Assembly (NCBI GenBank): GCA_035278025.1
Contig: DATEJK010000117.1
Location: 11,293-75,292 of the forward strand
DNA from: Terriglobales bacterium
GTDB lineage: Bacteria; Acidobacteriota; Terriglobia; Terriglobales; Acidobacteriaceae
Length of the DNA: 64,000 nucleotides
Direction: 5' to 3'
This document shows positions 1 to 64,000 of the stretch, piece after piece. The notes beneath the pieces are model-generated. The model was not told where the DNA came from and made no database searches. It saw only the letters and a list, made by a program, of their open reading frames with translations. The position numbers were made by a program, and so were the translations under genes. The number at the start of each line of letters is the position of its first letter. The first letter of the stretch is position 1.

Positions 1-581
1 ATCTGCAGACGGTTGAAATCCACGATGGCGACCAGGTTGTCGAGCTTGTAGTGCGCCGCCTCCATGGCCGCCTCCCAGATGTTGCCCTCCTGCTGCTCGC
101 CATCGCCCATCAGGCAGAAAACCTTGTTCTTGCGCCGGTCCAGTTTGGCGGCCAGGGCTGCGCCCACAGCTACGCTCAGCCCCTGACCCAGCGAGCCGCT
201 GGAAACTTCAATGCCGGGCAGCTTGGGCCAGTGCGGATGTCCCTGGAAGGGCGACCACAGCTTGCGCAACGTGACCACGTCTTCGGGCTTGCAGAAGCCC
301 GCAAACGCCAGTCCTAGATACAGAGCGGGCGCCTTGTGTCCCGCCGACCAGATGATGCGGTCGCGGTTTTCCCAGTTGGGATTTTTGGGATCGTGATCGG
401 CCACGCGCAGGTAGAGCGCAGCCACAATATCCATAATGGAAAGCGTGCCGCCGGCATGGCCCGAGCCCGCCGCGGCCAGCGTCACCAGGTCGTAGCCGCG
501 CATCAGATCGGCAGCCTCAGCTAACTGCTCGATGGAGTAGTCACGGATGTGCTTTCCGCTTTTGGAATCAATGAGTGCCAT
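1..581 (-). CDS. Transketolase, N-terminal (TPP-binding) subunit of a split transketolase; partial, C-terminus runs off the window edge
   Basis: My own minus-strand translation from ATG at 581-579: MALIDSKSGKHIRDYSIEQLAEAADLMRGYDLVTLAAAGSGHAGGTLSIMDIVAALY...WSAGHKAPALYLGLAFAG...SSGSLGQGLSVAVGAALAAK...CLMGDGEQQEGNIWEAAMEA. SGH and GDG-x-EG-N are TPP-enzyme motifs. Absent from the ORF track because it is open at position 1. Confidence 0.85.
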   Translation of the reverse strand, partial: MALIDSKSGKHIRDYSIEQLAEAADLMRGYDLVTLAAAGSGHAGGTLSIMDIVAALYLRVADHDPKNPNWENRDRIIWSAGHKAPALYLGLAFAGFCKPEDVVTLRKLWSPFQGHPHWPKLPGIEVSSGSLGQGLSVAVGAALAAKLDRRKNKVFCLMGDGEQQEGNIWEAAMEAAHYKLDNLVAIVDFNRLQ

Positions 582-675
582 GGGACGCCCCTGTACACAC
601 GTAGTCCAACTGATGAAGTTATGCCGGTATGTACCGGGGGTCAGTGATGCCCATCACACCGCAAAGCTCTTTTTT

Positions 676-1017
676 CACCACAGAGGACACAGAGAACACA
701 GAGGAAAAACATTCAAAATCTCTTACCACAAAGGTCACGAAGGATTTCAAAGCAGCGTCAAAAACAAGATGCGCATCGAGCACCGGGAGACAACCCGCAC
801 CGGCTATTGTCCGCAAACCCTCCTTACCACCAAGGGCACGAAGGTCACGAAGGATTTCAAAGCAGAGTCAAAAACAAGATGCGCATCGAGCAACCGGGAG
901 ACAACCCACACCGGCTATTGTGCTTTAAACCAGAATCAATTTTTTGTGGAACTTCGTGTCCTTCGTGGTGAAGGGTTTTTGAGAATTATGCCTCTGTGCC
1001 CTCTGTGTCCTCTGGGG
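676..1017. repeat. Composite nested inverted-repeat element holding an 80-bp direct duplication; fills the spacer between the aminotransferase stop and the transketolase start
   Basis: Outer arms 676-704 (CACCACAGAGGACACAGAGAACACAGAGG) and 991-1017 (CCTCTGTGCCCTCTGTGTCCTCTGGGG) are reverse complements, about 23 of 26. Inner arms ACCACAAAGGTCACGAAGG (724-743) and ACCACCAAGGGCACGAAGGTCACGAAGG (826-853) face CTTCGTGTCCTTCGTGGTG (952-970). Direct repeat units 731-810 and 841-921 differ by 2 substitutions and 1 indel. Confidence 0.85.
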
Positions 1018-2217
1018 TTAAGAAAGATTTTTCTTGGTCCATTCCTCGATGGAGCGCAGCGCGGTCTGGATGTTGTCAATGGAATTGGCCACGCTGAAGC
1101 GCAAATAGCCTTCGCCATACTCGCCGAAGGCCGTGCCTGAAAGACAAGCCACTCCCGCCTCCTCCAGCAGCGCGTCGGCCAGCTTTTTGGAGGGCCACCC
1201 GGTCTGCCTGATGTTGGGGAAAGTGTAGAACGCGCCCTTGGGACGGCGGCAGGAGAAACCGCGAATGCGGTTGATGCCGTCCACGAACACGTCGCGGCGG
1301 TGCTGGAATTCCTGCCGCATGTACTCCACCGAAGACTGCTCGCCGCGCAGCGCCTCGATGCCGGCCACCTGGGTGAAGCTGGCGGTGCAGGAGTTGGAAT
1401 TAGTCATCAGGCGGGCGATATAGGTGGCCAGGTCGGGGCGCATCACGCCGTAGCCCATGCGCCAACCGGTCATGGCGTAGGTCTTGGAGAAGCCGTCCAG
1501 GATGACGGTGCGCTCTTTGAATCCATCCTCGGCCACGATGGAATAGTGTTCGCCTTCAAAGACCAGCCGGCTGTAAATCTCGTCCGAGAGCACCATGACG
1601 TCGCGGTCGCCGATGGCGGCGGCGATGTCGCGAATGTTGCGTTGGCTGAGCACCCCGCCGGTGGGATTCTGCGGCGAGTTCAGAATGATGAGCTTGGTGC
1701 GGTCGCTGATCAGGTCCGCGAGTTCGTTTACATCCAGACAGAAATCCAGCTCTTCCCGCAAGCGGATGGGCACCGGCTTGCCACCCATAAAGCGAATCAT
1801 GGATTCGTAAATCGGGAAGCCAGGATTGGGATAGATGACCTCATCCCCTTCTTCCACCAGCGCCAGAATCAGGAAGAAAATAATGGGCTTGCCGCCGGGC
1901 ACCACCACCACTTCGTCGGCCGAGACGGGCACACCGCGACTGCGGCTGACCTCGTCGGCGATGGCCTGGCGCAGGTCGGGCAGCCCAGCGGAGGGGCCGT
2001 AATGGGTCCAGCCTTTATGCAGGGCCTCGACCGCCGCATCCACGATGTTGGATGGGGTAGCGAAATCGGGCTCGCCGATCTCCAGGTGCACTATGCGCCT
2101 GCCCTGCCGCTCCAGGGCGCGCGCCTTGACCAGCACCTCAAACGCGGTTTCCGTGCCCAGCCGCGACATGCGGCGGGCCAAACGCAATTCAGGAATGGTC
2201 TTGCTCATGGTTGCCAT
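1018..2217 (-). CDS. Class I/II pyridoxal-phosphate aminotransferase (aspartate/aromatic aminotransferase-like)
   Basis: 399-aa ORF with NSPQNPTGG and the PLP-lysine motif GFSKTYAMTGWRMGY. Alternative start MSKTIP at 2208. Confidence 0.9.
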   Translation of the reverse strand: MATMSKTIPELRLARRMSRLGTETAFEVLVKARALERQGRRIVHLEIGEPDFATPSNIVDAAVEALHKGWTHYGPSAGLPDLRQAIADEVSRSRGVPVSADEVVVVPGGKPIIFFLILALVEEGDEVIYPNPGFPIYESMIRFMGGKPVPIRLREELDFCLDVNELADLISDRTKLIILNSPQNPTGGVLSQRNIRDIAAAIGDRDVMVLSDEIYSRLVFEGEHYSIVAEDGFKERTVILDGFSKTYAMTGWRMGYGVMRPDLATYIARLMTNSNSCTASFTQVAGIEALRGEQSSVEYMRQEFQHRRDVFVDGINRIRGFSCRRPKGAFYTFPNIRQTGWPSKKLADALLEEAGVACLSGTAFGEYGEGYLRFSVANSIDNIQTALRSIEEWTKKNLS

Positions 2218-2442
2218 CGCATAAACAGGGCATTATACGACCCGGCCGGCGGCTGAAGCTTACGCGGCTGGCCACGCCCCGCCTCCATAAAACGGGCTGC
2301 CGAAGCCCGCAAACTATTCATTCTTCCCTTTCTTCCCCGCTCCTGCAGCCACGCCGGTCACATGCTCGTGTGATGCTGAATCCGCCAGCCCCGCCTTTCA
2401 TGATTCCTGGCCCCCTGTTTGGCGAAAAGGCGAGAGGACAGC

Positions 2443-2478
2443 GCCAAGTTCTCAGTAAAGGCCAAGTTCTCAGTAAAG
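2443..2478. repeat. Perfect tandem duplication of an 18-bp unit GCCAAGTTCTCAGTAAAG
   Basis: Units 2443-2460 and 2461-2478 are identical. They lie in the spacer upstream of the aminotransferase gene on the minus strand. Confidence 0.9.
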
Positions 2479-2544
2479 AAGGTCGGCGGCGCAAAGGACT
2501 CCGGGGGTGTTGCCCTCGGCAGCGGCGCAGATCGTCAGGTGAGA

Positions 2545-3354
2545 TTATTTGAAGACGTTGTTTTCGGGAACGCCGAAATGGGCTGCTTTAGGCGCGCACG
2601 TATCAATGGAGGTTAAGACGATGTTGGCCGGCTCGCCCACGGCCTGCCCCGAAATCACATAGGGGCGGTATTGGTCCCTGGGCGTGTGATTGTCCAGGAA
2701 TTTTTTGATGAAGGGAGAGCAGTTGACCGCAAACGCGGATTTTTCCTCTGTCCACCACACCGCTCTGAATCTGAAGGGTCTTCCCGATTCCGCTACTCCC
2801 GAAACCACGGAATAGGACCCATCGTTGCTGGTCGCGATGGACCTGAACTCGTCCACCTTAAACACGAGCCAGCGGCCTTTCTGGCCTGGAGCAAGGAACT
2901 TGCAGGCCTCCGCCTCACAAGTCCGCTTGACGCGGTAAATGTTGATGGTGACGGGCTGGGTGGATGTGTTCTTGTATTCGACCGAGACTTTGCCGGATAC
3001 AGGCTGGTATTTCCTGGAAGCGCCCAGCGGGGTGGCAATCGAGTAGTGGATGCCGCTGGTCAACTCCGTGGCCTGAACACAATTCGTCGTGCAACGCTGA
3101 GCTTGCACAGCCAGCCACCCAATTTCGACCGGTTCGGTTGACTCAACAGTGATGGTGTACGCTTGTCCTGGTTTCAGGACAACCCCCGATTTGACCGGAA
3201 CATGCATGACTGCTGCGTGAGCCACAGCAGCCCACAAGAGAAGAAACAGCAGCATGGGACAGCGCATGCCGGCATTATATGGCGGGGAAGAAAACCGTTG
3301 AGTCCTTCGAAGGTCGGCCGCCAGGGACAGCGACGAAATGGCTGCGAGGTTCAT
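2545..3354 (-). CDS. Hypothetical secreted protein (beta-rich, several Cys); function unknown
   Basis: 269-aa ORF. ATG at 3354 overlaps the upstream stop as ATGA. An internal start at 3267 would give a classical signal peptide, MRCPMLLFLLLWAAVAHA. I recognise no family. Confidence 0.6.
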   Translation of the reverse strand: MNLAAISSLSLAADLRRTQRFSSPPYNAGMRCPMLLFLLLWAAVAHAAVMHVPVKSGVVLKPGQAYTITVESTEPVEIGWLAVQAQRCTTNCVQATELTSGIHYSIATPLGASRKYQPVSGKVSVEYKNTSTQPVTINIYRVKRTCEAEACKFLAPGQKGRWLVFKVDEFRSIATSNDGSYSVVSGVAESGRPFRFRAVWWTEEKSAFAVNCSPFIKKFLDNHTPRDQYRPYVISGQAVGEPANIVLTSIDTCAPKAAHFGVPENNVFK

Positions 3355-4325
3355 TGGCTATCCCGCGTTACCGGATTCCAGCGCCCGTCATTGGAGCTGT
3401 ACCAGTTCCGCCAGGAGGCGGCATCGTGCGGAAGATTCTGCCCGGTGATGTCGCGCAGGGCCTGGAACACCCACAGGCGGGTTTGCCCATCCAGCGCCGG
3501 ATCATCGGCAAAGTCGAGCAGCCTGGGCACGGCGGTGCGGCGCTGCTTTTCGCTCAACATGCCGGATTGTGCCAGCGCGCACGCCGCCCGCTCGCGGATC
3601 ATAGGCGAGGGATCGTCGTGCAGCACGCCCAGAAGCGGCGCGATGGTCTCATCGGTTCCCAGGTAGGAAACACCCTCGACCGCCCAATAGCGAATGTTCA
3701 CGTTGGAGTCGTGAATGGAAGCCAGCAGAATCCGGGCGCCACGTTGCGGCTCGATGCCGCGCCCGCCCAGCAGCCCGATATCCCACAGCGCATTGGCGCG
3801 TGGTCCCTGCTCCCCCGTATAGGCATCCGGCTCCAGCCGGTCAACCGTGGCCGAGGTCTTTTCCAGGTTGCGCGCCGCCAGGTCCACCTCGATGGCCGCC
3901 GCCCGCACCCGCAGATCGTCGGAATTGAGAGCGGTGACGAACAGGTTGTTCAGCCGGCTATCGAGAGTGATCTTTCCCCGCCACTGCTCCGCGCGCGCCG
4001 CGATCTGGTCGTTCGCGCCCTTGTAATGATTAACCGAGCGCTCCAGAAGCAGTCCAGCCTGCGCCTGCGGCGTCATTCGGTCCAAATCCTCCGTTTCGTG
4101 CTCGGACAGAACGTTGGCGGAAGCGGGCACGGGCTTGCCGCGCAGGCTGAGAAATTGCTCTACCTGCTGCCAGGCTGCCCGCGCTGTGGGCTTGCCTACC
4201 ACCAGGGCCAGCACCAGGCCTACGATCCATAGCGCCCGCCAGGAACTCCTGCCGGGCTCGATGGGCTCAGGCGGGGCTGGGTTCAGGTTCTGCCGGGCAG
4301 GGCCCGCATTGGACGATAGGTCCAT
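3351..4325 (-). CDS. Membrane-anchored HEAT/PBS-lyase-like repeat protein
   Basis: 324-aa ORF. N-terminal TM segment WRALWIVGLVLALVVG is followed by repeated helical units (NIRYWAVEGVSYLG, MIRERAACALAQSG, LRVRAAAIEVDLAA) typical of HEAT-like repeats. Confidence 0.65.
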   Translation of the reverse strand: MDLSSNAGPARQNLNPAPPEPIEPGRSSWRALWIVGLVLALVVGKPTARAAWQQVEQFLSLRGKPVPASANVLSEHETEDLDRMTPQAQAGLLLERSVNHYKGANDQIAARAEQWRGKITLDSRLNNLFVTALNSDDLRVRAAAIEVDLAARNLEKTSATVDRLEPDAYTGEQGPRANALWDIGLLGGRGIEPQRGARILLASIHDSNVNIRYWAVEGVSYLGTDETIAPLLGVLHDDPSPMIRERAACALAQSGMLSEKQRRTAVPRLLDFADDPALDGQTRLWVFQALRDITGQNLPHDAASWRNWYSSNDGRWNPVTRDSQ

Positions 4326-4620
4326 CGCGCAAGTCTAGACCGCTTGCCGGGGCCGGTAAAACGTGACCTTCGTAATCCCCGCGACACGGGCAGGCTCCCA
4401 CCACCCCACCATCGGGTTGTGCCCTGTCCACCCCCTGGCGAGGAAGACCTTCCTTATCACAGCAAAGGTTGACCCAGACTACAACCGGGCGGTGATGCCG
4501 GTCACAGACAAGGGGTGACGCTCTGCGGCATAACATCACATCAAGCTGTGACTAAATCTGGGCCTGCGCGAGTCCGCCACGTGCCGCTGCCGCCGGACAC
4601 GCAAACAAGGAGGCCTCGTC

Positions 4621-4848
4621 ATGCTGCGGCGCACGGACGTTATTGGATTTGCGGGCCTCGCGATGCTGGTGGCGGGAGCGATTCTGTTCCTTACCGGCTC
4701 GGAAAGCGAATTGACCTGGGTGTACTGGATGACCGGGACCTGTATCTGGTTTATCGGTTTTGGCGTGCTGCTGGGCTGGATCATGTGGCGCGCCGGAACA
4801 TTCACAGAACGGCCGGCGGCCAAATCCGCTGCCCCCCGCAAACAATAG
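4621..4848 (+). CDS. Small two-TM membrane protein, first gene of the Rieske/cytochrome b operon
   Basis: 75-aa ORF. Strong SD AAGGAGG lies 7 nt upstream of the ATG. Two hydrophobic helices (VIGFAGLAMLVAGAILFL; WMTGTCIWFIGFGVLLGWIMW). Ends 10 nt before the Rieske start. Confidence 0.55.
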   Translation: MLRRTDVIGFAGLAMLVAGAILFLTGSESELTWVYWMTGTCIWFIGFGVLLGWIMWRAGTFTERPAAKSAAPRKQ

Positions 4849-4858
4849 GACAGGAACC

Positions 4859-5329
4859 ATGCACTATGCACAACCACAACAGGAAGCAGTAGCGGCGCCG
4901 GGAAGACGTCGCTTTCTGGGCATGCTGCTGGGCGGCGGCCTGTTCGCCTCCGCCGTCTCATTTTTCTATCCCGTGCTGCGCTATCTGGTGCCACCGCGTA
5001 TTACGGACATGGGCGGCGACACCGTTGTGGCGGGCAAGGTGGGGGAACTGCGGCCCAACAGCGGCAAGATTTTCCGCTTTGGCAGCCGCCCCGGCCTTCT
5101 GATGCTGGGCGCCGACGGCCAGTACCGCGCGCTTTCCGCCACCTGCACCCACCTGAGCTGCACGGTGCAGTACCGCAGCGACCTGCGTGAGGTGTGGTGC
5201 GCCTGCCATAACGGCATGTACGACCTGTCCGGCCGCAACCTGTCCGGTCCTCCGCCCCGGCCGCTGGAGCAGTATGACGTGCACGTCCGCGGCGATGAGA
5301 TCATCGTCAGCCGCCGGCGGGAGGCGTAG
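4859..5329 (+). CDS. Rieske [2Fe-2S] subunit of a cytochrome bc/b6f-type complex, TAT-exported
   Basis: Cluster boxes CTHLSC and CACHNG. Twin-arginine signal GRRRFLGMLLGGG. Start moved from the track ORF (4760) to ATG 4859. Confidence 0.9.
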   Translation: MHYAQPQQEAVAAPGRRRFLGMLLGGGLFASAVSFFYPVLRYLVPPRITDMGGDTVVAGKVGELRPNSGKIFRFGSRPGLLMLGADGQYRALSATCTHLSCTVQYRSDLREVWCACHNGMYDLSGRNLSGPPPRPLEQYDVHVRGDEIIVSRRREA

Positions 5330-6409
5330 ATGGCGCCTTTGGTCCGCGTCCGCAACTGGCTGGATGAACGCTTCGGATGGGAGGAGTTGCTGGCTCCCCT
5401 GCGCCACAAGACCGTGCCCATCCACCGCTACTCCTACTGGTATTTTCTCGGCGGCATCACCCTCTTCCTTTTTGGGGTGCAGGTTTGCACCGGCATTCTG
5501 CTTTTGCTCTATTACCGCCCCAGCGCCAATGAAGCCTTTGAGAGCGTGCAGTACATCATGACCCAGGTGCAATTCGGATGGCTGGTGCGCTCGGTGCACT
5601 CCTGGGCCGCCAACCTGATGATCTTCACCGCCTTCCTGCACATGTTCAGCGTCCTGTTCCTGCGCGCCTACCGCAAGCCGCGCGAACTGACCTGGGTGAG
5701 CGGCATGCTGCTGCTGTTCCTGGCCATGGGCTTCGGCTTCAGCGGCTACCTGCTGCCCTGGAACACGCTGGCCTTCTTCGCCACCAAGGTGGGCACCGAC
5801 ATCGCCGGGCAGGTGCCCTTCGTCGGCCACCGCCTCATGGTCTTCCTGCGCGGCGGCGATGAAGTGACGGGGGCCACACTCAGCCGCTTTTTCGGCTTTC
5901 ACGTGGCCGTGCTGCCCGGGCTGATCACCTTGCTCATCTCCCTCCACCTGCTCCTGGTGCAGCGCTTCGGGATCAGCGTGCCGGCGCGCATAGAGCCGGA
6001 ATGGAAGACCATGCCCCGGGAAAAGCGCGAGATGCGCTTCTTCCCCAACTTCCTGCTCCGCGAACTGATGGCCTGGTACATCGCGCTGGGAGTTCTGGGC
6101 GCGCTGGCGGCGTTCTCGCCCTGGGGACTGGGAACCAAAGCCGATCCTTTTGCCCCCGCGCCCGCCGGCATCAAGCCGGAGTGGTACTTCCTGTTCATGT
6201 TCCAGACTTTGAAACTCATTCCCGCCAAGCTGGGCATGCTGGATGGCGAGGTGGTGGGCATCCTCACTTTCTCTCTCGCCGGGCTCATCTGGCTGCTGGT
6301 GCCTTTCCTCGATGGCACTAAGCGGACACAGCGCCTGGTTACAGGAGCGGCCATGTTCGTGGTGGCCTATATGGGAGCCATGACGGCATACGGTTATGTG
6401 GCGAAATAA
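5330..6409 (+). CDS. Cytochrome b (fused b6 + subunit IV type)
   Basis: 359 aa. Heme ligand pairs H-x13-H ([16 protein letters not shown]) and H-x14-H ([17 protein letters not shown]). Qo motif PEWYFL. No Cys at the b6 heme-ci position (YWYFLGGIT). Confidence 0.92.
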
Positions 6410-7649
6410 GAGCCTCGGCGTGGTACTGGTACTGGCAACCGCGGTGGCGCTGGCCCCGGCGCAGCAGCCCAACAGCTGCGTAGACTGCCATTCCGCACTG
6501 GAGGGTGAGCTGCACGTCACCCAGGAGCAGTTTGCCCAGGACATCCACGGGCAAAAGGGGCTGACCTGCGCCAGCTGTCACGGGGGCGATCCCAGCAAGA
6601 CCGACGACAGCGCCATGAGCAAGGCGGCCGGCTTCAAAGGCAAAATTGAGCGCGCGGCGGTGCCCAAGCTGTGCGGCTCCTGCCATTCCGATCCTGGGTT
6701 CATGCGCCAATACAACCCCTCTCTGCGCACCGACCAGCTCAGCCAGTACCAGACCAGCATCCACGGCAAGCGGCTGGCGGCCGGCGATACCAAGGCGGCG
6801 GTCTGCACCGACTGCCACGGCGTGCACGACCTGCGTCCGGCCTCCGACACCCGCTCCAAGGTTCATCCCCTGAACATCGCCGCCACCTGCTCGCGCTGCC
6901 ACGCAGATTCGAAGTACATGGCGGCATACAAAATCCGCACCGACCAGTACGCGGCTTACAAAATCAGCGTGCACCACCAGGCTATGGTGGAACGCGGCGA
7001 CTTAAGCGCGCCCACCTGCACCACCTGCCATGGCAACCACGGGGCCACGCCGCCCGGGGTGGCCTCGGTGGCTAATGTCTGCTCCACCTGCCATGTATTC
7101 CAGGCGCAGCTGTTTGATTCCAGCCCCCATAAGGCGGCGTTTGCTTCGGCGGGGCTGCCGGGTTGCGTTACCTGCCACAGCAATCATGGGATCAGCAAGC
7201 CAACCGACGAGATGCTAGGTACCGGCGCGAAATCGGTGTGCACCAACTGCCACACCCAAGGCGATGCCGGCTACCAAACGGCGGGCACGATGCAACAGCA
7301 AATCCTTGGCCTGGAGACCTCCATCAGCCGCTCTGACGCCATTCTCGACCGGGCCGAATCCTCCGGCATGGAGGTAAGCCAGGCGCGGCTGGAACTGGAC
7401 CAGGCCCGCGATGCGCTCACCAAGGCGCGGGTGAGCGTGCATACCTTTGCCGGCAAGGCCGTCCTCACGGACGTGGACTCCGGCTTGAAGATCACCGCCA
7501 AGACCTATGGCGAGGGCCAGGCCGCCCTGCGCGAGCGCGATTACCGCCGCACCGGCCTGGGCATGGCGCTGGTCGCGATCGTATTCGTAATGGTGGCCCT
7601 GCGGCTCTACATCAAGGAAATCGAGAAAAACGGAAAAAGCAGTACTTAG
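6396..7649 (+). CDS. Membrane-anchored multiheme (nine CxxCH) c-type cytochrome of the bc complex
   Basis: Signal peptide, nine CxxCH motifs (CVDCH, CASCH, CGSCH, CTDCH, CSRCH, CTTCH, CSTCH, CVTCH, CTNCH) and a C-terminal TM anchor [20 protein letters not shown]. Overlaps the cytochrome b stop by 14 nt. Confidence 0.9.
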
Positions 7650-7710
7650 CAGCTGGTAGTTGGTTGCTGGCCGTACTCATTGGTAGGCCTAACTACCAAC
7701 TACTAACTAC
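7649..7710. repeat. Imperfect hairpin built from the GGTAGTTGG/CCAACTACC word, starting at the cytochrome c stop codon
   Basis: GTAGTTGGT (7657-7665) is the exact reverse complement of ACCAACTAC (7695-7703). Flanking AGCTGG and CTACTAACTAC words match those at 18164-18193 and 53860-53920. Confidence 0.5.
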
Positions 7711-7869
7711 GCATGCGTGGCCTCCCTCTGATCGGTAAACCTCCTGCACATCTCCTCTTGCCTTGCGCACGTGGCCTTGTGATACACTCCCGCCCACAAA
7801 GTTAATGGGGTTCTCGCACCACTACATCTAGGGCTTGGCAGGAAAACTTCGAACCCGGGAGGCAAGGGG

Positions 7870-8669
7870 ATGGGCCTGGCACTTCTGTTGATTATCTGGC
7901 TGATCACCTTCTTCAGTTCCTACTTCTTCGTTGCTCATGCCTGGTGGCCACACGCAATTTCAGCAAGCGCCCCCTACATAGACCACCAATGGCACCTGAC
8001 CTTCGTCGCCATGGGAGTGATCTTCATCATGGCGCAGGTGACCCTGGGCCTGTTCGTCTGGCGCTTTCGCGACCGCGGCGACACGGCCAAGGCCAGCTAC
8101 TCGCATGGCAATAACAAGCTGGAACTCACTTGGACGGTGCTGACCGCCATCCTTTTCCTGGGCTTGAATGCCATCGGCAGCCCCATTTGGGCGGCTGAGC
8201 GTTTTCATTCCGCGGACCAGGGTGCCATGAAGGTGGAGGTCACCGGGCTGCAGTTCGCCTGGTACTTCCGCTATACCGGCGCGGATAACAAATTCGGCAC
8301 CACCCGCCCCGAACTGGAGGACGCTTCCCTGGGCGGCATGAGCGCTTTGGGTGTGGACTCCAACGATCCCGCCTCCAAAGACGACGTGGTCAGCGGCATC
8401 CTGGAGCTGCCGGTAAACACCGAGATAGACCTCACCTTGCGCTCCCAGGATGTGATTCACAGCTTTTTTGTTCCCGCCATGCGCTTCAAGCAGGACGCCG
8501 TGCCCGGGCTGATGATCCACATGCACTTCCGCCCCGAGCAGACCGGCGACTACGAAATCGCCTGCGCCGAACTATGCGGCTTGGGACACTACAAGATGCA
8601 CGGCATCATGCGCGTGGTAAGCGAGCAGGATTTCCAGAAATGGCTGGCGGCACGGGAGGCGGATAAACA

Positions 8670-8673
<4 letters not shown>
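7870..8673 (+). CDS. ctaC: Heme-copper (aa3-type) cytochrome c oxidase subunit II, no fused cytochrome c domain
   Basis: Two N-terminal TM helices. CuA site CAELCGLGHYKMH with upstream H (DVIHSFFVP). Stop overlaps the subunit I start (ATGA). Confidence 0.93.
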
Positions 8674-10427
<1,754 letters not shown>

Positions 10428-10433
10428 ATTGGT

Positions 10434-11183
10434 ATGGCCACATTGACTCCGACCTTAACGGTTAAGCAGCCCAAACGCCGTGGCGGCGGGACGGGGGACA
10501 TCCCCCACTACCCCGGCGGAGGCGGAGGTTCCGGCGGACGAGGCGACGATTCTCCCGACTACGGAGAGCGCCTGCGCCGGTGCCGCCTGGGACTGGCGGT
10601 GGGCATTGCGCCCATCGTGATGCTGTTCGTCGCCTTCAGCAGCGCCTATTTGGTGCGCCAGGGACTGGCTTCCTGGGACTTGCGGACCAACAGCTACATC
10701 AATGATTGGGCGCCGGTGCGCCTGCCCGTGCTGCTGCTGATGATCAACACCTGCTTTCTGCTGGTCAGCAGCGTGACCATGGAATTTGCCCGGCGGCAGG
10801 CCGCGCGCCTGGCGGCCCTTGCCCCCGTAACCGCCATTCCCGGCATCGCCGATGACGAACCCAGCGGCTTCCCCTGGCTCGGCCTGACCGTGGTCCTGGG
10901 ACTCGCTTTTCTGGCCGGCCAGGTGCTCGCCTGGCGGCAAATGGAGGCGTACGGCTTCTTCTTGTCCAGCAATCCCAGCAGTTCGTTCTTTTATCTGCTG
11001 ACCGGAATGCACGCCCTGCACCTGCTGGGCGGGGTCGTGGCGCTGCTCTATGCCTCGGTGACCTTCTGGATGAGGCGGCCGCCGGAATCGCGCCACATCG
11101 TGATAGACGTCACCGCCTGGTACTGGCATTTCATGGCTTTGCTGTGGCTGTACATATTCGCCCTGCTGGAAATTGCGCACTAG
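10434..11183 (+). CDS. Cytochrome c oxidase subunit III family protein (paralogue 1, Gly-rich N-terminal extension)
   Basis: 249 aa. C-terminal WYWHFMALLWLYIF motif typical of subunit III. N-terminal GGGTGDIPHYPGGGGGSGGRGDD extension. Confidence 0.85.
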   Translation: MATLTPTLTVKQPKRRGGGTGDIPHYPGGGGGSGGRGDDSPDYGERLRRCRLGLAVGIAPIVMLFVAFSSAYLVRQGLASWDLRTNSYINDWAPVRLPVLLLMINTCFLLVSSVTMEFARRQAARLAALAPVTAIPGIADDEPSGFPWLGLTVVLGLAFLAGQVLAWRQMEAYGFFLSSNPSSSFFYLLTGMHALHLLGGVVALLYASVTFWMRRPPESRHIVIDVTAWYWHFMALLWLYIFALLEIAH

Positions 11184-11201
11184 CTCGAGGAGGCTGGCAC
11201 A

Positions 11202-11960
11202 ATGGCCGATGTTGCGGTGCAACACAGCGTAACGGGAGCTTATGAGCCGTCGCTGTTCGGCACCTATTCCAAAAAGATCGGAATGTGGCTGTTCCTGCTT
11301 TCCGATTCCCTCACCTTCGGCGCGCTGCTGTTTGCCTATTCTTACGGCCGAATCTCCACCCCAAACTGGCCCACGCCGTTTGGCAAAGCCAGCATCGTGA
11401 ACGCCACCATCATGACCGTGTGCCTGCTCTCCAGCTCGCTCACCATGGTGCTGGGCGTGCTGGCCTCCAAGAAAGGCGACCACAAGGCGACGGTGAAGTG
11501 GCTGCTGGCCACCATGTTCTTCGGCGCGCTGTTCGTGGTGCTGCACGCCAAGGAATGGAGCGGGCTGATTCATGAAGGCCTGCGGCCGTTCAGCAATCCC
11601 TGGGCGAAGAACGTTCCCCAGTTCGGCGGCACCTTTTTTACCCTCACCGGAATGCACATGCTGCACGTGACTATCGGAGTGTGCTACCTGGGCGTGGTGG
11701 CGCTGCGCAAGAAGTGGATACCTATTCTGCTGGGCATCTGGCTGCTGGGATGGCTGCTGACGCCGGCCACCAACGTCTTCCACATCGGCATTCACGTCCT
11801 GCTGCTGGTGGCGGCGGTTTCCGCCCTCATTCTGGTTCTGAAACCCAAAGTTTACGACGCGCACGACGTAGAAATTGCCGGCCTGTACTGGCACTTCGTA
11901 GACCTGGTGTGGATGTTCATCTTCCCCCTGGTCTACCTGATGTCCACCAAGGTGGTGTAA
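11202..11960 (+). CDS. Cytochrome c oxidase subunit III family protein (paralogue 2)
   Basis: 252 aa with FFTLTGMHMLHV and LYWHFVDLVWMFIF motifs. Two III-like genes in a row recalls coxMNOP-type clusters. Confidence 0.85.
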   Translation: MADVAVQHSVTGAYEPSLFGTYSKKIGMWLFLLSDSLTFGALLFAYSYGRISTPNWPTPFGKASIVNATIMTVCLLSSSLTMVLGVLASKKGDHKATVKWLLATMFFGALFVVLHAKEWSGLIHEGLRPFSNPWAKNVPQFGGTFFTLTGMHMLHVTIGVCYLGVVALRKKWIPILLGIWLLGWLLTPATNVFHIGIHVLLLVAAVSALILVLKPKVYDAHDVEIAGLYWHFVDLVWMFIFPLVYLMSTKVV

Positions 11961-11990
11961 CGCACTCTGCTGAGCGGAGCCGAAACGACC

Positions 11991-12320
11991 ATGCATGATG
12001 TAGCCCTGAAACCGGGTGTTGCAGCAGTCCACGAGGAAAGCAGGACGCCCTACTACTTCGTGTGGGTGGCGCTGCTGATTCTCACCGCCATCGAGGTGGT
12101 GCTCACCTACAACCAGGTGTTCGCCCCGGTGCGCATGCTGGAAGTGCTCATGGGGTTGTCGGTGATAAAGTCGGCGATGATCATCTTCTACTTCATGCAC
12201 CTGAAGTTCGAAATCGCCCGCATGAAGTGGGTGCTGATGGTGGCCCTGGTGGTCTGCCTGACCCTGATGTTCGTGTTCTTTGCCGATGCCTTCCGCATTA
12301 TCAGCCTGGGTGTGAAATGA
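11991..12320 (+). CDS. Prokaryotic cytochrome c oxidase subunit IV family protein
   Basis: 109 aa, three TM helices. KSAMIIFYFMHLKFE resembles the bacterial CoxIV/CyoD-like family. Position directly after subunit III. Confidence 0.7.
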   Translation: MHDVALKPGVAAVHEESRTPYYFVWVALLILTAIEVVLTYNQVFAPVRMLEVLMGLSVIKSAMIIFYFMHLKFEIARMKWVLMVALVVCLTLMFVFFADAFRIISLGVK

Positions 12321-12330
12321 AGGACGTGCA

Positions 12331-12579
12331 ATGAAGCTGCGTGTGGCCATTCTCGGATTTGCTCTGGCGCTGTGGGCCGCACCCGCCTTCGGCCAGGGCT
12401 GTGCCATGTGCTACACCTCCGCCCTGGGCGCCACGCCCAAGAGCCAGAAGGCGCTCAGCAAAGGCGTAGCCGTGCTCCTGGTGCCTCCCGTAGGCATGAT
12501 GTCCATCCTGATCGGCGCCGGATTCGTGTACGCCCGCAAGCGCGATCAGCAGGTGGAAGAGAAAGAAACCCTGGTTTGA
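12331..12579 (+). CDS. Small exported protein with N-terminal CxxC (GCAMCY) and C-terminal TM anchor, last gene of the oxidase operon
   Basis: 82 aa. Signal peptide MKLRVAILGFALALWAAPAFG, then QGCAMCYTS. C-terminal helix VLLVPPVGMMSILIGAGFVY followed by a charged tail. Starts 10 nt after subunit IV. Confidence 0.5.
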   Translation: MKLRVAILGFALALWAAPAFGQGCAMCYTSALGATPKSQKALSKGVAVLLVPPVGMMSILIGAGFVYARKRDQQVEEKETLV

Positions 12580-12602
12580 ATCGGTATTGCAAAAAAACAG
12601 GT

Positions 12603-12648
12603 CCTTCGCCGGGCTTCCTCGTGCCTTGGTCGCGCCACTCAGGATGAC
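12603..12648. repeat. Copy of a GTCATCC(T/C)GAG-type intergenic repeat (reverse orientation)
   Basis: The reverse complement reads GTCATCCTGAGTGGCGCGACCAAGGCACGAGGAAGCCCGGCGAAGG. A second, related copy lies at 38821-38873. Confidence 0.45.
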
Positions 12649-12793
12649 AATCGCAACTCGTCGGAAGCGATTGAGCCTGCACCCTCCGGCAACTTATAAT
12701 AGAAAGATTCCGCAGTGCTCCTGAAGGCAGTAGTGGGGGAGGCCGCAGTGTCGGCCTGGGGGAGGGCTGTGGGGGACGAGTTCACTCCTGCCG

Positions 12794-15736
12794 ATGTCAA
12801 ACGACAGCATCATTGTTCGCGGAGCCCGGGTCCACAATCTCAAGAACATTGATTTTGAGATCCCGCACAACACGCTCACCGTAGTCACGGGCGTCTCCGG
12901 CTCGGGCAAGTCGTCGCTGGTGTTCGACACCATCTACGCCGAGGGCCAGCGCCGCTACGTGGAATCGCTCTCCGCCTACGCCCGGCAGTTTCTGGAGCGC
13001 ATCGAGAAGCCCGACGCCGACGTGATTGACGGCATCGCTCCGGCGGTTGCCATCCGGCAGAAGAACACCACCCGCAACCCGCGCTCCACCGTGGCCACCG
13101 CGACTGAAATTTACGACTACCTGCGCCTGCTCTTCGCCCGCGTGGGGCGCACCTGGTGCCTGCAGTGCGGGGCGGAAGTGAAGAAAGACACGGTGGACGA
13201 GGTGGCCGATTCCATTCTCGCCCTGGGCGAAGGCACCCGGCTCAACGTCCTGTTCCCGCTGCAGGCGGGGCAGGCGCCCGCCACCTCGCCCGAGAAAAAG
13301 CGGCGAACAAAAAAGATCGCTGCCGGCGGCCCGACGGCTGTCGCGCGAGCGTCCCGTCCGCGTACCGACAGCATCGCCACCGACCTGATGAAGCAGCGCC
13401 TGTTCGAACTGCGCAAGCGCGGCTTCAACCGCCTGTTTCAAAACGGTCAGCTGTTCGAATTCTCCACTCCCGAATCACTGCTGGACCTTGATTTCTCCCA
13501 GCCCGTCTTCATGCTGGTGGACCGCATTGCCCTGGATTCAGATTCCCGCGCCCGCGTGGTGGACGCGGTCGAAACCGGCTATCGCGAAGCCGGCGAAGTG
13601 ATTTTCCAGACCGCCCCACGCGATCCCGGATCGGCACAAACCCTGCGTTTCGCCCAGCGCTTCGAGTGCAAGCGCTGCAACCTGCGCCTGGAAGAGCCCG
13701 AGCCGCGTCTGTTCTCGTTCAACAATCCTTATGGCGCCTGCCCGCGCTGCCAGGGTTTCGGCAACACCATCGATTTCGATCTTGACCTGGTTATTCCCGA
13801 TAAGACCCGCACCATCGCCGAAGGCCCGGTCGAGCCCTGGACCAAGCCCAAATACCGTCCGCTGCAGGCTGAGCTCAAGCGCTTTGCCAAGCAGCGCGGC
13901 ATTGCCATGGACGTGCCCTGGGCGGAACTCGATCCTGAAGAGCAGCAGGTGATCATTGATGGCGAGGGCCGCTACATGGGCATTCGCGGCTTCTTCGCCC
14001 ACCTGGAGCGCAAGAAATACAAGCTGCACGTGCGCGTCTTCCTCAGCCGTTACCGCGGCTATTCGCAATGCGCCAACTGCGGCGGCGCGCGCCTGCGTCC
14101 GGAAGCACGGCAAGTAAAGATCGCGGGCAAGGATATTTGCGAAGTCTGCGCGCTCACCGTGGAGCAGGCGCGGAGATTCTTTGACGGGCTCAAGCTGACC
14201 AGGCAGGAAGCCGCCATCGCCGACAAGCTGCTGCAGGAGATCCGCGAGCGCCTGACTTTCCTCAACGATGTTGGCCTCGAATACCTCACCCTGGACCGCC
14301 TGGCGGCCACGCTCTCCGGCGGCGAAGCCCAGCGCATTCAACTGGCCACCTCCCTGGGATCGCGCCTGGTGGGCACGCTTTACGTGCTGGACGAGCCCTC
14401 CATCGGGCTGCACAGCCGCGATACCAACCGCCTCATCCATATTTTGCACGGTCTGCGCGACCTGGGAAATACCATTCTGGTAGTGGAACACGACCCCGAG
14501 ATCATGCTGGCTTCCGACCGCATTCTCGACCTCGGCCCGGGCGCCGGTGAAAATGGCGGCAAAGTCATCGCCGCCGGCACCTACGAGCAGATCAGGCGCA
14601 CGCCCACTTCCCTCACCGGTCGCTATCTGGCGCAGGAGTTGCGCATCCAGCCGCCCAACCAGCGCCGCCAGCCGGGCACGCACAAGCTGCGCATCATTGG
14701 CGCCCGCGCCCACAATCTGAAGGCGATTGACGTCACCATTCCGCTGGGCATGATTGTGGCCATCACCGGGGTCTCCGGCTCGGGCAAGTCCACGCTGGTG
14801 CACGACGTGCTTTACCAGTCACTGGCGGCGGCCAAACGGCAGACCAACGGCGGCGGACCGGCGCCGGGCGCGCTGGAGCGTCTGGATGGCGCCGAGTGGC
14901 TTGACGAAGTGGTGCTGGTGGACCAGTCGCCCATCGGACGCACCCCGCGTTCCAACCCGGTCACCTACATCAAGGCCTTTGACGCCATCCGCGAGCTGTT
15001 CGCTTCCCTGCCGGAGGCGCACAAACGCGGCTTCAGCGCCGGGCATTTTTCCTTCAACATTCCCGGCGGCCGCTGCGAAACTTGCCAGGGTGACGGCACG
15101 GTTACGGTAGAAATGCAGTTTCTGGCCGACGTGGAGCTGATCTGTGAGGAGTGCAAGGGCACGCGCTACAAGCCGCAGGTGCTGGAGGTGCGCTATCGGG
15201 GCAGGAACATCCACGAGGTGCTGAACCTCACCGTGAAGGAGGCGCTGCAGTTCTTCTCCGCGGTGCCGAAAATCACCGAAAAGCTGCGCGTCCTGGAGGA
15301 AGTAGGGCTTGGCTACCTGCGCCTGGGCCAGTCCGCGACCACGCTTTCCGGCGGCGAAGCTCAGCGCATGAAACTGGCCGCGCACCTGCAGCCGCGCAGC
15401 AGCTTGCGCACCCCGCAAGAAGGAAAGCGGCGCCACCGGACGCTTTACATATTTGACGAGCCCACCACCGGGCTGCATTTCGACGATGTCAGCAAGCTGC
15501 TGGCCGCCTTCCGCCGTCTGATCGAAGCCGGCGGCTCGGTGCTGGTGATCGAGCACAATCTGGATGTAATCAAGACCGCCGACTGGATCATTGACCTTGG
15601 CCCCGAAGGCGGCGAACGCGGCGGCTACGTGGTGGATGCCGGCCCGCCGGAGAGCATCAGTAGGAATGCAAAGTCATATACCGGCAAATTCCTCGCCCAC
15701 GTCCTGAACGGTAACGGCGCGCGCCCGCAAAGTTAG
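12794..15736 (+). CDS. uvrA: Excinuclease ABC subunit A
   Basis: 980 aa. Two Walker A boxes ([20 protein letters not shown]), two signature motifs (LSGGEAQR twice) and zinc-finger Cys pairs (CKRCN..CPRCQG; [14 protein letters not shown]). Confidence 0.97.
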
Positions 15737-15822
15737 CCTGCCCAATTGGGCTGGCGCCGCCTTTCGCGGTAAGCTACTGGATGCCGCCAGGCGCATCTTA
15801 GAGGGTAGCGGATTTTCCCGAA

Positions 15823-17145
15823 ATGATTGGTAAACCAAAGCTGGTTGGGTGGGCTGCCGCCGCGCTGGTAATGGTGTCCCCCGCCGGCCTGTGGGCGCAA
15901 CAAACGCACAAAAGCGTTCACCACGTTCGCGTGGAAGAATCCGACCCCCTGTTCCCTCCCGAACTGCGCCAGGCCGAGGCGGCTCTCGACAAGAGCAACT
16001 ATTCCGCCGCTGAACCTTTGCTGCAGCACATTACCACCGGCAATCCCGGCAACTATCGCGCCTGGTTTGACCTGGGCTACCTTTACACCGCCACCGGCCG
16101 CAAACCGGAGGCCATAGAAGCCTACCGCAAAGCGGTGGCCGCCAAGCCGGACGTGTTCGAATCCAACCTCAATCTTGGATTGCTGCTGGCGCAAAACGGC
16201 AGCCCCGACGCTGAGCAGTTCCTTCGCGCCGCCACTCAACTGAAGCCTACGGCACATCCCCAGGAAGGTGTGGCCCGCGCCTGGCTCTCCCTGGGGCACG
16301 TGCTGGAGGGGAGCAAGCCGGCGGAAGCGCTGCAGGCCTTCGCTGAGGCCGCCAGGCTTCAGCCCAGGGATCCGGAGCCGCATCTTTCCTCTGGCGCCAT
16401 CCTGGAGAAGCAGAACGACCTCTCCGGCGCCGAGCGGGAATACAAAGCTGCCGTGGCCCTGGCCCCCGGCTCCGCCGACGCGCTGGTTGGCTTGGCCAAC
16501 ATTTACATGGAGAGCAAGCGCCTGCCCCAGGCGGAGGCTGCCCTGCGCCAGTATCTGGCGGTGGCCCCGAAAAACGGCGCGGCACACCTGCAGCTGGGGC
16601 GGGTGCTGGAAGCGGAGGGCAAGCACGCCGAAGCCGCCGCCGAACTGCAACAGGGCCTGCAGCTTGCGCCCGATGATCTGACTGCCCAGCGCGACCTGGC
16701 ATTTTCCTACGCCCGTGCCGGGAAGTACGACAAAGCGGAAACCATCTACCGCGGCCTGCTTGTCAAAATGCCCAATGACGCCGAACTACACTACGGGCTG
16801 GGCGCATCTCTGATGGCTGAGCACAAGTATCCCGAAGCGCAAAATGAGTTCCTTAACGCCATTAAGCTGAAGCCCGATGCCGGCGTAATTTATGGCGACC
16901 TGGCGGTGGCGGCCGCCGAAAACAAGAATTATCCGCTCGCTCTGAAAGCTCTGGACGTGCGCGCCAAGTTTTTTCCCGAAAACCCGGGAACGTACTTTTT
17001 GCGGGCCACCGCTCTGGACCACCTCAAGCAGTTCAAGCTGGCGGCCGCGAGTTACCGGCAGTTCCTGGCGGTTTCCGCCGGCAAAAACCCGGAGCAGGAG
17101 TGGCAGGCGAAACACCGCCTGCTGGCCATTGACCCCAAGAAATGA
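15823..17145 (+). CDS. Exported tetratricopeptide (TPR) repeat protein
   Basis: 440 aa. N-terminal signal, then many 34-residue A/Y/L-patterned repeats (e.g. YRAWFDLGYLYTATGRKPEAIEAYRKAVAAKPD). Confidence 0.85.
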   Translation: MIGKPKLVGWAAAALVMVSPAGLWAQQTHKSVHHVRVEESDPLFPPELRQAEAALDKSNYSAAEPLLQHITTGNPGNYRAWFDLGYLYTATGRKPEAIEAYRKAVAAKPDVFESNLNLGLLLAQNGSPDAEQFLRAATQLKPTAHPQEGVARAWLSLGHVLEGSKPAEALQAFAEAARLQPRDPEPHLSSGAILEKQNDLSGAEREYKAAVALAPGSADALVGLANIYMESKRLPQAEAALRQYLAVAPKNGAAHLQLGRVLEAEGKHAEAAAELQQGLQLAPDDLTAQRDLAFSYARAGKYDKAETIYRGLLVKMPNDAELHYGLGASLMAEHKYPEAQNEFLNAIKLKPDAGVIYGDLAVAAAENKNYPLALKALDVRAKFFPENPGTYFLRATALDHLKQFKLAAASYRQFLAVSAGKNPEQEWQAKHRLLAIDPKK

Positions 17146-17591
17146 ACCGCAGAAGCCATTTCGCAACGCACGTCCTGCTGCTGATGATGGTGGTGGCCTG
17201 GTCGCTGCCTGGATTCGCCCGCCGCCAGACGGTGGAGGAGCTGAAAGCGAAGTTGAGCGCCGCCACCCCATCCGACAAGCCCAAGATTTGCCTGGAAATT
17301 GCCCACCGGCAGTTGGACGCCATGCAAAAAGCTTATAGTGCCGGTGAACTTCCGCAGGGGCAAAAGCTGCTGCAGGAAGTAGTGGATTACTCGCAGCAGG
17401 CCGGCGATGCCGCCCGCAAGTCGCGGAAGCACATCAAGAAGACCGAAATCGAGATGCGCAAGTTGTCGCGGCGGCTCCAGGACCTGAAGCCTACCCTGGA
17501 TGTGGATAGCCGCCCGCCGGTGCAAGATGCCATCAACCACCTGGAACACATTCGTACCCAGTTGCTCATGCAGATGTTTTCGGAACACTGA
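17142..17591 (+). CDS. Hypothetical exported alpha-helical protein
   Basis: 149 aa. Start overlaps the TPR stop (ATGA). Signal-like segment THVLLLMMVVAWSLPGFA. Charged, helical composition. No family recognised. Confidence 0.6.
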   Translation: MNRRSHFATHVLLLMMVVAWSLPGFARRQTVEELKAKLSAATPSDKPKICLEIAHRQLDAMQKAYSAGELPQGQKLLQEVVDYSQQAGDAARKSRKHIKKTEIEMRKLSRRLQDLKPTLDVDSRPPVQDAINHLEHIRTQLLMQMFSEH

Positions 17592-17592
17592 T

Positions 17593-18132
17593 ATGAAGAT
17601 GAACCGTACCCCTCTGTTGGCGTTGCTTCTGATTCTGGCCGCGTTGCCGGCACCGGCGCAAAGCGGCCAGCGCGACCCCCTCAACCAGAAAGAAGTGGAT
17701 GAGCTGCGCGACACCAATCAGGAACCGGAAAAGCGGCTGCCGCTCATCGTGAAGTTCGCGCGCCAACGCCTGGATGCAGCCCTGGCCGCGCGCAACAATC
17801 CCAAGTTATCGGCGGCCGATCGCACTGCCACTATCCACAGTTCGCTGCAGGATTTTCTTTCTATTTATGACGAACTGGGCGACAACATTGATATGTATAC
17901 CGACCAGAAGGAAGACTTGCGCAAGCCCTTGAAAATGGTGACCTCCGGCGACGGGGAATTCAAGGTAAAGCTGGACCAGTTACGCCATGCCTCCACGCCG
18001 GATGAGATGAACGACTATGGTTTCGTCCTGACCAGCGCCATGGAGGCGGTCAGCGCCGGCACCCCTGAGCATCGCCAGCTGCAGCAGGAACAGGAGGCGG
18101 CCGCCAAAGGAAAAAAGAGAGCTCACCGCTAA
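17593..18132 (+). CDS. Hypothetical exported protein
   Basis: Start moved to ATG 17593, 1 nt after the preceding stop, which gives signal peptide MKMNRTPLLALLLILAALPAPAQS. No family recognised. Confidence 0.6.
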   Translation: MKMNRTPLLALLLILAALPAPAQSGQRDPLNQKEVDELRDTNQEPEKRLPLIVKFARQRLDAALAARNNPKLSAADRTATIHSSLQDFLSIYDELGDNIDMYTDQKEDLRKPLKMVTSGDGEFKVKLDQLRHASTPDEMNDYGFVLTSAMEAVSAGTPEHRQLQQEQEAAAKGKKRAHR

Positions 18133-18163
18133 GGGCCCGGCTGCGCTGCGCCTTGTGCGCCCG

Positions 18164-18193
18164 CCAGCCACCAACTACTAACTACCAGCTGAC
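18164..18193. repeat. Single arm of the CCAACTAC/CTACCAGCT word repeat
   Basis: CCAGCCACCAACTACTAACTACCAGCTGACC uses the same words as 7692-7710 and 53905-53920. Confidence 0.45.
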
Positions 18194-18220
18194 CTCTTTT
18201 TCCGTGCTAACCTAAGGCCA

Positions 18221-18907
18221 GTGCGGGAAAAACTCCTGGCCATTTTTGAGGAAAGCTATCGCGAGCTGCGCCCGCGCGCGCCCATGCCCCAGCTGCGGGT
18301 GGAATTCTTCGCCTTCGCCAACGTCAACAACACCATCCGGCTGCGCGAGGGACGTCTGCTGGTACGGCTTTCCGACCTGCTGGAGGGCGCGCCGGAGGCG
18401 GTGTTGCGCGCCATCGCCCACATTCTCCTGGCCAAGATGTACCGCAAGACCATTGCGGCGGCGCACGCCACCCGCTATCGCCGCTACATATCCAGCCACG
18501 AAATCGCCAACAAGGCCAACCAGGTGCGGCAACTGCGGGGCTGGAAGAAACTGCAGACGCCGCGCGGGTGCGTCTATCATCTGGAGGAAATTTTTGAAGA
18601 CTTGAACCGGCGCTTTTTCTACGGTCTGATGGCGCGCCCGCTGCTCAGCTGGAGCCAGCAGCGCGCCCGCAACAGCCTGGGGCACTACGACCCGGCGCAC
18701 AATACCATCGTGGTCAGCCGCATCTTCGACCATCCCCTGGTTCCCCGCTACGCGGTCGAATACCTCCTCTACCACGAGATGCTGCACCTGAAGCATCCGG
18801 TGAAGCTGCGCGGCAGCCGGCGCTGCGTGCACTCCCCCGAATTCCAGGCGGAAGAACGCCTCTTTCCGGAACTGGAGCAGGCCAAGGCGTTTTTGAGAAG
18901 GCTTTAG
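18221..18907 (+). CDS. SprT-like/DUF45-like zinc metalloprotease-fold protein
   Basis: 228 aa, GTG start. HExxH motif in LLYHEMLHLKHPV. Assigned on the motif and overall size only. Confidence 0.65.
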   Translation: MREKLLAIFEESYRELRPRAPMPQLRVEFFAFANVNNTIRLREGRLLVRLSDLLEGAPEAVLRAIAHILLAKMYRKTIAAAHATRYRRYISSHEIANKANQVRQLRGWKKLQTPRGCVYHLEEIFEDLNRRFFYGLMARPLLSWSQQRARNSLGHYDPAHNTIVVSRIFDHPLVPRYAVEYLLYHEMLHLKHPVKLRGSRRCVHSPEFQAEERLFPELEQAKAFLRRL

Positions 18908-18912
18908 GGGAA

Positions 18913-19158
18913 GGTTTCAAGGTTTCGCAGGTTTCAAAGTCAAAAGCATTCACCGCCGAGACGCCGAGCCCGCCGAGTTTTTCAAGGTTATTCTTTTTCC
19001 AGGTCTGGCCTTCCTTGAAAGCTGTGAAGCCTTGGAATTTTGAAACCCGTCAGTTGTTCATCAATGAAACCTGATTTAAATTTCTCCGCTGCCTTTGCGT
19101 CTCGGCGGTGGAAGGGTGTGATTTTTTCTTGAAACTTGCGAAACTGGAAATTTGAAAC
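18913..19158. repeat. About 245-bp nested inverted-repeat element filling the spacer between two convergent genes
   Basis: Inner arms CACCGCCGAGACGC (18951-18964) and GCGTCTCGGCGGTG (19097-19110) are perfect complements, 14 of 14. Outer arms GGTTTCAAGGTTTCGCAGGTTTCAAAG (18913-18939) face CTTGAAACTTGCGAAACTGGAAATTTGAAAC (19128-19158) and use GTTTCAA/TTGAAAC words. Confidence 0.75.
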
Positions 19159-19165
19159 TAGCTTC

Positions 19166-20155
19166 TTATGCCGTCAACTCCGTCGCTTCCTGCTCCGTGT
19201 ATGCGCAGACTCGCGCCCACACCTCCCGCGGGCATTCCACCCGGAACAGCGGCACCTGGGCCGTGGCCAAGCGGGTTTTGTGCGGCTGCTCCCCGGTCAT
19301 GTAGTCGCAGCTCAGCCCTTCCTCCAGGCTCTGGCGTGTTGCCTCGAACAGCAGCACCATTCCCGGCGAATAGTGGGACCAGGAGTGGTCGTAATACGTG
19401 GTATAGAAGCGGCACGTTTCCCCATCACGAAACGTGACCAGAGCGGCCACCAGGGTTGCGCCCTGGGTGAGCGTGTACACATCGCAGGGCGCGGGACCGC
19501 TTTGCGCCGCCGCCACCAGAAAATTGATGCGCGCCGCGTCCCGAAACAGGTTGGCGGGAACCTGAGCCGCCTTGAGCTGGTAAATCCGCCGCAGCAGGTC
19601 CGGCGCCGGCGGCTCGCGGCGGAATTCCACCCCCTGGCGAAGGAGTTTGCGCCAGCGGCTGCCGATGCGCGCATGCGCTGCCGCTAATTGCTCCGCGGAA
19701 GTGTGGCTGGAGAGCACGCAGGGAGCGCTGACAAAGGGCTGCGGCGAAAAATCCTCCCAGGCGCGGCGGCGCTCCTGGCCGCGCAGGGCGGCAAAGAAAA
19801 GCGGCAGTTTGAGCGCCGCCACTTCCTCCCAGGCCTGGCGCAACACGGCCGGATCGCCTTCGAAGAGCACATCGCGATAATCGAACAGCGCTTCGCCCAG
19901 CAGAGTGAAACCGTGGTCGGCAATGGCGCCGGGAATCAGCGCCGCGCCCGCGTCGCTTTCCACCAGAACCACGTAAGGCTCTTCGCGGGCGGCAAACAGC
20001 CGTGCCGCCAGCCGGTTCCAGAAAAAGCTTTGAAATAGGGTTGGGACCGGGTGAGCGCCGTAAAGGTGATCCCAGACCGGGCGCAAGCGGTCTATTTCGG
20101 CGGGCGAGCGCGCGACAACGCTGCGAAGCAAACGCTGGCCTCCTCGGGCGTGCAA
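19166..20155 (-). CDS. GNAT-superfamily acetyltransferase of the CelD/BioF2-like type
   Basis: 329 aa. The C-terminal segment SHYSPGMVLLFEATRQSLEEGLSCDYMTGEQPHKTRLAT resembles CelD-like GNAT proteins. Recognised by eye only. Confidence 0.6.
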   Translation of the reverse strand: MHARGGQRLLRSVVARSPAEIDRLRPVWDHLYGAHPVPTLFQSFFWNRLAARLFAAREEPYVVLVESDAGAALIPGAIADHGFTLLGEALFDYRDVLFEGDPAVLRQAWEEVAALKLPLFFAALRGQERRRAWEDFSPQPFVSAPCVLSSHTSAEQLAAAHARIGSRWRKLLRQGVEFRREPPAPDLLRRIYQLKAAQVPANLFRDAARINFLVAAAQSGPAPCDVYTLTQGATLVAALVTFRDGETCRFYTTYYDHSWSHYSPGMVLLFEATRQSLEEGLSCDYMTGEQPHKTRLATAQVPLFRVECPREVWARVCAYTEQEATELTA

Positions 20156-20312
20156 TGGTTAGACGCAGGCTACATGCGGCTGGATGTTTTGCCCGGCCGG
20201 AATTTCCCTGTCCCAGGGCCGAAGGGCCGGCCTGGCGGGCGGCCAGGTGCGACCATTCGCCGGAGCGGGGATACCGTGGAATGCATATCACGACCGTCGG
20301 TGACAACACGCG

Positions 20313-20342
20313 TTGACCTGGGTTGGCGGGGGGCAGTATGCT
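20313..20342 (+). promoter_or_regulatory. Candidate sigma-70-type promoter of the FTR1 operon
   Basis: TTGACC (20313-20318), an 18-nt spacer, then TATGCT (20337-20342). The palindromic operator begins 7 nt downstream. Confidence 0.35.
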
Positions 20343-20349
20343 TGAGAAG

Positions 20350-20372
20350 TTGAAAATGAATTTCATTTTCAA
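20350..20372. promoter_or_regulatory. Perfect 11-1-11 palindrome TTGAAAATGAA-T-TTCATTTTCAA: Fur-box-like iron operator
   Basis: An AT-rich perfect palindrome in a GC-rich genome, 20 nt upstream of the FTR1 ATG. Its central 19 nt match the classical Fur box GATAATGATAATCATTATC at 14 of 19 positions (my count). A near-identical copy lies at 61799-61821 before feoA. Confidence 0.6.
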
Positions 20373-20392
20373 TTTGCTCGAGCCCGCTTGCC

Positions 20393-21640
20393 ATGATTGA
20401 CGCTCTTATTATCACCCTGCGCGAAGGCGTGGAGGCCGCGCTTATTGTCGGCATCACCCTCGCCTACCTGGCCAAGATCAGCCGCACTGACCTGCGCCGC
20501 GCCGTATACGCCGCCTTGGCCGCCGCTTTCCTGGGCAGCATTGGCGCCGCCCTCATCGTTTCCCGCCTCGACCTGAACCAGGACATCCTGGAAGGCTGGG
20601 TCATGCTGGCCGCCGCTTTCTTCGTGGTCACCATGGTGGTCTTCATGATGAAGACCGCGCGCAGCATGAAGGGCAAAATCGAGGGCAAGGTCGGCTTTCT
20701 GGCCGACCGCGGTTCTCAACTTGGCCTTTTCCTCTTCGTCTTCCTGATGGTGCTGCGCGAGGGCGTGGAGACGGTGCTCATTCTTTCCGCCGTCTCCCTG
20801 AATTCCAGCGCGCTCATGAATTTTCTGGGCACGCTGCTGGGAATCGCGCTGGCGATTGTGTTCGGGGTGATGTTCGTCAAAGGCTCGGTGCGCGTCAATT
20901 TGCGCAAGTTCTTTCGCATCACCAGCGTGATCCTCATATTTGTGGCGGTGCAGCTGGTGGTTTCCGGCCTGCACGAGCTCTCGGAGAACGGCGTGCTTCC
21001 CTCCAGCAAGCGGGAGATGGCGCTGATCGGGCCCATTGTGACCAATGAGGTGTTCTTCTTTGTGACCATCCTGGCCCTGGCTGCTCTGATGGTGCTGTTC
21101 GAGATGAAGCGCCGGCAGCCCGCGCCCGAGCCGGCCTCCCCCGCGGAGCGCCGCAAAGCCCTGTGGAGCGCCCGCCGCGAGCGCCTGTGGATGGTTTCCG
21201 TTTATGCCAGCTGCTTTCTGTTCATCGTGCTGGTGACGGCGGAATTCGTTTACACCAAGAGCGTGAGCGCGCTCTCCCCCGCCACACCGGTTGCCTTCCG
21301 CAATGGGCGACTGGGCATCCCCCTCTCCCAAGTCTCGGACGGCGAGCTCCATCGCTACGTCGCCACGGAACATGGTCTCCCGGTGCGCTTCCTGCTGTAT
21401 CGCAAGCCCGACGGCAGCGTGGCCACGGTGTTTGACGCCTGCGAAATCTGCGGCGGGGTGGGCTATTACAAAACCAGCCAGGGCCTGGTCTGCAAGAACT
21501 GCGGCGCTCCCATCAACGGCGCGACCGTGGGTCATCCCGGAGGCTGCAATCCGGTTCCCCTGCAGGCCGCAGTGAGCGGCGGGCAGGTGCTGATAACGGA
21601 GGCGGAAGTGGCGGCGGGGAGCCGCTACTTCCAGAAGTAG
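20393..21640 (+). CDS. FTR1/EfeU-family iron permease fused to a DUF2318-like (CxxC...CxxC) membrane domain
   Basis: 415 aa. Two REGxE motifs (LREGVEAAL, LREGVETVL) in the polytopic N-terminal part. A further TM segment is followed by FDACEICGGVGYYKTSQGLVCKNCGAPI, typical of DUF2318 proteins found next to ftr1-p19 loci. Confidence 0.85.
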   Translation: MIDALIITLREGVEAALIVGITLAYLAKISRTDLRRAVYAALAAAFLGSIGAALIVSRLDLNQDILEGWVMLAAAFFVVTMVVFMMKTARSMKGKIEGKVGFLADRGSQLGLFLFVFLMVLREGVETVLILSAVSLNSSALMNFLGTLLGIALAIVFGVMFVKGSVRVNLRKFFRITSVILIFVAVQLVVSGLHELSENGVLPSSKREMALIGPIVTNEVFFFVTILALAALMVLFEMKRRQPAPEPASPAERRKALWSARRERLWMVSVYASCFLFIVLVTAEFVYTKSVSALSPATPVAFRNGRLGIPLSQVSDGELHRYVATEHGLPVRFLLYRKPDGSVATVFDACEICGGVGYYKTSQGLVCKNCGAPINGATVGHPGGCNPVPLQAAVSGGQVLITEAEVAAGSRYFQK

Positions 21641-21643
21641 CCC

Positions 21644-22909
21644 ATGTTTCCCCGCCTGGTTTTTGAATCTTTCCGGCGTCAGCGTCGGCGCAAGCTGCTG
21701 GCCGGGGTGGCTATCGCCCTGGGCGTGGCCGTCGCCACCGCCATGATCGCGGTAGCCACCAACATCGGCGACAAGATTAATCAGGAGCTGCGCAGCTACG
21801 GCGCTAACCTGCTCATCACGCCCCAGGCGGATACCCTGGATGTAGAAATCGGCGGCGTGGACCTGAAGCCGCCCAGCGACGGCGCTTTCCTGAAGGAAGC
21901 CGATCTGCCCCGCATTAAGGGCACGTTCTGGAAAAATAACATTGTCGGCTTTGCTCCCATGCTGCCGGTGCGGGCCAGCATCGTCACCGGCACTCAAACC
22001 GAAGCTGCGGAAGTTGTCGGCACCTGGTTCGCTAAACAACTGGCCTATGATCGCGAATCCTTTGTCACCGGCGTGCGCACCACGAACCCGTGGTGGAGAG
22101 TGAGTGGCGGCTGGCCCGCCGATGATTCCTCGGACGTACTTTTGGGCAGGGAGTTGGCGGCAAAATTGGGACGGCGGCCGGGCGACAGCATTGCAATCAA
22201 CGGCCAGCCTCACCGTGTGGCCGGCATCCTGACTACGGGGGGCGCGGAGGAGGAGCAGATTGTCGCGCCGCTGCAAGTAGCGCAGCAGATTTTGGGGAGG
22301 CCGGGCGCGGTGCGCCGCGTGTTCGTCAGCGCGCTGACCAAGCCGGAAGACGCGCTCGCTTTGCGCGATCCCAAGACCATGTCGCCGGCCATGTTGGAGC
22401 GCTGGTCGTGCTCGCCTTACGTGCAGTCCATCGCCTATGTGCTGCAGAAGGCGATTCCCCACTCCCGTGTGGAGCCCATACGCCAGGTGGCCAGCACGGA
22501 AGGCACGGTGCTGGAGCGGATTCAGGGCCTGATGCTGCTGATCACGCTGGCTGCGCTGCTGGCTTCGGCGCTGGCTGTTTCCGCCGCGATGGCCACCGCC
22601 ATCTTCGAGCGCCGCAACGAAATCGGCCTGATGAAAGCGCTGGGCGCCGCCAATTTTACGGTTGCCTCCGTGTTCTTCGCCGAAGCTGCTCTGCTGGCGG
22701 TGCTGGGCGGAATCGTCGGATTTTTCGGCGGCGGCCTGCTGGCGCGGGAGATCGGTCGCAGCATCTTCAATTCGCAAATCAGCGTGCAACCGGTGCTCTT
22801 CCCCGTGATCCTGGGTATTGCGGCGCTGGTTACTTTCGCCGGCAGCGCCGTCGCCATTCGCCGCGCGGTGCGCTTCGATCCCGTGTACGCCCTGAAGGCT
22901 GAAGCATGA
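21644..22909 (+). CDS. ABC transporter permease, MacB/FtsX type
   Basis: 421 aa. N-terminal TM, large periplasmic domain, C-terminal FtsX module (FERRNEIGLMKALGA...). Starts 3 nt after the FTR1 fusion gene. Confidence 0.85.
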   Translation: MFPRLVFESFRRQRRRKLLAGVAIALGVAVATAMIAVATNIGDKINQELRSYGANLLITPQADTLDVEIGGVDLKPPSDGAFLKEADLPRIKGTFWKNNIVGFAPMLPVRASIVTGTQTEAAEVVGTWFAKQLAYDRESFVTGVRTTNPWWRVSGGWPADDSSDVLLGRELAAKLGRRPGDSIAINGQPHRVAGILTTGGAEEEQIVAPLQVAQQILGRPGAVRRVFVSALTKPEDALALRDPKTMSPAMLERWSCSPYVQSIAYVLQKAIPHSRVEPIRQVASTEGTVLERIQGLMLLITLAALLASALAVSAAMATAIFERRNEIGLMKALGAANFTVASVFFAEAALLAVLGGIVGFFGGGLLAREIGRSIFNSQISVQPVLFPVILGIAALVTFAGSAVAIRRAVRFDPVYALKAEA

Positions 22910-24036
22910 GCGCCATGCCTTCAATTCGCCGCTCGGGCAAGCGCGGGATGTTCCTGCGCATGCTGCTGCGCGCCTCGCTGGTCCGCCGTGGCCGGGCTCT
23001 CTCCGCCCTTCTGGCCGTGGTGGTGGCAGCCGCGGTCGCCACCGCTATGCTGAACCTGTACGTGGAAGTGCAAGCCAAGCTGCGCACGGAGTTCCGCAAG
23101 TACGGCGCCAACATTGTGGTGGTCGCCAAGCAGGGCCAGTCTCTTCCCGCGGACACGTTGTCCCGGGTGCAGGCGGCGCTGGCCGGGCGCGGCATCGCCG
23201 TGCCCTTTGCTTACGTGGTGGCCAGCACGGCGGACGGATCGCCGATTGTCGCTGCCGGAACAGACATGGAAAGCGTGCGCCGCCTGGATTCCTGGTGGAG
23301 CGTCTCCGCTTGGCCGCATGGCAGCGGCGAAGCCCTGTTGGGCTCGCGCGCTGCAACCGTAGTCAGCCTGCAGGGCCAGCCCTTCGATTTGAGTTTCCAC
23401 GGCCGCTCCATTCATCTGACCGCCGCCGGCACCCTCAGCACCGGCGCCGCCGAGGACAGCCGGGTTTATCTGCCACTTGCCGACTTTGCCGCCTGGACGG
23501 GCGTTCAGCCCTCGACCATAGAAATCGCCGCCAACGGCTCGGCGGCGCAAGTCGCGTCCATTCTGAAGCAGGTGGCCGCCGCGGTGCCCGGCGCCGAGGT
23601 CCGCCCGGTGCGTCAGATCATGGAAGCCGAGGGCCGGGTGTTGGGCAAAACTCGCTCGACTTTGCTGGCCGCCGCCGCCCTCATCATCCTGACCGCCGCC
23701 CTGTGCGTGCTGGCCACTCTGACCGCCTGGGTGCTGGACCGCCGCCGCGACTTCGCCATTATGAAAGCGTTGGGCGCCTCGGAGCGCCTGATCAGCGGCT
23801 TCTTCGCCGCCGAGGCCGCCTCCATCGGGGCGATGGGGGCTCTGTTGGGCTACGCCATCGGCATTGGGGCCGCCGCCTGGATCGGCCGCGCCAACTTTCA
23901 GGCATCAATTTCGCCACGTCTCAGCGTCCTTCCCAGCGTTTTCCTGGGCAGCATTGTGGTAGCCTTGCTCTCCGCCACCTTGCCCATGGCCCTGCTGCGG
24001 AGGGTGCAGCCGGCCACGATCCTTCGAGGGGAATAA
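22906..24036 (+). CDS. ABC transporter permease, MacB/FtsX type (second copy)
   Basis: 376 aa with the same architecture (DRRRDFAIMKALGAS...). Start overlaps the preceding stop by 4 nt. Confidence 0.8.
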   Translation: MSAMPSIRRSGKRGMFLRMLLRASLVRRGRALSALLAVVVAAAVATAMLNLYVEVQAKLRTEFRKYGANIVVVAKQGQSLPADTLSRVQAALAGRGIAVPFAYVVASTADGSPIVAAGTDMESVRRLDSWWSVSAWPHGSGEALLGSRAATVVSLQGQPFDLSFHGRSIHLTAAGTLSTGAAEDSRVYLPLADFAAWTGVQPSTIEIAANGSAAQVASILKQVAAAVPGAEVRPVRQIMEAEGRVLGKTRSTLLAAAALIILTAALCVLATLTAWVLDRRRDFAIMKALGASERLISGFFAAEAASIGAMGALLGYAIGIGAAAWIGRANFQASISPRLSVLPSVFLGSIVVALLSATLPMALLRRVQPATILRGE

Positions 24037-24039
24037 GCC

Positions 24040-25263
24040 ATGATCCGACTGGAACACGTCAGCAAGCTCTACCCGGCCAAGGCCGAGGAGAACGGCGGCG
24101 TCATTCGTGCGCTGGACGACGTGTCTCTCACGGTGATGCCCGGGGAGTGGCTGGCCATCATGGGCCCCTCCGGCTCCGGCAAATCCACCATGGTCAACCT
24201 GATCGGCTGCCTCGACCGGCCCAGCAGCGGCAACGTCTGGCTGGCCGGCCAGAATGTGGCCGGGCTGAGCGCCGCCGAACTGACCCGGGTGCGCGCGGAG
24301 AAAATCGGTTTCATCTTTCAGCAGTTCCATTTGATTCCGTACCTCACCGCGCTGGAGAACGTCATGCTGGCGCAGTACTTCCACAGCATGACCGACGAGC
24401 AGGAGGCGCTAGAGGCATTGGAGCGGGTGGGGCTGAAGGAGCGCGCCCAGCACCTGCCGGCGCATTTATCGGGCGGCGAGCAGCAACGGGTGTGCATTGC
24501 CCGCGCCCTTATCAACGACCCCAAGATCGTGCTGGCCGACGAGCCCACCGGCAACCTGGACGCGCAGAACGAGGAGATCGTACTGCGCCTGCTGCGCGAG
24601 CTGCACCAGCAAGGCCGCACCATCATCATGGTCACCCACGACCCGCTGGTGGCCCGCCTGGCCGACCGCCGCGTGGAACTGCACCACGGCAGGATTGCCA
24701 CCGAAGAAGTCTTCGCCATGTCTGACCAGGAGCAGTTCGACGAAGTGCTGGAAGAGATTTGGGTCATCGAAGAACACGGCGAGCCCGCCGAACTGGGCAG
24801 CATGGACGTGCACGGCGGCGTGCCCGTGAGCATCGCTGTTGAAAAGATGGTGGAGCTGGGCCTGGTAACCACGCGCCCGCACCCCTCGCAGCCGCACGCG
24901 CACAAGGCCGTCATCAATCCCTGCCACGACGCGCTGGGCCACATTTCGCAGCGCGTGGCCGACGGCGACCTGATGATCGAGTTCACACCCCAGGGCCGCC
25001 AGCGCGCCGCTGACGTCATCCGCCGCCACCGCCTGGCCGAGCGCCTCTTCACCGAGAGCCTGGGCATGGACGACCCGGCGGAAGTGGAAGAGCAGGCCTG
25101 CAGGTTCGAGCACATCCTATCGCCCGAAGCCACCGACCGCATCTGCGCCTTCCTGGGCCATCCCCGCGCCTGCCCCCACGGCGCGCCCATCCCTCCCGGC
25201 GCCTGCTGCACCTTGCGCGAAGTGGAGAGCGCCGACGTGCGGGTAGCGCGCAAAACCAAGTAG
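24040..25263 (+). CDS. ABC transporter ATP-binding protein fused to a C-terminal DtxR/IdeR/MntR-family metalloregulator module
   Basis: Residues 1-225 carry Walker A GPSGSGKST, signature LSGGEQQR, Walker B IVLADEPT and H-loop VTHD. Residues about 229-407 carry LEEIWVIEEHGE, RRHRLAERLF, CRFEHILSPEA and CPHGAPIP, which are characteristic of DtxR-family wHTH plus metal-binding/dimerisation domains. Confidence 0.85.
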   Translation: MIRLEHVSKLYPAKAEENGGVIRALDDVSLTVMPGEWLAIMGPSGSGKSTMVNLIGCLDRPSSGNVWLAGQNVAGLSAAELTRVRAEKIGFIFQQFHLIPYLTALENVMLAQYFHSMTDEQEALEALERVGLKERAQHLPAHLSGGEQQRVCIARALINDPKIVLADEPTGNLDAQNEEIVLRLLRELHQQGRTIIMVTHDPLVARLADRRVELHHGRIATEEVFAMSDQEQFDEVLEEIWVIEEHGEPAELGSMDVHGGVPVSIAVEKMVELGLVTTRPHPSQPHAHKAVINPCHDALGHISQRVADGDLMIEFTPQGRQRAADVIRRHRLAERLFTESLGMDDPAEVEEQACRFEHILSPEATDRICAFLGHPRACPHGAPIPPGACCTLREVESADVRVARKTK

Positions 25264-25274
25264 TCCAGCTAACA

Positions 25275-25419
25275 CCAAAACCACAGGGGACGCGGAGGTT
25301 TTCGGGAATTCATGCCTTTGTGTCTTTGATTTGACGCAGCACCGTCATGGATCTCGACGGCTTGAGCTAGTTCCAAATTTCTTAAACCTCAGCGTCCTTT
25401 GGGTCCTCTGTGGTTTTGG
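25275..25419. repeat. About 145-bp inverted-repeat element between the iron ABC operon and the ars operon
   Basis: Termini CCAAAACCACAGGGGA (25275-25290) and TCCTCTGTGGTTTTGG (25404-25419) are complementary at 15 of 16 positions. Inner CGCGGAGGTTT / AAACCTCAGCG arms. CCACAGAGGA is the same word as in the 676-1017 element. Confidence 0.7.
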
Positions 25420-25480
25420 CTTGGCTGGACGACCCCCCTTCACAGGTGACGCGCATCACGATCTTTCGTGACCGCCAACA

Positions 25481-25506
25481 CATATGCTTATGCATATTTA
25501 TATGCT
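25481..25506. promoter_or_regulatory. Candidate ArsR operator/promoter: three ATATGC/GCATAT hexamers
   Basis: ATATGC (25482-25487), inverted GCATAT (25492-25497) and ATATGC (25500-25505) form the only AT-rich patch directly upstream of the arsR ATG at 25518. Confidence 0.3.
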
Positions 25507-25517
25507 AAGCTAACGGC

Positions 25518-25952
25518 ATGAAAGCAAGCTCAACCCCGGTGGCGCAGCAGCACTTCTTCCGTGCCCTGGCTGACCGTACCCGCTTGCGCCTGCTCAACCT
25601 GATGAGGGAGAAGGAAGTCTGTGTCTGCTACTTCGTGGCCGTGCTGAAGCTGAGCCAGCCCAAGATCTCGCGCCACTTGGCGTATCTACGGCGGGCGGGA
25701 ATCGTAGGCGCGCGCCGTCAGGGCAAGTGGATGCACTACCGTCTACTGGCTCCGTCCGATCCGCGCGCCGCACGCATTCTGCAATGCACGCTGGCATGGC
25801 TGCGGCAGGACGCGGAGATGCGCAAGGACCAGGCTCAACTGGTGCGCGCCTGCTGCCGCCGGCAAGCCTTCGTGCAGTTGCAGGCCGCTCCCCTGCCCGC
25901 GCCCGTTCCTGCTTTAACGCCCGCCACCCTCGGGGAAAGGGCACAGCCATGA
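25518..25952 (+). CDS. arsR: ArsR/SmtB-family metalloregulator
   Basis: 144 aa. HTH region ELCVC-like (EVCVCYFVAVLKLSQPKISRHLAYLRRAGIV). Stop overlaps the acr3 start (ATGA). Confidence 0.9.
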   Translation: MKASSTPVAQQHFFRALADRTRLRLLNLMREKEVCVCYFVAVLKLSQPKISRHLAYLRRAGIVGARRQGKWMHYRLLAPSDPRAARILQCTLAWLRQDAEMRKDQAQLVRACCRRQAFVQLQAAPLPAPVPALTPATLGERAQP

Positions 25953-27073
25953 CGACGATCGCCAATCAAGGGTCCCCGCCGTGCACCACCAAACGTCTCA
26001 ACGTTTTTGAACGTTATCTGACGCTCTGGGTGGGCTTATGCATGCTCGCCGGGCTGGCGGTAGGCAAATGGATGCCGGCCTCGGTCAGCCTGCTGCGCTC
26101 CCTGGAGTTTGGCCGCGGCAGCCAGGTCAACATTCCCATAGCCGTGCTCATCTGGCTGATGATCATTCCCATGATGATGAAGGTGGACTTCGCCTCCATT
26201 CGCAACGTAGGCGAGCGGCCGCGCGGCCTGCTGGTCACGTTATTCGTCAATTGGCTGGTGAAGCCCTTTTCCATGGCGCTGATCGCCTGGTTGTTTTTCC
26301 GTCACGTGTTCAGCGCCTGGATAGCTCCTGCCCAAGCCGACCAGTACATCGCTGGAGCCATTATTCTGGCGGCGGCGCCCTGCACCGCCATGGTGTTCGT
26401 GTGGAGCCACCTGACCGATGGCGATCCCGCCTATACCCTGGTTCAGGTCTCGCTCAACGATCTGATCATGCTGTTCCTGTTCGCGCCCATCGTGCGCTTC
26501 CTGGTCAGCGGCGCATCCTCGCTGCACGTGCCTTTCAGCGTGCTGCTGTATTCGGTAACCGCGTTTATTGTTATTCCCCTGGCGGCGGGATCGGCGCTGC
26601 GCTACTGGTTCATTCGCCGCCGCGGGCGGGAGTGGTTTGAGCGCACCCTGTTACCCCGATTTGCACCAGTTACCATTGCCGCCCTGCTGGCCACCCTGGT
26701 TTGTATCTTTGCCTTCCAGGCCGACAACATCACCGGGCGCTACTTCCATGTGCTGCTCATCGCCGTGCCCATCCTGCTGCAGGTGTATTTCAATTCCGGG
26801 CTGGCCTATGGCCTGATGCGCCTGTTCCGGGTGCAGCACTCAATCGCGGCGCCGGGCGCGTTGATCGGGGCCAGCAATTTCTTCGAGTTGGCGGTCGCCA
26901 CCTCGATTGCCCTCTTCGGAGCCGGCTCCGGCGCCGCATTGGCCACGGTGGTGGGCGTCCTGGTGGAGGTGCCGGTCATGCTCTCCGTATGCAATGTGTG
27001 TAACCGAACCCGCCATTGGTTTTCCTGGGAAAGCATGGCCTCGCTGCCTTCTCTCCAGGCCGCCGACGATTGA
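25949..27073 (+). CDS. acr3: ACR3-family arsenite efflux permease
   Basis: Start moved to ATG 25949 (MTTIANQG...). FERYLTLWV and the polytopic profile are typical of ACR3. The 74 codons upstream in the track ORF overlap arsR and are not coding. Confidence 0.92.
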   Translation: MTTIANQGSPPCTTKRLNVFERYLTLWVGLCMLAGLAVGKWMPASVSLLRSLEFGRGSQVNIPIAVLIWLMIIPMMMKVDFASIRNVGERPRGLLVTLFVNWLVKPFSMALIAWLFFRHVFSAWIAPAQADQYIAGAIILAAAPCTAMVFVWSHLTDGDPAYTLVQVSLNDLIMLFLFAPIVRFLVSGASSLHVPFSVLLYSVTAFIVIPLAAGSALRYWFIRRRGREWFERTLLPRFAPVTIAALLATLVCIFAFQADNITGRYFHVLLIAVPILLQVYFNSGLAYGLMRLFRVQHSIAAPGALIGASNFFELAVATSIALFGAGSGAALATVVGVLVEVPVMLSVCNVCNRTRHWFSWESMASLPSLQAADD

Positions 27074-27088
27074 TGAAAGGAGTGTGCC

Positions 27089-27463
27089 ATGACTGGCAAA
27101 CCGCGTTTTCTGCTCTGCAACTGCACCGGCGAATGTCCCGGGTTTAAGGACATGAATTTCTGGCAGCTGCTGAACTTTGTGCGCAATGAGCTGAAGTCCG
27201 AGTACGCCGTGCTCCACCCGCAGCTCTGCATGGATGATGGCGAGCGCTTTCTGGTGGAAATCCTCAAGCCCGGCGAGCGCTACGTTATCGGCGCCTGCGA
27301 CCCGCGCCTGCAGAAAAAAATGTTCCGCGACGCCTTTGCGAAAGCCGGAATCAGCTTCGACCAGCAGGTGGTTCCCCTCGACCTGCGCGCCATTTCCACG
27401 GAGCAGGCCATCGAAAAGGTACGCCAGGCTTTCGCCGAGATGGAGAGCCCGCCCGCCCTTTAA
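27089..27463 (+). CDS. Small Cys-rich protein, weakly MvhD/HdrA-C-terminal-like (tentative), inside the ars operon
   Basis: 124 aa with FLLCNCTGECPGF near the N-terminus and IGACDPR. Its layout resembles small iron-sulfur electron-transfer subunits. The assignment is tentative. Confidence 0.5.
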   Translation: MTGKPRFLLCNCTGECPGFKDMNFWQLLNFVRNELKSEYAVLHPQLCMDDGERFLVEILKPGERYVIGACDPRLQKKMFRDAFAKAGISFDQQVVPLDLRAISTEQAIEKVRQAFAEMESPPAL

Positions 27464-27489
27464 AGGCGGGAGAGGAAGGAGAACAATTT

Positions 27490-27771
27490 ATGCCGCCTGG
27501 CGCTCTTCCGCGTGAAAAGATTCCCTGGTTTCCCACCGTGGATTACGGCCTCTGCACCGGCGACCAGGAGTGTTTCAACTTCTGCAAAAACCAGGTCTTC
27601 CTCTGGGATGAGGAACACGCTCAGCCGCGCGTGGCCAATCCCTACAATTGTGTGGTGGGGTGCCAGGCCTGCGTTAATGTCTGCCCGGTGCAGGCCATCC
27701 AGTTCCCCAGCAAGGAAGAGCTGCGGGAAACTTTGAAGCGCCTGCGGGCGGAATTGGTGCAGCTTGGCTGA
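27490..27771 (+). CDS. Ferredoxin-like 4Fe-4S cluster protein inside the ars operon
   Basis: 93 aa. Strong SD GGAAGGAG upstream. Cys clusters C-x5-C-x3-C (CTGDQECFNFC) and C-x3-C-x2-C-x3-CP (CVVGCQACVNVCP). Confidence 0.7.
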   Translation: MPPGALPREKIPWFPTVDYGLCTGDQECFNFCKNQVFLWDEEHAQPRVANPYNCVVGCQACVNVCPVQAIQFPSKEELRETLKRLRAELVQLG

Positions 27772-27807
27772 AAGGCGGGCAATCAGGGGAGCGGGTAGCA
27801 ACTGCCT

Positions 27808-28218
27808 ATGAAACGCGTCCTCTTTCTGTGCACCGGCAATTCCTGCCGCAGCCAGATGGCGGAGGGCTGGCTCCGTCACCTGGCCGGAAACCGCTTTCAA
27901 GCTGCAAGCGCGGGGACCAGGCCTGCAGGACTTCATCCCGATGCCGTGCTGGTCATGGGCGAGGCCGGGGTGGACATTGCGGCACAGCGTTCAAAGAACG
28001 TCTCCCAGTTCCTGCAGGGGCAATTCGATTTTGTGATCACTGTGTGCGACAGCGCCAAAGAAGCCTGCCCCTATTTCCCGGGCGAAGTCCAACGCCTCCA
28101 CTGGAGTTTCGCCGACCCTGCGGCGGCCACCGGAACACACGAGCAACGGTTGGCGGTTTTCCGCCAGGTTCGCGACCAGATCGCCGAGCGGATCAAAGAT
28201 TTTGCTACCCGCGATTGA
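27808..28218 (+). CDS. arsC: Arsenate reductase, LMW-PTPase (thioredoxin-coupled) type
   Basis: 136 aa. P-loop CTGNSCRS plus the Cys pair VCDSAKEACP (C-x6-C), as in the thioredoxin-coupled ArsC family. Confidence 0.93.
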   Translation: MKRVLFLCTGNSCRSQMAEGWLRHLAGNRFQAASAGTRPAGLHPDAVLVMGEAGVDIAAQRSKNVSQFLQGQFDFVITVCDSAKEACPYFPGEVQRLHWSFADPAAATGTHEQRLAVFRQVRDQIAERIKDFATRD

Positions 28219-28348
28219 ATTTGGCGCAATGTGTTTAGACGATCTCCAATGCTTCAACCCTCGGCGTACTTCGGGTCCTCTGCGGTGCTGGTTTAGTTAC
28301 ACTGGCATCTAATCGCGGGCGGGGGCGCCCGCGGCACAAGAGTTCAGG

Positions 28349-28385
28349 GGCTAAATGCTAAGTGCCAAATGCTAATTGCTGCCTT
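28349..28385. repeat. Single arm of the GCTAA(A/G)TGCTAA word repeat
   Basis: GGCTAAATGCTAAGTGCCAAATGCTAATTGCTGCC uses the same words, in reverse orientation, as 38702-38732 and 50060-50090. Confidence 0.5.
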
Positions 28386-28452
28386 CTGCCCCCTTGCCCA
28401 ATCCCGCGCTCAAACGGTACTCTGAACATTCCACAATTCCACAAGGAGCCCC

Positions 28453-29403
28453 ATGCCATCTGCCCCGCGCTATCTCTGGATGGACGGCGGCCTGGTTGAT
28501 TCCAAGGACGCCAACCTGCACTTCATCAACGCCGGCCTGCACTACGGCATCAGCGTATTTGAAGGAATCCGCTGCTACGCCACCGACCGCGGACCCGCCA
28601 TCTTCCGCCTGCCTGAGCACGTGGACCGGTTGCTGGATTCGGCCAACGTCATCGGCTTCCGCGACCTGCCCTGGAGCCGGGAGCAACTGATCTCGGCCAT
28701 TGACCAGACCGTGGCCGCCAACGGCTTCGGCGACTGCTACGTCCGCCCGCTAATCTGGCTGGATGGCGCCATGAACATGGTGGTGGAATCGGGCAAGCTG
28801 CGCCTGGGCATCGCGGTGTGGGAGTGGGGACACTTCCTGGGCGCGGAAGCGAAGGAGCGCGGCATTCGCGCCAACATTTCGTCGTTTACGCGCCACCATC
28901 CCAACATCGCCATGACCAAGGCCAAGGTTTCCGGAAATTATGTGAACTCGGTGCTGGCCAAAACCGAGTCTCTGCGCCTGGGATTCGACGAGGCCATCAT
29001 GCTCGACCCCGAAGGTTATGTGGCCGAGTGCACGGGAGAGAACATTTTCGTAGTGCGGCGGGGCACGGTTTACACGCCGCATACTGCCGCCATCCTGGAA
29101 GGCATCACCCGGGACGCGGTGCTTACTTTGTGCCGCGACCTGGGCTACCCGGTGGTGGAGCAGCCGGTTTCGCGCGATCAGCTTTATGTGGCCGAGGAAG
29201 TTTTTGTCTGCGGCACCGCCGCGGAAGTGATTGGTTTGCGGGAAATTGATATGCGCAAGGTGGGTGCCGGCAAGGCCGGCCCGGTGACTAAGGCGGTGCA
29301 GCACGCATTCGAACAACTCACCCGCGGCCGCCATCCACGCTCGGCGGAGTGGCTGCATCTTGTCAGCTCCGCGGAAGTGGCGCAAGCCGCCCCGCGACGA
29401 TAA
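28453..29403 (+). CDS. ilvE: Branched-chain amino acid aminotransferase (class IV)
   Basis: 316 aa with motifs VFEGIRCY, KAKVSGNYVNSVLA and ECTGENIFVV. Confidence 0.92.
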   Translation: MPSAPRYLWMDGGLVDSKDANLHFINAGLHYGISVFEGIRCYATDRGPAIFRLPEHVDRLLDSANVIGFRDLPWSREQLISAIDQTVAANGFGDCYVRPLIWLDGAMNMVVESGKLRLGIAVWEWGHFLGAEAKERGIRANISSFTRHHPNIAMTKAKVSGNYVNSVLAKTESLRLGFDEAIMLDPEGYVAECTGENIFVVRRGTVYTPHTAAILEGITRDAVLTLCRDLGYPVVEQPVSRDQLYVAEEVFVCGTAAEVIGLREIDMRKVGAGKAGPVTKAVQHAFEQLTRGRHPRSAEWLHLVSSAEVAQAAPRR

Positions 29404-29478
29404 GGATTCGCGCCTTGGGCCGAATTATGGGACCGACTTCCACAGCGGCTAAAGCCGAGTGTTGGTGCAGCGCTGGTC

Positions 29479-29498
29479 GGCATCGCTAAAGCGATGCC
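29479..29498. terminator. Stem-loop GGCATCGC-TAAA-GCGATGCC between convergent ilvE and the ADOP permease
   Basis: Perfect 8-bp stem with a 4-nt loop. No U-tract, so the terminator function is uncertain. Confidence 0.35.
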
Positions 29499-29561
29499 CT
29501 GTTACGAATCCGCTGTTTCATCGCGCAGGGCGTCAGCGCCGTCAGGCGCGCAATAGTAAAG

Positions 29562-29579
29562 CCAGGACGGAAGTCCTGG
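29562..29579. repeat. REP-like stem-loop CCAGGAC-GGAA-GTCCTGG
   Basis: Perfect 7-bp stem with a GNRA-type GGAA loop, embedded in CGCAATAGTAAAGCCAGGACGGAAGTCCTGGGTGG, a sequence style common as a dispersed repeat in soil bacteria. Confidence 0.4.
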
Positions 29580-29627
29580 GTGGCCCGCGGCAGACAGGGA
29601 GAACCCCGCAGGGGCGGCACTCACTTG

Positions 29628-32087
29628 CTACTCATAGTGCAGCGCCACCATGGGGTCCACGCTCATGGCGCGGCGCGCGGGAATAGCGCAGGCGGCCAGC
29701 GCCACCAGGGTCAGCAGTACGGAAACCGCTACATAGGTCAGAGGGTCGGTGGGGCTCACCGCCAGGAAGGTGCCCGCCACGCGCGACGCGGCCAGAGCTG
29801 CCAGTACACCCACCGCCAAGCCCAGCCCGACAATGACGATTCCCTGCCCCAGCACCATGCGGAGGATCTGGCCCGGCTGCGCGCCCAAGGCCATGCGCAC
29901 TCCGATCTCGTGCGACCTCTGGCTGGCAGCGTAGGAGATCACACCATATACTCCCACGACCGAGAGCGCCAGTCCAAGGATTCCCATCGCCGCCGCCAAC
30001 CCGGCCGCTACCTCGTAGGCGAGAAAACCGTTAAGCGTGTACAGCGCCTGAGTCATGGTCTTCACCTCGAAGACAGGCAACTCGGGCGCCAACGATCCGA
30101 TGGTTAGTTCCAATTCTGGAATCATGGTCTGGGGGTCTCCCACGGTGCGCACCTGTAGGGTTTGCAGGCTGGCATTGCGCACGTGCTGGGCGAAGGGAAC
30201 GTACGCCAGGGGATACTGGGGACCGCGCACAAAGATATAGCGGGCGTCTTTGGCCACGCCCACCACTTCGATGGAATGGCTGGGATCATTCGCCACGTGG
30301 AAGTGCTTTCCGATGGGGTCCTGGTTGGGCCAATACTGCTTCACGAAGGTCTGATTTACCACCGCCACGTATTGCGCCTTTTCGTCGTCGCGGTCGGTGA
30401 AGTCGCGCCCCTGAAGCAGGGGAATGGCGAGAGTCCGGAGGTTTTCCGGAGAGACGAAATTCATCACCGCCACGGGAGCCGGTTGCCCCGGGGGCGGATG
30501 ATAGCCCTCAATGGTCAGCGTGCCGCCGTTGCTGTAATAACCCAGAGGTACGGAAAAGGCGGTGCTGGCGGCGGTCACGCCCGGCAACGCGCGAACCCGC
30601 TGCAACAGGTTGCGGTAGAACTCCCGGGTCTGGGCCTCGTGATAGCCGATTTCCAGAGGGTCCATAGTCAGGTTCACCACGTGGGACGGATCAAAACCCA
30701 GATCGGTGCGCTGCGCCTGGCCCAGGCTGCGCGCAAAAAGAGCGGCGATGATGAGCAACATCAGCGAGCCGCCCACCTGCACCACCACCAGCCCGCTGCG
30801 CAACTTTTGCCCGCCCCCGATTAGCGCGCGTCCGCCCTGATGCAGCACCTGGTTCAAGTCGCGGCGCGCCGCCCGCAATGCGGGAAAAATGCCGACCATG
30901 ACTCCGGCTACCAGGGCCATGCCAAACGCATAAATGAAACCCCGCCAGTCGAAGCGAAAGTCCAGTTGGACGGGAAAATCGGTGTGCAGATTAATGGACC
31001 TCAGAGCCGCGCCTCCCCAGGTCCCCAGGATCATGCCGGCGGCTCCGCCCAGTACGGCCAGCAGAAGTCCCTCCGCCAGCAAGAGGCGGATCAGATGCCC
31101 GCGCCCCGCACCCAGAGCCGCCCGAATGGCCAGTTCCCGCTCCCGTACCGAGGCCCGCACCAGCAGAACGTTGCCCACATTCACACAGGCCAGCAGAAGC
31201 ACCAGAATTGCCAGCCCAAGAAACAACCCCGAAAGCAATTTCGTATTGGCGGTACGGGGATCGCCCAGGCGGGTGCTGGTTTCCGGGAAGACCAGCGCCT
31301 TCACGTTCTTATCCACGTCCGGATACTGCTGCGAAAGCCGTTGCGAAACCACGGTAAGCGAAGCCTGTGCCTGTTGCAGGTCCACGCCCGGACGCAGGCG
31401 TCCCAGCACGGACAGGCCCCGCTCTCCCCGGTTCTCCATGAAGCCCGGGGGATCGTTGATTGCCAGCATGCCCAAGGGCAGATACCCGGCGATGGCGACC
31501 AGGGGTTGAGCTCCATGGAAGCCCTGGGGAGCCACCCCGACCACGGTCACGGGCCTGCCGTCGAATACCACTTTCTTGCCAATAACTCCGGGATCGCCAC
31601 CCAGGCGATCCTTCCAGTAGGAATAGCTCAGCACAATCACCGGGTCAGCGCCAGGCGCGTTTCCTTCCGAAGGCAAAATTAGCCGTCCCAAAGCCGGCTT
31701 GAGCCCCAGCACGGAGAAGTAATTGCCGGTCACGAAGTTAGTGACAATGCGGTCAGCCTTGCCTTCGTCCACACTCAGCCCGTCCAGGCTCAATTCATAT
31801 CCCGCCAGCCCGTCAAAGACTGCCGTGGTCTGGCTGTGGATATCCCGGTAATCAGGGATGGAGACCGTGGCCAGCAGAATGTCCAGGTTCTGCTGCAGGC
31901 GCAAGACGGTGATCTCTCCGGGATTTTTGACCGGCAAGGGACGCAGAAGAAGCCAGTCCACCATGCTGAAAATCGCCACATTCGCGCCGATGCCCAATGC
32001 CAAGGTGACAATGGCGACCATGGCAAAGGTCGGGGTGCGGCGCATCTGCCGGGCGGCGTGACGAAAATCCTGCAGCAGAGTTCCCAT
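29628..32087 (-). CDS. ADOP-family (duplicated FtsX/MacB-type) orphan ABC permease
   Basis: Start moved to ATG 32087 (MGTLLQDFRHAARQMRRTPTFAMVAIVTLALGIGAN...), the characteristic N-terminus of this family. Two FtsX modules with two large periplasmic domains. Confidence 0.9.
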   Translation of the reverse strand: MGTLLQDFRHAARQMRRTPTFAMVAIVTLALGIGANVAIFSMVDWLLLRPLPVKNPGEITVLRLQQNLDILLATVSIPDYRDIHSQTTAVFDGLAGYELSLDGLSVDEGKADRIVTNFVTGNYFSVLGLKPALGRLILPSEGNAPGADPVIVLSYSYWKDRLGGDPGVIGKKVVFDGRPVTVVGVAPQGFHGAQPLVAIAGYLPLGMLAINDPPGFMENRGERGLSVLGRLRPGVDLQQAQASLTVVSQRLSQQYPDVDKNVKALVFPETSTRLGDPRTANTKLLSGLFLGLAILVLLLACVNVGNVLLVRASVRERELAIRAALGAGRGHLIRLLLAEGLLLAVLGGAAGMILGTWGGAALRSINLHTDFPVQLDFRFDWRGFIYAFGMALVAGVMVGIFPALRAARRDLNQVLHQGGRALIGGGQKLRSGLVVVQVGGSLMLLIIAALFARSLGQAQRTDLGFDPSHVVNLTMDPLEIGYHEAQTREFYRNLLQRVRALPGVTAASTAFSVPLGYYSNGGTLTIEGYHPPPGQPAPVAVMNFVSPENLRTLAIPLLQGRDFTDRDDEKAQYVAVVNQTFVKQYWPNQDPIGKHFHVANDPSHSIEVVGVAKDARYIFVRGPQYPLAYVPFAQHVRNASLQTLQVRTVGDPQTMIPELELTIGSLAPELPVFEVKTMTQALYTLNGFLAYEVAAGLAAAMGILGLALSVVGVYGVISYAASQRSHEIGVRMALGAQPGQILRMVLGQGIVIVGLGLAVGVLAALAASRVAGTFLAVSPTDPLTYVAVSVLLTLVALAACAIPARRAMSVDPMVALHYE

Positions 32088-32327
32088 AATTATTCCCACA
32101 GTTCTGTGGCAAGTTGTGGCATCTGCATCGCCAAACAACACCATCCAGACAAGCTGCTGAAAACAAATGATTAAACGTCACTTTTCCTCTGACCGTAACA
32201 CCGCGGCGGTGTCCACATGCGAAATGCACTGTTCGGAAGCGGACAGCAGGGCGGCAGCGGATTTGTCAGCGGCGGACCAATTAGAGATAATTCGCGGCGC
32301 AAGAGCTTTGGAAACTTCCACTTAGGA

Positions 32328-33713
32328 ATGGTGATGGAGAAAAAGGAAACACCGGCCGAGGGTAATCAGAGCACGAGCGGTTTGAATCGCAGAACCTTTC
32401 TCAAAGCGGGAGGCGCACTAGCGGCTTCCGCGCTGGCCATGCCCGCCAGCTCTTATGCCCGAATTCTGGGCGCCAATGACCGTATCCGGCTGGGACAACT
32501 GGGTTGCGGCGACCGCAGCGGCGGGCACGTGCACATGGTGCAGACCGCTTCCCCGACCATTCCGGCGGAGACCGTGGCGGTGTGCGACTTGTGGAGTCTG
32601 GCCCGCGAGCGCCGCGCCGCCGATGTCCAGCAGCGCTTTGGGCACGCTCCGCGGCAATACAAGTACTCCGAAGAACTGCTCAAACAGCCCGATATTGACG
32701 GGGTGATGATTGCCACCGGCGACTTCCAGCATGCCAAGCTGTGCATGGAGGTGGTGCGCGCGGGCAAGGACTGTTACGTGGAGAAGCCTTTCGCGAACGT
32801 CCTGCAGGAGGCGAAGGACGCGCGCGCGGTGGTGAAGGCCTCGCGCCAGGTAGTACAGATGGGCACGCAGCACCGCAGCCAGCCTTATCCGCTGGCGGCG
32901 CGCGACATCGTGCGCAGCGGACGCATCGGCAAAGTCATGCGCATTGAGCAGGAGTGGAACGTGAACCACGAGCGCTGGCATGGGCGTCCGGAGGTGGCGG
33001 AGTTAAAAGAACAGGATACGGACTGGAATCGCTGGTTGCTGGGCAAGCCCTACCAGCCATTCGACCCGCGTGTATACCTGGAGTTCCGGCTGTACAAGAA
33101 GTTCTCTTCGGGCATTTTCGATCAATGGATGAGCCACGGCGTGGACCTGGTCCACCTGTGGACGGATGCCACCGCTCCTGCGAGTGTGGTGACCAACGGC
33201 GGCGTCTTCGTGTGGAAGGACGGCCGCGAGAACGCCGACACCGTCACTACCAGCATGGTGTATCCGCAAGGGTTCCTGTACTCCTATTCGACGACCTTCG
33301 GGAACAGCTACCGCCCCTTCAGCCGCATTCTTGGGACTAAGGGTACGGTGGTGAACTATGGCGGCGAGGGGGCTTCCCTGTTCGTGGTGACGGGAGAGGG
33401 CCAGGAGCACGATCCGGTTTCCTATGATGCGCCTCCAGGCGGCGGGCCGGCCACGGACAAGGCGGAAGTGGTGCGTGTGGATCACATACCAGCGAACACC
33501 GAGGGACCCGATGATGACGATCCCGAGCATCTGCTGAACTGGCTGCGCGCCATGCGAGACCGGCGCACGCCCAACGCCAACGTGGACCACGGCTTCTCCC
33601 ACGCCGTGGCCTGCATCATGGCGACGGAAGCTTACTGGAGCGGCAAGAGGATGTACTGGGATGCGGAGAAGGAGGAAATTACCGACAGCCCGCCGGCTAC
33701 CCGGGCTAGCTAG
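32328..33713 (+). CDS. TAT-exported Gfo/Idh/MocA-family oxidoreductase
   Basis: Start moved to ATG 32328. Twin-arginine signal NRRTFLKAGGALAASALA. Rossmann-fold N-terminus IRLGQLGCGDRSGGH. Confidence 0.88.
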   Translation: MVMEKKETPAEGNQSTSGLNRRTFLKAGGALAASALAMPASSYARILGANDRIRLGQLGCGDRSGGHVHMVQTASPTIPAETVAVCDLWSLARERRAADVQQRFGHAPRQYKYSEELLKQPDIDGVMIATGDFQHAKLCMEVVRAGKDCYVEKPFANVLQEAKDARAVVKASRQVVQMGTQHRSQPYPLAARDIVRSGRIGKVMRIEQEWNVNHERWHGRPEVAELKEQDTDWNRWLLGKPYQPFDPRVYLEFRLYKKFSSGIFDQWMSHGVDLVHLWTDATAPASVVTNGGVFVWKDGRENADTVTTSMVYPQGFLYSYSTTFGNSYRPFSRILGTKGTVVNYGGEGASLFVVTGEGQEHDPVSYDAPPGGGPATDKAEVVRVDHIPANTEGPDDDDPEHLLNWLRAMRDRRTPNANVDHGFSHAVACIMATEAYWSGKRMYWDAEKEEITDSPPATRAS

Positions 33714-34261
33714 ATGTCTGGCTGACTAGCTGCTCATCTCGCGAGCAGGGTGGGCGCGGCGGGAAATCGGCGCAATCGCCGGCGATGGAGCCCGCTCCGC
33801 CGTTGTGTAAGTTGCTGTAGGGCAAGGTAAAAAATCGCGCTTTCGTCACACGGAAGTGTGCCGCAGATCACGGAAAACTCACGATATAGGGAGTAAAAAC
33901 GTAAATTGACTGGGTACGTCTGGGCCCCTTGATTTCATCGTGCTTGCGGTACAGCGGACGATGAAGTGAAGAGGAAGACGTGCCCAGCTTTGTTTTGGGC
34001 GAAAGTGTTAACCCGGTGTCCTGCCCGCAGCGCCTGAAGGCCAAATTTGCTTCTGCCACGATCGGCACGGCTGAAGCCCGTGCCCTGATACGAACTTCCC
34101 TGGCGCCAGGGCGGTGCGAATTGTAAAGCCGGGGAAGCGCCCGCCGGAAGCGTCTCGCCTGACTGTATAATTTCTAAACTGGAAGAAATGCTCGCGGCTG
34201 GTACGAGCTACCACGCCACAGCCGTCGCCTGCCAGGTCAACGGATCCAGCCGTCTCAGAAC

Positions 34262-35368
34262 ATGAAGCGCTTATTACAACGCATTTTTATCCTCTGGCCC
34301 CTGGGCCTCCTCCTGCTCACCGGCTGCGCGGAAAAGGCCGCTCCCGCACCGGTTGCGGATTCGGTTCCGGTCATGGCCGCCAAAGCGGTGGTCAAACCCA
34401 TGCCGGTGGAGTTGCACGCCATCGGCACGGGCGAGGCTTTCAAAACGGTCTCGGTGGAATCGCAGGTAGCGGGCATTGTCAGCGCGGTGCATTACCAACA
34501 AGGCCAATATGTCAAACAGGGGGAGTTGCTGATCAGCCTGGATGACCGGCCGTTCGTGGCCGCGCTCAAGCAGGCGCAAGCCAACCTGGCCAAGGACAAA
34601 GCAGCGGCGGAACTGGCCAGGGTCGAGGTAGAACGCTATAGCAAATTGTCACAGGCGGGCGTGGTGCCCAAGGAACAGTACGACCAGCAGCGCGCGAATT
34701 TCGACGCGGCGCAAGCGGCGGTGCAAGCCGACGAGGCTAATATCCTGACGGCCAAGCTGAACGTGGCCTACTGCTCGATTTACGCGCCCATTAGCGGGCG
34801 CACCGGGAGCCAGCTGATTTATCCCGGTACGGTGGTGAAGGCCAACGACGTGCCGGTGCTGGTGGTGATCAACCAAGTTTCCCCGCTTTACGTGGATTTT
34901 AATGTGCCCCAGCAGTACCTGACGCAAATCAAAAGCTACATGGCCAAAGGGCGGCTGCCGGTGCAGGCGGTGCCCTCGGACGATTCGCGGGCGGAGCTGG
35001 GGTACTTGAGCTTTGTGGACAACACGGTGGACGCTTCCACCGGCAACATCAAGCTGAAGGGAACGTTCTCCAACGCCGGCCTGAGGCTGTGGCCGGGCGA
35101 GTTCGTCAATGTGGTGCTGCGTCTGACGGAGCAGGAAAACGCGGTGGTAGTGCCGGCGCAGGCGGTGCTGACCGGGCAACAGGGCGACTACGTTTTTCTG
35201 ATCAAGCCGGACATGACGGTGGATTCGCACTCGGTAAAGGTGCTGCGGACCATCAACGGGGAATCGGTGGTGGCGGCCAACGACATTCAACCCGGCCAGA
35301 CGGTGGTGACGGACGGTCAGGTGCGGCTGGTACCGGGAGTGAAAGTGAGCATCAAGAACAGCCTCTGA
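34262..35368 (+). CDS. RND efflux pump periplasmic adaptor (membrane fusion protein), lipoprotein
   Basis: 368 aa. Lipobox LLLTGC. Coiled-coil hairpin region and barrel-sandwich motifs (IYAPISGRTG). Confidence 0.9.
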   Translation: MKRLLQRIFILWPLGLLLLTGCAEKAAPAPVADSVPVMAAKAVVKPMPVELHAIGTGEAFKTVSVESQVAGIVSAVHYQQGQYVKQGELLISLDDRPFVAALKQAQANLAKDKAAAELARVEVERYSKLSQAGVVPKEQYDQQRANFDAAQAAVQADEANILTAKLNVAYCSIYAPISGRTGSQLIYPGTVVKANDVPVLVVINQVSPLYVDFNVPQQYLTQIKSYMAKGRLPVQAVPSDDSRAELGYLSFVDNTVDASTGNIKLKGTFSNAGLRLWPGEFVNVVLRLTEQENAVVVPAQAVLTGQQGDYVFLIKPDMTVDSHSVKVLRTINGESVVAANDIQPGQTVVTDGQVRLVPGVKVSIKNSL

Positions 35369-35387
35369 GGACAGTCAAGAGATAGCG

Positions 35388-38300
35388 ATGAGCGTAGCCG
35401 AGGATTTTATTCGCCGGCCGGTAATGACCAGCTTGATCATGCTGGCCATTCTGCTGTTCGGCCTGGTCGCCTATCGCAACCTGGCGGTCAGCGACCTGCC
35501 CAACGTTGACTTCCCTACCATCACGGTTTCGGCCAACCTGCCCGGCGCCAGTCCGGACACCATGGCCTCGGCGGTGGCTACGCCGCTGGAAAAGCAGTTC
35601 ACCACCATCGCCGGCCTGGACTCGATGACCTCGACCAGCGCCATGGGCACGACGCAGATCACGCTGCAGTTCGATCTGACGCGCAACATTGACGCGGCGG
35701 CGCAGGACGTGCAGACCGCGATTACCGCGGCCTCCAACCAACTGCCGCAAGGGATGCCCACCCCGCCCACTTACAAGAAGGTGAATCCGGCCGACGAGCC
35801 CATTCTTTACCTGGCCCTGACCTCGCCCACGCTGCCGCTTTCGCAGGTGGACGAACACGCCGAGACGCTGCTGGGCGAGCAGATTTCCATGGTCAAGGGC
35901 GTGGCCCAGGTGCAGATCTACGGCTCCATGAAGTACGCGGTGCGCATTGACCTGGACCCGGACGCGCTGGCCAGCCGGCAGATCGGCATCAACGAAGTCT
36001 CGCAGGCGGTGCAGAACAGCAACGTGAACCTGCCCACGGGAACCATGTACGGCGCGCACAAGGCGTTTACCGTGTACGCCAACGGGCAGCTGACCAAGGC
36101 GGCGCTGTACAAGCCGCTGATCGTGGCCTACCGGAACGGCTCGCCGGTGCGCCTGGACGAAGTCGGCAAGGTGTACGACAGCGTGCAGGACACCAAGATC
36201 GCGAACTGGATCAATGCCGTTCCCGGCATCATCCTGGCGGTGCAGCGCCAACCCGGCACCAACACGATCGAGATCGTCAACGCGGTCAACAAGCTGCTGC
36301 CGCGGTTTCGCGCCATCATGCCGCCGGCGATGTACCTGACCACCGAGTATGACAAGTCCATCTCCATTCAGCAGTCGGTCAACGACGTAAAGTTCAGCCT
36401 GTTCCTGGCCATCATCCTGGTGGTGCTGGTCATTTTCCTGTTCCTGCGCAACCTTTCGGCGACCATTATTCCCAGCCTGGCGCTGCCCATGTCCATCATC
36501 GGAACGTTCGCGGTGATGTACCTGCTGGGCTACACGGAAGACAACCTATCGCTGCTGGCGCTGACGCTCTCGGTGGGCTTCGTGGTGGATGACGCGATCG
36601 TGATGCTGGAAAACATCGTGCGCCACATGGAGCAGGGCGAAGGCGTATTGGAAGCGGCGGTGAGCGGCTCGCGCGAAATCGGCTTCACCATCATCTCCAT
36701 GACGATATCGCTGGCGGCGGTGTTCCTGCCGGTGTTCTTCATGGGCGGGATTCTGGGGCGCCTGCTGCACGAATTTGCGGTGGTAATCATCTCCGCCATC
36801 CTGGTTTCGGGCGTGGTGTCGCTGAGCCTTACGCCGATGCTGTGCAGCCGCTTTCTGCGGCCGCACCTGGGGGAGCGGCACGGGCGCACTTACAACGCGC
36901 TGGAAGGCGTGTTCGACGGCAGCCTGCGCTGGTATGACGTGACCCTGCAGTGGGCCATGCGGCACCGTATTACGGTGATGGTGATTGGACTGGGGCTGCT
37001 GCTGGCGACGGCGTGGCAGTTCTGGGTGATTCCCAAGGGCTTCCTGCCGGAAGAAGACATCGCGGAAATTGTGGGCTTCAGCGAGGCGCTGCAGGGCATT
37101 TCCTTCGACGCCATGAAGCAGCACCAGGAACAGCTCAACAAGATTGTGTGGGACGACCCCAACACGCTGCAGTTCTTCTCCAGCGTGAGCGACAACGGCA
37201 CCGCCGGACTGAACATTGGGCGGATGTTCATTCACTTGAAGGATTTATCGAAGCGCCCCTACACGAGGAACGCTTTTTACGAGCGGCTGGACAGCGATTA
37301 CGGGAAGGTGCCGGTTGTGGGTTGGGGGGTGCAGGCGATTCGGCCCCTCTTCGAGCACCATATGGGCATCGCGGACATCATGCAGGAGCTGCAACCCAAG
37401 CTGGATACGGTGACCGGGGTTCGCGTTTATCTGCAGAATCCGCCGTCCATCCGCATCGGCGGCCAGCTCACCAAGAGCCTGTATCAGTACACGCTGGTGA
37501 GCCCGCAAACCGACCAGCTTTACAAATACGCCCAGCAGATGGCCACGAAGATGAAGACGCTGCCGGGGTTGCAGGACGTGACCACCGACCTGCAGATCAA
37601 GAACCCGCAGGCCAACGTGGAAATTGACCGCGATAAAGCTTCCGCGCTGGGGGTGACGCCGCAGCAAATTGAAGACGCGCTTTACACGGCCTACGGACAA
37701 CGCCAGATCTCCACCATCTACGCGCCCAACAACGAGTACTGGGTGATCATGGAGCTGGAAGACAAGTACCAGAGCGATCCGCAGATGCTCTCGGAACTGT
37801 ACATCCGCTGCGCCAACGGGCAGCTGGTGTCGCTGAGCACGGTGGCCAGGCTGGTGACCAACCTGGGACCGCTGACGGTGAACCACATGGGGCAGCTGCC
37901 CTCGGTGACCATCTCCTTCAACCTGCAGCCGGGAGTGGCGATTGGCGACGCGGTGAACGAGATTTCGCGCCTGGCGGCCAACACGCTGCCCCTGACCATC
38001 TCCACCAGCTTCCAAGGCAGCGCGCAGGCATTCCAACAGTCGCTGAGCGGCCTGGGCATGCTGCTGGGCATGGCCATCCTGGTGATCTACATTGTGCTGG
38101 GAATTCTGTACGAAAGCTTTATCCATCCGCTGACCATTCTTTCCGGCCTGCCGGCGGCGGCGTTCGGGGCGCTGCTGACGCTGATGGCGTTCCACATGCA
38201 GCTCGACCTGTTCGGGTTTGTGGGCATCATCATGCTGATCGGCATCGTGAAAAAGAATGCCATCATGGTGGTGGACTTTGCCCTGGAACTGGAGCGGACC

Positions 38301-38627
38301 GGCGGGCGCTCGCCGGCGGAGGCGGTTTACCAGGGTTGCCTGATCCGCTTTCGGCCCATCATGATGACCACCATGGCGGCCATCATGGGCACGCTGCCCA
38401 TCGCTTTGGGCATGGGCGCCGGGGCGGACGCACGCCGGCCGCTGGGCCTCTCGGTGGTGGGCGGGCTGGTTTTCGCCCAGATTGTGACCCTTTATTTAAC
38501 CCCGGTGTTCTACACCTACATGGATTCCCTGCAGAATTACCTGGGCCGAGGCGCGCGCAAGAGCTTTGCCCAGCCTGCCTTGCAGGAGCCGCTGCTGACC
38601 GAGCATTCGCAGCAGGTGGGAGACTAA
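35388..38627 (+). CDS. RND (AcrB/MexB-type) efflux transporter permease
   Basis: 1079 aa, 12 TM with two large periplasmic loops. Motifs FIRRPVMT, GFVVDDAIVMLENI and VKKNAIMVVDFA. Confidence 0.95.
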   Translation: MSVAEDFIRRPVMTSLIMLAILLFGLVAYRNLAVSDLPNVDFPTITVSANLPGASPDTMASAVATPLEKQFTTIAGLDSMTSTSAMGTTQITLQFDLTRNIDAAAQDVQTAITAASNQLPQGMPTPPTYKKVNPADEPILYLALTSPTLPLSQVDEHAETLLGEQISMVKGVAQVQIYGSMKYAVRIDLDPDALASRQIGINEVSQAVQNSNVNLPTGTMYGAHKAFTVYANGQLTKAALYKPLIVAYRNGSPVRLDEVGKVYDSVQDTKIANWINAVPGIILAVQRQPGTNTIEIVNAVNKLLPRFRAIMPPAMYLTTEYDKSISIQQSVNDVKFSLFLAIILVVLVIFLFLRNLSATIIPSLALPMSIIGTFAVMYLLGYTEDNLSLLALTLSVGFVVDDAIVMLENIVRHMEQGEGVLEAAVSGSREIGFTIISMTISLAAVFLPVFFMGGILGRLLHEFAVVIISAILVSGVVSLSLTPMLCSRFLRPHLGERHGRTYNALEGVFDGSLRWYDVTLQWAMRHRITVMVIGLGLLLATAWQFWVIPKGFLPEEDIAEIVGFSEALQGISFDAMKQHQEQLNKIVWDDPNTLQFFSSVSDNGTAGLNIGRMFIHLKDLSKRPYTRNAFYERLDSDYGKVPVVGWGVQAIRPLFEHHMGIADIMQELQPKLDTVTGVRVYLQNPPSIRIGGQLTKSLYQYTLVSPQTDQLYKYAQQMATKMKTLPGLQDVTTDLQIKNPQANVEIDRDKASALGVTPQQIEDALYTAYGQRQISTIYAPNNEYWVIMELEDKYQSDPQMLSELYIRCANGQLVSLSTVARLVTNLGPLTVNHMGQLPSVTISFNLQPGVAIGDAVNEISRLAANTLPLTISTSFQGSAQAFQQSLSGLGMLLGMAILVIYIVLGILYESFIHPLTILSGLPAAAFGALLTLMAFHMQLDLFGFVGIIMLIGIVKKNAIMVVDFALELERTGGRSPAEAVYQGCLIRFRPIMMTTMAAIMGTLPIALGMGAGADARRPLGLSVVGGLVFAQIVTLYLTPVFYTYMDSLQNYLGRGARKSFAQPALQEPLLTEHSQQVGD

Positions 38628-38628
38628 C

Positions 38629-38732
38629 CGCAGCAGTCAGCCCGCAGCAGTCAGTCCTCAGCAGTTAGCCCTCAGCAGTCAGCCAGAGCAATCAGCAGTT
38701 GGGAATTAGCAGTTAGCAATTAGCATTTGGCC
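38629..38732. repeat. Tandem 14-bp array CC(G/T)CAGCAGT(C/T)AG(C/T), about 4.5 units, followed by GCAATTAGCA-type words, starting 2 nt after the RND stop
   Basis: CCGCAGCAGTCAGC CCGCAGCAGTCAGT CCTCAGCAGTTAGC CCTCAGCAGTCAGC CAGAGCAATCAGC, then GAATTAGCAGTTAGCAATTAGCATTTGGCC. Confidence 0.85.
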
Positions 38733-38820
38733 ATTGCGGTAAATAGTGGTTCGTAGAAAATTCATCTCTGCAAGACATGTCCTACTGGACGAGCGGTCTG
38801 CGCCGTTTCTCGAACACAAG

Positions 38821-38873
38821 GTCTCGACTCGGGCATGTCTCGCAAGCTCGACCCGCCCTCGCTCGGGATGACA
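38821..38873. repeat. Second copy of the GTCATCC(T/C)GAG-type repeat (reverse orientation)
   Basis: The reverse complement reads GTCATCCCGAGCGAGGGCGGGTCGAGCTTGCGAGACATGCCCGAGTCGAGAC. Confidence 0.45.
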
Positions 38874-38996
38874 GAAGGAAACAGATAAGGATTGTTTAGA
38901 TAGCGGCTCTCATCGGGTCCTCCCTTATGCCGCCCGCTTCATTTATTACGGAGATTGAGGCTTTCAGAAAGCGCCGAAGCTGCCCTTCTTAAGTTG

Positions 38997-39335
38997 TCAC
39001 ACCTTGGGCTCGGGGTTGGGAGCGCCGCACCAACCGCGCATGCCTTCCTGGAACTTCTCACGTTCCTCGGGAGTCATCTGTTCCCAGCGCTCGCGCATGC
39101 GGCGCCGCCAATGCGTGCGCCCACCCCCGTGACTGTGAAAGCTGCCGAAAAGAATCTTGCACAGGATGACCAGCCCCAGTGCCTGCCAAAAGCTGATGTG
39201 CCGCAAGCCAAACAGAGCAGGCATCAGCCAGTTCCACAGGGCCATGATGACAAAGCCAAAGACAACAAAAGCTACGACTGCGAACAGCATGATCTTCAGT
39301 ACCCTTGCTATGCGACTTTTCATTGCGGTCCTCAC
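38997..39335 (-). CDS. Small membrane protein co-transcribed with the ECF sigma factor (candidate anti-sigma or accessory factor)
   Basis: 112 aa. Two TM helices and a basic His/Arg-rich cytoplasmic tail (HSHGGGRTHWRRRMRERWEQMTPEEREKF). Start overlaps the sigma-factor stop by 4 nt. Confidence 0.55.
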   Translation of the reverse strand: MRTAMKSRIARVLKIMLFAVVAFVVFGFVIMALWNWLMPALFGLRHISFWQALGLVILCKILFGSFHSHGGGRTHWRRRMRERWEQMTPEEREKFQEGMRGWCGAPNPEPKV

Positions 39336-39916
39336 AATTTTGAAAATTCGGTGTGGATAGCCTTGAGCCGCCGCCGCAAATGCAGCACGGCGTAGCGCTT
39401 GCGCGAAAGCAGCGTGTTCACGCTGAGCCCGGTTGCAGCGGCTAGTTCGCGGAAGCTGCGGCCCTCGATTTCATGGGCGATGAATACCTCGCGCTGCTCA
39501 TCGGGAAGCTCTTCCAGGGCGTCCTCCAGTTCGGCCAGGAGCAAACGCCTGACAAACGCCGCTTCCGGCCCAGACTCCGGCGAGGGCAGCAGGTCTTGCA
39601 AGTTGAACGACTCTCCGTCTTCAGCAAGCGCGAGCGGTTCGCGCAGCGGATCATGTTTTCTTTTGCGGTACAGGTCAATAATGCGATTACGGGCGACGCG
39701 GAACAGCCAGGCACCAGCCTGCTCAATCGGCTTCATCAGGCGGTAAGCCTGCACGAACTCGTAGAACACGTCCTGCAGAATATCTTCCGCATCGGCCTCG
39801 TCGGCCACGCGCCGGCGGATAAAATTGCGAAGCCCGGCTCTCTCCTTCCCGACAGCCGCGGAGATGCGCCGATCCTGCTCCGTCGTCATCCACTCGATGG
39901 TAGTCGCCTCATCCAT
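39332..39916 (-). CDS. ECF-type RNA polymerase sigma-70 factor
   Basis: 194 aa. Region 2 (EDILQDVFYEF...WLFRVARNRIIDLYR) and region 4 HTH (SFRELAAATGLSVNTLLSRKRYAVLHLRR). Confidence 0.9.
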   Translation of the reverse strand: MDEATTIEWMTTEQDRRISAAVGKERAGLRNFIRRRVADEADAEDILQDVFYEFVQAYRLMKPIEQAGAWLFRVARNRIIDLYRKRKHDPLREPLALAEDGESFNLQDLLPSPESGPEAAFVRRLLLAELEDALEELPDEQREVFIAHEIEGRSFRELAAATGLSVNTLLSRKRYAVLHLRRRLKAIHTEFSKL

Positions 39917-40230
39917 CTATTGATGTAGACGAATGAGCGGGCTGAATATTTTTAAAAAAATGGGCACCCAGGGTGGCTCACGGTCTTATCAGCCGTACCT
40001 GCGAATTACGGGGCCGAGCAATTGAAAGGCGGGAAGAGTTGGCCAGGGCGATTTGCGGCGGGCCGCCACTTTCCTTTAAAAGGCCAAGCGGTGGGCGTGA
40101 AGCACAGGCCGGTGATAGGCGTCACAGCCGAAGGCGGGGAGAGCGCATAGGTTAAAAGAGGGAGAATAGCCCCGGCCACACCGCTCCTGCGAAGGCTGCA
40201 GTCCAGCGGTGTGCGCAGAAAGGAGGGCCT

Positions 40231-40662
40231 ATGAAGCCCTTCAGCCTGCTGCTTGGCAGTATCCTTTCGGTCGCGGTTATCGCCATGCTGCTGTTGACCT
40301 TCGGGGTGAAACCGCGGGGACCGACGGAACAGGGAGCGGCCCTATACAATATCGCGAGCGAGACTACGGTGAAGGGAGTGGTACGCGCGATCGAGGATTC
40401 CCCTTGCGCGGTGAGCGAAAGCGAAATTGGCCGGCACCTGCGGCTGCAAACAGTCGAGGGCATGATGCAGATCCACCTGGCGCCGGCGCGGGTGATGCGC
40501 AGCCAGAAGTTCAGCTTTTCGCCCGGCGACCAGATCGAAGTGCTTGGTTCCAAGCTCAGCTTGCAGGGAGACGAATCCATCATCGCGCGGGAGATCACGC
40601 GGGGCAACGAAAGCTTCTTTCTGCGCGATCGCGAAGGCAAGCTCTTGCTGGTGCAGCAGTAG
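40231..40662 (+). CDS. Hypothetical exported/anchored small beta-rich protein, divergent from the ECF operon
   Basis: 143 aa. Strong SD AAAGGAGG. N-terminal hydrophobic segment LLLGSILSVAVIAMLLL. No family recognised. Confidence 0.6.
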   Translation: MKPFSLLLGSILSVAVIAMLLLTFGVKPRGPTEQGAALYNIASETTVKGVVRAIEDSPCAVSESEIGRHLRLQTVEGMMQIHLAPARVMRSQKFSFSPGDQIEVLGSKLSLQGDESIIAREITRGNESFFLRDREGKLLLVQQ

Positions 40663-40697
40663 GTGGCAGCGAGGCTGGGCCGGGTCAGGCGGCGCAT

Positions 40698-41372
40698 GTG
40701 AGAGGGCAAGCTGAGGAGCGAAGCTTACTTCCCTTCCGGGACCGGGCCGAAGCCGGGCGACTGCTGGGAAGCGCGCTGGGAGCCTACGCCGGGCGAAGCG
40801 ACGTGCTGGTGCTGGCGCTGCCGCGCGGCGGCATTCCGGTTGCTTACGAGGTCGCCAAGGCGCTGGCCGCCCCGCTGGATATCTTCGTAGTACGCAAACT
40901 GGGGGCGCCCGGCAACCCGGAACTGGCGATCGGGGCGGTGGCTCCGGGAGGCATCTGCATTTTGCAGGAACAGCTGATTGACGAGCTGGGAATTTCCGCC
41001 GTAGCGGTAGCCCGCATCGCCGCGGGCGAGGAACAGACACGGCGGCAAAACGAAAGCCTGTACCGGCGCAACCTTCCGCCGCACCGAGTAGCGGGCATGA
41101 CGGCCATTCTGGTGGACGACGGAATTGCCACTGGCTCCAGCATGCGCGCCGCCATTGCCGCTCTGCGGGAACTGGGGGCCAACAAGATCGTGGTGGCGGC
41201 GCCGGTTGCCCCGGCGTACAGCAGCCGCGAACTGCAGATGCTGGCCGACCAGGTGGTTTGCCTGGCGATGCCCGACGGCTTTCTTACGGTGGGCCAGTGG
41301 TACGTTGATTTTGAGCAGGTGAGCGATGAGGAAATGGCTGCATTATTGCAGCCAGCATCCATCTTGGCTTGA
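40698..41372 (+). CDS. Phosphoribosyltransferase-family protein
   Basis: PRPP-binding loop AILVDDGIATGSSMRAA. I chose the GTG start at 40698 because the upstream part of the 387-aa track ORF overlaps the better-supported 40231-40662 gene in another frame. Confidence 0.75.
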   Translation: MRGQAEERSLLPFRDRAEAGRLLGSALGAYAGRSDVLVLALPRGGIPVAYEVAKALAAPLDIFVVRKLGAPGNPELAIGAVAPGGICILQEQLIDELGISAVAVARIAAGEEQTRRQNESLYRRNLPPHRVAGMTAILVDDGIATGSSMRAAIAALRELGANKIVVAAPVAPAYSSRELQMLADQVVCLAMPDGFLTVGQWYVDFEQVSDEEMAALLQPASILA

Positions 41373-41385
41373 AAAGGAGCACCCC

Positions 41386-41868
41386 ATGCCGCTGCAGAGG
41401 TTGAAGGAATTGCTGGACCGCAATGGCGTCCAGTACGAAAGCATAGTCCACCTTCCCGCCTATACCGCCCAGGGCATTGCCGCGATGACCCACATTTCGG
41501 GCAAAGAGCTGGCCAAGACGGTAATCGTGAAACTGGACGGGGCGCTGGCCATGGCGGTGGTGCCGGCCTCGCATCGCATTGATTTGCGGCTGCTGCAGGC
41601 GGCGACGGGCGCGGCCACGGCGGCGCTGGCCAGTGAAGAGGAATTCAAGGACGCATTTCCGGGCTGTGAAACCGGCGCCATGCCGCCATTTGCCGGACTG
41701 TACGGCCTGCCACTTATGGTGGATGAGACCGTGACGCATGACCAGGAGATCGTATTCAACGCCGGCTCACATACGGAACTGATGCGCCTGGCTTACGAGG
41801 ACTTCGCCCGGTTGGAGAAGCCAAAGGTGCTGAGATTTTCAGCCGGCTCCTCCAGAGCAGCCGCTTAG
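41386..41868 (+). CDS. YbaK/EbsC-like aminoacyl-tRNA deacylase-domain protein
   Basis: Start at ATG 41386 with SD AAGGAG. GKELAKTVIVKLDG...AMAVVPASHRIDL...PGCETGAMPPFAGLYGLP resembles the YbaK/ProX editing-domain family, judged by eye. Confidence 0.7.
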   Translation: MPLQRLKELLDRNGVQYESIVHLPAYTAQGIAAMTHISGKELAKTVIVKLDGALAMAVVPASHRIDLRLLQAATGAATAALASEEEFKDAFPGCETGAMPPFAGLYGLPLMVDETVTHDQEIVFNAGSHTELMRLAYEDFARLEKPKVLRFSAGSSRAAA

Positions 41869-42095
41869 GCGTAATGGACTCGAGCGGGGAGTGAAGCGGC
41901 CGGCCAGTTCCGAAAGTAACCGGCCGTCACATTGACGGTTCTTAGCGGCTGGCCAATAATCAATACGCGCCAGGAAGCCCCTCATTTACCCAAAATGTTA
42001 CCCAAAACAGCCTGGGATACCACTCTTCTAAAGTTTTCAGAGACACTGTTCAGAGATTTAGCGTCTAAGTGTGTGCGCGGCTTGCTGGAGGCCGG

Positions 42096-43925
42096 ATGAG
42101 CCGAGGGTTGTGCGTAGCCACCGTATGGGCTGCAATGCTGCTGGTGGGATGCGGCGGAGGGTCAACGCCGCCTCCCGCAATCGGGATAAGCGTATCGCCA
42201 AGCACGGTGACGCTATCCCCAGGGTCGTCACAAGTCTTTAAAGCCACCGTCATCAATACCACGGACACGGTTGTAACCTGGCAAGTCAACAATATCAATG
42301 GCGGTAATGCCAAGGTCGGGACCATCAGCACGTTTGGAGTGTACGTAGCGCCCCCTACCGAGCCGACGCCTCCGACGGTGAACGTAAAGGCGATTTCGCA
42401 GGCCGACCCGAGCAAATCGGCGAGAGCTCTGGTGACCATTGGCCAACCCGCCGGCGCAGCCAACCAGCAGATGCAGTCGCTGCCCATCAAAATGGGCACT
42501 TCCGGCGGCAACAGCCTGGACCTGACCAAGAGCGGCACGACGATCACGTGCTGCTCAGGCACACTGGGGTCGCTGATTGAGCGAGCCGGCACCTTCTACA
42601 TCTTGAGCAACAACCATGTGCTGGCGCGCTCCGATCAGGGCAAAACCGGGGAACCGATTACGCAACCTGGACTGGTGGACAGCAATTGCAATCCAGCTAC
42701 GCCGGTAGCCAACTTGAGCCAATTCGTGCAATTGCCGGAAGGTGGCACCAGCACCGCTCCCAAGACAGGCACCGTGGACGCAGCGATCGCCCAGATCATC
42801 AGTGGCGCAGTGGACACCTCCGGCAGCATACTGGAGCTGGGAACGGCCAGTTCGACGCCCGAGGTCCCGAATCCCGCGCCGCCAGCCAGCACCACGATTG
42901 CGCCGCTAATCGGTATGGGGGTGGCAAAGGCGGGCCGGAGTTCGGGCCTGACCTGCTCCAGCATCAGCTCCATTAATACAGCGGTGGACATCAGCTACAC
43001 CACCAGCTGCAGCGGGGGCACGACTTTCTACGTGCAGTACAACAACCAGATTGTGATCAGCGGAGCCAGCTTTAGCGCGGCGGGCGATTCCGGTTCGCTG
43101 GTGGTGAACTCAAAAACCGCTCAACCGGTAGGACTACTCTATGGGGGTGATAGCAGCAGCACGGTCGCCAATCCCATCGGCGCAGTGCTAGGAGCTCTGA
43201 CGGACAGCAAAGGCAATGTGCCTACGATTGTGGGGGGCGCGGCGCACGCCGTTGTCTGCCCCACGCTGGCGGGCGCCGCTCCCGCCTCGGAGCAGACCAC
43301 AGCGCCGCTGGCCGCAAGCAAGATCGCTCACGCCACCGAGGTCTCTAACCGCTACGCTACGAGGCTGCTGGCCAACCCGGCGGTTGCCGGAATCGCGGTG
43401 GGCCGCAGCGAGGACGCAACCGGCAACGCGGCCGTGGTCATCTATGTGAAATCCCTGCCCCATCCCGGCGCCTTTCCCGCCCAATTGGATGGGGTCAGAA
43501 CCAGGATTGTGGCCATTTCCGCAGCCCCAGCTGGTGCCGAATCGGCCGCGGGCGTTCCGGCGGTTGCTGTTCCGGAATCAGAGGTGGCTCGGGTCGCAAG
43601 GGTCAAGGAGCAACAAGCGGAACAACTCATGCGCGGTAATAGGGCGATTTTCGGGGTGGGAATAGGAGCCAGCAAAGACAGTCCGGGCGAGGCTGCGCTG
43701 GTTTTATTCGTTGACAAGGATATGCGTTACACCGCGCCGGCGGTGATGGACGGAGCCCGCACCCAGGTGGTACGGAGCGACCGCTTCCGCGCATGGGGAT
43801 GGAATGAGCATGAGCAGCCGCAGGCCTGCCGGGCCACCAGTTTTGCGAAAGACAAACAACTGCTGGCGCCCTCAAGCTCCGGAAGAGGGGGCGCGCTTCA
43901 CGCGGCGCGCCACCTGATTGAGTAA
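42096..43925 (+). CDS. Lipoprotein: Ig-like (Big_2-type) domain plus chymotrypsin-fold serine protease plus two C-terminal repeat modules
   Basis: Lipobox LLVGC. Ig-like segment ISVSPSTVTLSPGSSQVFKATV. Putative triad His in SNNHVLA, Asp in VDAAIAQI, Ser in AGDSGSLVV. Repeats ...GIAVGRSEDATGNAAVVIYV... and ...GVGIGASKDSPGEAALVLFV.... A GTG at 42069 is an alternative start. Confidence 0.75.
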   Translation: MSRGLCVATVWAAMLLVGCGGGSTPPPAIGISVSPSTVTLSPGSSQVFKATVINTTDTVVTWQVNNINGGNAKVGTISTFGVYVAPPTEPTPPTVNVKAISQADPSKSARALVTIGQPAGAANQQMQSLPIKMGTSGGNSLDLTKSGTTITCCSGTLGSLIERAGTFYILSNNHVLARSDQGKTGEPITQPGLVDSNCNPATPVANLSQFVQLPEGGTSTAPKTGTVDAAIAQIISGAVDTSGSILELGTASSTPEVPNPAPPASTTIAPLIGMGVAKAGRSSGLTCSSISSINTAVDISYTTSCSGGTTFYVQYNNQIVISGASFSAAGDSGSLVVNSKTAQPVGLLYGGDSSSTVANPIGAVLGALTDSKGNVPTIVGGAAHAVVCPTLAGAAPASEQTTAPLAASKIAHATEVSNRYATRLLANPAVAGIAVGRSEDATGNAAVVIYVKSLPHPGAFPAQLDGVRTRIVAISAAPAGAESAAGVPAVAVPESEVARVARVKEQQAEQLMRGNRAIFGVGIGASKDSPGEAALVLFVDKDMRYTAPAVMDGARTQVVRSDRFRAWGWNEHEQPQACRATSFAKDKQLLAPSSSGRGGALHAARHLIE

Positions 43926-44264
43926 TTCTTCCGGACGCAGCGGCTTGCTTAACAGGTCAAAGGAATGGCCGGCGGCCCGGGCTTTCTGCATCAAGTCCGC
44001 AGTGGAGGCCTGGCCGGAGAGCAGCAGGATGGCGCAGCCGGGCAGAAGCTCGCGGGCGCGGATGGCCACGTCTATGCCGCTGATGTCGGGCATGATGACG
44101 TCGCTGATGAGCAATTCAGGACGGAAAGAGAGCAATTCCTGCAATGCGGCAGCGCCGGAATACACCACCCGGGGCTGGTAGCCGCCCTGGCGCAGGATAA
44201 GCCCCAGCGTATCAGCGATGAGCACTTCGTCATCCGCAATCAGAACTTTGACCTGGGTGTTCAT
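43872..44264 (-). CDS. Stand-alone response-regulator receiver protein
   Basis: 130 aa. VLIADDE...LLISDVIMPDISG...SGQAS...KP pattern of CheY-like receivers. Its 3' end overlaps the protease gene 3' end by 54 nt. Confidence 0.85.
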   Translation of the reverse strand: MNTQVKVLIADDEVLIADTLGLILRQGGYQPRVVYSGAAALQELLSFRPELLISDVIMPDISGIDVAIRARELLPGCAILLLSGQASTADLMQKARAAGHSFDLLSKPLRPEELLNQVARRVKRAPSSGA

Positions 44265-44298
44265 GAAATTTCCTGACGGTCAGGGGGGAAAGCGCGTC

Positions 44299-44490
44299 TC
44301 AGAGGCTGCGGATGCGCTTGAGTTCGGCACGCAGCGCCTCTTCTACCCGCTGGGAGCGGCGCTCGCCGCGGGCGACGCGGCTTACATAAGAGCGGTCCAC
44401 ACCCAAGTGGCGGGCGACGCGGGCGTACAGACCACGATATCGAGCATATCGCGCCAGTTCGCCACTTTTTCCGCCGTGACCTGTCACCAT
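44299..44490 (-). CDS. Possible small HTH protein upstream of the receiver gene
   Basis: C-terminal part of a 99-aa track ORF. ARHLGVDRSYVSRVARGERRS looks like a helix-turn-helix. The start is uncertain and there is no clear SD. Confidence 0.35.
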   Translation of the reverse strand: MVTGHGGKSGELARYARYRGLYARVARHLGVDRSYVSRVARGERRSQRVEEALRAELKRIRSL

Positions 44491-44709
44491 TGATGACACG
44501 ATAGGCTGTTTAGATTGGCTTCCGCAATTCCCGATTACTATAACGCTGGCGTTAGTTCTGTCAAGCAGAGCAAGCGCGGAATTTACTTTTAGTACCAAGA
44601 AATTAGCGGGCGGAAGCGGCGGCGAAGCCAGAGAAGGTCCGACAAAGCTGGCTGCGTTTGCTTCCGGTGAATAAAGCCGGGAGTAGGGACAGCGGCTTTC
44701 TAACCATCA

Positions 44710-47475
44710 TCAATGTTCACGCCGGGGCGGCGGCATGGGACGATTGCCCATGCGGTCGCGCCACAGGATAGCGTTCAAACGCTGTGCGGGAGCGGCGTCG
44801 GCGTGGGTGAAGTCCATTTTCAGCGACTCGCGTGCTCCGGGGGTGCTCGATGTGTTCGTGCGGTAAAGCAGGCCGTTGTCCCGGTTCCGGTAATCGGCCT
44901 GGAAGGGCGGCTGTCCGGGTCCGCTGAACAAGGGCGCCATGAGCGGCGCCAGGGCGTCATTGCTGTTCATGGGCGGGAGTCCGAGCAGCACCTCCATGGT
45001 GTGGATAACGCTTACGGTGGTGTAGAAGTGGTGGTCCACATAGGGACTGGCGGCAGAGCCCGGGGAATACTTGCTGATTACGAAGGCGATGCTGCGATGC
45101 GCGTCCACGTGATCGGCGCCGTCCTGGGCATCGTCTTCCAGGGCGAAAATCGCCGTATCGTCCCAGTAGGGGCTATGGGAAACGGCTTCCACTACCCTGC
45201 CCAGCGCCAGGTCGTTGTCGGCCACGGAGGCAGAGGGCGTAGGAAGGCCGGGGCGGGTGCCGGCAGTGTGGTCATTGGGCAGACGGAGCAAGACAAATGC
45301 CGGCAGCTGTTCTCCTTTGCCCTCCTGGCGGGCGCGCACGAACTGCTGGAACTCGTTGAAAAACTCGTCCACCCGCAGCTGGTCGGGGTAGTCGAGGCGA
45401 AAGTCGGCGAAATTGGGATCGAAGTGGCCGCGCAGCTGGGGCTTGGTGGGCACATCGCGAGCCAGCATGGGCACCGGCCACGGCCAGAGACTGGGCGAAC
45501 CGTGGGGCTCGCCGACATTGGGCGGCAGGGCCTCGCCCTTTTTCACCCGCGGGTGCAGGCAGGGCTGGGAAGGCTCGAGGGGCGTGCCCGAGCGGGGTGA
45601 TGCGGCCTGGCTTCCCCGTTCCCGGCACCAGATGGTGGCCACGAATTCGCCATAGTGCCGGTAGGAAAGGTGGTGGCGGGCCAGATTGCCCCACAGGTAT
45701 CCGGTTTCCGGTTCGTTGACGTCGGGCTCATCGTGCTGCAAGGGAAACTCGCCGGCGACTTCGCCTTCGTAGTCATAGGTACGCTCCTGGCCGCGATAGG
45801 CAATCTGCCAGGTCTTCTCGGTGTAATCGGAGGTAATGCCGGCGGTGGACCAGACGTGGCCATCCCCGGAGACCTCTCCGCTGTCATAGAAGTTATCGAG
45901 AATGCCGAACTGGCGGGCCAGGGCGTGCTCATTGGGGGTAACATCCTCGCCAAACATGGTGAGCGAGGGATCGCCGTCGCCGGGCTTGAGGTCGCCCAAT
46001 ATCTGGTCGTAAGTGCGGTTTTCCTTGATGATGTATATGACGTGGCGAATGGGGTTTTTGCCGGAACGAAACATGATTTGCGCGGGAGCGGTCCGCAGCA
46101 GATTGCTGTCTTCGACTTCGCGGGTGAGTTCGGCCATCCGCGGCTCCGCCTGGCGGATGCTCACGCGGGCGATGGAGCCGTGCAGCAGGGTGGCGATATA
46201 GCCAGTATCATTTCCCCGGCGGGTGTGGCTTGTGTTAGGCCCGGTGCCTTCGCCCTTGCCGCTGGCGATGAGAAGGTCGTCGCCATGAACCGCGAGTGCC
46301 GTGGGATACCATTCGGTGGGAATGAAACCGGATGCCTCCTGGGGAGCGGTGGTTGCGGGCATGGCGTCATTAAATTGGGAGATATCGAAAACCGCCACCG
46401 CATCCGAAGATGCATCCGCCACGAACAGCCGACGGCCATCGGCCGACTCGGCCAGGGCATTGGGGAAAGTGCCCCCGAAGGTCTCACCGGGCAGGCGAGT
46501 GGAGAGCAAACGCAGAAGCTTGCCGCTGGTGGCATCCACCACGGCCACGGCGTCAGCGTTGGAAAGTGTCACGAAGAGCAGCTTGTCATCCGCGCTCAAG
46601 AGCATGGCGGTGGGGTGCGAGCCGGGTTCTATGGCGGAATTGGGCTTGAGCAGGGCGATGCGGCGGATGACCTTGCCGCGGTCGAGATCGAGTTCGGCCA
46701 CTTGGGAAGCGTTCCATAAGGTGCAGAAGGCGCGGCGGCCGTCACGCGTGACCACCACGGTATAGGGAAACGCGGAGGGCAATTCCCTGCCCGCGCTTAG
46801 GTCAAACCGGTGCAGCAGCTTGCCCTGGCGGTCGAGCAGCACGGCGTTATCAGAAAGATTATTGGCCAGCAGCAGTTCTTCCCGGCCGCCACTAGAGAAG
46901 GCGACAATGCCAGCGGGATAGGGGATGGCTTCTCCGCGCGGAACCTCGGCCAAATCGTAGGCCACGTGCTTGGCGGGCGAGACCGGCTGCAGGCCGACAG
47001 GGATAAAGCTATCGGCCGACAGCTTTCCATTCGCGAAACGGTACACTGCGATTCCGTTTCCGGTGTCGCCCGGGTGCTGGCCGGTGGGATCGGTAATGGA
47101 ACCCACCGTGGCATAGAGGCGGCCACCATCCGGGCTGAAAGCAAGCCCGAGAAACACAGCCTGGCGGGCATGAGGTCCGAGGCGGGGATCGGGAAAATCG
47201 GTCAGCCGGCCGGTCTGGAGATCGAGCACGGCGATGGACTGCCGATAATGAGACTCGGGGGTGCCAAAGCCGGCGTTGAGCAGCGCCAGATAGCGGCCGC
47301 CGGGCGCGAGCACGGCGGCAACCGGCAGGCCATTGGTGGGCTGCGGATTTCCCGGCGGCGGGGCCATCAACTGCTTGCTGCTGGGAAGAGAGATTATTTT
47401 TTGCTGGGCAAGCTTTTTCTGGTAACCCAAGGCGAGCGCGGCAATCAACAGCAGCAGGAGAAGTGTGCGCTTCAA
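44710..47475 (-). CDS. Secreted bifunctional-type protein: YncE/YVTN-like beta-propeller plus phosphoesterase (PLC/AcpA-family) domain
   Basis: 921 aa. Signal peptide, propeller-like repeats (LFVTLSNADAVAVVD, LFVADASSDAVAVFD), then IIKENRTYDQILGDL, typical of the phosphoesterase family. Confidence 0.85.
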   Translation of the reverse strand: MKRTLLLLLLIAALALGYQKKLAQQKIISLPSSKQLMAPPPGNPQPTNGLPVAAVLAPGGRYLALLNAGFGTPESHYRQSIAVLDLQTGRLTDFPDPRLGPHARQAVFLGLAFSPDGGRLYATVGSITDPTGQHPGDTGNGIAVYRFANGKLSADSFIPVGLQPVSPAKHVAYDLAEVPRGEAIPYPAGIVAFSSGGREELLLANNLSDNAVLLDRQGKLLHRFDLSAGRELPSAFPYTVVVTRDGRRAFCTLWNASQVAELDLDRGKVIRRIALLKPNSAIEPGSHPTAMLLSADDKLLFVTLSNADAVAVVDATSGKLLRLLSTRLPGETFGGTFPNALAESADGRRLFVADASSDAVAVFDISQFNDAMPATTAPQEASGFIPTEWYPTALAVHGDDLLIASGKGEGTGPNTSHTRRGNDTGYIATLLHGSIARVSIRQAEPRMAELTREVEDSNLLRTAPAQIMFRSGKNPIRHVIYIIKENRTYDQILGDLKPGDGDPSLTMFGEDVTPNEHALARQFGILDNFYDSGEVSGDGHVWSTAGITSDYTEKTWQIAYRGQERTYDYEGEVAGEFPLQHDEPDVNEPETGYLWGNLARHHLSYRHYGEFVATIWCRERGSQAASPRSGTPLEPSQPCLHPRVKKGEALPPNVGEPHGSPSLWPWPVPMLARDVPTKPQLRGHFDPNFADFRLDYPDQLRVDEFFNEFQQFVRARQEGKGEQLPAFVLLRLPNDHTAGTRPGLPTPSASVADNDLALGRVVEAVSHSPYWDDTAIFALEDDAQDGADHVDAHRSIAFVISKYSPGSAASPYVDHHFYTTVSVIHTMEVLLGLPPMNSNDALAPLMAPLFSGPGQPPFQADYRNRDNGLLYRTNTSSTPGARESLKMDFTHADAAPAQRLNAILWRDRMGNRPMPPPRREH

Positions 47476-47612
47476 GTTGCGTGAGCCCTTTCCGCGAAAT
47501 GGCCGACCATTGTAACGAAATTGTGTGGCGCGCAGGTTAACAATTCCTTTCAGCCCAGGACGGAAGCGGCCAGTTCCGGTTTAAAATTGACGATCCATTT
47601 CGCGCCAACAGC

Positions 47613-50018
47613 ATGGATAACTCAAGCCCAAACATTCCGCCTGGCTGGCCGGGCATTCCGCCGCGCTGGACCTCCAGCGCGAAAAACGGGGTGGGCACAG
47701 CGCTCAGCCCTTCCAGCCGGGTGTGGTTTACGCTCAGTCACGGCATTGTGAATGAAATTTATTTTCCCCGGGTAGACATTGCCTGCACCCGCGACCTGGG
47801 GCTGATCATCACCGACGGCCGCTTCTACTTTTCCGAGGAAAAACGGCATGCCACGTCGGAGGTCAACTATCTGGCGCCGGGGGTGCCCGCCTATCGCCTG
47901 GTCAACACGGCGATGGACGGGCGCTACAGGATCGAGAAGGAAATCTGCACCGATCCGTGCCGCCACGTGTGCCTGCAAAAAATTCGTTTTCAGCCGCTGA
48001 AAGGGAGTTTGGCCGACTACCACGTTTATGTATTGCTGGCGCCCCACCTGGCTAATTGCGGATACGGCAATACTGGTTTTCTGGGCGACTACAAGGGCAC
48101 GCCCATGCTCTATGCCTCGCGCGATGGGTACGGGCTGGCGCTGGCTTCCTCAGCCAACTGGCTGAAGCGCTCCGCCGGTTATGTGGGCACCTCGGATGGC
48201 TGGCAGGATTTATCGCGCAACTACGAAATGACATGGGAGTACCCGCGCGCGGAAAACGGCAACGTCGCCCTGACCGGAGAGGTGGACCTGGCGGGCTGCG
48301 GCGGCGAGTTTGTGCTCTCGCTGGGCTTTGGCCAGGTGGCCCCTGAAGCCGGCGGTCATGCCCTGGCCAGCCTGCTGGAAGGATATGAAACCGCGCGCCG
48401 GGAGTACGTGCAGGGCTGGCAGGAGTGGCTGCACAAAGTGGACGCGCCCGACAGTGATGGCAACCAGGATATGTTCCGCATCAGCGCCTGCGTGCTGCGT
48501 ACTCACGAAGAAAAGACGTTTCCCGGGGGCATAATTGCCAGCCTGTCCATTCCCTGGGGCTTCTCCAAGGGCGACGAAGACCTGGGAGGGTATCACCTGG
48601 TGTGGCCGCGGGACCTGGTGGAAACCGCGAGCGGTCTGCTGGCGTTGGAGGCCAATCAGGACGCGCTACGCGTGCTGGGCTACCTGCGTGTGACACAGGA
48701 AGCCGACGGTCACTGGCCGCAGAACATGTGGCTGGACGGGATCGCCTACTGGAAAGGCTTGCAGATGGACGAGACGGCGCTCCCCATCCTGCTGGTGGAC
48801 CTGCTGCGGCGGAAGGGCGCTCTGAGCGATGGGGGCTTACGCGGCTTCTGGCCGATGGTGCGGCGCGCCGCCGGATTCGTGGCGCGCAATGGCCCGGTGA
48901 CACAGCAGGACCGCTGGGAGGAGGACCCGGGTTATTCGCCTTTTACCCTGGCGGCGGAAATTGCCGGCTTGCTGGTGGCGGCCGACCTGGCTGACCTTCA
49001 CGGCGAGCCGGCTCTGGGCGTCTTTCTGCGTGAAACCGCCGATGCCTGGAATGCCAACATCGAGCGCTGGATGTACCAGGTGGGCGGACCGCTGGCGCGC
49101 AAGCTGGGAATTGACGGCTACTACGTGCGCATTGCTCCGCCGGACACCGCTGATCCTGATGCCGCCTCCCCTCTGGAAGGCTATGTGCCCATCAAGAACC
49201 GCCCGCCGGCGGATACGCTGGAGCCCGCGGCCAGCATCGTCAGCCCGGACGCACTGGCGCTGGTGCGTTTTGGGTTGCGCGCGCCCGACGATCCACGCAT
49301 TCTTTGCACGCTGAAGGCGATTGACGCTTTATTGAAAGTGGAACTGCCGCAAGGGCCTTCGTGGCACCGTTACAACGACGACGGCTACGGCGAACATGAA
49401 GACGGCTCGGCCTTCGACGGCACCGGCGTGGGCCGCGCCTGGCCGCTGCTTACCGGCGAACGGGCCCATTATGAGCTGGCGGCGGGAAGACGCGCCGCCG
49501 CCGAGGCGTTGCTGCACAGCATGGAGAAATCGGCTGATGAGAGCGGGCTGATTCCGGAGCAGGTGTGGGACACACCCGACATTCCAGCGCTCGAGTTGTT
49601 CTTTGGGCGGCCTTCGGGATCGGCGCGGCCCCTGGTGTGGGCGCATGCGGAATATCTGAAACTGCGGCATTCTCTGCGCGACGGCAAAGTTTTCGACCAG
49701 CCGCCGCAAACCTATCAGCGTTACGTGTTGGCGAAGCAGCGGGGCACGGTTTTTATATGGAGCTTCAACCACAAGCTGCGCAATATGCCGCCCGGCTTGG
49801 TGTTGCGCCTGCAAACCTTGTCGCCGGCGATGGCGCACTGGAGCACGAATGGCTGGCGCACCACCCAGGACAGCACCGCGCGCGATATGGGAATCGGCAC
49901 CTACGTGGTGGACCTGCCCACGAACAAGCTGCCTTCGGGCAGCAGCGTGGTGTTCACGTTTTATTGGACCGAGGATAAACGCTGGGAAGGAACGAATTTT
50001 GAGGTGAAGGTGGAATAA
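47613..50018 (+). CDS. Glycoside hydrolase family 15 glucoamylase/glucodextranase-like enzyme
   Basis: 801 aa. N-terminal beta-sandwich plus (alpha/alpha)6 catalytic domain with YHLVWPRD and QDRWEEDPGYSPFTLAAEIAG motifs. Confidence 0.88.
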   Translation: MDNSSPNIPPGWPGIPPRWTSSAKNGVGTALSPSSRVWFTLSHGIVNEIYFPRVDIACTRDLGLIITDGRFYFSEEKRHATSEVNYLAPGVPAYRLVNTAMDGRYRIEKEICTDPCRHVCLQKIRFQPLKGSLADYHVYVLLAPHLANCGYGNTGFLGDYKGTPMLYASRDGYGLALASSANWLKRSAGYVGTSDGWQDLSRNYEMTWEYPRAENGNVALTGEVDLAGCGGEFVLSLGFGQVAPEAGGHALASLLEGYETARREYVQGWQEWLHKVDAPDSDGNQDMFRISACVLRTHEEKTFPGGIIASLSIPWGFSKGDEDLGGYHLVWPRDLVETASGLLALEANQDALRVLGYLRVTQEADGHWPQNMWLDGIAYWKGLQMDETALPILLVDLLRRKGALSDGGLRGFWPMVRRAAGFVARNGPVTQQDRWEEDPGYSPFTLAAEIAGLLVAADLADLHGEPALGVFLRETADAWNANIERWMYQVGGPLARKLGIDGYYVRIAPPDTADPDAASPLEGYVPIKNRPPADTLEPAASIVSPDALALVRFGLRAPDDPRILCTLKAIDALLKVELPQGPSWHRYNDDGYGEHEDGSAFDGTGVGRAWPLLTGERAHYELAAGRRAAAEALLHSMEKSADESGLIPEQVWDTPDIPALELFFGRPSGSARPLVWAHAEYLKLRHSLRDGKVFDQPPQTYQRYVLAKQRGTVFIWSFNHKLRNMPPGLVLRLQTLSPAMAHWSTNGWRTTQDSTARDMGIGTYVVDLPTNKLPSGSSVVFTFYWTEDKRWEGTNFEVKVE

Positions 50019-50020
50019 AA

Positions 50021-50196
50021 GCAGCAATCAGCATTCAGCAGTCAGCATTCAGCCGGGAAGCATTTGGCAATTAGCACTTGGCATTTAGCCCGTAAAGAGT
50101 AGTGCTGATTGCGACGGAACATCGTGAAAGGCTAAGTGCTAATGGCTAAGTGCTAGTGGCTCACGGCTGAATGCAGATTGCTGAGTGCTGAATGCT
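50021..50196. repeat. 176-bp two-tier imperfect palindrome exactly filling the spacer between convergent GH15 and HAD genes
   Basis: Outer arms 50021-50054 (GCAGCAATCAGCATTCAGCAGTCAGCATTCAGCC) and 50165-50196 are complementary at 28 of 32 positions (my alignment). Inner arms 50060-50090 (GCATTTGGCAATTAGCACTTGGCATTTAGCC) and 50130-50160 match at 21 of 31. The right end overlaps the HAD stop codon. Confidence 0.85.
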
Positions 50197-50863
50197 AGCC
50201 GAGCGTGACTTCCAGCCGGCCATCGCCATCGAGCCGCGTCCGCACCTGCGACAAGTCGCCAACCACCGCGTGGGCGAGCGTCAACTCGGCGGCGGGATAG
50301 GTGGTGGCCACGCCGATTGCGCTCATGCCGGCGGCACGCGCAGCTTCGATTCCGGCGGGCGCGTCCTCAAACACCAGGCAATCTTGGGGGGAGAGCCCGA
50401 GCAGTTCAGCGCCCTTCAGATAGGGTTCGGGATGCGGCTTCCCCAGTGTGACTTCGTCGGCGGTGACGAAGACGGCGGGGGCGGGGAGTCCGTTGGTTGC
50501 GAGGCGGCGCGTGGCCAGATAGCGCGTGCCTGAAGTGACCACCGCCCAGCGCTGCGCGGGCAACGTAGAGAGCAATTCCAGGGCTCCATGAACGCGCCCG
50601 ACGCCGTCGGTGTCGTTGGCCTCGCGGCGCTCCAGGCGCACAGTTTCCGCCTCGGCATCGAGATGGGGGGCGAGCAGGCGAATGGTTTCCAGTGTGCGGC
50701 GGCCATGAGCAACGCGCACGGCCTCTTCGGGCGAGACATTGTGTTCCGCCGCCCACAAAGCCCAGAAGCGAGCGACAGAAGCAGTGGAATCCACCAGCAC
50801 GCCATCCAGATCGAAGAGTATGGCGGCACAGGAAAAGACTCGCCGGGAGGGAATGGGAATCAT
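50195..50863 (-). CDS. HAD-superfamily hydrolase (beta-phosphoglucomutase/phosphatase-like subfamily IA)
   Basis: 222 aa. Motif I FDLDGVLVDS, motif II VVTSG, motif III/IV K...VFEDAPAGIEAARAAGM. Confidence 0.88.
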   Translation of the reverse strand: MIPIPSRRVFSCAAILFDLDGVLVDSTASVARFWALWAAEHNVSPEEAVRVAHGRRTLETIRLLAPHLDAEAETVRLERREANDTDGVGRVHGALELLSTLPAQRWAVVTSGTRYLATRRLATNGLPAPAVFVTADEVTLGKPHPEPYLKGAELLGLSPQDCLVFEDAPAGIEAARAAGMSAIGVATTYPAAELTLAHAVVGDLSQVRTRLDGDGRLEVTLG

Positions 50864-51531
50864 ACGGAGGGCGCGGGCGCCAGAGCCAGGCGCTCGCGCA
50901 CGCTCAGGTGCTTCTGGCGGAAGTGGGCGTTGGCGCGTTCGCCCCAGGCGCGGACGAAATAATAATTCAGGCCGCCGCCGATAAATGAGCTGGCAATGGG
51001 AATCAGCCGGCCCGACCAGCGTTCCACCACATCGGCGCTGGCCTGCACGGCAATGCGGCGGATAACACGCGGCACCATGCGGCTGACCACTTCTTTCTCC
51101 AGAAACTCGCGGCTGAGGTCTACGCCGGCGGCGCTGGCGGTGGCCAGCCAGAGCTCGGCGGTTTCTTCATCGGTGTTGAATTCAAAGCCGTACACCAGGC
51201 TCAGCTTCTGGATGGTGCGGAGGGTGATGGCAGCCAGGATGCTCAAGTCGGGAAGCACGGTTAGAACGCCGCCCAGTCCCAGACCCGCGCCTTCCACGGC
51301 GGCGATCTTCATAGCCGCGCGAATGGTCTGGGAGGCAACCTCATCCAATTGCGTAATGTCCAGCGAGTAAACGCCGCGATAAGTGGAAATGGGCAGGCTG
51401 TGGGCGGCCTGCAACTGCAGCAGGAAACGGTTAGGGTCCACCTTTACGGTTTCATAAGCTTCGGTAAAACCGCGGCGCAGCGCATTCTCGGCCCGCCGCC
51501 GCAACCAGGAGTTCTTGTTTACACCCGACAT
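50860..51531 (-). CDS. EcsC-family protein
   Basis: 223 aa. Pattern IAAVEGAGLGLGG...LSLVYGF...SFIGGGLNYYFVRAWG resembles the EcsC family, by eye. Stop overlaps the HAD start. Confidence 0.65.
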   Translation of the reverse strand: MSGVNKNSWLRRRAENALRRGFTEAYETVKVDPNRFLLQLQAAHSLPISTYRGVYSLDITQLDEVASQTIRAAMKIAAVEGAGLGLGGVLTVLPDLSILAAITLRTIQKLSLVYGFEFNTDEETAELWLATASAAGVDLSREFLEKEVVSRMVPRVIRRIAVQASADVVERWSGRLIPIASSFIGGGLNYYFVRAWGERANAHFRQKHLSVRERLALAPAPSV

Positions 51532-51670
51532 CTCTTACCACCTTACCGCATCCTGGTGGCCGGGGCAAAACCCTCAGGAGCTAAAGCTCAACCTATAAGA
51601 GCGCCTGACGGCTGAAGCCGCGCCCTTTCAAGGCCGGTTTAAACGGTACCTTCTAGGATAGGATCGCACC

Positions 51671-52132
51671 ATGCACAGGGTTATGAAACGTCACCTGCGC
51701 CGGTTTATCAATCTGTGGCCACCCCTTGCGGGCGCGGGAATCCGGGTCACGCGGCTGCAGGCGGACTGGCGGGTAATTGACGTGGAGATGAAACTGCGCT
51801 TCTGGAACGCCAATTTTGTCGGCACCCATTACGGCGGCTCGCTCTACTCCATGACCGACCCGTTTTACATGCTCATGCTGATTGAGAACCTGGGCCGCGA
51901 TTACATCGTGTGGGACAAGTCCGCCAGCATCCGTTTCCGCAAACCCGGCAAAGGCAAAGTGGTGGCCAGCTTCCGGCTGAGTGAGGAACAGATCGAATCC
52001 ATCCGGCGGCAACTGGAGATGCAGGAGAAGGTGGAGCCCACCTTTCTGGTCGAGGTAAGAGACGAGAGCGGAGAGGTGGTGGCCGAGGTGCAAAAGCTGT
52101 TGCACATCCGCAAGAAGATGAACGGCAGGTAA
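51671..52132 (+). CDS. DUF4442/YiiD-C-terminal-like hotdog-fold (thioesterase-like) protein
   Basis: 153 aa. LWPPLAGAGIRVTRL...NANFVGTHYGGSLYSMTDPFYMLML resembles DUF4442 proteins, by eye. Confidence 0.6.
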   Translation: MHRVMKRHLRRFINLWPPLAGAGIRVTRLQADWRVIDVEMKLRFWNANFVGTHYGGSLYSMTDPFYMLMLIENLGRDYIVWDKSASIRFRKPGKGKVVASFRLSEEQIESIRRQLEMQEKVEPTFLVEVRDESGEVVAEVQKLLHIRKKMNGR

Positions 52133-52196
52133 CCGGGAAGTGGCCTGCGCACTGCCCCGGAGCGGGCATTGTGCTAGCATCCAAGTAATCCAACAT

Positions 52197-53861
52197 ATGC
52201 CAACCGGCAAGCTACAGATCGTGCCCCTGGGTGGGCTCGGCGAGTTCGGTATGAACTGCATGGCCGTGCGCTGGGGCGATGAAATCATCGTCATTGACGC
52301 CGGCCTGATGTTCCCCGAGGCCGAACTGCTGGGCGTGGACATCGTCGTCCCCGACATCACCTATTTGATTGAGAACCGCGACAAGGTGAAGGCCATCGTT
52401 CTCACCCACGGTCACGAAGACCACATCGGCGGACTGCCCTGGATTCTCTCGGAAATCAACCTTCCGGTGTACGGCACCGAGTTCACCCTGGCTTACGTGG
52501 AAGACAAACTGGAGGAACACGGGTTGTTGGACGAGGCCGACCTGCGCGAGATCCGCGCCGGCGAGCGTTTCACCATCGGCCCCTTCACCATCAATCCCAT
52601 CCAGGTGACGCACAGCCTGGTGGACTGCGTTTCCCTGGCCATTCACACGCCGCTGGGCGTGATTATCCACACCGGCGACTTTAAGGTGGACCCCACGCCC
52701 ACCGACAACCGCCTGTTCGACCTGCATGCTTTCGCCGAATACGGCAAGGAAGGCGTGCTGGCGCTGTTCCAGGACTCGACCAACATCGAGCGCCCGGGGT
52801 ATACGCCCAGCGAACGCGCGGTGCGCCGGAAGTTCGATGAAGTGTTCGCCTGGTCGGAGCGGCGCCTGTTCATCTCCTGCTTCTCCTCCTCTATTCACCG
52901 CATCAAGCTGGCTTTCGAACTGGCCTACGGGTACAACCGCAAAGTGGCGCTGGTAGGGCGGTCCATGGCGGACTCGGCGGAGATCGCCTCCGACCTGGGA
53001 TACATTGACGTGCCCGACGGGCTGCTGATCCATCCCGGCGAGGTGAAGAATTTTCCGCCGCATAAAGTATGCGTGCTTATCAGCGGCACCCAGGGCGAAC
53101 CCATGTCCGCGCTGTCGCGGGCCGCGGTGGACAACCACAAGCACGCCAAGATTGAGCCTGGCGACACGGTGGTGCTTTCCTCACGCATCATTCCGGGGAA
53201 TGAGAAGGCCATCTACCGCATGATTGACCACCTGTTCCGGCGAGAGGCCCACGTCATCTATGAGGATGGCTCGCACCCGCCGGTGCACGTGAGCGGCCAC
53301 GCCAGCCAGGAAGAGCTCAAACTGATTATCAACCTGGTGAAGCCGCGCTACTTTATCCCCATTCACGGCGAATACCGGCAGCTGCGCCGGCACGCCGAAC
53401 TGGGCGCTTCCATGAAGGGAGCGGTGGGAAAAGTTATGTCCATTGAGAGCGGCGACATTCTGGAGTTCGATGAAATGGGCGCGCGTAAGGCTGGGCGAGT
53501 ACCCGTGGGACGGGTTTGCATTGATTCGGGCTCACGCACGGATGTGGTCGAAGACCTGGTAATCCGCGACCGCCGCCACCTGAGCGAGGACGGGATCGTG
53601 CTGCCCATCATTGCCATCAACAAGCTAACCGGCCGGGTGGAGACCGCGCCCGAAATTGTGATGCGCGGCTTTGCCGCCGGCGAAGATGGCTTTCTGCCTG
53701 AGGCTCGCCAGGTCGTGCTGCAGACTTTGGAGGTCTCCAGCGACGAAGAAAAAGCGGATTACGGCGTTATTAAGGAAAAGATCCGCCAGGACCTGAAGCG
53801 ATTCATCGTGAAGCGCTCGGCGCGGCGTCCATTGATCATGCCGGTGATTCTTGAAATTTAG
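52197..53861 (+). CDS. rnj: Ribonuclease J (metallo-beta-lactamase/beta-CASP)
   Basis: Start moved to ATG 52197 (MPTGKLQIVPLGGLGEFGMNC). HGHEDHIGG motif, beta-CASP region and HVSGHASQEEL. Confidence 0.93.
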   Translation: MPTGKLQIVPLGGLGEFGMNCMAVRWGDEIIVIDAGLMFPEAELLGVDIVVPDITYLIENRDKVKAIVLTHGHEDHIGGLPWILSEINLPVYGTEFTLAYVEDKLEEHGLLDEADLREIRAGERFTIGPFTINPIQVTHSLVDCVSLAIHTPLGVIIHTGDFKVDPTPTDNRLFDLHAFAEYGKEGVLALFQDSTNIERPGYTPSERAVRRKFDEVFAWSERRLFISCFSSSIHRIKLAFELAYGYNRKVALVGRSMADSAEIASDLGYIDVPDGLLIHPGEVKNFPPHKVCVLISGTQGEPMSALSRAAVDNHKHAKIEPGDTVVLSSRIIPGNEKAIYRMIDHLFRREAHVIYEDGSHPPVHVSGHASQEELKLIINLVKPRYFIPIHGEYRQLRRHAELGASMKGAVGKVMSIESGDILEFDEMGARKAGRVPVGRVCIDSGSRTDVVEDLVIRDRRHLSEDGIVLPIIAINKLTGRVETAPEIVMRGFAAGEDGFLPEARQVVLQTLEVSSDEEKADYGVIKEKIRQDLKRFIVKRSARRPLIMPVILEI

Positions 53862-53920
53862 TAGCTGCCAGCTGGTAGTTGGTGGACCGTGGTACCCCGC
53901 CATACAAACTACCAGCTACT
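53860..53920. terminator. Hairpin built from AGTAGCTG/CTGGTAGTT words, starting inside the RNase J stop codon
   Basis: AGTAGCTG (53860-53867) pairs with CAGCTACT (53913-53920), 8 of 8. CTGGTAGTT (53872-53880) pairs with AACTACCAG (53907-53915), 9 of 9. Confidence 0.5.
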
Positions 53921-54054
53921 TGTTTCCAAAGGTACAGGGACCCACGTTTCACACTCACCTTCGCAGGACCCGCTAAACTAGACTTAAGTTTTCGGAGACC
54001 GCCACCATTATTACCCTCGAGCAAATCAGGCAAGCGCAGCAGCGCCTGCAGGAC

Positions 54055-55002
54055 GTGGCTGTGCGCACGCACCTGGTGCTTTCGCACCTGCCGCAGCAGG
54101 AGGATCCCAAGGATTCGCGAGAGCTTTATCTGAAGCCGGAAAATCTGCAGCCCGTCGGCTCCTTCAAACTGCGCGGCGCCTACAACAAGATCGCTTCCCT
54201 TTCTCAGGAAGAACGCCGCCGCGGGGTCATCGCTTACTCCAGCGGCAATCACGCGCAGGGGGTGGCCTATGCGGCGAGGGCACTGGGGGTGCGTGCGGTG
54301 ATTGTAATGCCGCGCACGGCTCCCGCCATCAAGCGGGAAAGCACGGCGGCCATGGGGGCGGAACTGGTGCTGGTGGGGCCGGGCAGCGAAGAGCGCCGCA
54401 CCCGCGCCGAGGAACTTGCGGCCGAGCATGGCTACGTGGTGGTGCCACCCTACAACGATGAAAGCATCATCGCAGGGCAAGCCACGATCGGCCTGGAAAT
54501 TCTGGAGGACCTGCCCGAAGTGGAGACCATTCTGGCGCCGGTGGGAGGCGGCGGCTTGGTCAGCGGCATCGCAGCCGCGGTCAAGCAGGCGGGCAGCCGC
54601 TGCAAGGTCATTGGTGTGGAGCCGGAGCTGGCGGCCGACGCCCTGGCCAGCATGAAGGCGGGACATGTGGTTTCCTGGACTGCGGAGCAGACCACCTCCA
54701 CCATCGCGGACGGCTTGCGCACGCAGAGCGTGGGCGAGATCTCCTTCGCCCACATCCGAAAATATGTGGACGGCATAGTGGCGGTCAAAGAAGACGAAAT
54801 TCGCCAGGCCATGCGCCTGCTGGCCGCCAATCCCCGGCTGGTGGCTGAAGCCAGCGGCGCCGTGACCGTGGCCGCATTCCTCTACCATCGCACTGAACTT
54901 CCGCAAACCCGCATCAACGTGGCTGTAATCAGCGGCGGCAACGTCGAACCCAAGATGCTGGCGGAAATTGTGGAGCAGGAGCCGGCGGTCAAGGGCCGAT
55001 AG
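54055..55002 (+). CDS. Threonine dehydratase/serine-threonine ammonia-lyase (PLP fold type II, no regulatory domain); true start probably upstream
   Basis: PLP-lysine motif SFKLRGA and glycine loop GGGGLVSG. The frame is open from 53977, and the upstream in-frame codons encode the conserved N-terminus ITLEQIRQAQQRLQDV with no ATG, GTG or TTG available. Confidence 0.85.
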   Translation: MAVRTHLVLSHLPQQEDPKDSRELYLKPENLQPVGSFKLRGAYNKIASLSQEERRRGVIAYSSGNHAQGVAYAARALGVRAVIVMPRTAPAIKRESTAAMGAELVLVGPGSEERRTRAEELAAEHGYVVVPPYNDESIIAGQATIGLEILEDLPEVETILAPVGGGGLVSGIAAAVKQAGSRCKVIGVEPELAADALASMKAGHVVSWTAEQTTSTIADGLRTQSVGEISFAHIRKYVDGIVAVKEDEIRQAMRLLAANPRLVAEASGAVTVAAFLYHRTELPQTRINVAVISGGNVEPKMLAEIVEQEPAVKGR

Positions 55003-55104
55003 CCGCGAACGCTACCCCCGAGCTTCTTGCATAAAATCACCTCCATACTTGCGGTGGTGAGCACGCCGGGTCTATAGTCTCGACGCGCCAATTGGAGGGA
55101 CCTT

Positions 55105-55881
55105 ATGGCCACTGCGCCCGCCGATGTATTCCATTTACCGCAGCAGCCCGCTTTTATCAGTCCGGAAGAAGAGCGGCGCCATCGCAAGCAGCGCCTGGCA
55201 GCGGCTTTCCGGCTGTTTGCCGCCTATGGATTTGATGAAGGAGTGGCCGGCCACATCACAGCGCGCGATCCGGAGCGACCCGACCATTTCTGGGTGAATC
55301 CCTTCGGCATACACTTCGGCCAGATCCGCGCCTCTGACCTCATTCTGGTGAACCAGCAGGGCCAGGTGGTGGAGGGCAGGTATCCGGTGAACGCGGCCGC
55401 CTTTGCCATCCACTCGCGCGTGCATGCAGCCCGGCCGGACGTGGTGGCGGCGGCGCACTCGCATTCCCTGTACGGACGGACCTGGTCAACCCTGGGCCGC
55501 CTGCTCGATCCGCTCACCCAGGATGCCTGCGCGTTTTATGAAGACCATGGCCTGTTTGCCGATTTTACCGGGGTGGTTTATGAAACTTCCGAAGCTGAGC
55601 GCATCGCCCAGGCGCTGGGCGGTTACAAAGCGGTTATCCTGCGCAACCACGGACTGCTTACCGTGGGGAGCACCGTGGATGAGGCGGCGTGGTGGTTCAT
55701 CACCATGGACCGGAGTTGCCATTCCCAGCTATTAGCGGAGGCCGCCGGCACGCCGGTAAAGATTGAACCCTCCCACGCCCGCGCCACGCGTGAACTGCTG
55801 GGCAACCACCAGGCGGGCTGGTTCCAGTTTCAGCCGCTTTGGGCGCGCATCACGCGCGAGCAGCCGGATTTGCTGGAATAG
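55105..55881 (+). CDS. Class II aldolase/adducin-family protein
   Basis: 258 aa. SD GGAGGG. GHITARD...IHSRVHAARPDVVAAAHSHS...LRNHGLLTVG pattern with zinc-ligand histidines. Confidence 0.88.
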   Translation: MATAPADVFHLPQQPAFISPEEERRHRKQRLAAAFRLFAAYGFDEGVAGHITARDPERPDHFWVNPFGIHFGQIRASDLILVNQQGQVVEGRYPVNAAAFAIHSRVHAARPDVVAAAHSHSLYGRTWSTLGRLLDPLTQDACAFYEDHGLFADFTGVVYETSEAERIAQALGGYKAVILRNHGLLTVGSTVDEAAWWFITMDRSCHSQLLAEAAGTPVKIEPSHARATRELLGNHQAGWFQFQPLWARITREQPDLLE

Positions 55882-55913
55882 AACCAGTTGCATTCACCGT
55901 CGGGATGCCGGGT

Positions 55914-57263
55914 TCATAGAGAACTTGGGCTTGACCGCGAAAAGATAACAGGCTGATCTTGAACCTCAGGTGCCGGTTCTGCTGAGCCGGCGCCAGTTTC
56001 GAGATTCGGCTCGCCGCGCAAGGCTCGGCGCAACTGTGCCGCATCTACCTCACCTTCCCAGCGGCTCACCGCAAGAGTGGCCACACCATTGCCGATCACG
56101 TTAGCCAGGGCGCGACATTCGCTCATCAGCTTGTCCACTCCCAGCAGCAGGGCGAGCGACGCCACCGGTATCTGCGGGACAACACTGAGCATGGCCGCCA
56201 CTTTGACGAAGGCGCCGCCGGGCACCCCTGCGCCGCCCGTGGAAGCGATGAATGACACCAGCAGGATGCGCACTTCCTGGCCAAAGGTGAAGTGCACGTT
56301 GTTGGCCTGGGCCAGGAAGAACACGGCCAGCGTCATATAGATGTTGGCCCCGGCATTGTTGAAGCTGTAGCCCATGGGAAAAACAAGCCCGACGGTGGAA
56401 TCGGCCGAGCCCAGGTTGCGCAGCTTGCGGATCATGTCGGGAATCACGGTTTCCGAGGAACTGGTGCCCACCACGATCATCAGCTCATCCTTGATGTAGG
56501 CAAGGAAACGAAACAGCGAAAACCCCGACAGCCGGGCGATGATGCCCAGAATCACCAGCACGAAGAGGATCGCGGCCACATAGAAGGCGACTACCAGTTT
56601 CGCCAGGCTGGAGAGCGAGGTTAAGTCGTAGGCTCCGACGGTGAAGGCCATGGCGCCAAAGGCGCCGAGGGGCGCCAGCCGAACGATGATGCGCACGATG
56701 CCAAAAAATACCTTGGTGGCCAGTTCCACGGCTTCGCCCGCGCGCTTGCCCGCCTCTCCCATGCGCGCCATGGCGAATCCGCACAGCACCGCCAGCAGCA
56801 CAACCGGAAGAACGCTGCCGTGCACGAAAGCACCAACGAAAGTCTGGGGAATAATCTCCAGCAGCCAGCTGCCGAAGCCCGGGTTCCTGGAGTGGGCGGC
56901 AAAATGGGTGGCCTGGTGCAGGCTGAGCGAAGCGGTGAGCTGGCTCAATCCGCTGCCAGTGCGGCCAATCTGTGCGGCCAGCATTCCCATGACCAGCGTG
57001 ATGGCCGAAACCACGGCAAAGTAGGCCAGGGTCTTCAGCCCCACCCGCCCCAACTTCTTCATGTCGGTCATGGAGGCAATGCCCTGCACCAGGACCCCGA
57101 AGATGAGGGGCCCGATCATCATCTGGATGAGGGCAATGAAGGCGTCGCCCAGGGGCTTGAGGGCGAGGCCCAGCTTAGGGAAGAAATGTCCGACAGCGAT
57201 GCCCAGGACGATGCCCATCATCGTCTGGGCGTAAAGACCGGTGTACCAGGAACGCGGCTTCAC
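55914..57263 (-). CDS. Dicarboxylate/amino acid:cation symporter (DAACS, DctA/GltP-like)
   Basis: 449 aa, polytopic. Motifs MMIGPLIFGVLV, SSSETVIP and GVPGGAF are typical of the family. Start overlaps the upstream gene stop by 4 nt. Confidence 0.92.
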   Translation of the reverse strand: MKPRSWYTGLYAQTMMGIVLGIAVGHFFPKLGLALKPLGDAFIALIQMMIGPLIFGVLVQGIASMTDMKKLGRVGLKTLAYFAVVSAITLVMGMLAAQIGRTGSGLSQLTASLSLHQATHFAAHSRNPGFGSWLLEIIPQTFVGAFVHGSVLPVVLLAVLCGFAMARMGEAGKRAGEAVELATKVFFGIVRIIVRLAPLGAFGAMAFTVGAYDLTSLSSLAKLVVAFYVAAILFVLVILGIIARLSGFSLFRFLAYIKDELMIVVGTSSSETVIPDMIRKLRNLGSADSTVGLVFPMGYSFNNAGANIYMTLAVFFLAQANNVHFTFGQEVRILLVSFIASTGGAGVPGGAFVKVAAMLSVVPQIPVASLALLLGVDKLMSECRALANVIGNGVATLAVSRWEGEVDAAQLRRALRGEPNLETGAGSAEPAPEVQDQPVIFSRSSPSSL

Positions 57264-57835
57264 GGCTGGGCTTTTGCCGGTTGCTTTTCCGCCAGCACCA
57301 CCGCTAGTTCACCCTTCCTGGTCTTGAGAGTCATGAGCCAGCGCTGTCCGCCGGAGATGAAGCCGATCCAGTAGCCGATCTCCACCAGTTGAGGCTCCGT
57401 GAACTCGGCGTGCAGGCGCTCCCAGAGCGCATCATCGGCGCGGTCGGGATTCCAGATGATGGTATCGGCATAAGCCAGGGCGAGTTTTTCCCGCGGGGTA
57501 AAGCGCTCAGACTCTTCGTAGCGCGTCACCTCCGACATGCGGTCTTCTTTTGATCGCGCAGCCTGCGCGATTCCCTGGTGTGATCAATAACTGCACGACA
57601 TACTGAGGGCAATGTAGGCGCGCAACAGCTCCTTAAGGTCCCATTCCACCGTGCCCCGGCCCCGCTTGAACAGCATCTCGAAGGTGAGGGTGAAGGAGCG
57701 CATCACATCGGGCTGGTGGGCGCGTATGGCCTGGTTTTCCGGCCCAGGCCGGCCTACGCGGATGGAATCTTCTAGCCATTGCCGGGCCTGCGGGTCGGAA
57801 ATCTCTTTCGGAGTCAAATAGCTGATGCGTGCCAT
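57260..57835 (-). CDS. AhpD/carboxymuconolactone-decarboxylase-family protein with an in-frame TGA (probable selenocysteine) in the redox motif C-S-Y-U
   Basis: Track ORFs 57584-57835 and 57260-57538 are in the same frame. The 45 nt between them are open, so the only interruption is TGA at 57586-57584. Joined sequence: ...YIALSMSCSY[TGA]SHQGIAQAARSKEDRMSEVTRYEESERFTPREKLALAYAD.... The TGA sits where CMD-family proteins have the second Cys of CxxC. Confidence 0.7.
57553..57571 (-). promoter_or_regulatory. Candidate bacterial SECIS-like stem-loop downstream of the in-frame UGA
   Basis: The mRNA reads UGA-UCACACCAGGGA-AUCGCGCA-GGC-UGCGCGAU, an 8-bp perfect stem starting 12 nt after the UGA. The G-containing apical loop is about 20 nt after the UGA. 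Confidence 0.45.
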
Positions 57836-57973
57836 TGCGGTTCATTCCTCCATGGGACTGGAGAGCCTATCATATTATGGTATTACTGTCCTGCCAAACC
57901 TATACCAGATGGAAGGGAAAAAACAAAAGCCGCCCGCAGGCGGCCTTTGTTGTAAATGCTTCTTCCTTGCGGC

Positions 57974-59764
57974 TTATTTCTTTTTCGGTGTCTTCTTTTT
58001 GGCCTTGGGCCGAGGCGCGGCTTTCTTGACCGCCGCTCCTTTCTGTTCGCGGCCACCGATAAGACTCAGAGAATCCGCGGCGTTAAAGGGGAATTGGCGC
58101 ACCGAGGTTTGACCAGTGGTACTCAGGGTGATGTCCACGCGGCGATTGCTGGCCAGAATGATGGTCCGCATGTTGCGCAGGATCCTCACCCGCTCTCCCG
58201 GAGTCAGGTCAGGGTTCTGCTCCACCGAGCCTCTGACCTCGGCGGGCGTGAGGTTCTGTTGCGCGCCGAATGCCTTGGTCTCAATGCTGGCGGAGGGCAC
58301 TCCATTTTCCTCCAGGAAACCACGCACCCGGTCTACGCGCCTCTCGGAGAGCGCCTGATTGAAGGCCGCCGAACCACGCTGGTCGGCGTGCCCCTCCAGG
58401 GTCAATTTCGCCTCCGGCTTGCTCTGCAGATATTTGACAAAGTCGGCGGCCAGGGCGAGCAGCGTCTTCTGCTGGCTGAGTACCAGGCCACCCTTGGGAT
58501 TGTTTGCCGCGGGCTGGGCGGTGGGGAAATAAATGCTGTGCAGCGCGAGCCTGCTTTCCAGTTCCTTGACCCCGGGCGCAGGTGGCGGAGTCTCGATAGC
58601 CACCTGGGTGGAGGCGGTACTGGTCAGGCCGCGCGAGTCGGTGCAGGTCGCGTTCACAGTGACCGATCCCGGAGAAGCGCCGGCGGTATTCAAGCTGGCC
58701 GTGTTGCCGCTGCCGGAAACTGAGCCGCCGGTGGCGGTCCAGTTGGAGACGTTGACTTGCACGTTGTCCGGACTCTTGCAGTCGCAGCTGATGCTGGCGG
58801 CCGTACCCGGCGGCACGGAAGCCGGATTGGCGGAGCAACTCATGGTAGGCGGATTCTTGGGAGGCTCCTTGACCGTAAAGCCTGCCGTGCACGAGGCCTG
58901 GTTATTGTGCTTGGCTTTGGGGTCGGTCGCGGTGGCAGTGGCGGTATAGCTCCCGCCCGCCAATCCATTGGTGTCAATGGTGGCCGTGGTGTCCTTGCCG
59001 GTGATCTTGCCACCGGTGCTGGTCCAGTTGTAATTCAGGCTGTGCTTGGGATTGAAATTATTGGTGGTCAGGTTCACGGTGACCGGTTCGCCCACCATTA
59101 CCTCGGCGGGCTGGGCCGTGCACTGCGCCGATGGGGGTGTCGGGGGCGCGCCACCTCCCAGGTTAAATACCAAGCCGGCGCGCAAACGAACTCCGCTGAG
59201 GCTGGGCCGCCGCAAATTCGACTGGGTCTCTGGAACGAAGGCGGCAAAGTTCTGGCGTGTCCACTGATAGTCGGCCTCAAGAAGACGGATGCTGAGGTGC
59301 TGCGTGGCCCGCAGGTCCATGCCGCCGCCAAGAATTGTTCCTATGCCTTCCCTGGTCGAAAAAGAAGGTGCGCTTAGCTGATTCAGACTGAGAAGGGTGT
59401 GGGCGAAGAAGTTTACGTTATCGCTGCGCCAGGTGAAACGTGGTCCTACGGAATAGGTGTTGAAACTCAGACCTTGGTCCCAATTGCGGCCAAAGTCTGC
59501 TTCCATGGCGAAAGCCCGATAAAAGTTGTAACCGAAGGCCAGGCCGAAGCCCTTGGACAAGCTAGGCAACTGCTGGCCCTGAACTGGATTGGCCGTTCCC
59601 GGCACAGGAATACTTCCGCCGGGATTCAGCCATTGATAGCCCACGAAAATATCCGCTTTGGGCGTCGTATCGTCTTGAGCTGAAGCCGGAATAGCCACGG
59701 AACCGAAGAGGAAGAACAGTAAGAGGCCGAGCACACGGGTGGACCTTGCGTGACGGAATAACAT
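57974..59764 (-). CDS. OmpA-family outer-membrane protein: N-terminal beta-barrel, two Ig-like repeats, C-terminal OmpA peptidoglycan-binding domain
   Basis: 596 aa. Signal peptide ending ASAQ. Barrel-like alternating pattern. Repeats with NWTSTGGKITG / NWTATGGSVSG. C-terminal LEGHADQRGSAAFNQALSERR motif. Lys-rich tail. Confidence 0.88.
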   Translation of the reverse strand: MLFRHARSTRVLGLLLFFLFGSVAIPASAQDDTTPKADIFVGYQWLNPGGSIPVPGTANPVQGQQLPSLSKGFGLAFGYNFYRAFAMEADFGRNWDQGLSFNTYSVGPRFTWRSDNVNFFAHTLLSLNQLSAPSFSTREGIGTILGGGMDLRATQHLSIRLLEADYQWTRQNFAAFVPETQSNLRRPSLSGVRLRAGLVFNLGGGAPPTPPSAQCTAQPAEVMVGEPVTVNLTTNNFNPKHSLNYNWTSTGGKITGKDTTATIDTNGLAGGSYTATATATDPKAKHNNQASCTAGFTVKEPPKNPPTMSCSANPASVPPGTAASISCDCKSPDNVQVNVSNWTATGGSVSGSGNTASLNTAGASPGSVTVNATCTDSRGLTSTASTQVAIETPPPAPGVKELESRLALHSIYFPTAQPAANNPKGGLVLSQQKTLLALAADFVKYLQSKPEAKLTLEGHADQRGSAAFNQALSERRVDRVRGFLEENGVPSASIETKAFGAQQNLTPAEVRGSVEQNPDLTPGERVRILRNMRTIILASNRRVDITLSTTGQTSVRQFPFNAADSLSLIGGREQKGAAVKKAAPRPKAKKKTPKKK

Positions 59765-60106
59765 ATCGCCTCCAAACCAGAATCAATGGTGCACAGGAAT
59801 GTGACTGTCTTACTAAGTCTCTAGACAAGCCCAATTTTGCAAGGGCGGCAATAGCAACTTTGGTGACAGGGGTCATGCAAGCAACGGCATTTGCCGGACT
59901 TCGGAGATGTTGTGTAAATACGGGAACTACACTTAGCGAGCGGAGGGCTACATCAGGATTATTTCACCGGATGACGATAGCGGCGGGAAATCGAAAATGA
60001 AGATAACACGATACGAGACGCCAATTCCCGGATTGGAACCGGCCGACGAATGCGAGTTGTAGAGTTTGGCAGGTGTGGTCCACAGCGCCGCCGCGCAGCG
60101 GGCGGG

Positions 60107-60472
60107 CTAATGGGCCGCCAGCACATGGGAAATTGTTTCCAACAGGGCTGACATCTCGGTGGGCTTTTCCAGCAGTCCGTCGGCGCCGCGCGCGGCCCAT
60201 TCCTGGGGCGGTACGGGATACGCGGTGAGCAACAGGGTAGCCGGCTTGTAGGGCTGCTGCAGCGCGGCCTTCAGCACCTCAAAACCGGCGCCGTCAGTTT
60301 CCATCTTGAGGTCGGTAATGACCAGATCAAATTGGTTGCGCTCCAGCTTCTCCTTGGCTTCCTGGGCCGAGGCGGCGTTCATCACCTGAAATCCGTTCTT
60401 CTGCAGGATAACGGTAAGCGTCATGAGAATGGAGCGCTCATCGTCCACCAGCAGGATTCGTGCCTTCATCAT
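60107..60472 (-). CDS. Stand-alone response-regulator receiver protein
   Basis: MMKARILLVDDERS...DLVITDLKM...TAY...KP pattern. The track ORF begins 10 codons further upstream, at 60502. Confidence 0.85.
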   Translation of the reverse strand: MMKARILLVDDERSILMTLTVILQKNGFQVMNAASAQEAKEKLERNQFDLVITDLKMETDGAGFEVLKAALQQPYKPATLLLTAYPVPPQEWAARGADGLLEKPTEMSALLETISHVLAAH

Positions 60473-60565
60473 GTATTCGATGCTCTCCCAGCGCCGAATC
60501 ACGAACTCACCAATGAATTAGCACAGGCAACAGCCGGCGCGGTCCGCCCGTCGTAATTTGTAATT

Positions 60566-60856
60566 ATGGACGCTGTGCAGCAAACCGCTCGCCTGCTATC
60601 ACCCGCGCTGTTCCGGCACGGGCGCATTCTAGTCGCACCGCCTTCCCGGCATAACTGCTGCTGGCGCGTTTTTGGCGGCGGTTTAACCGGGGAGGTGATC
60701 GCGCACGACGATGTGCGCGTCTGTTCCTACACCCTGAAAGGACCGGACGGCAAGATCTTGCGACAGGGAGTCACGAGCAGCCTGGCTTCCGCCCTCCGCC
60801 TGGCGACTGAGCTGCTGTGCCAGCTCTGCAAAGACGATTACGAAGCTGCCGCCTGA
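60566..60856 (+). CDS. Hypothetical protein (weak call)
   Basis: 96-aa ORF with GC-rich third positions, divergent from the receiver gene. No recognisable motif or SD. Confidence 0.3.
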   Translation: MDAVQQTARLLSPALFRHGRILVAPPSRHNCCWRVFGGGLTGEVIAHDDVRVCSYTLKGPDGKILRQGVTSSLASALRLATELLCQLCKDDYEAAA

Positions 60857-61000
60857 AGCCACCCCGGGCCTGCACCAGGATGTTCGGCCGCTTCCCTCTT
60901 GCCCTGCGCCGCGGTTGGCGAAACGAGAAATTTTTCTTTTCCGCTCCCGTAATCTGTTATCTTTCCGCCTAAATATCTTCCCCCTGGTGGAGGGTGATTC

Positions 61001-61096
61001 ATGGCCGATCAACAAAGCGGAGGCCGCCAGACGTTCATGTGGGTTTTGACCGTAGTTCTAGTGCTGGTGGCTGCTTTCCTCTATTTCCGCAAGTAG
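61001..61096 (+). CDS. Possible 31-aa single-TM micro-protein
   Basis: MADQQSGGRQTFMWVLTVVLVLVAAFLYFRK. SD GGAGGG lies 7 nt upstream of the ATG. Below the ORF-track length cutoff. Confidence 0.3.
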   Translation: MADQQSGGRQTFMWVLTVVLVLVAAFLYFRK

Positions 61097-61212
61097 ACGC
61101 AAGTACGGGATAACACCCGGCAGCAAACAGGCGCCCACGCCTCCCGCTGTCCTTTCGGCGGGCAGGGGTATGCGCGCTCCAACAGGTTTTCTCTTCCGCC
61201 GCGCCGCCGGCC

Positions 61213-61602
61213 CTATGCTGCCGCTCGCCTCGTCATCTCCAGTTCCGTCCTGTCAGCGGACACCTGCTGCGGCTGCTTGAAAACCAGGGTGGTGAAACAC
61301 TCGATCAGCAGACCAAAAATCATGCTGCCGGCCAACACCGCGGGAATGATCCAGGCGGGATCACCCAGCATCCACAGCGAATAGGAAAAGAGCGATCCCA
61401 CCACCAGGCCCATGATTGCGCCATGCAAGGCCCAGTGGAAGCGCAAGGCGGAGATTCCAATTACAAAGCCCAGCAGGGTGCGATTCAGCATAGCCCAGCC
61501 GGCGAAAATCGGGGTTACCTTCAACCCCAGAATGGAGCCAGCCGAGACGCAGACCAGACCCGCAACCACGCCACCTGCGGTGGCAATCGCAAGGCGTTTC
61601 AT
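61213..61602 (-). CDS. Hypothetical four-TM membrane protein
   Basis: 129 aa with four hydrophobic helices. No family recognised. Confidence 0.6.
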   Translation of the reverse strand: MKRLAIATAGGVVAGLVCVSAGSILGLKVTPIFAGWAMLNRTLLGFVIGISALRFHWALHGAIMGLVVGSLFSYSLWMLGDPAWIIPAVLAGSMIFGLLIECFTTLVFKQPQQVSADRTELEMTRRAAA

Positions 61603-61798
61603 AATTTCCCCCCAGCTTTCCCATATACCCCCGGCCGGGCAAGGCCCGTGTGATTCGGGTCACGCCTGAGCAAAAAAGGGAGGGGCGGGATTCCAATTTG
61701 GGACTCGGGGGGCGGGCGGGGCGCATTGTGAGCTACGTCACACACAGGGGTGACGGGAGCAATAGACCGCAAGGGGCGAGGCGGCGATAATCGTCTTG

Positions 61799-61821
61799 TT
61801 GAAAATGATTTTCAATTTCAA
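61799..61821. promoter_or_regulatory. Second copy of the Fur-box-like operator (TTGAAAATGATTTTCAATTTCAA), overlapping the feoA start codon
   Basis: Its core TTGAAAAT-G-ATTTTCAA (61799-61815) is a perfect 8-1-8 palindrome. It matches the 20350-20372 box at 21 of 23 positions. A GATAAT hexamer lies at 61786-61791. Confidence 0.55.
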
Positions 61822-62095
61822 AAAGACGGCCCTCGCCCTTCCTCCCTGCCGCCTGGCCGAGCTGGCTCCCGGGCAGACCGCCGTCATCGCCGACCTGGCC
61901 CTGCCGCCGGCCGCCGCCGAGGCCCTCATGGACCTCGGTCTAGTGGCCGGATCGCGTGTGCTGGCGGTGCGCCGCGCCCCCGGCGGCGATCCCGTGGTTT
62001 ACCGCGTGGATGACGCCGAGATCGCCCTCCGCCGCGAGACAACACGCCACATTTCCATTCTGCCGGTTGAGGAAGCGGCCGAGGTCTGCCCATGA
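61805..62095 (+). CDS. feoA: FeoA-family protein
   Basis: LAELAPGQTAVIADL...LMDLGLVAGSRVLAVRRAPGGDPVVYRVDDAEIALRRE is the FeoA SH3-like pattern. Start ATG 61805, with TTG alternatives at 61796 and 61799. Stop overlaps the feoB start. Confidence 0.85.
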   Translation: MIFNFKKTALALPPCRLAELAPGQTAVIADLALPPAAAEALMDLGLVAGSRVLAVRRAPGGDPVVYRVDDAEIALRRETTRHISILPVEEAAEVCP

Positions 62096-63984
62096 CCACA
62101 CTCACTGCCATCGAACCGGCCCCCGCGGTCCGCTCCGCCACTGGAGCGGGAAAAACTATTCGTGTTCTCGCCCTGGTCGGTCCGCCCAACAGCGGCAAAT
62201 CCACTTTATTCAATAACCTGACCGGGCTGCGGCAGAAAGTTGCCAACTTTCCCGGGGTGACGGTGGAGCAGCGTGCCGGGCGCATGCGCGGGACGAACGG
62301 CGAAACGTTCACCGTGCTCGACTTACCCGGAATCCACAGCCTTTCCCCCCACTCGGAAGACGAGCGGGTTGCTGCCGACGTTCTTCACGGCCGCATGCCG
62401 GGCACGCCCCAACCGGACGCCATTGTCCTGATTCTTGATGCCACCCATCTGAACCGCCACCTGGTGCTGGCGGCGCGAGTGATCGCTCTGGGCCTGCCCA
62501 CCCTAGTTCTGCTGAATATGGCCGATTCATTGCGTCAGCAGGATGGCGATGTGGACCTGGTGGCGCTTGCCGGGCAATTGGGCACACCCATCGCACTGAT
62601 CAGCGCGGCGCGGGGGGAAGGTTTGTCTACGGTGCGGAATTTTGTCGGTTCGGACGGCTGTCCACCCGCCCCGGCGGAGCTGCCGGTGTTGCAGGATGTA
62701 CGTCATTGCCGGGAGTGGGCGGTGCGCGTGGCCAGCCGCGCTTCCTATCGCCGGCCGTTGCCGCCGGCATGGTCGCAGCGACTGGACTCCATTTTCCTGC
62801 ACCGTTATTGGGGACCGGCCATTTTTTTGGGCGTCGTAGTTGCCGCCTTCCAGCTTATCTTCCGCGTCGGCCAGCCGCTTTCGGATGCGTTGCAAAGCTT
62901 GCTGCTGGGCGCGGGGCAGCCGCTGGCCGCGCACCTTCCCGCAGGCATGGCGCGCTCATTGCTGATGGACGGCGCCTGGAAGGGCATGACTTCGGTCCTG
63001 GTCTTTCTGCCGCAGATTCTGCTGTTGTTCCTGCTGATCGGCATGCTTGAGGACTCCGGCTACCTGGCGCGTGCCGCCGTCATCACCGACCGCAGCATGG
63101 CGAAGCTGGGACTGAATGGCAAAGCCTTCATTCCCCTGCTCTCGGCCTACGCCTGCGCCGTGCCTGCCATCATGGCCACGCGCACCATCGAGAACAAACG
63201 CGACCGCATGGCTACCATCCTGATCGCGCCGCTGATGACCTGCTCGGCCCGCCTGCCGGTTTACACCATGATTATTGCCGCCTTTGTTGCCGACCGCCCG
63301 CTGGCCGGCATCTTTCTGGGAACGCGGGCGGCGGCCATGCTCGGTCTTTATGTGGTGGGTTTTCTTGCCGCCGTCGCCACCGCCCGGCTATTGAAATCCT
63401 CCGTGCTCAAATCGCACAGCAGCCCCTTTGTGATGGAGTTGCCGACCTACCGCTGGCCCACGCTGCGCTCGCTGGGCCTGCGGCTGGCGGACCGCTCCTG
63501 GGCCTTTGCCTCGCGTGTGGGAACGGTGGTGCTGGCGGTTTCCCTCGGTTTAGCCCTGCTCATAAACCTGCCAGTCCATTCCGGACGCACGTCGCTCGAA
63601 GACAGTTTGCTGGCCAGCGTAGGACAAAAAATTGAGCCGGCCATCTCACCCCTGGGGTTCAACTGGAAGATTGGCGTGGGGCTGGTCACTTCCATCGCCG
63701 CCCGGGAAGTGATCGTGGGTACGCTGGGCATGCTCTACGGTATGGATTCGGGCACGCACGCCATGACCCTGCAAACCGCCCTGCACACCGACCTTACGCC
63801 CGGCGGCGCGGTGGCTCTACTGCTCTTTTTCGCTTTTGCCCTGCAATGCACCTCCACCCTGGCGGTGGTGCGCCGGGAAACCAACAGCTGGAAATGGCCG
63901 CTGCTGCAGTTCGCCTACATGGCCGCCCTGGCTTATGGGTCGGCTCTGATTGCCAATCAACTCATCCAGCACCTGCTTGTCTAA
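62092..63984 (+). CDS. feoB: Ferrous iron transporter FeoB
   Basis: 630 aa. N-terminal G-domain (GPPNSGKSTLFN, DLPG, NMAD) followed by a polytopic membrane domain. Confidence 0.95.
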   Translation: MTTLTAIEPAPAVRSATGAGKTIRVLALVGPPNSGKSTLFNNLTGLRQKVANFPGVTVEQRAGRMRGTNGETFTVLDLPGIHSLSPHSEDERVAADVLHGRMPGTPQPDAIVLILDATHLNRHLVLAARVIALGLPTLVLLNMADSLRQQDGDVDLVALAGQLGTPIALISAARGEGLSTVRNFVGSDGCPPAPAELPVLQDVRHCREWAVRVASRASYRRPLPPAWSQRLDSIFLHRYWGPAIFLGVVVAAFQLIFRVGQPLSDALQSLLLGAGQPLAAHLPAGMARSLLMDGAWKGMTSVLVFLPQILLLFLLIGMLEDSGYLARAAVITDRSMAKLGLNGKAFIPLLSAYACAVPAIMATRTIENKRDRMATILIAPLMTCSARLPVYTMIIAAFVADRPLAGIFLGTRAAAMLGLYVVGFLAAVATARLLKSSVLKSHSSPFVMELPTYRWPTLRSLGLRLADRSWAFASRVGTVVLAVSLGLALLINLPVHSGRTSLEDSLLASVGQKIEPAISPLGFNWKIGVGLVTSIAAREVIVGTLGMLYGMDSGTHAMTLQTALHTDLTPGGAVALLLFFAFALQCTSTLAVVRRETNSWKWPLLQFAYMAALAYGSALIANQLIQHLLV

Positions 63985-64000
63985 CCGCCGCACTGCTCGA

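Follow-up and report, generated by a model that had tools for sequence, protein, structure and literature searches.

What is a DtxR-type metal sensor doing at the C-terminus of the ABC-transporter ATPase that closes an FTR1 iron-permease operon? The question is raised by a 64-kb window (the whole stretch of DNA that was analysed) from a member of the Terriglobales, for which the original prediction, made from the letters alone, had described an FTR1 locus that ends in a gene for an ABC ATPase joined to a DtxR-family module. Pfam domains and operon order both agree with that description. The fused ORF encodes a MacB/LolD-type nucleotide-binding domain (NBD), then a winged helix (wHTH), then a metal-binding/dimerisation domain (Table 1), and every motif that had been quoted was found in the 407-aa product: GPSGSGKST (residues 42-50), LSGGEQQR (143-150), IVLADEPT (163-170) and VTHD (198-201) in the NBD, and LEEIWVIEEHGE (237-248), RPHPSQPHAHKAVINPCHDALGH (279-301), RRHRLAERLF (328-337), CRFEHILSPEA (354-364) and CPHGAPIP (378-385) in the tail. 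Of the three Pfam models that had been named for this protein, ABC_tran matched residues 25-170 (E 1.4e-35) and Fe_dep_repr_C (PF02742) matched residues 316-385 (E 2.3e-28), the latter placing a DtxR-family match within residues 229-407, while the wHTH model Fe_dep_repress (PF01325) gave no match to the 407-aa protein even at E<=1. The module had also been called complete, which holds for the wHTH fold and the dimerisation domain but not for the SH3/FeoA-like domain, which is absent, nor for a wHTH of the canonical kind, as this one is too diverged for PF01325.

Table 1. Features of the FTR1 operon, of the fused gene and of the feoAB region, in positions of the window.
Feature	Position	Strand	Basis or remark
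Sigma-70-like operon promoter, TTGACC-18-TATGCT	20313..20342	+	Sole promoter-like site in 20150-20420
AT-rich palindrome GTTGAAAATGAATTTCATTTTCAAT	20349..20373	.	Two overlapping 7-1-7 inverted repeats, just 3' of the -10
FTR1 iron permease fused to FtrD-like/DUF2318 domain (FetM+FetA equivalents)	20393..21640	+	Pfam
MacB_PCD/FtsX permease 1 (FetB-like)	21644..22909	+	Pfam MacB_PCD, FtsX
MacB_PCD/FtsX permease 2 (FetC-like)	22906..24036	+	Pfam FtsX, MacB_PCD
Fused ABC ATPase-DtxR ORF	24040..25263	+	407 aa, single reading frame, 0 internal stops
NBD of the fusion (residues 1-220), MacB/LolD/FtsE type, catalytic motifs intact	24040..24699	+	Pfam ABC_tran
Conserved linker (residues 221-230), ATEEVFAMSD, with in-frame Met227	24700..24729	+	V224, F225 and M227 at least 90% conserved
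DtxR-type winged-helix domain (residues 231-316), acidic and diverged	24730..24987	+	Tail profile against IdeR residues 12-64
His/Cys-rich wing insertion (residues 279-310)	24874..24969	+	P280, H281, H286, H288, N293, C295 and H296 invariant in the Terriglobales clade
Metal-binding/dimerisation domain (residues 317-390)	24988..25209	+	Pfam Fe_dep_repr_C, DtxR/IdeR alignment, invariance
Variable C-terminal tail (residues 391-407) and stop codon	25210..25263	+	Mean major-residue frequency 0.30 vs about 0.9 elsewhere
Second copy of the box, TGAAAATGATTTTCAATTTCA	61800..61820	.	Directly at the feoA-feoB start; pattern search

The fusion itself was confirmed to be genuine. Many "stand-alone" proteins of 91-212 aa with PF02742 alone appear among gene calls, and an in-frame Met lies at the junction, as might be expected if a frameshift or a faulty assembly had merged separate ATPase and regulator genes, or if this were a decaying pseudo-fusion. 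However, exactly the same 407-aa protein is present in three independent assemblies, PF00005 and PF02742 occur together in at least 120 full-length clusters, the reading frame runs on from the NBD into the tail in 77/77 metagenome loci with an NBD, and both halves are strongly conserved. All the "stand-alone" cases inspected at the DNA level turned out to be fused. A split-gene form, suggested by the "stand-alone" proteins P0004, P0016, P0432, P0454 and P0465 (182, 206, 208, 132 and 134 aa, respectively), was ruled out by six-frame translation, which showed that loci L001, L002 and L024 come from long-read assemblies and are frameshifted along their whole length; in L022 and L023 the fused ORF is unbroken, and the gene call covers only its C-terminal part. 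An artefact is thus refuted for practical purposes and we give it next to no credence; the concern about the junction that accompanied the original prediction is answered by the same counts. Annotation pipelines often call the C-terminal part alone, under the name "DtxR family Mn-dependent transcriptional regulator", so that counts of transcription factors are inflated and the true architecture is hidden.

How widely the fusion occurs, and whether it always neighbours FTR1, had been posed as questions together with the prediction. A single-sequence search of genome contigs returned only relatives at 94-98% identity, and the breadth given here comes from protein searches and a metagenome scan. 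Within Acidobacteriota the fusion is both widely conserved and common, and more distant clades (P0138/L019, P0175/L020, L022, L023) carry it too. In related loci the fusion gene is always preceded by two FtsX genes, and FTR1-FtrD lies upstream wherever the contig extends far enough.

The operon consists of four genes and is flanked by a divergent GNAT acetyltransferase gene and by arsR/SBF. In its first product Pfam recognized FTR1 at residues 2-200 (E 1.5e-35) and the FtrD-like domain at residues 314-413 (E 7.5e-29). The gene order, with FTR1 permease and DUF2318 protein followed by two FtsX permeases and the ABC ATPase, is shared with the FetMP-FetABCDEF system of Campylobacter jejuni and uropathogenic E. 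coli, in which FetBCD is required for growth in low iron, in a role described as unknown, and in which FetD is described as an ATPase with no mention of a sensor domain (PMC10783030, PMC6083913). Unlike that system, the four-gene operon has neither P19 (FetP) nor the thioredoxins FetE/F, and here FTR1 and DUF2318 form one protein. The NBD of the fusion scored best against the NCBIfam models for MacB (3.4e-68), LolD (5.4e-64) and FtsE, the MacB and LolD matches lying under the equivalog cut-offs; its Walker A, Q-loop, ABC signature, Walker B and H-switch are present, and the catalytic motifs are invariant across 62 homologues. An Rfam search of positions 19000-27000 returned no match, and tblastn found no Fur, DtxR or MntR gene besides the fusion within the 64-kb window, which is a small part of the genome.

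That the C-terminal module is a metal sensor had been proposed from its motifs, and the conservation of its ligand positions makes this plausible. H330, E334, C354, E357 and H358 are equivalent to H79, E83, C102, E105 and H106 of DtxR and are all invariant; M10 and H98 of DtxR are replaced by E235 and E350, both of which are also invariant, as is D234, which aligns to DtxR E9. By alignment, then, each metal ligand of DtxR is either kept or conservatively substituted. The domain carries six further conserved residues, C369, H374, C378, H380, C389 and C390, and these four Cys and two His are at least 90% conserved over the whole tail family, the extra Cys being missing from all solved DtxR-family structures. 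Pfam found no FeoA match that would represent an SH3/FeoA-like third domain, and the protein stops 17 variable residues past the CC motif. As in DtxR, IdeR and MntR, the fold is that of a wHTH followed by a dimerisation domain; unlike them, this module is not a free protein, and it combines the two replacements by Glu and the loss of the SH3 domain with a Cys4/His signature (C-x8-C-x10-CC), a wing insertion of ~30 aa and an acidic wHTH missed by PF01325. In the nearest non-fused relatives the same CPHG...CC signature is joined to a FeoA domain, and these relatives sit in feoB operons, adjoining a separate canonical DtxR gene, which suggests that the CPHG...CC subfamily specialises in attaching to components of iron transporters.

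The winged helix is present as a fold. The profile of the tail family aligned to residues 12-135 of IdeR/DtxR (E 1e-28), and an AF2 model of the tail alone (pLDDT 87.8) superposed on two-domain IdeR/DtxR, the top Foldseek matches, with TM scores by target of 0.73-0.82; a winged helix is indicated both by the AF2 secondary structure and by the Foldseek match. Nevertheless, the domain is diverged: PF01325 was matched weakly (E<=0.1) by 3/101 family members as against 101/101 for PF02742. Within the clade of the studied protein the net charge of the wHTH is -3 to -7, while that of DtxR, IdeR and MntR is estimated at about +1; the position of the base-contacting Q43 is taken by I, L or M, and helix-2 Arg residues are swapped for acidic ones. 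This wHTH looks repurposed, judging from its residues, although in deeper clades (the L023 and P0140 types) it is not acidic and several of the Arg are kept. Conservation within the clade is 0.82-0.90 for the wHTH vs 0.91 for the NBD. The His/Pro/Cys-rich insertion that had been noticed in the wHTH was found again, the stretch of residues 279-301 lying within a longer one (Table 1), over which pLDDT falls to 56-72; it is missing from the P0138, P0140, P0175, L022 and L023 types. As it occurs in one clade only, it cannot be essential to the core role of the fusion.

A palindrome at 20350-20372 had been put forward as the EMSA target for the fused protein. Elements equivalent to the operon promoter (TTGAC...TATCCT) were found 5' of FTR1 in related loci, and the palindrome GTTGAAAATGAATTTCATTTTCAAT, for which the pattern search gave a chance expectation of 0 matches, is kept at the equivalent position in both close and more distant loci. 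Its two overlapping 7-1-7 repeats can be compared with the 7-1-7 architecture of the Fur box (PMC11353095), and a second copy stands before feoA and feoB, the presence of FeoA (E 8.7e-16) and FeoB behind it being confirmed with Pfam. Across loci, box types A and B both occur with one recognition helix, LPVS[IL]A[VI]EKM, and type B (AGTTGCAACTCAGTTGCA) is also paired with very different recognition helices. The promoter palindromes and the fused recognition helix thus show no co-variation, in a comparison of related sequences that are not phylogenetically independent. These palindromes look like candidate operators of the Fur family. Given the Fur-like box, its copy at feoAB and the absence of co-variation with the helix, we rejected, as the leading reading, that the palindrome at the promoter is the operator of the fused domain, and the suggested EMSA target is probably not an operator of this protein.

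The reading that we prefer, with a probability of roughly 0.45, is that the fused module would act in cis as a sensor of cytoplasmic Fe(II) that gates the ATPase, transcription being left to a Fur-like protein. The fused gene would encode the FetD-equivalent ATPase of a MacB/LolCDE-type module that partners the FTR1-DUF2318 iron permease. With the usual stoichiometry of two NBDs per transporter, two sensor modules would lie side by side, so that the usual DtxR-type dimer could form in place. As cytoplasmic Fe(II) rises, the sites formed by E235/C354/E357/H358 and H330/E334/E350 would be filled, the sensor dimer would close and constrain the ATPase dimer, and the ATP cycle would be slowed or stopped, turning FTR1-dependent iron uptake off within seconds. 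This would amount to substrate feedback ("trans-inhibition") of the kind known from MetN, ModC and MalK, but exerted by a transcription-factor fold, and transcription of the operon would be controlled separately by a Fur-family protein on the 7-1-7 box of the promoter. We infer the identity of the metal, the inhibitory direction and the loss of DNA binding; the sensed ion could instead be Mn, Zn or another metal, and the scheme does not account for the extra Cys4/His and His-rich sites. The full-length AF2 model (pLDDT 62.5, pTM 0.47) is too poor for contacts between sensor and NBD to be inferred from it. A wider version of the proposal is possible but, on balance, doubtful: the wHTH and dimerisation core would have been recruited to brake a type VII (MacB-like) ATPase allosterically in response to metal, the CPHG...CC subfamily would be a general "plug-in iron sensor", and the Cys4/His residues would form an extra metal or Fe-S centre.

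The original prediction had left two options side by side, gating of the ATPase by cytoplasmic Fe/Mn and tethering of a DNA-binding repressor to the transporter, and the comparative evidence appears to fit the former better. The latter has a precedent in YtgC-YtgR, the sole characterised fusion of DtxR to an ABC subunit, which is a DNA-binding repressor (PMC5599777). By analogy, the fused module would be an Fe-dependent repressor of the FTR1 operon and perhaps of feoAB, acting as a tethered dimer or after proteolytic release, and we include here a dual role in gating and repression. The full wHTH and dimerisation fold is kept under purifying selection, the wHTH being nearly as conserved as the NBD, which speaks against gating in that it would also fit DNA binding; a basic wHTH persists in deeper clades, and a candidate palindromic operator lies right at the promoter in every operon examined. 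Those palindromes, however, are of the Fur type and vary independently of the helix, one of them standing before feoAB, and the strongly acidic wHTH has lost both the helix-2 Arg and Q43 and goes unmatched by PF01325. Moreover, the NBD and the wHTH are joined by a short, conserved stretch of about 10 aa rather than by a floppy, cleavable tether. In DtxR-DNA structures the N-terminal end of helix 1 adjoins the DNA, and it is at this end, presumably the DNA-adjacent one here too, that the NBD is joined. A free regulator could also arise from an internal start at Met227, which we judged unlikely: E223, the Glu codon four codons 5' of Met227, is GAA in a ratio of 51:5 vs a background of 1007:913 (p 1.6e-9), and the SD-forming codon GAG is avoided where the ATG is present and used where Leu replaces Met. 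This avoidance argues against separate translation of the tail, although it is still compatible with cleavage. On these grounds we consider a repressor role unlikely, though far from negligible.

Less probable still is that the His/Cys-rich tail serves in metal hand-off, buffering or redox sensing, by taking Fe(II) from the permease and passing it on, or by reporting the redox state to the ATPase through an Fe-S or Zn centre. Candidate sites abound, namely the DtxR sites, C369/C378/C389/C390 with H374/H380, and H281/H286/H288/C295/H296 of the wing; the four Cys and two His shared by the tail family are missing from solved DtxR-family proteins, the clade-specific insertion holds an invariant His/Cys motif, and the Fet system is thought to be redox-dependent (PMC10783030). 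But the classical regulatory ligands of DtxR are all kept, which favours sensing over trafficking, the wing insertion is limited to one clade, and searches of Pfam and NCBIfam gave no match to a known chaperone or Fe-S scaffold.

The original prediction knew of no described case in which a DtxR-type metal sensor serves as a regulatory domain of an ABC ATPase, but a related case is published. In YtgC-YtgR of Chlamydia trachomatis (CT069), an ABC permease is fused to a DtxR module, and the C-terminal domain is released by cleavage and, together with Fe(II), binds to the promoter of ytg (PMC5599777). Both fusions carry a DtxR module with conserved metal ligands C-terminal to an ABC subunit, encoded inside the transporter operon. 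The partner in YtgCR is an ABC-3/TroC-type membrane permease of a TroABCD-type importer, whereas here it is the soluble cytoplasmic NBD that belongs to the MacB/FtsX-type module within an FTR1 system, and the host phylum is Acidobacteriota. While YtgR is cleaved and binds DNA, the present fusion is not known to do either and its wHTH is acidic and diverged; and, unlike in YtgCR, two copies per transporter would be expected, so that a dimer could form in place.

The regulatory domains of other ABC ATPases offer a second comparison, MalK being among the ATPases with such a domain at the C-terminus. As in MetN (C2/NIL), ModC (TOBE) and MalK, the NBD is extended by a dimerising, ligand-binding domain, and if gating holds the logic would be shared as well, with a substrate-related ligand giving fast feedback on the ATP cycle. 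The fold, though, is the two-domain fold of DtxR and not NIL/ACT, TOBE or MalK-RD, and the ABC module is of the MacB/LolD type and no classical importer. Trans-inhibition by C-terminal ligand-binding domains has precedents in MetNI and ModBC, the subjects of papers listed as refs 11-12 in a review of transporter regulation that makes no mention of DtxR (PMC10710835). Literature searches for an ATPase-DtxR fusion found no description of one.

Post-translational control of bacterial iron uptake is little documented compared with transcriptional control by Fur and DtxR. A sensor wired to the ATPase of a transporter would be a clear and testable case of such control and, if the wider version of the proposal is true, the first metal-dependent trans-inhibition module of this kind. 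On that wider version it would also give the first functional clue to the stimulus of the FetBCD module in FTR1/P19-type systems, whose importance extends to uropathogenic E. coli and Campylobacter, among others. Having an iron sensor fused to it would imply that the activity of a FetBCD-type module is matched to cytoplasmic iron, and would provide a biochemical handle on it. The CPHG...CC subfamily, whose members in feoB operons are joined to FeoA, would on the wider version serve transporter parts as a general "plug-in iron sensor". The fusion is common in Acidobacteriota, a phylum that is dominant in soil and for which genetic models are few.

The stretch at 24724-25263 is the 3′ portion of a single ORF encoding 407 aa, without internal stops, which closes the four-gene operon listed in the table. 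In this protein, Pfam places ABC_tran over residues 25-170 (E 1.4e-35), and Fe_dep_repr_C follows over 316-385 (E 2.3e-28). Among the NCBIfam models the ATPase is nearest to MacB, LolD and FtsE, falling under all equivalog cut-offs, and the alignment of the C-terminal tail is restricted to DtxR positions 57-134. An ABC ATPase of the MacB/LolD type, last gene of an FTR1 locus, had been predicted from the sequence, and the Pfam and NCBIfam matches together with the operon bear this out; all the motifs quoted for the ATPase and its tail were found in their places.

Features of the window, with coordinates in its numbering
Feature	Coordinates	Strand	Place or remark	Basis
FTR1 permease joined to FtrD-like/DUF2318 domain	20393-21640		operon gene 1	Pfam
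MacB_PCD/FtsX permease	21644-22909		operon gene 2	Pfam
MacB_PCD/FtsX permease	22906-24036		operon gene 3	Pfam
ATPase-DtxR fusion	24040-25263	+	operon gene 4	Pfam
Inverted-repeat element	25260-25433		begins at fusion stop codon	
AT-rich palindrome	25481-25504		just 5′ of arsR	
arsR	25518-25952			
Second type A box	61800-61820		very start of feoA-feoB	
feoA-feoB	61805-63984			

We considered the possibility that two genes had been falsely joined, which four lines of evidence for a real junction effectively exclude. Gene calls in three independent assemblies, two from ENA and one from JGI, give the identical 407-aa protein, each time beside the same neighboring genes. A full-length search gave at least 120 clusters, and both Pfam domains were present in 120 of the 120 listed (395-413 aa), which are 75-96% identical, come from many source projects and lie on contigs of up to 2.4 Mb. 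Using the tail, we retrieved 80 metagenome loci (60-72% identity), and in all 77 that contain the NBD it is in frame with the tail without a stop, the remaining three being interrupted by contig ends. Remoter fusions, with 40-55% tail identity, are P0138 (401 aa), P0175 (369 aa, Ca. Polarisedimenticolia) and others in loci from Ca. Acidiferrales, Terriglobia and Bryobacteraceae. The FTR1/DUF2318 neighborhood travels with the fusion where contigs reach far enough (loci L019, L022, L023 and L024), while on the short contig carrying P0175 (L020) just the preceding FtsX gene is in view. The fusion is widespread in Acidobacteriota.

At NCBI, full-length fused proteins are named 'ATP-binding cassette domain-containing protein [Terriglobales bacterium]', and many database entries of 91-212 aa resemble free regulators. 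Stand-alone homologs in L001, L002 and L024 were rejected after a DNA-level check, as these are long-read assemblies with frameshifts throughout the locus; those in L022 and L023 were rejected as the C-terminal 132-134 aa of a continuous fused ORF, called alone. No genuine split form was found among the long-contig cases, each checked at the DNA level. In L022 (7001-7399), L023 (7001-7405) and similar clusters, PGAP and IMG frequently call the C-terminal 91-134 aa alone as 'metal-dependent transcriptional regulator' or 'DtxR family Mn-dependent transcriptional regulator', and the NBD part has no gene on record in the gene tables consulted. In P0193 (428 aa), transketolase domains are joined to Fe_dep_repr_C and FeoA, probably through a chimera made in gene calling or assembly. 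L017 (JBLMXE010000513.1, 'Chlamydiota bacterium MAG264') carries a tail start 97% identical to that of the window and a type A box; the contig almost certainly belongs to Terriglobales and was binned wrongly, with no link to chlamydial YtgCR.

At the stop codon of the fusion gene begins an element of about 175 nt with long terminal inverted repeats. Folded as RNA, it gives a single long hairpin (-80.5 kcal/mol, z = -7.0, none of 200 shuffles as stable). It has no Rfam match and no second copy within the window; a large terminator and a MITE/REP-like insertion are both conceivable. The palindrome that follows, CATATGCTTATGCATATTTATATG, is probably an ArsR operator, arsR being the first gene of an arsenic-resistance cluster that continues with an SBF/ACR3-like permease and an LMW phosphatase.

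The tail had been described as a complete DtxR/IdeR-like module, and this holds for the two-domain core, but the SH3/FeoA-like third domain is missing. When 101 tails were combined into a profile, it matched residues 12-135 of IdeR/DtxR structures (E 1e-28), a span that takes in helix 1, recognition helix and wing. The AF2 tail model built on this alignment is confident (pLDDT 87.8, pTM 0.83), and in the PDB it most closely resembles two-domain IdeR/DtxR chains (E 4e-8, TM by target 0.73-0.82). Conserved H330, E334, C354, E357 and H358 correspond to DtxR H79, E83, C102, E105 and H106, with invariant E235 and E350 in place of M10 and H98. No PDB relative has the C369-x8-C378-x10-C389-C390 signature with H374 and H380, which is at least 90% conserved across the whole tail family. 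Solved structures likewise offer no counterpart to an insertion of about 30 aa in the wing; its H281, H286, H288, C295 and H296 are invariant, and it is confined to the Terriglobales clade. For the helix-2 region of the wHTH (residues 248-259, window 24781-24816), the highly conserved acidic/His residues are E245, H246, E248, E251, E256 and H258; these and the His/Cys motif of the wing could form a further metal-binding surface, one not described before. The closest non-fused relatives (L025 5001-5675, L027 2421-3080) have a diverged wHTH, Fe_dep_repr_C with the CPHG...CC signature of the fused tails, and a FeoA domain. They lie directly 3′ of feoB, beside a separate canonical PF01325+PF02742 regulator, and instead of transcription factors they may be FeoA-type FeoB partners that carry an iron sensor.

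In every operon compared, an AT-rich palindrome lies directly 3′ of a TTGAC-N17/18-TATCCT-like promoter. The type A box of the window, TTGAAAATGAATTTCATTTTCAA, consists of a pair of 7-1-7 inverted repeats that overlap, one shifted by 6 bp from the other, as in the classical Fur box (PMC11353095). The type B box, AGTTGCAACTCNGTTGCA, is one 7-1-7 with half-site TGCAAnT, and it replaces the TGAAAnT type at exactly the same position 5′ of FTR1 in L002, L019, L022, L023, L024, L033, L052, L103 and L108, which suggests two Fur-family specificities or an evolving regulator. In L019 and L024, a GGACC-N5-GGTCC palindrome abuts the -35. The window palindrome is probably not the fused domain's own operator. 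A type A box also stands at feoA-feoB, which makes it the marker of an iron regulon, not a private operator, and the fused recognition helix does not predict box type among the loci compared: the helix LPVS[IL]A[VI]EKM of Terriglobales-type fusions occurs with type A in most loci and with type B in L002, L033, L052, L103 and L108, and type B is common to clades with quite different helices (ARVLSRM, SVAQELTS, SATLTRM). An in-frame feoA ATG (61805) falls within the second box, suggesting a very short or absent leader.

We tentatively favor, with a probability of roughly 0.45, the reading that the tail is an in-cis Fe(II) sensor gating the ATPase. An ABC transporter has two NBDs, so two tails would be pre-positioned for a dimer. 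They would form a DtxR-type dimer under the NBD dimer, as, by analogy, do the dimeric regulatory domains of MetN (C2), ModC (TOBE) and MalK. By closing upon metal binding, the sensor would hold back the ATP cycle and bring a quick stop of FTR1-assisted uptake, leaving transcription of the operon to a Fur-family protein. We propose that the wHTH is retained because helix 1 gives a primary-site ligand and is involved when metal makes the domains close; the surface of the wHTH may be re-used for protein contacts or extra metal binding. The CPHG...CC relatives joined to FeoA beside feoB are a further hint of such sensing.

The main rival, which we consider rather unlikely, is the YtgC-YtgR model, and it has a published precedent: the ABC permease YtgC of Chlamydia carries a fused DtxR-like domain that is released by cleavage and, together with Fe(II), represses the ytg promoter (PMC5599777). 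Five observations on the sequences lean against DNA binding by the wHTH, at least in the window's clade. Two of them are given above: the Fur-type build of the promoter boxes, with a copy at feoA-feoB, and the independence of box type from the fused recognition helix. Of the domain models suggested for the 407-aa protein, ABC_tran and Fe_dep_repr_C (PF02742) were recovered but PF01325, which describes the N-terminal DNA-binding part of DtxR, was not; it gave no hit in the window protein, and at a limit of E<=0.1 still none in 98 relatives out of 101. PF02742 is matched by 101/101. From helix 2 to the wing the net charge is -3 to -7, against an estimated value of about +1 in DtxR, IdeR and MntR. 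Helix-2 arginines are exchanged for acidic residues, the base-contacting Q43 position is I, L or M, and the linker between NBD and tail is short and conserved. Met227, which lies in frame in that linker, is unlikely to serve as an internal start: for the Glu four codons before it, where GAG would make AGGAGG, GAA is used 51:5 against a background of 1007:913 in the same ORFs (p 1.6e-9), and GAG is used 7:4 where Leu replaces Met227, counts that are not phylogenetically independent. As counterpoints, wHTH conservation within the clade almost equals that of the NBD, and in deeper clades the wHTH has stayed basic. That the Cys/His-rich parts serve in metal hand-off, in redox chemistry or as an Fe-S site seems less probable still.

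The window operon is the FetM, FetA, FetB, FetC and FetD set of the Campylobacter and E. coli FetMP-FetABCDEF systems minus P19 and the thioredoxins, whose genes do not accompany it. Whereas FetM (FTR1) and FetA (DUF2318/FtrD-like) are separate genes in Campylobacter, the window and all related loci encode one protein of 415-421 aa. The operon is a streamlined acidobacterial edition of the Fet system. In the Campylobacter and E. coli system, FetB, FetC and FetD are needed at low iron, their role being unknown (PMC10783030, PMC6083913). The original prediction, knowing of no described case, overlooked the YtgC-YtgR fusion (PMC5599777), and this precedent lowers categorical novelty; we found no description of an ABC ATPase-DtxR fusion in the searchable literature. 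The fusion varies in a new way on two established themes, ABC ATPases that bear regulatory domains and ABC transporter subunits that bear DtxR modules, and across Acidobacteriota it is joined to a FetBCD-like transporter module.

Follow-up and report, generated by a model that had tools for sequence, protein, structure and literature searches.

AhpD-like selenoproteins and their closest described relatives

AhpD-like (COG2128/YciW) proteins with a CxxU motif, in which selenocysteine (Sec) takes the second redox position, have been documented since 2005 (PMC1088965, PMC2398784, PMC9312934, PMC13188914), from the Sargasso Sea survey of 2005 through the GOS survey of 2008 (as “AhpD-like 1”) to BSepDB in 2026, and are regarded as a standard selenoprotein family (PMC2398784). 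Among their Cys-containing relatives, the AhpD-like alkylhydroperoxidases use a Glu-Cys-x-x-Cys-His proton relay, whose His at position +4 after the second Cys has been termed invariant and essential (PMC3141380), and in M. tuberculosis AhpD it is the second Cys (Cys133) that attacks AhpC (PMC6626918). The gamma-carboxymuconolactone decarboxylases (gamma-CMDs) have a decarboxylase-type three-helix motif and no Cys-x-x-Cys (PMC3141380), and Bmp8 (6ohi/6ohj), a debrominase and thiol-dependent reductive dehalogenase of the CMD family, shows that the fold is capable of Cys-based reductive chemistry on small molecules, beyond protein-disulfide exchange.

Herein we describe a gene in the window (the whole 64-kb stretch of soil acidobacterium DNA that was analysed, from a MAG contig of 77.6 kb) that very probably encodes a 191-residue AhpD-like (COG2128/YciW-type) thiol-selenol oxidoreductase, in which the UGA at codon 84 would be read as Sec to give a C81-x-Y-U84 motif, with recoding directed by a hairpin inside the coding sequence and with translational coupling to dctA. 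Since CxxU AhpD-like selenoproteins have been known since 2005, the gene represents a further member or subfamily, and the statement in the initial annotation that AhpD-like proteins occur among bacterial selenoprotein families is borne out by the literature (PMC1088965, PMC2398784, PMC9312934). It reveals no new mechanism, the enzyme type being already known to use selenium; rather, two small “hypothetical” genes become one redox-enzyme gene, which is a corrected annotation and not a novel kind of system.

The gene shares with the described CxxU proteins its superfamily, a Sec at the second motif position, widespread Cys homologues and a SECIS-like element within the coding sequence after the UGA, but differs from the TIGR01926-type members in scoring far below the cut-offs of both TIGR01926 (35.9 vs. 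81.8 bits) and NF053654. The latter model, the “GroundWater_YciW” YciW-related (seleno)protein, is likewise a Sec/Cys family, is the best NCBIfam match for all 17 of the 17 family members and aligns over its whole length (residues 1-158 against model positions 1-157); however, at about 40 bits (41.9) against an equivalog cut-off of 310 the gene is not a member, and no sequence in our alignment comes near the NCBIfam cut-offs (best E-value only 3.3e-20, to NF053654). Scores this far under both trusted cut-offs indicate a separate subfamily that lacks a curated model. With a dedicated one, many genomes from soil and freshwater would gain a selenoprotein, and aerobic Terriglobia would stand out as users of selenium.

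A single reading frame annotated as two genes

The gene and the signals immediately around it lie on the minus strand as follows.

57260..57835, minus strand: the whole selenoprotein gene, AhpD-like (COG2128-type), which runs for 191 codons and a stop from the ATG at 57835 to the TGA at 57262-57260 and has UGA within it as codon 84, as judged from the frame, from CMD/AhpD likeness in sequence, profile and fold, and from orthologues with the same layout
57584..57595, minus strand: redox motif C81-S-Y-U84 (TGC AGT TAT TGA), putative Sec codon UGA at 57586-57584, assigned from the Cys alignment and the conserved TGA
57847..57851, minus strand: Shine-Dalgarno-like GGAGG, 11 nt 5' of the ATG, read from the sequence
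57869..57897, minus strand: possible sigma-70-like promoter, TTGGCA-17-TATGAT (10/12), a consensus match only, of which 0.7 would be expected by chance in the region scanned

In the sequence and the ORF listing, an ORF of 83 aa (57835..57584) and one of 92 aa (57538..57260) lie on the minus strand in a common frame. They are separated by 45 nt (57583-57539) free of stop codons, leaving the TGA at 57586-57584 as the sole interruption, and the joined product of 191 residues reads ...LRAYIALSMSCSY-U-SHQGIAQAARSKEDRMSEV..., so that the single 191-codon frame proposed in the initial annotation is borne out. Its expectation that gene callers would report two fragments also proved correct: GenBank holds two hypothetical proteins (HKU21849.1 and HKU21848.1), and the gene, like its closest relatives, is entered in GenBank, JGI and ENA as two “hypothetical” or partial proteins, for which JGI uses the label “alkylhydroperoxidase family enzyme”, the name of COG2128. 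As 80 or more bacterial species share the TGA layout and none of the curated NCBIfam models covers the gene, this amounts to a recurring annotation error.

A reassigned genetic code was considered and rejected, because TGA is an ordinary stop in the window (G+C 62%), ending 21 of its 54 predicted genes. When further frames interrupted by TGA were sought across the window, about 110 candidates emerged, nearly all of them attributable to chance at this G+C content.

The TGA is conserved and aligns with the second Cys of CxxC

Codon 84 is TGA in all 83 related loci, which represent 80 species (Terriglobia, Burkholderiales, Gammaproteobacteria and Binatia, at least three phyla) and three metagenome contigs; the same interruption at one codon in 83 of 83 loci is far beyond chance. 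In the eight Cys-containing homologues that we aligned, the TGA column is without exception the second Cys of CxxC, and it likewise falls on the second Cys of CAYC in PA0269 and on its counterpart in solved CMD-family structures, as the initial annotation had anticipated for this codon. C81, E69 and Q87 are invariant in the alignment that includes these eight homologues, and Q87 remains nearly invariant (at least 90%) in a wider alignment of 49 sequences. Both the 5' and the 3' part of the gene are under strong purifying selection (dN/dS 0.02-0.13).

A covarying hairpin follows the UGA

57553..57571, minus strand: SECIS-like hairpin, 5' arm AUCGCGCA (57571-57564), loop GGC (57563-57561), 3' arm UGCGCGAU (57560-57553)

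The hairpin starts 12 nt past the UGA (20 nt from UGA to loop) and consists of a perfect 8-bp stem with a folding energy of −11.5 kcal/mol. Compared with the E. coli fdhF-type bacterial SECIS it is shorter and simpler, with a 3-nt loop and no evident bulged U, and no Rfam family matched the window at gathering thresholds. Its single-sequence folding energy is unexceptional for G+C-rich DNA (z = −0.87; 36 of 200 shuffles fold as well), and the case for a SECIS therefore rests on comparative evidence. We scored conservation with an explicit structure and pair counts in place of an RNAalifold consensus, which is weak over all 77 sequences (−3.96 kcal/mol) because two registers are mixed, that of the Gammaproteobacteria being shifted by one base. 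Scored in this way, 82% of cells are paired, and five of the eight pairs show double (compensatory) changes, with exchanges from U-A to C-G, C-G to U-A, G-C to A-U and A-U to G-C. The covariation score was 0.190 vs. 0.107 in shuffles, a value reached by none of 500, and slid controls were far lower. In-register pairing amounts to 5-8 of the eight pairs in 76 distinct TGA forms vs. 1-4 of eight in six Cys forms.

Could the stem simply follow from Ala/Arg codons rich in G+C (GCG CAG GCU GCG CG) and be no SECIS at all, with any read-through having another cause? The unexceptional single-sequence fold and the weak RNAalifold consensus are what such an origin would give, yet we consider it very unlikely. 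The encoded peptide varies by clade (IAQAARS, TARSARD, AARGAK) while the stem and a G-containing loop (GGC, GGG, GUC/GGUC(C) or GUG among the TGA forms) stay at a constant distance, and the compensatory exchanges point the same way. Synonymous change is suppressed over codons 85-99, where dS is 0.1-0.9 (mostly 0.2-0.5), compared with 1-2 for the most part on either side (the two closest orthologues show lower values there), and the six Cys-form genes lack the hairpin at comparable G+C. An RNA element that directs recoding, with the hairpin as a putative SelB site, is thus strongly supported by comparison of sequences.

Selenocysteine as the probable reading of codon 84

The TGA in 83 of 83 loci, the Cys alignment in eight of eight homologues, the purifying selection, and a covarying hairpin that is absent from six Cys forms together argue for a selenoprotein. 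Decoding of the UGA as Sec would create the active site C81-x-Y-U84, and the short G+C-rich hairpin with its G-rich 3-nt loop would act as a bacterial SECIS does, recruiting SelB with Sec-tRNA(Sec). Genes for the Sec machinery were sought nearby. Neither selA, selB or selD nor a tRNA-Sec was found in the 64-kb window (ARAGORN, and Pfam on the predicted genes), no sel genes lie within about 2.4 kb past its right-hand end, ARAGORN detected no tRNA-Sec in the 83 related loci, and no Sec machinery appeared in the flanks of 94 loci. A tblastn search of 1.33 Mb of loci gave no match to SelA, SelB or SelD, a weak negative obtained with E. coli probes.

A second explanation is that the UGA is recoded to a residue other than Sec, either to Cys by a selC* tRNA-Cys or through an allo-tRNA suppressor, with the SelB/SECIS-type signal retained. 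The present data do not identify the inserted residue, selC* tRNA-Cys mimics tRNA-Sec, and Acidobacteria have allo-tRNAs that are possible nonsense suppressors (PMC5389517). We nonetheless hold this to be very unlikely, given that selC* has been reported from anaerobic Firmicutes, Thermodesulfobacteria, Nitrospirae and Proteobacteria but not from Acidobacteria (PMC5389517), that the same TGA and hairpin are also found in Burkholderiales and Gammaproteobacteria, and that the CxxU proteins of this superfamily are established users of Sec. Decoding as Cys by a mimic of tRNA-Sec is also less likely than the joint selenoprotein/carrier module considered below.

Highly improbable, in our estimate, is a genuine split, in which the UGA ends translation of an 83-residue N-terminal piece and this associates with a C-terminal polypeptide that has its own initiation. 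An ATG does stand directly after the TGA in five orthologues (L001-L003, L016, L019) and is used as a start by gene callers, but TCA, GCG or AGC follows the TGA in the window and in most orthologues, and the window offers no further in-frame start before Met100. The intervening codons 85-99 are in frame and conserved (Q87 and G88 are invariant), a break here would fall within the CxxC motif, the second piece has no preceding Shine-Dalgarno sequence, and a split leaves the covarying hairpin without a role. The orthologues, which the initial annotation had suggested checking for this very situation, are not genuinely split and retain the TGA, the frame and the SECIS-like hairpin.

A pseudogene, or an error of sequencing or assembly, with a nonsense mutation in an ordinary CxxC AhpD-like gene, has practically no chance of being the right explanation. 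GenBank and other gene callers do give two fragments, the DNA comes from a MAG, and an extra in-frame TAA is found in one orthologue (L057). However, the presence of the TGA in all 83 independent loci effectively refutes this explanation, and both the purifying selection on the two halves and the recurrence of the 83-aa and 92-aa products in identical form on many independent contigs speak against it as well.

Superfamily, predicted fold and active-site residues

The window protein falls just under the Pfam gathering score for CMD (PF02627; 22.2 vs. 23 bits), many homologues carry a precomputed PF02627 match, and the family profile finds PA0269, Atu0492 and Bmp8 in the PDB at E-values of 1e-8 to 1e-7. 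For comparison of folds, the window protein was represented by P0001, a Cys homologue with which it shares 55-56% identity; the AlphaFold model of P0001 is all helical (pLDDT 92.6), and Foldseek matched the model to 2prr (TM 0.69), 6k40 (TM 0.71) and 2oyo (TM 0.70), each at a probability of 1.00. The protein is, on this modelling, a member of the AhpD/CMD superfamily with a predicted all-alpha AhpD-like fold. A gamma-carboxymuconolactone decarboxylase proper was ruled out, CxxC/U being invariant across the family members aligned; the putative gamma-CMD structure 2q0t matched the P0001 model only at E = 2 and TM 0.27.

The gene product shares with PA0269 (2o4d/2ijc) and M. tuberculosis AhpD the helix-turn-helix active-site core and the Tyr of the C-x-Y-C motif, and the 12 residues between E69 and C81 equal the spacing from Glu36 to Cys48 in PA0269 (PMC3141380). 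It differs from both in having Sec for Cys, an additional N-terminal region with an invariant R38-A39-H40 and no adjoining ahpC. Also absent is the canonical His four positions past the second Cys; the subfamily has Gly88 there, next to the invariant Gln87, and some distant Cys homologues have Arg (Q-R). The initial annotation had pointed to a His close to the motif, and one is indeed present in the window protein (His86), but it is not conserved, most orthologues having Asn. The known AhpD-like CxxU group is thereby extended by a clade without the canonical catalytic His.

If the protein works as M. tuberculosis AhpD and PA0269 do, the attack would come from an exposed U84 as nucleophile, with a buried C81 as its resolving partner, and the invariant Glu69 may form part of a proton relay. 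This reverses the earlier assignment of the TGA to the “resolving” Cys, which does not agree with the attack of Cys133 on AhpC in M. tuberculosis (PMC6626918). Bmp8 resembles the protein in fold and size over its full length (~175-183 residues aligned, TM 0.65-0.68, profile E-value 1e-7), but identity is 18-21%, and neither a bmp gene context nor any sign of halogenated substrates accompanies the gene here.

Coupling to a DctA-type carrier in Terriglobia

55914..57263, minus strand: DctA-type C4-dicarboxylate carrier (SDF/DAACS), 449 aa (PF00375, 317.7 bits; NF002461 DctA, 514.9 vs. a cut-off of 513; named DctA in GenBank)
57922..57951, minus strand: terminator-like hairpin and T-run after the upstream OmpA-family gene, the point at which ahpD-like/dctA begins as a transcription unit of its own

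The GTG start of the carrier (57263) overlaps the selenoprotein stop TGA (57262-57260) by 4 nt (GTGA at 57263-57260), which agrees with the overlap with a DAACS symporter noted in the initial annotation, and the two genes are probably co-transcribed and translationally coupled. The arrangement with dctA is present in all 19 of the Terriglobia loci and in none of the 64 other loci, including the Proteobacteria loci examined, and within Terriglobia the 4-nt overlap persists between species with as little as about 74% identity. No predicted gene of the window has a Pfam match to the AhpC/TSA family, the gene neighbours being dctA and the OmpA-family gene. The papers on AhpD-like CxxU selenoproteins consulted here do not mention a dctA operon of Terriglobia (PMC1088965, PMC2398784, PMC9312934, PMC13188914), and this conserved operon partner gives a first handle on the substrate for the family.

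One rather unlikely suggestion is a dedicated two-gene module of Terriglobia, made up of the DctA-type carrier and the CxxU selenoprotein, with the selenoenzyme processing an imported carboxylate or protecting the cell from it. If so, the selenoenzyme might, for example, reduce a dicarboxylate that is oxidised, is electrophilic or bears selenium or sulfur, and a transporter-coupled function of a selenoenzyme would be one so far undescribed for AhpD-like proteins.

TctC-type tricarboxylate receptor genes occur beside the Burkholderiales orthologues at 35 of the 64 loci. Such genes are very numerous in Burkholderiales and the loci are phylogenetically related, so these neighbours are not strong evidence, although under the module suggestion receptors next to proteobacterial orthologues would point to the same reading.

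Gene layout and database annotation

The minus strand holds one frame of 191 codons whose sole interruption is a TGA, and the 83-aa and 92-aa ORFs on its two sides lie in the same frame, joined by a 45-nt stretch without a stop; the sequence and the ORF listing thus agree with the layout in the initial annotation. The joined product reads ...KELLRAYIALSMSCSY-U-SHQGIAQAARSKEDRMSEV... around this codon, and the elements at the locus are:

57835..57260, minus strand: 191-codon frame, with the TGA (codon 84) at 57586-57584
11 nt 5' of the ATG, minus strand: GGAGG
further 5' of the ATG: promoter-like TTGGCA-17-TATGAT, a consensus-like match
further 5' of the ATG: terminator-like hairpin of the OmpA-family gene that precedes this frame

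The standard genetic code applies: the DNA is 62% G+C, and 21 of the 54 genes predicted for the window end in TGA. Downstream, an SDF-family carrier of 449 aa begins at a GTG that overlaps the gene's stop codon by 4 nt, as previously described; this carrier passes the NCBIfam DctA model (514.9 bits vs a cut-off of 513). GenBank (MAG “Terriglobales bacterium”, contig of 77,646 bp) splits the gene into HKU21849.1 and HKU21848.1, both “hypothetical protein” (83 and 92 aa) and adjoining DctA HKU21847.1, which is the two-fragment outcome anticipated for a standard gene caller. The JGI name of the C-terminal piece is “alkylhydroperoxidase family enzyme”, and identical fragments are seen on dozens of independent contigs. 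That the gene is systematically mis-annotated, in at least 80 species, is a new point; the finding is well founded and of practical use to annotators, and unsurprising to a specialist.

Conservation of the TGA codon

A search of 5.8 billion proteins returned the closest relatives (73–83% identity) only as C-terminal fragments of 105–107 aa, together with full-length homologues of 186–196 aa (~55% identity, from Acidimicrobiia and others) that carry the motif C-T-Y-C-S-N-Q. On three metagenome contigs with fragment-type relatives, an 83- or 90-aa ORF ends in TGA and is followed by the C-terminal ORF in frame and then by an SDF carrier. A scan of the GTDB set with one genome per species yielded 80 loci, of which 16 are from Terriglobia/Acidobacteriota (74–97% identity) and 64 (58–67% identity) mostly from Burkholderiales/Betaproteobacteria, Gammaproteobacteria (Candidatus Rariloculaceae) and Binatia, plus one “Deltaproteobacteria” MAG. 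The homologous codon is TGA in all 83 loci (80 GTDB and three metagenome contigs) and TGC or TGT in none. When nine TGA forms were aligned with eight Cys forms, as had been proposed, the TGA column was Cys in 8/8 of the latter, while C81, E69, Q87 and R38-A39-H40 were invariant throughout.

Genuinely split orthologues did not arise: besides the uniform TGA, dN/dS against 13 Terriglobia orthologues is 0.02–0.13 both for codons 1–83 and for codons 100–191. In the window, TCA follows the TGA and no in-frame start occurs before Met100, so a separately started C-terminal protein would lose conserved residues, including Q87. The 15 codons from the TGA to the next Met are in frame in the Terriglobia orthologues (n = 13), and their synonymous rate is 0.1–0.9 (mostly 0.2–0.5) vs mostly 1–2 in the flanks, as expected where RNA structure overlaps coding sequence. 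One gammaproteobacterial orthologue (L057, ~547-590) has an extra in-frame TAA (…GAK*D…) 11 codons past the shared TGA, and is a pseudogene or else misassembled in that MAG.

A SECIS-like hairpin and decoding of the UGA

A hairpin with an 8-bp stem and a 3-nt loop (−11.5 kcal/mol) starts 12 nt after the UGA:

57571-57553, minus strand: hairpin AUCGCGCA-GGC-UGCGCGAU

The fold energy of this single sequence does not stand out in DNA so rich in G+C (z = −0.87), and the SECIS-like case is therefore carried by comparative evidence. The stem lies at the same distance in every orthologue despite different peptides (IAQAARS, SAQGARS, TARSARD, AARGAK). Across 77 distinct sequences, 82% of cells are paired and in five of the eight pairs both partners vary (U-A/C-G, C-G/U-A, G-C/A-U, A-U/G-C), with a covariation score of 0.190 vs 0.107 in shuffles, a value attained by 0/500 of them; sliding the 3' partner by 1–3 columns lowered pairing to 20–61%. 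Unpaired cells are chiefly from Gammaproteobacteria, whose stem has moved by one base (CGCCC-GUG-GGGCG). Of the eight pairs, 5–8 form in register in the TGA forms (76 distinct; mean 6.9) and 1–4 in the Cys-form genes (six; mean 2.7). The invariant TGA, the Cys in its column and the covarying hairpin support the earlier proposal of a probable selenoprotein, and UGA84 is very probably read as Sec by a SelB-type mechanism under the direction of the hairpin.

Selenocysteine machinery

The 64-kb window holds no tRNA or sel genes, and the ~2.4 kb past its right-hand end contain two unrelated genes and no sel gene. The flanks of all loci have no tRNA-Sec and no match to SelA/B/D probes, the latter a weak negative. 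Acidobacteria include Sec users, with three selenoprotein families and four selenoproteins counted in 2006 (PMC1794560). A respiratory block at 4760-12579 (Rieske protein, cytochrome b, multihaem cytochrome c, and cytochrome c oxidase subunits II, I, III in two copies, and IV) marks the organism as an aerobe, apparently one that uses selenocysteine.

In L094, an Acidimicrobiia locus with a Cys form, a GRDB/PrdB-family gene (7829..7047, minus strand) reads ...LLAPG-TGA-PMCHRS..., a UxxC motif, and is probably a second unannotated selenoprotein. Similar genes occur in three further such loci (L084, L085, L086), and across these Acidimicrobiia loci the gene is called as a 166–168-aa and a 91–94-aa piece. 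If true, those Acidimicrobiia use Sec yet hold Cys in the AhpD-like protein.

Protein family and putative active site

With Cys substituted for the TGA, the window protein scores 22.2 bits against the Pfam CMD model (cut-off 23) and weakly matches NF053654 (“YciW-related (seleno)protein”) and TIGR01926 (“peroxidase-related enzyme”) in NCBIfam; the trusted cut-off was reached for none of the curated models tested. The family profile matches the solved CMD-family proteins PA0269, Atu0492 and debrominase Bmp8 (E 1e-8 to 1e-7), and the all-helical AlphaFold model of the Cys homologue P0001 (pLDDT 92.6) resembles the “AhpD core / peroxidase-related” structures 2prr, 2oyo and 6k40 (TM about 0.7). 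The earlier statement that AhpD-like proteins occur among bacterial selenoprotein families is documented (PMC1088965, PMC2398784, PMC9312934): CxxU members (COG2128/YciW, TIGR01926) gave 27 sequences in the Sargasso Sea survey (PMC1088965), “AhpD-like 1” ranked fourth in abundance among the families in GOS with 299 sequences (PMC2398784), and such proteins also appear in reviews and BSepDB (PMC9312934, PMC13188914, PMC13326102). Because the present gene is of the same superfamily and would work alike, but falls below every curated cut-off tested, we rate it as a further member or an uncurated subfamily of these selenoproteins.

With Sec at codon 84, the enzyme would be a C-x-Y-U thiol-selenol oxidoreductase. 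M. tuberculosis AhpD has an exposed second Cys (Cys133), which enters the mixed disulfide with AhpC, and a partly buried first Cys (Cys130) (PMC6626918); on this analogy Sec84 would attack and Cys81 resolve, the reverse of the resolving role first assigned to the TGA position. Of the proton relay Glu-Cys-(Tyr/His)-Cys-His of PA0269/AhpD (PMC3141380), the window protein has Glu69 (at the same 12-residue spacing), Cys81 and Tyr83, whereas the “invariant” His at +4 is Gly88, next to the invariant Gln87. Nor does the nearby His noted earlier hold, as His86 is Asn in most orthologues. In fold and motif the clade is therefore AhpD-like, yet, given Gly88, it lacks one defining feature of characterised alkylhydroperoxidases; the absent canonical His is a new point. 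No ahpC was found in the gene neighbourhood.

Gene neighbourhood and other features of the window

The carrier gene lies directly 3' of the orthologue in 19/19 Terriglobia-type loci and in 0/64 others, so the pairing with dctA is a real, lineage-specific operon, itself a new point. The carrier match starts 324–325 nt past the TGA in 17 of the 19; in L010 and L013 it is partial (184 and 73 aligned residues), which suggests frameshifts, masked bases or dctA decay in those assemblies. Among the other loci (L020–L083), a TctC-family tripartite tricarboxylate receptor is the most frequent neighbour (35/64, within 5 kb); genes seen there repeatedly also include GntR regulators, oxidoreductases, a patatin-like protein and a family III CoA-transferase. 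Both dctA and TctC concern carboxylate uptake, but the proximity of TctC may be chance, given how numerous TctC/Bug genes are in Burkholderiales. Neighbours of the Acidimicrobiia Cys forms are LacI, an MFS carrier, OsmC, a second CMD protein, FrsA-like hydrolases and EamA.

Elsewhere in the window, the longest ORF at 20369-22924 (851 aa, minus strand) has low GC3 (0.64) and no Pfam match. On either strand it is overlapped by shorter frames whose GC3 is higher, and the gene map there is provisional. The stretch 25727-28218 resembles an arsenic-resistance cluster, carrying genes for an SBF/ACR3-type carrier, a 4Fe-4S ferredoxin and an LMW-phosphatase-type ArsC, and it includes one further ORF:

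27089-27463: Cys-rich ORF of 124 aa without a Pfam match, starting MTGKPRFLLCNCTGECPG...
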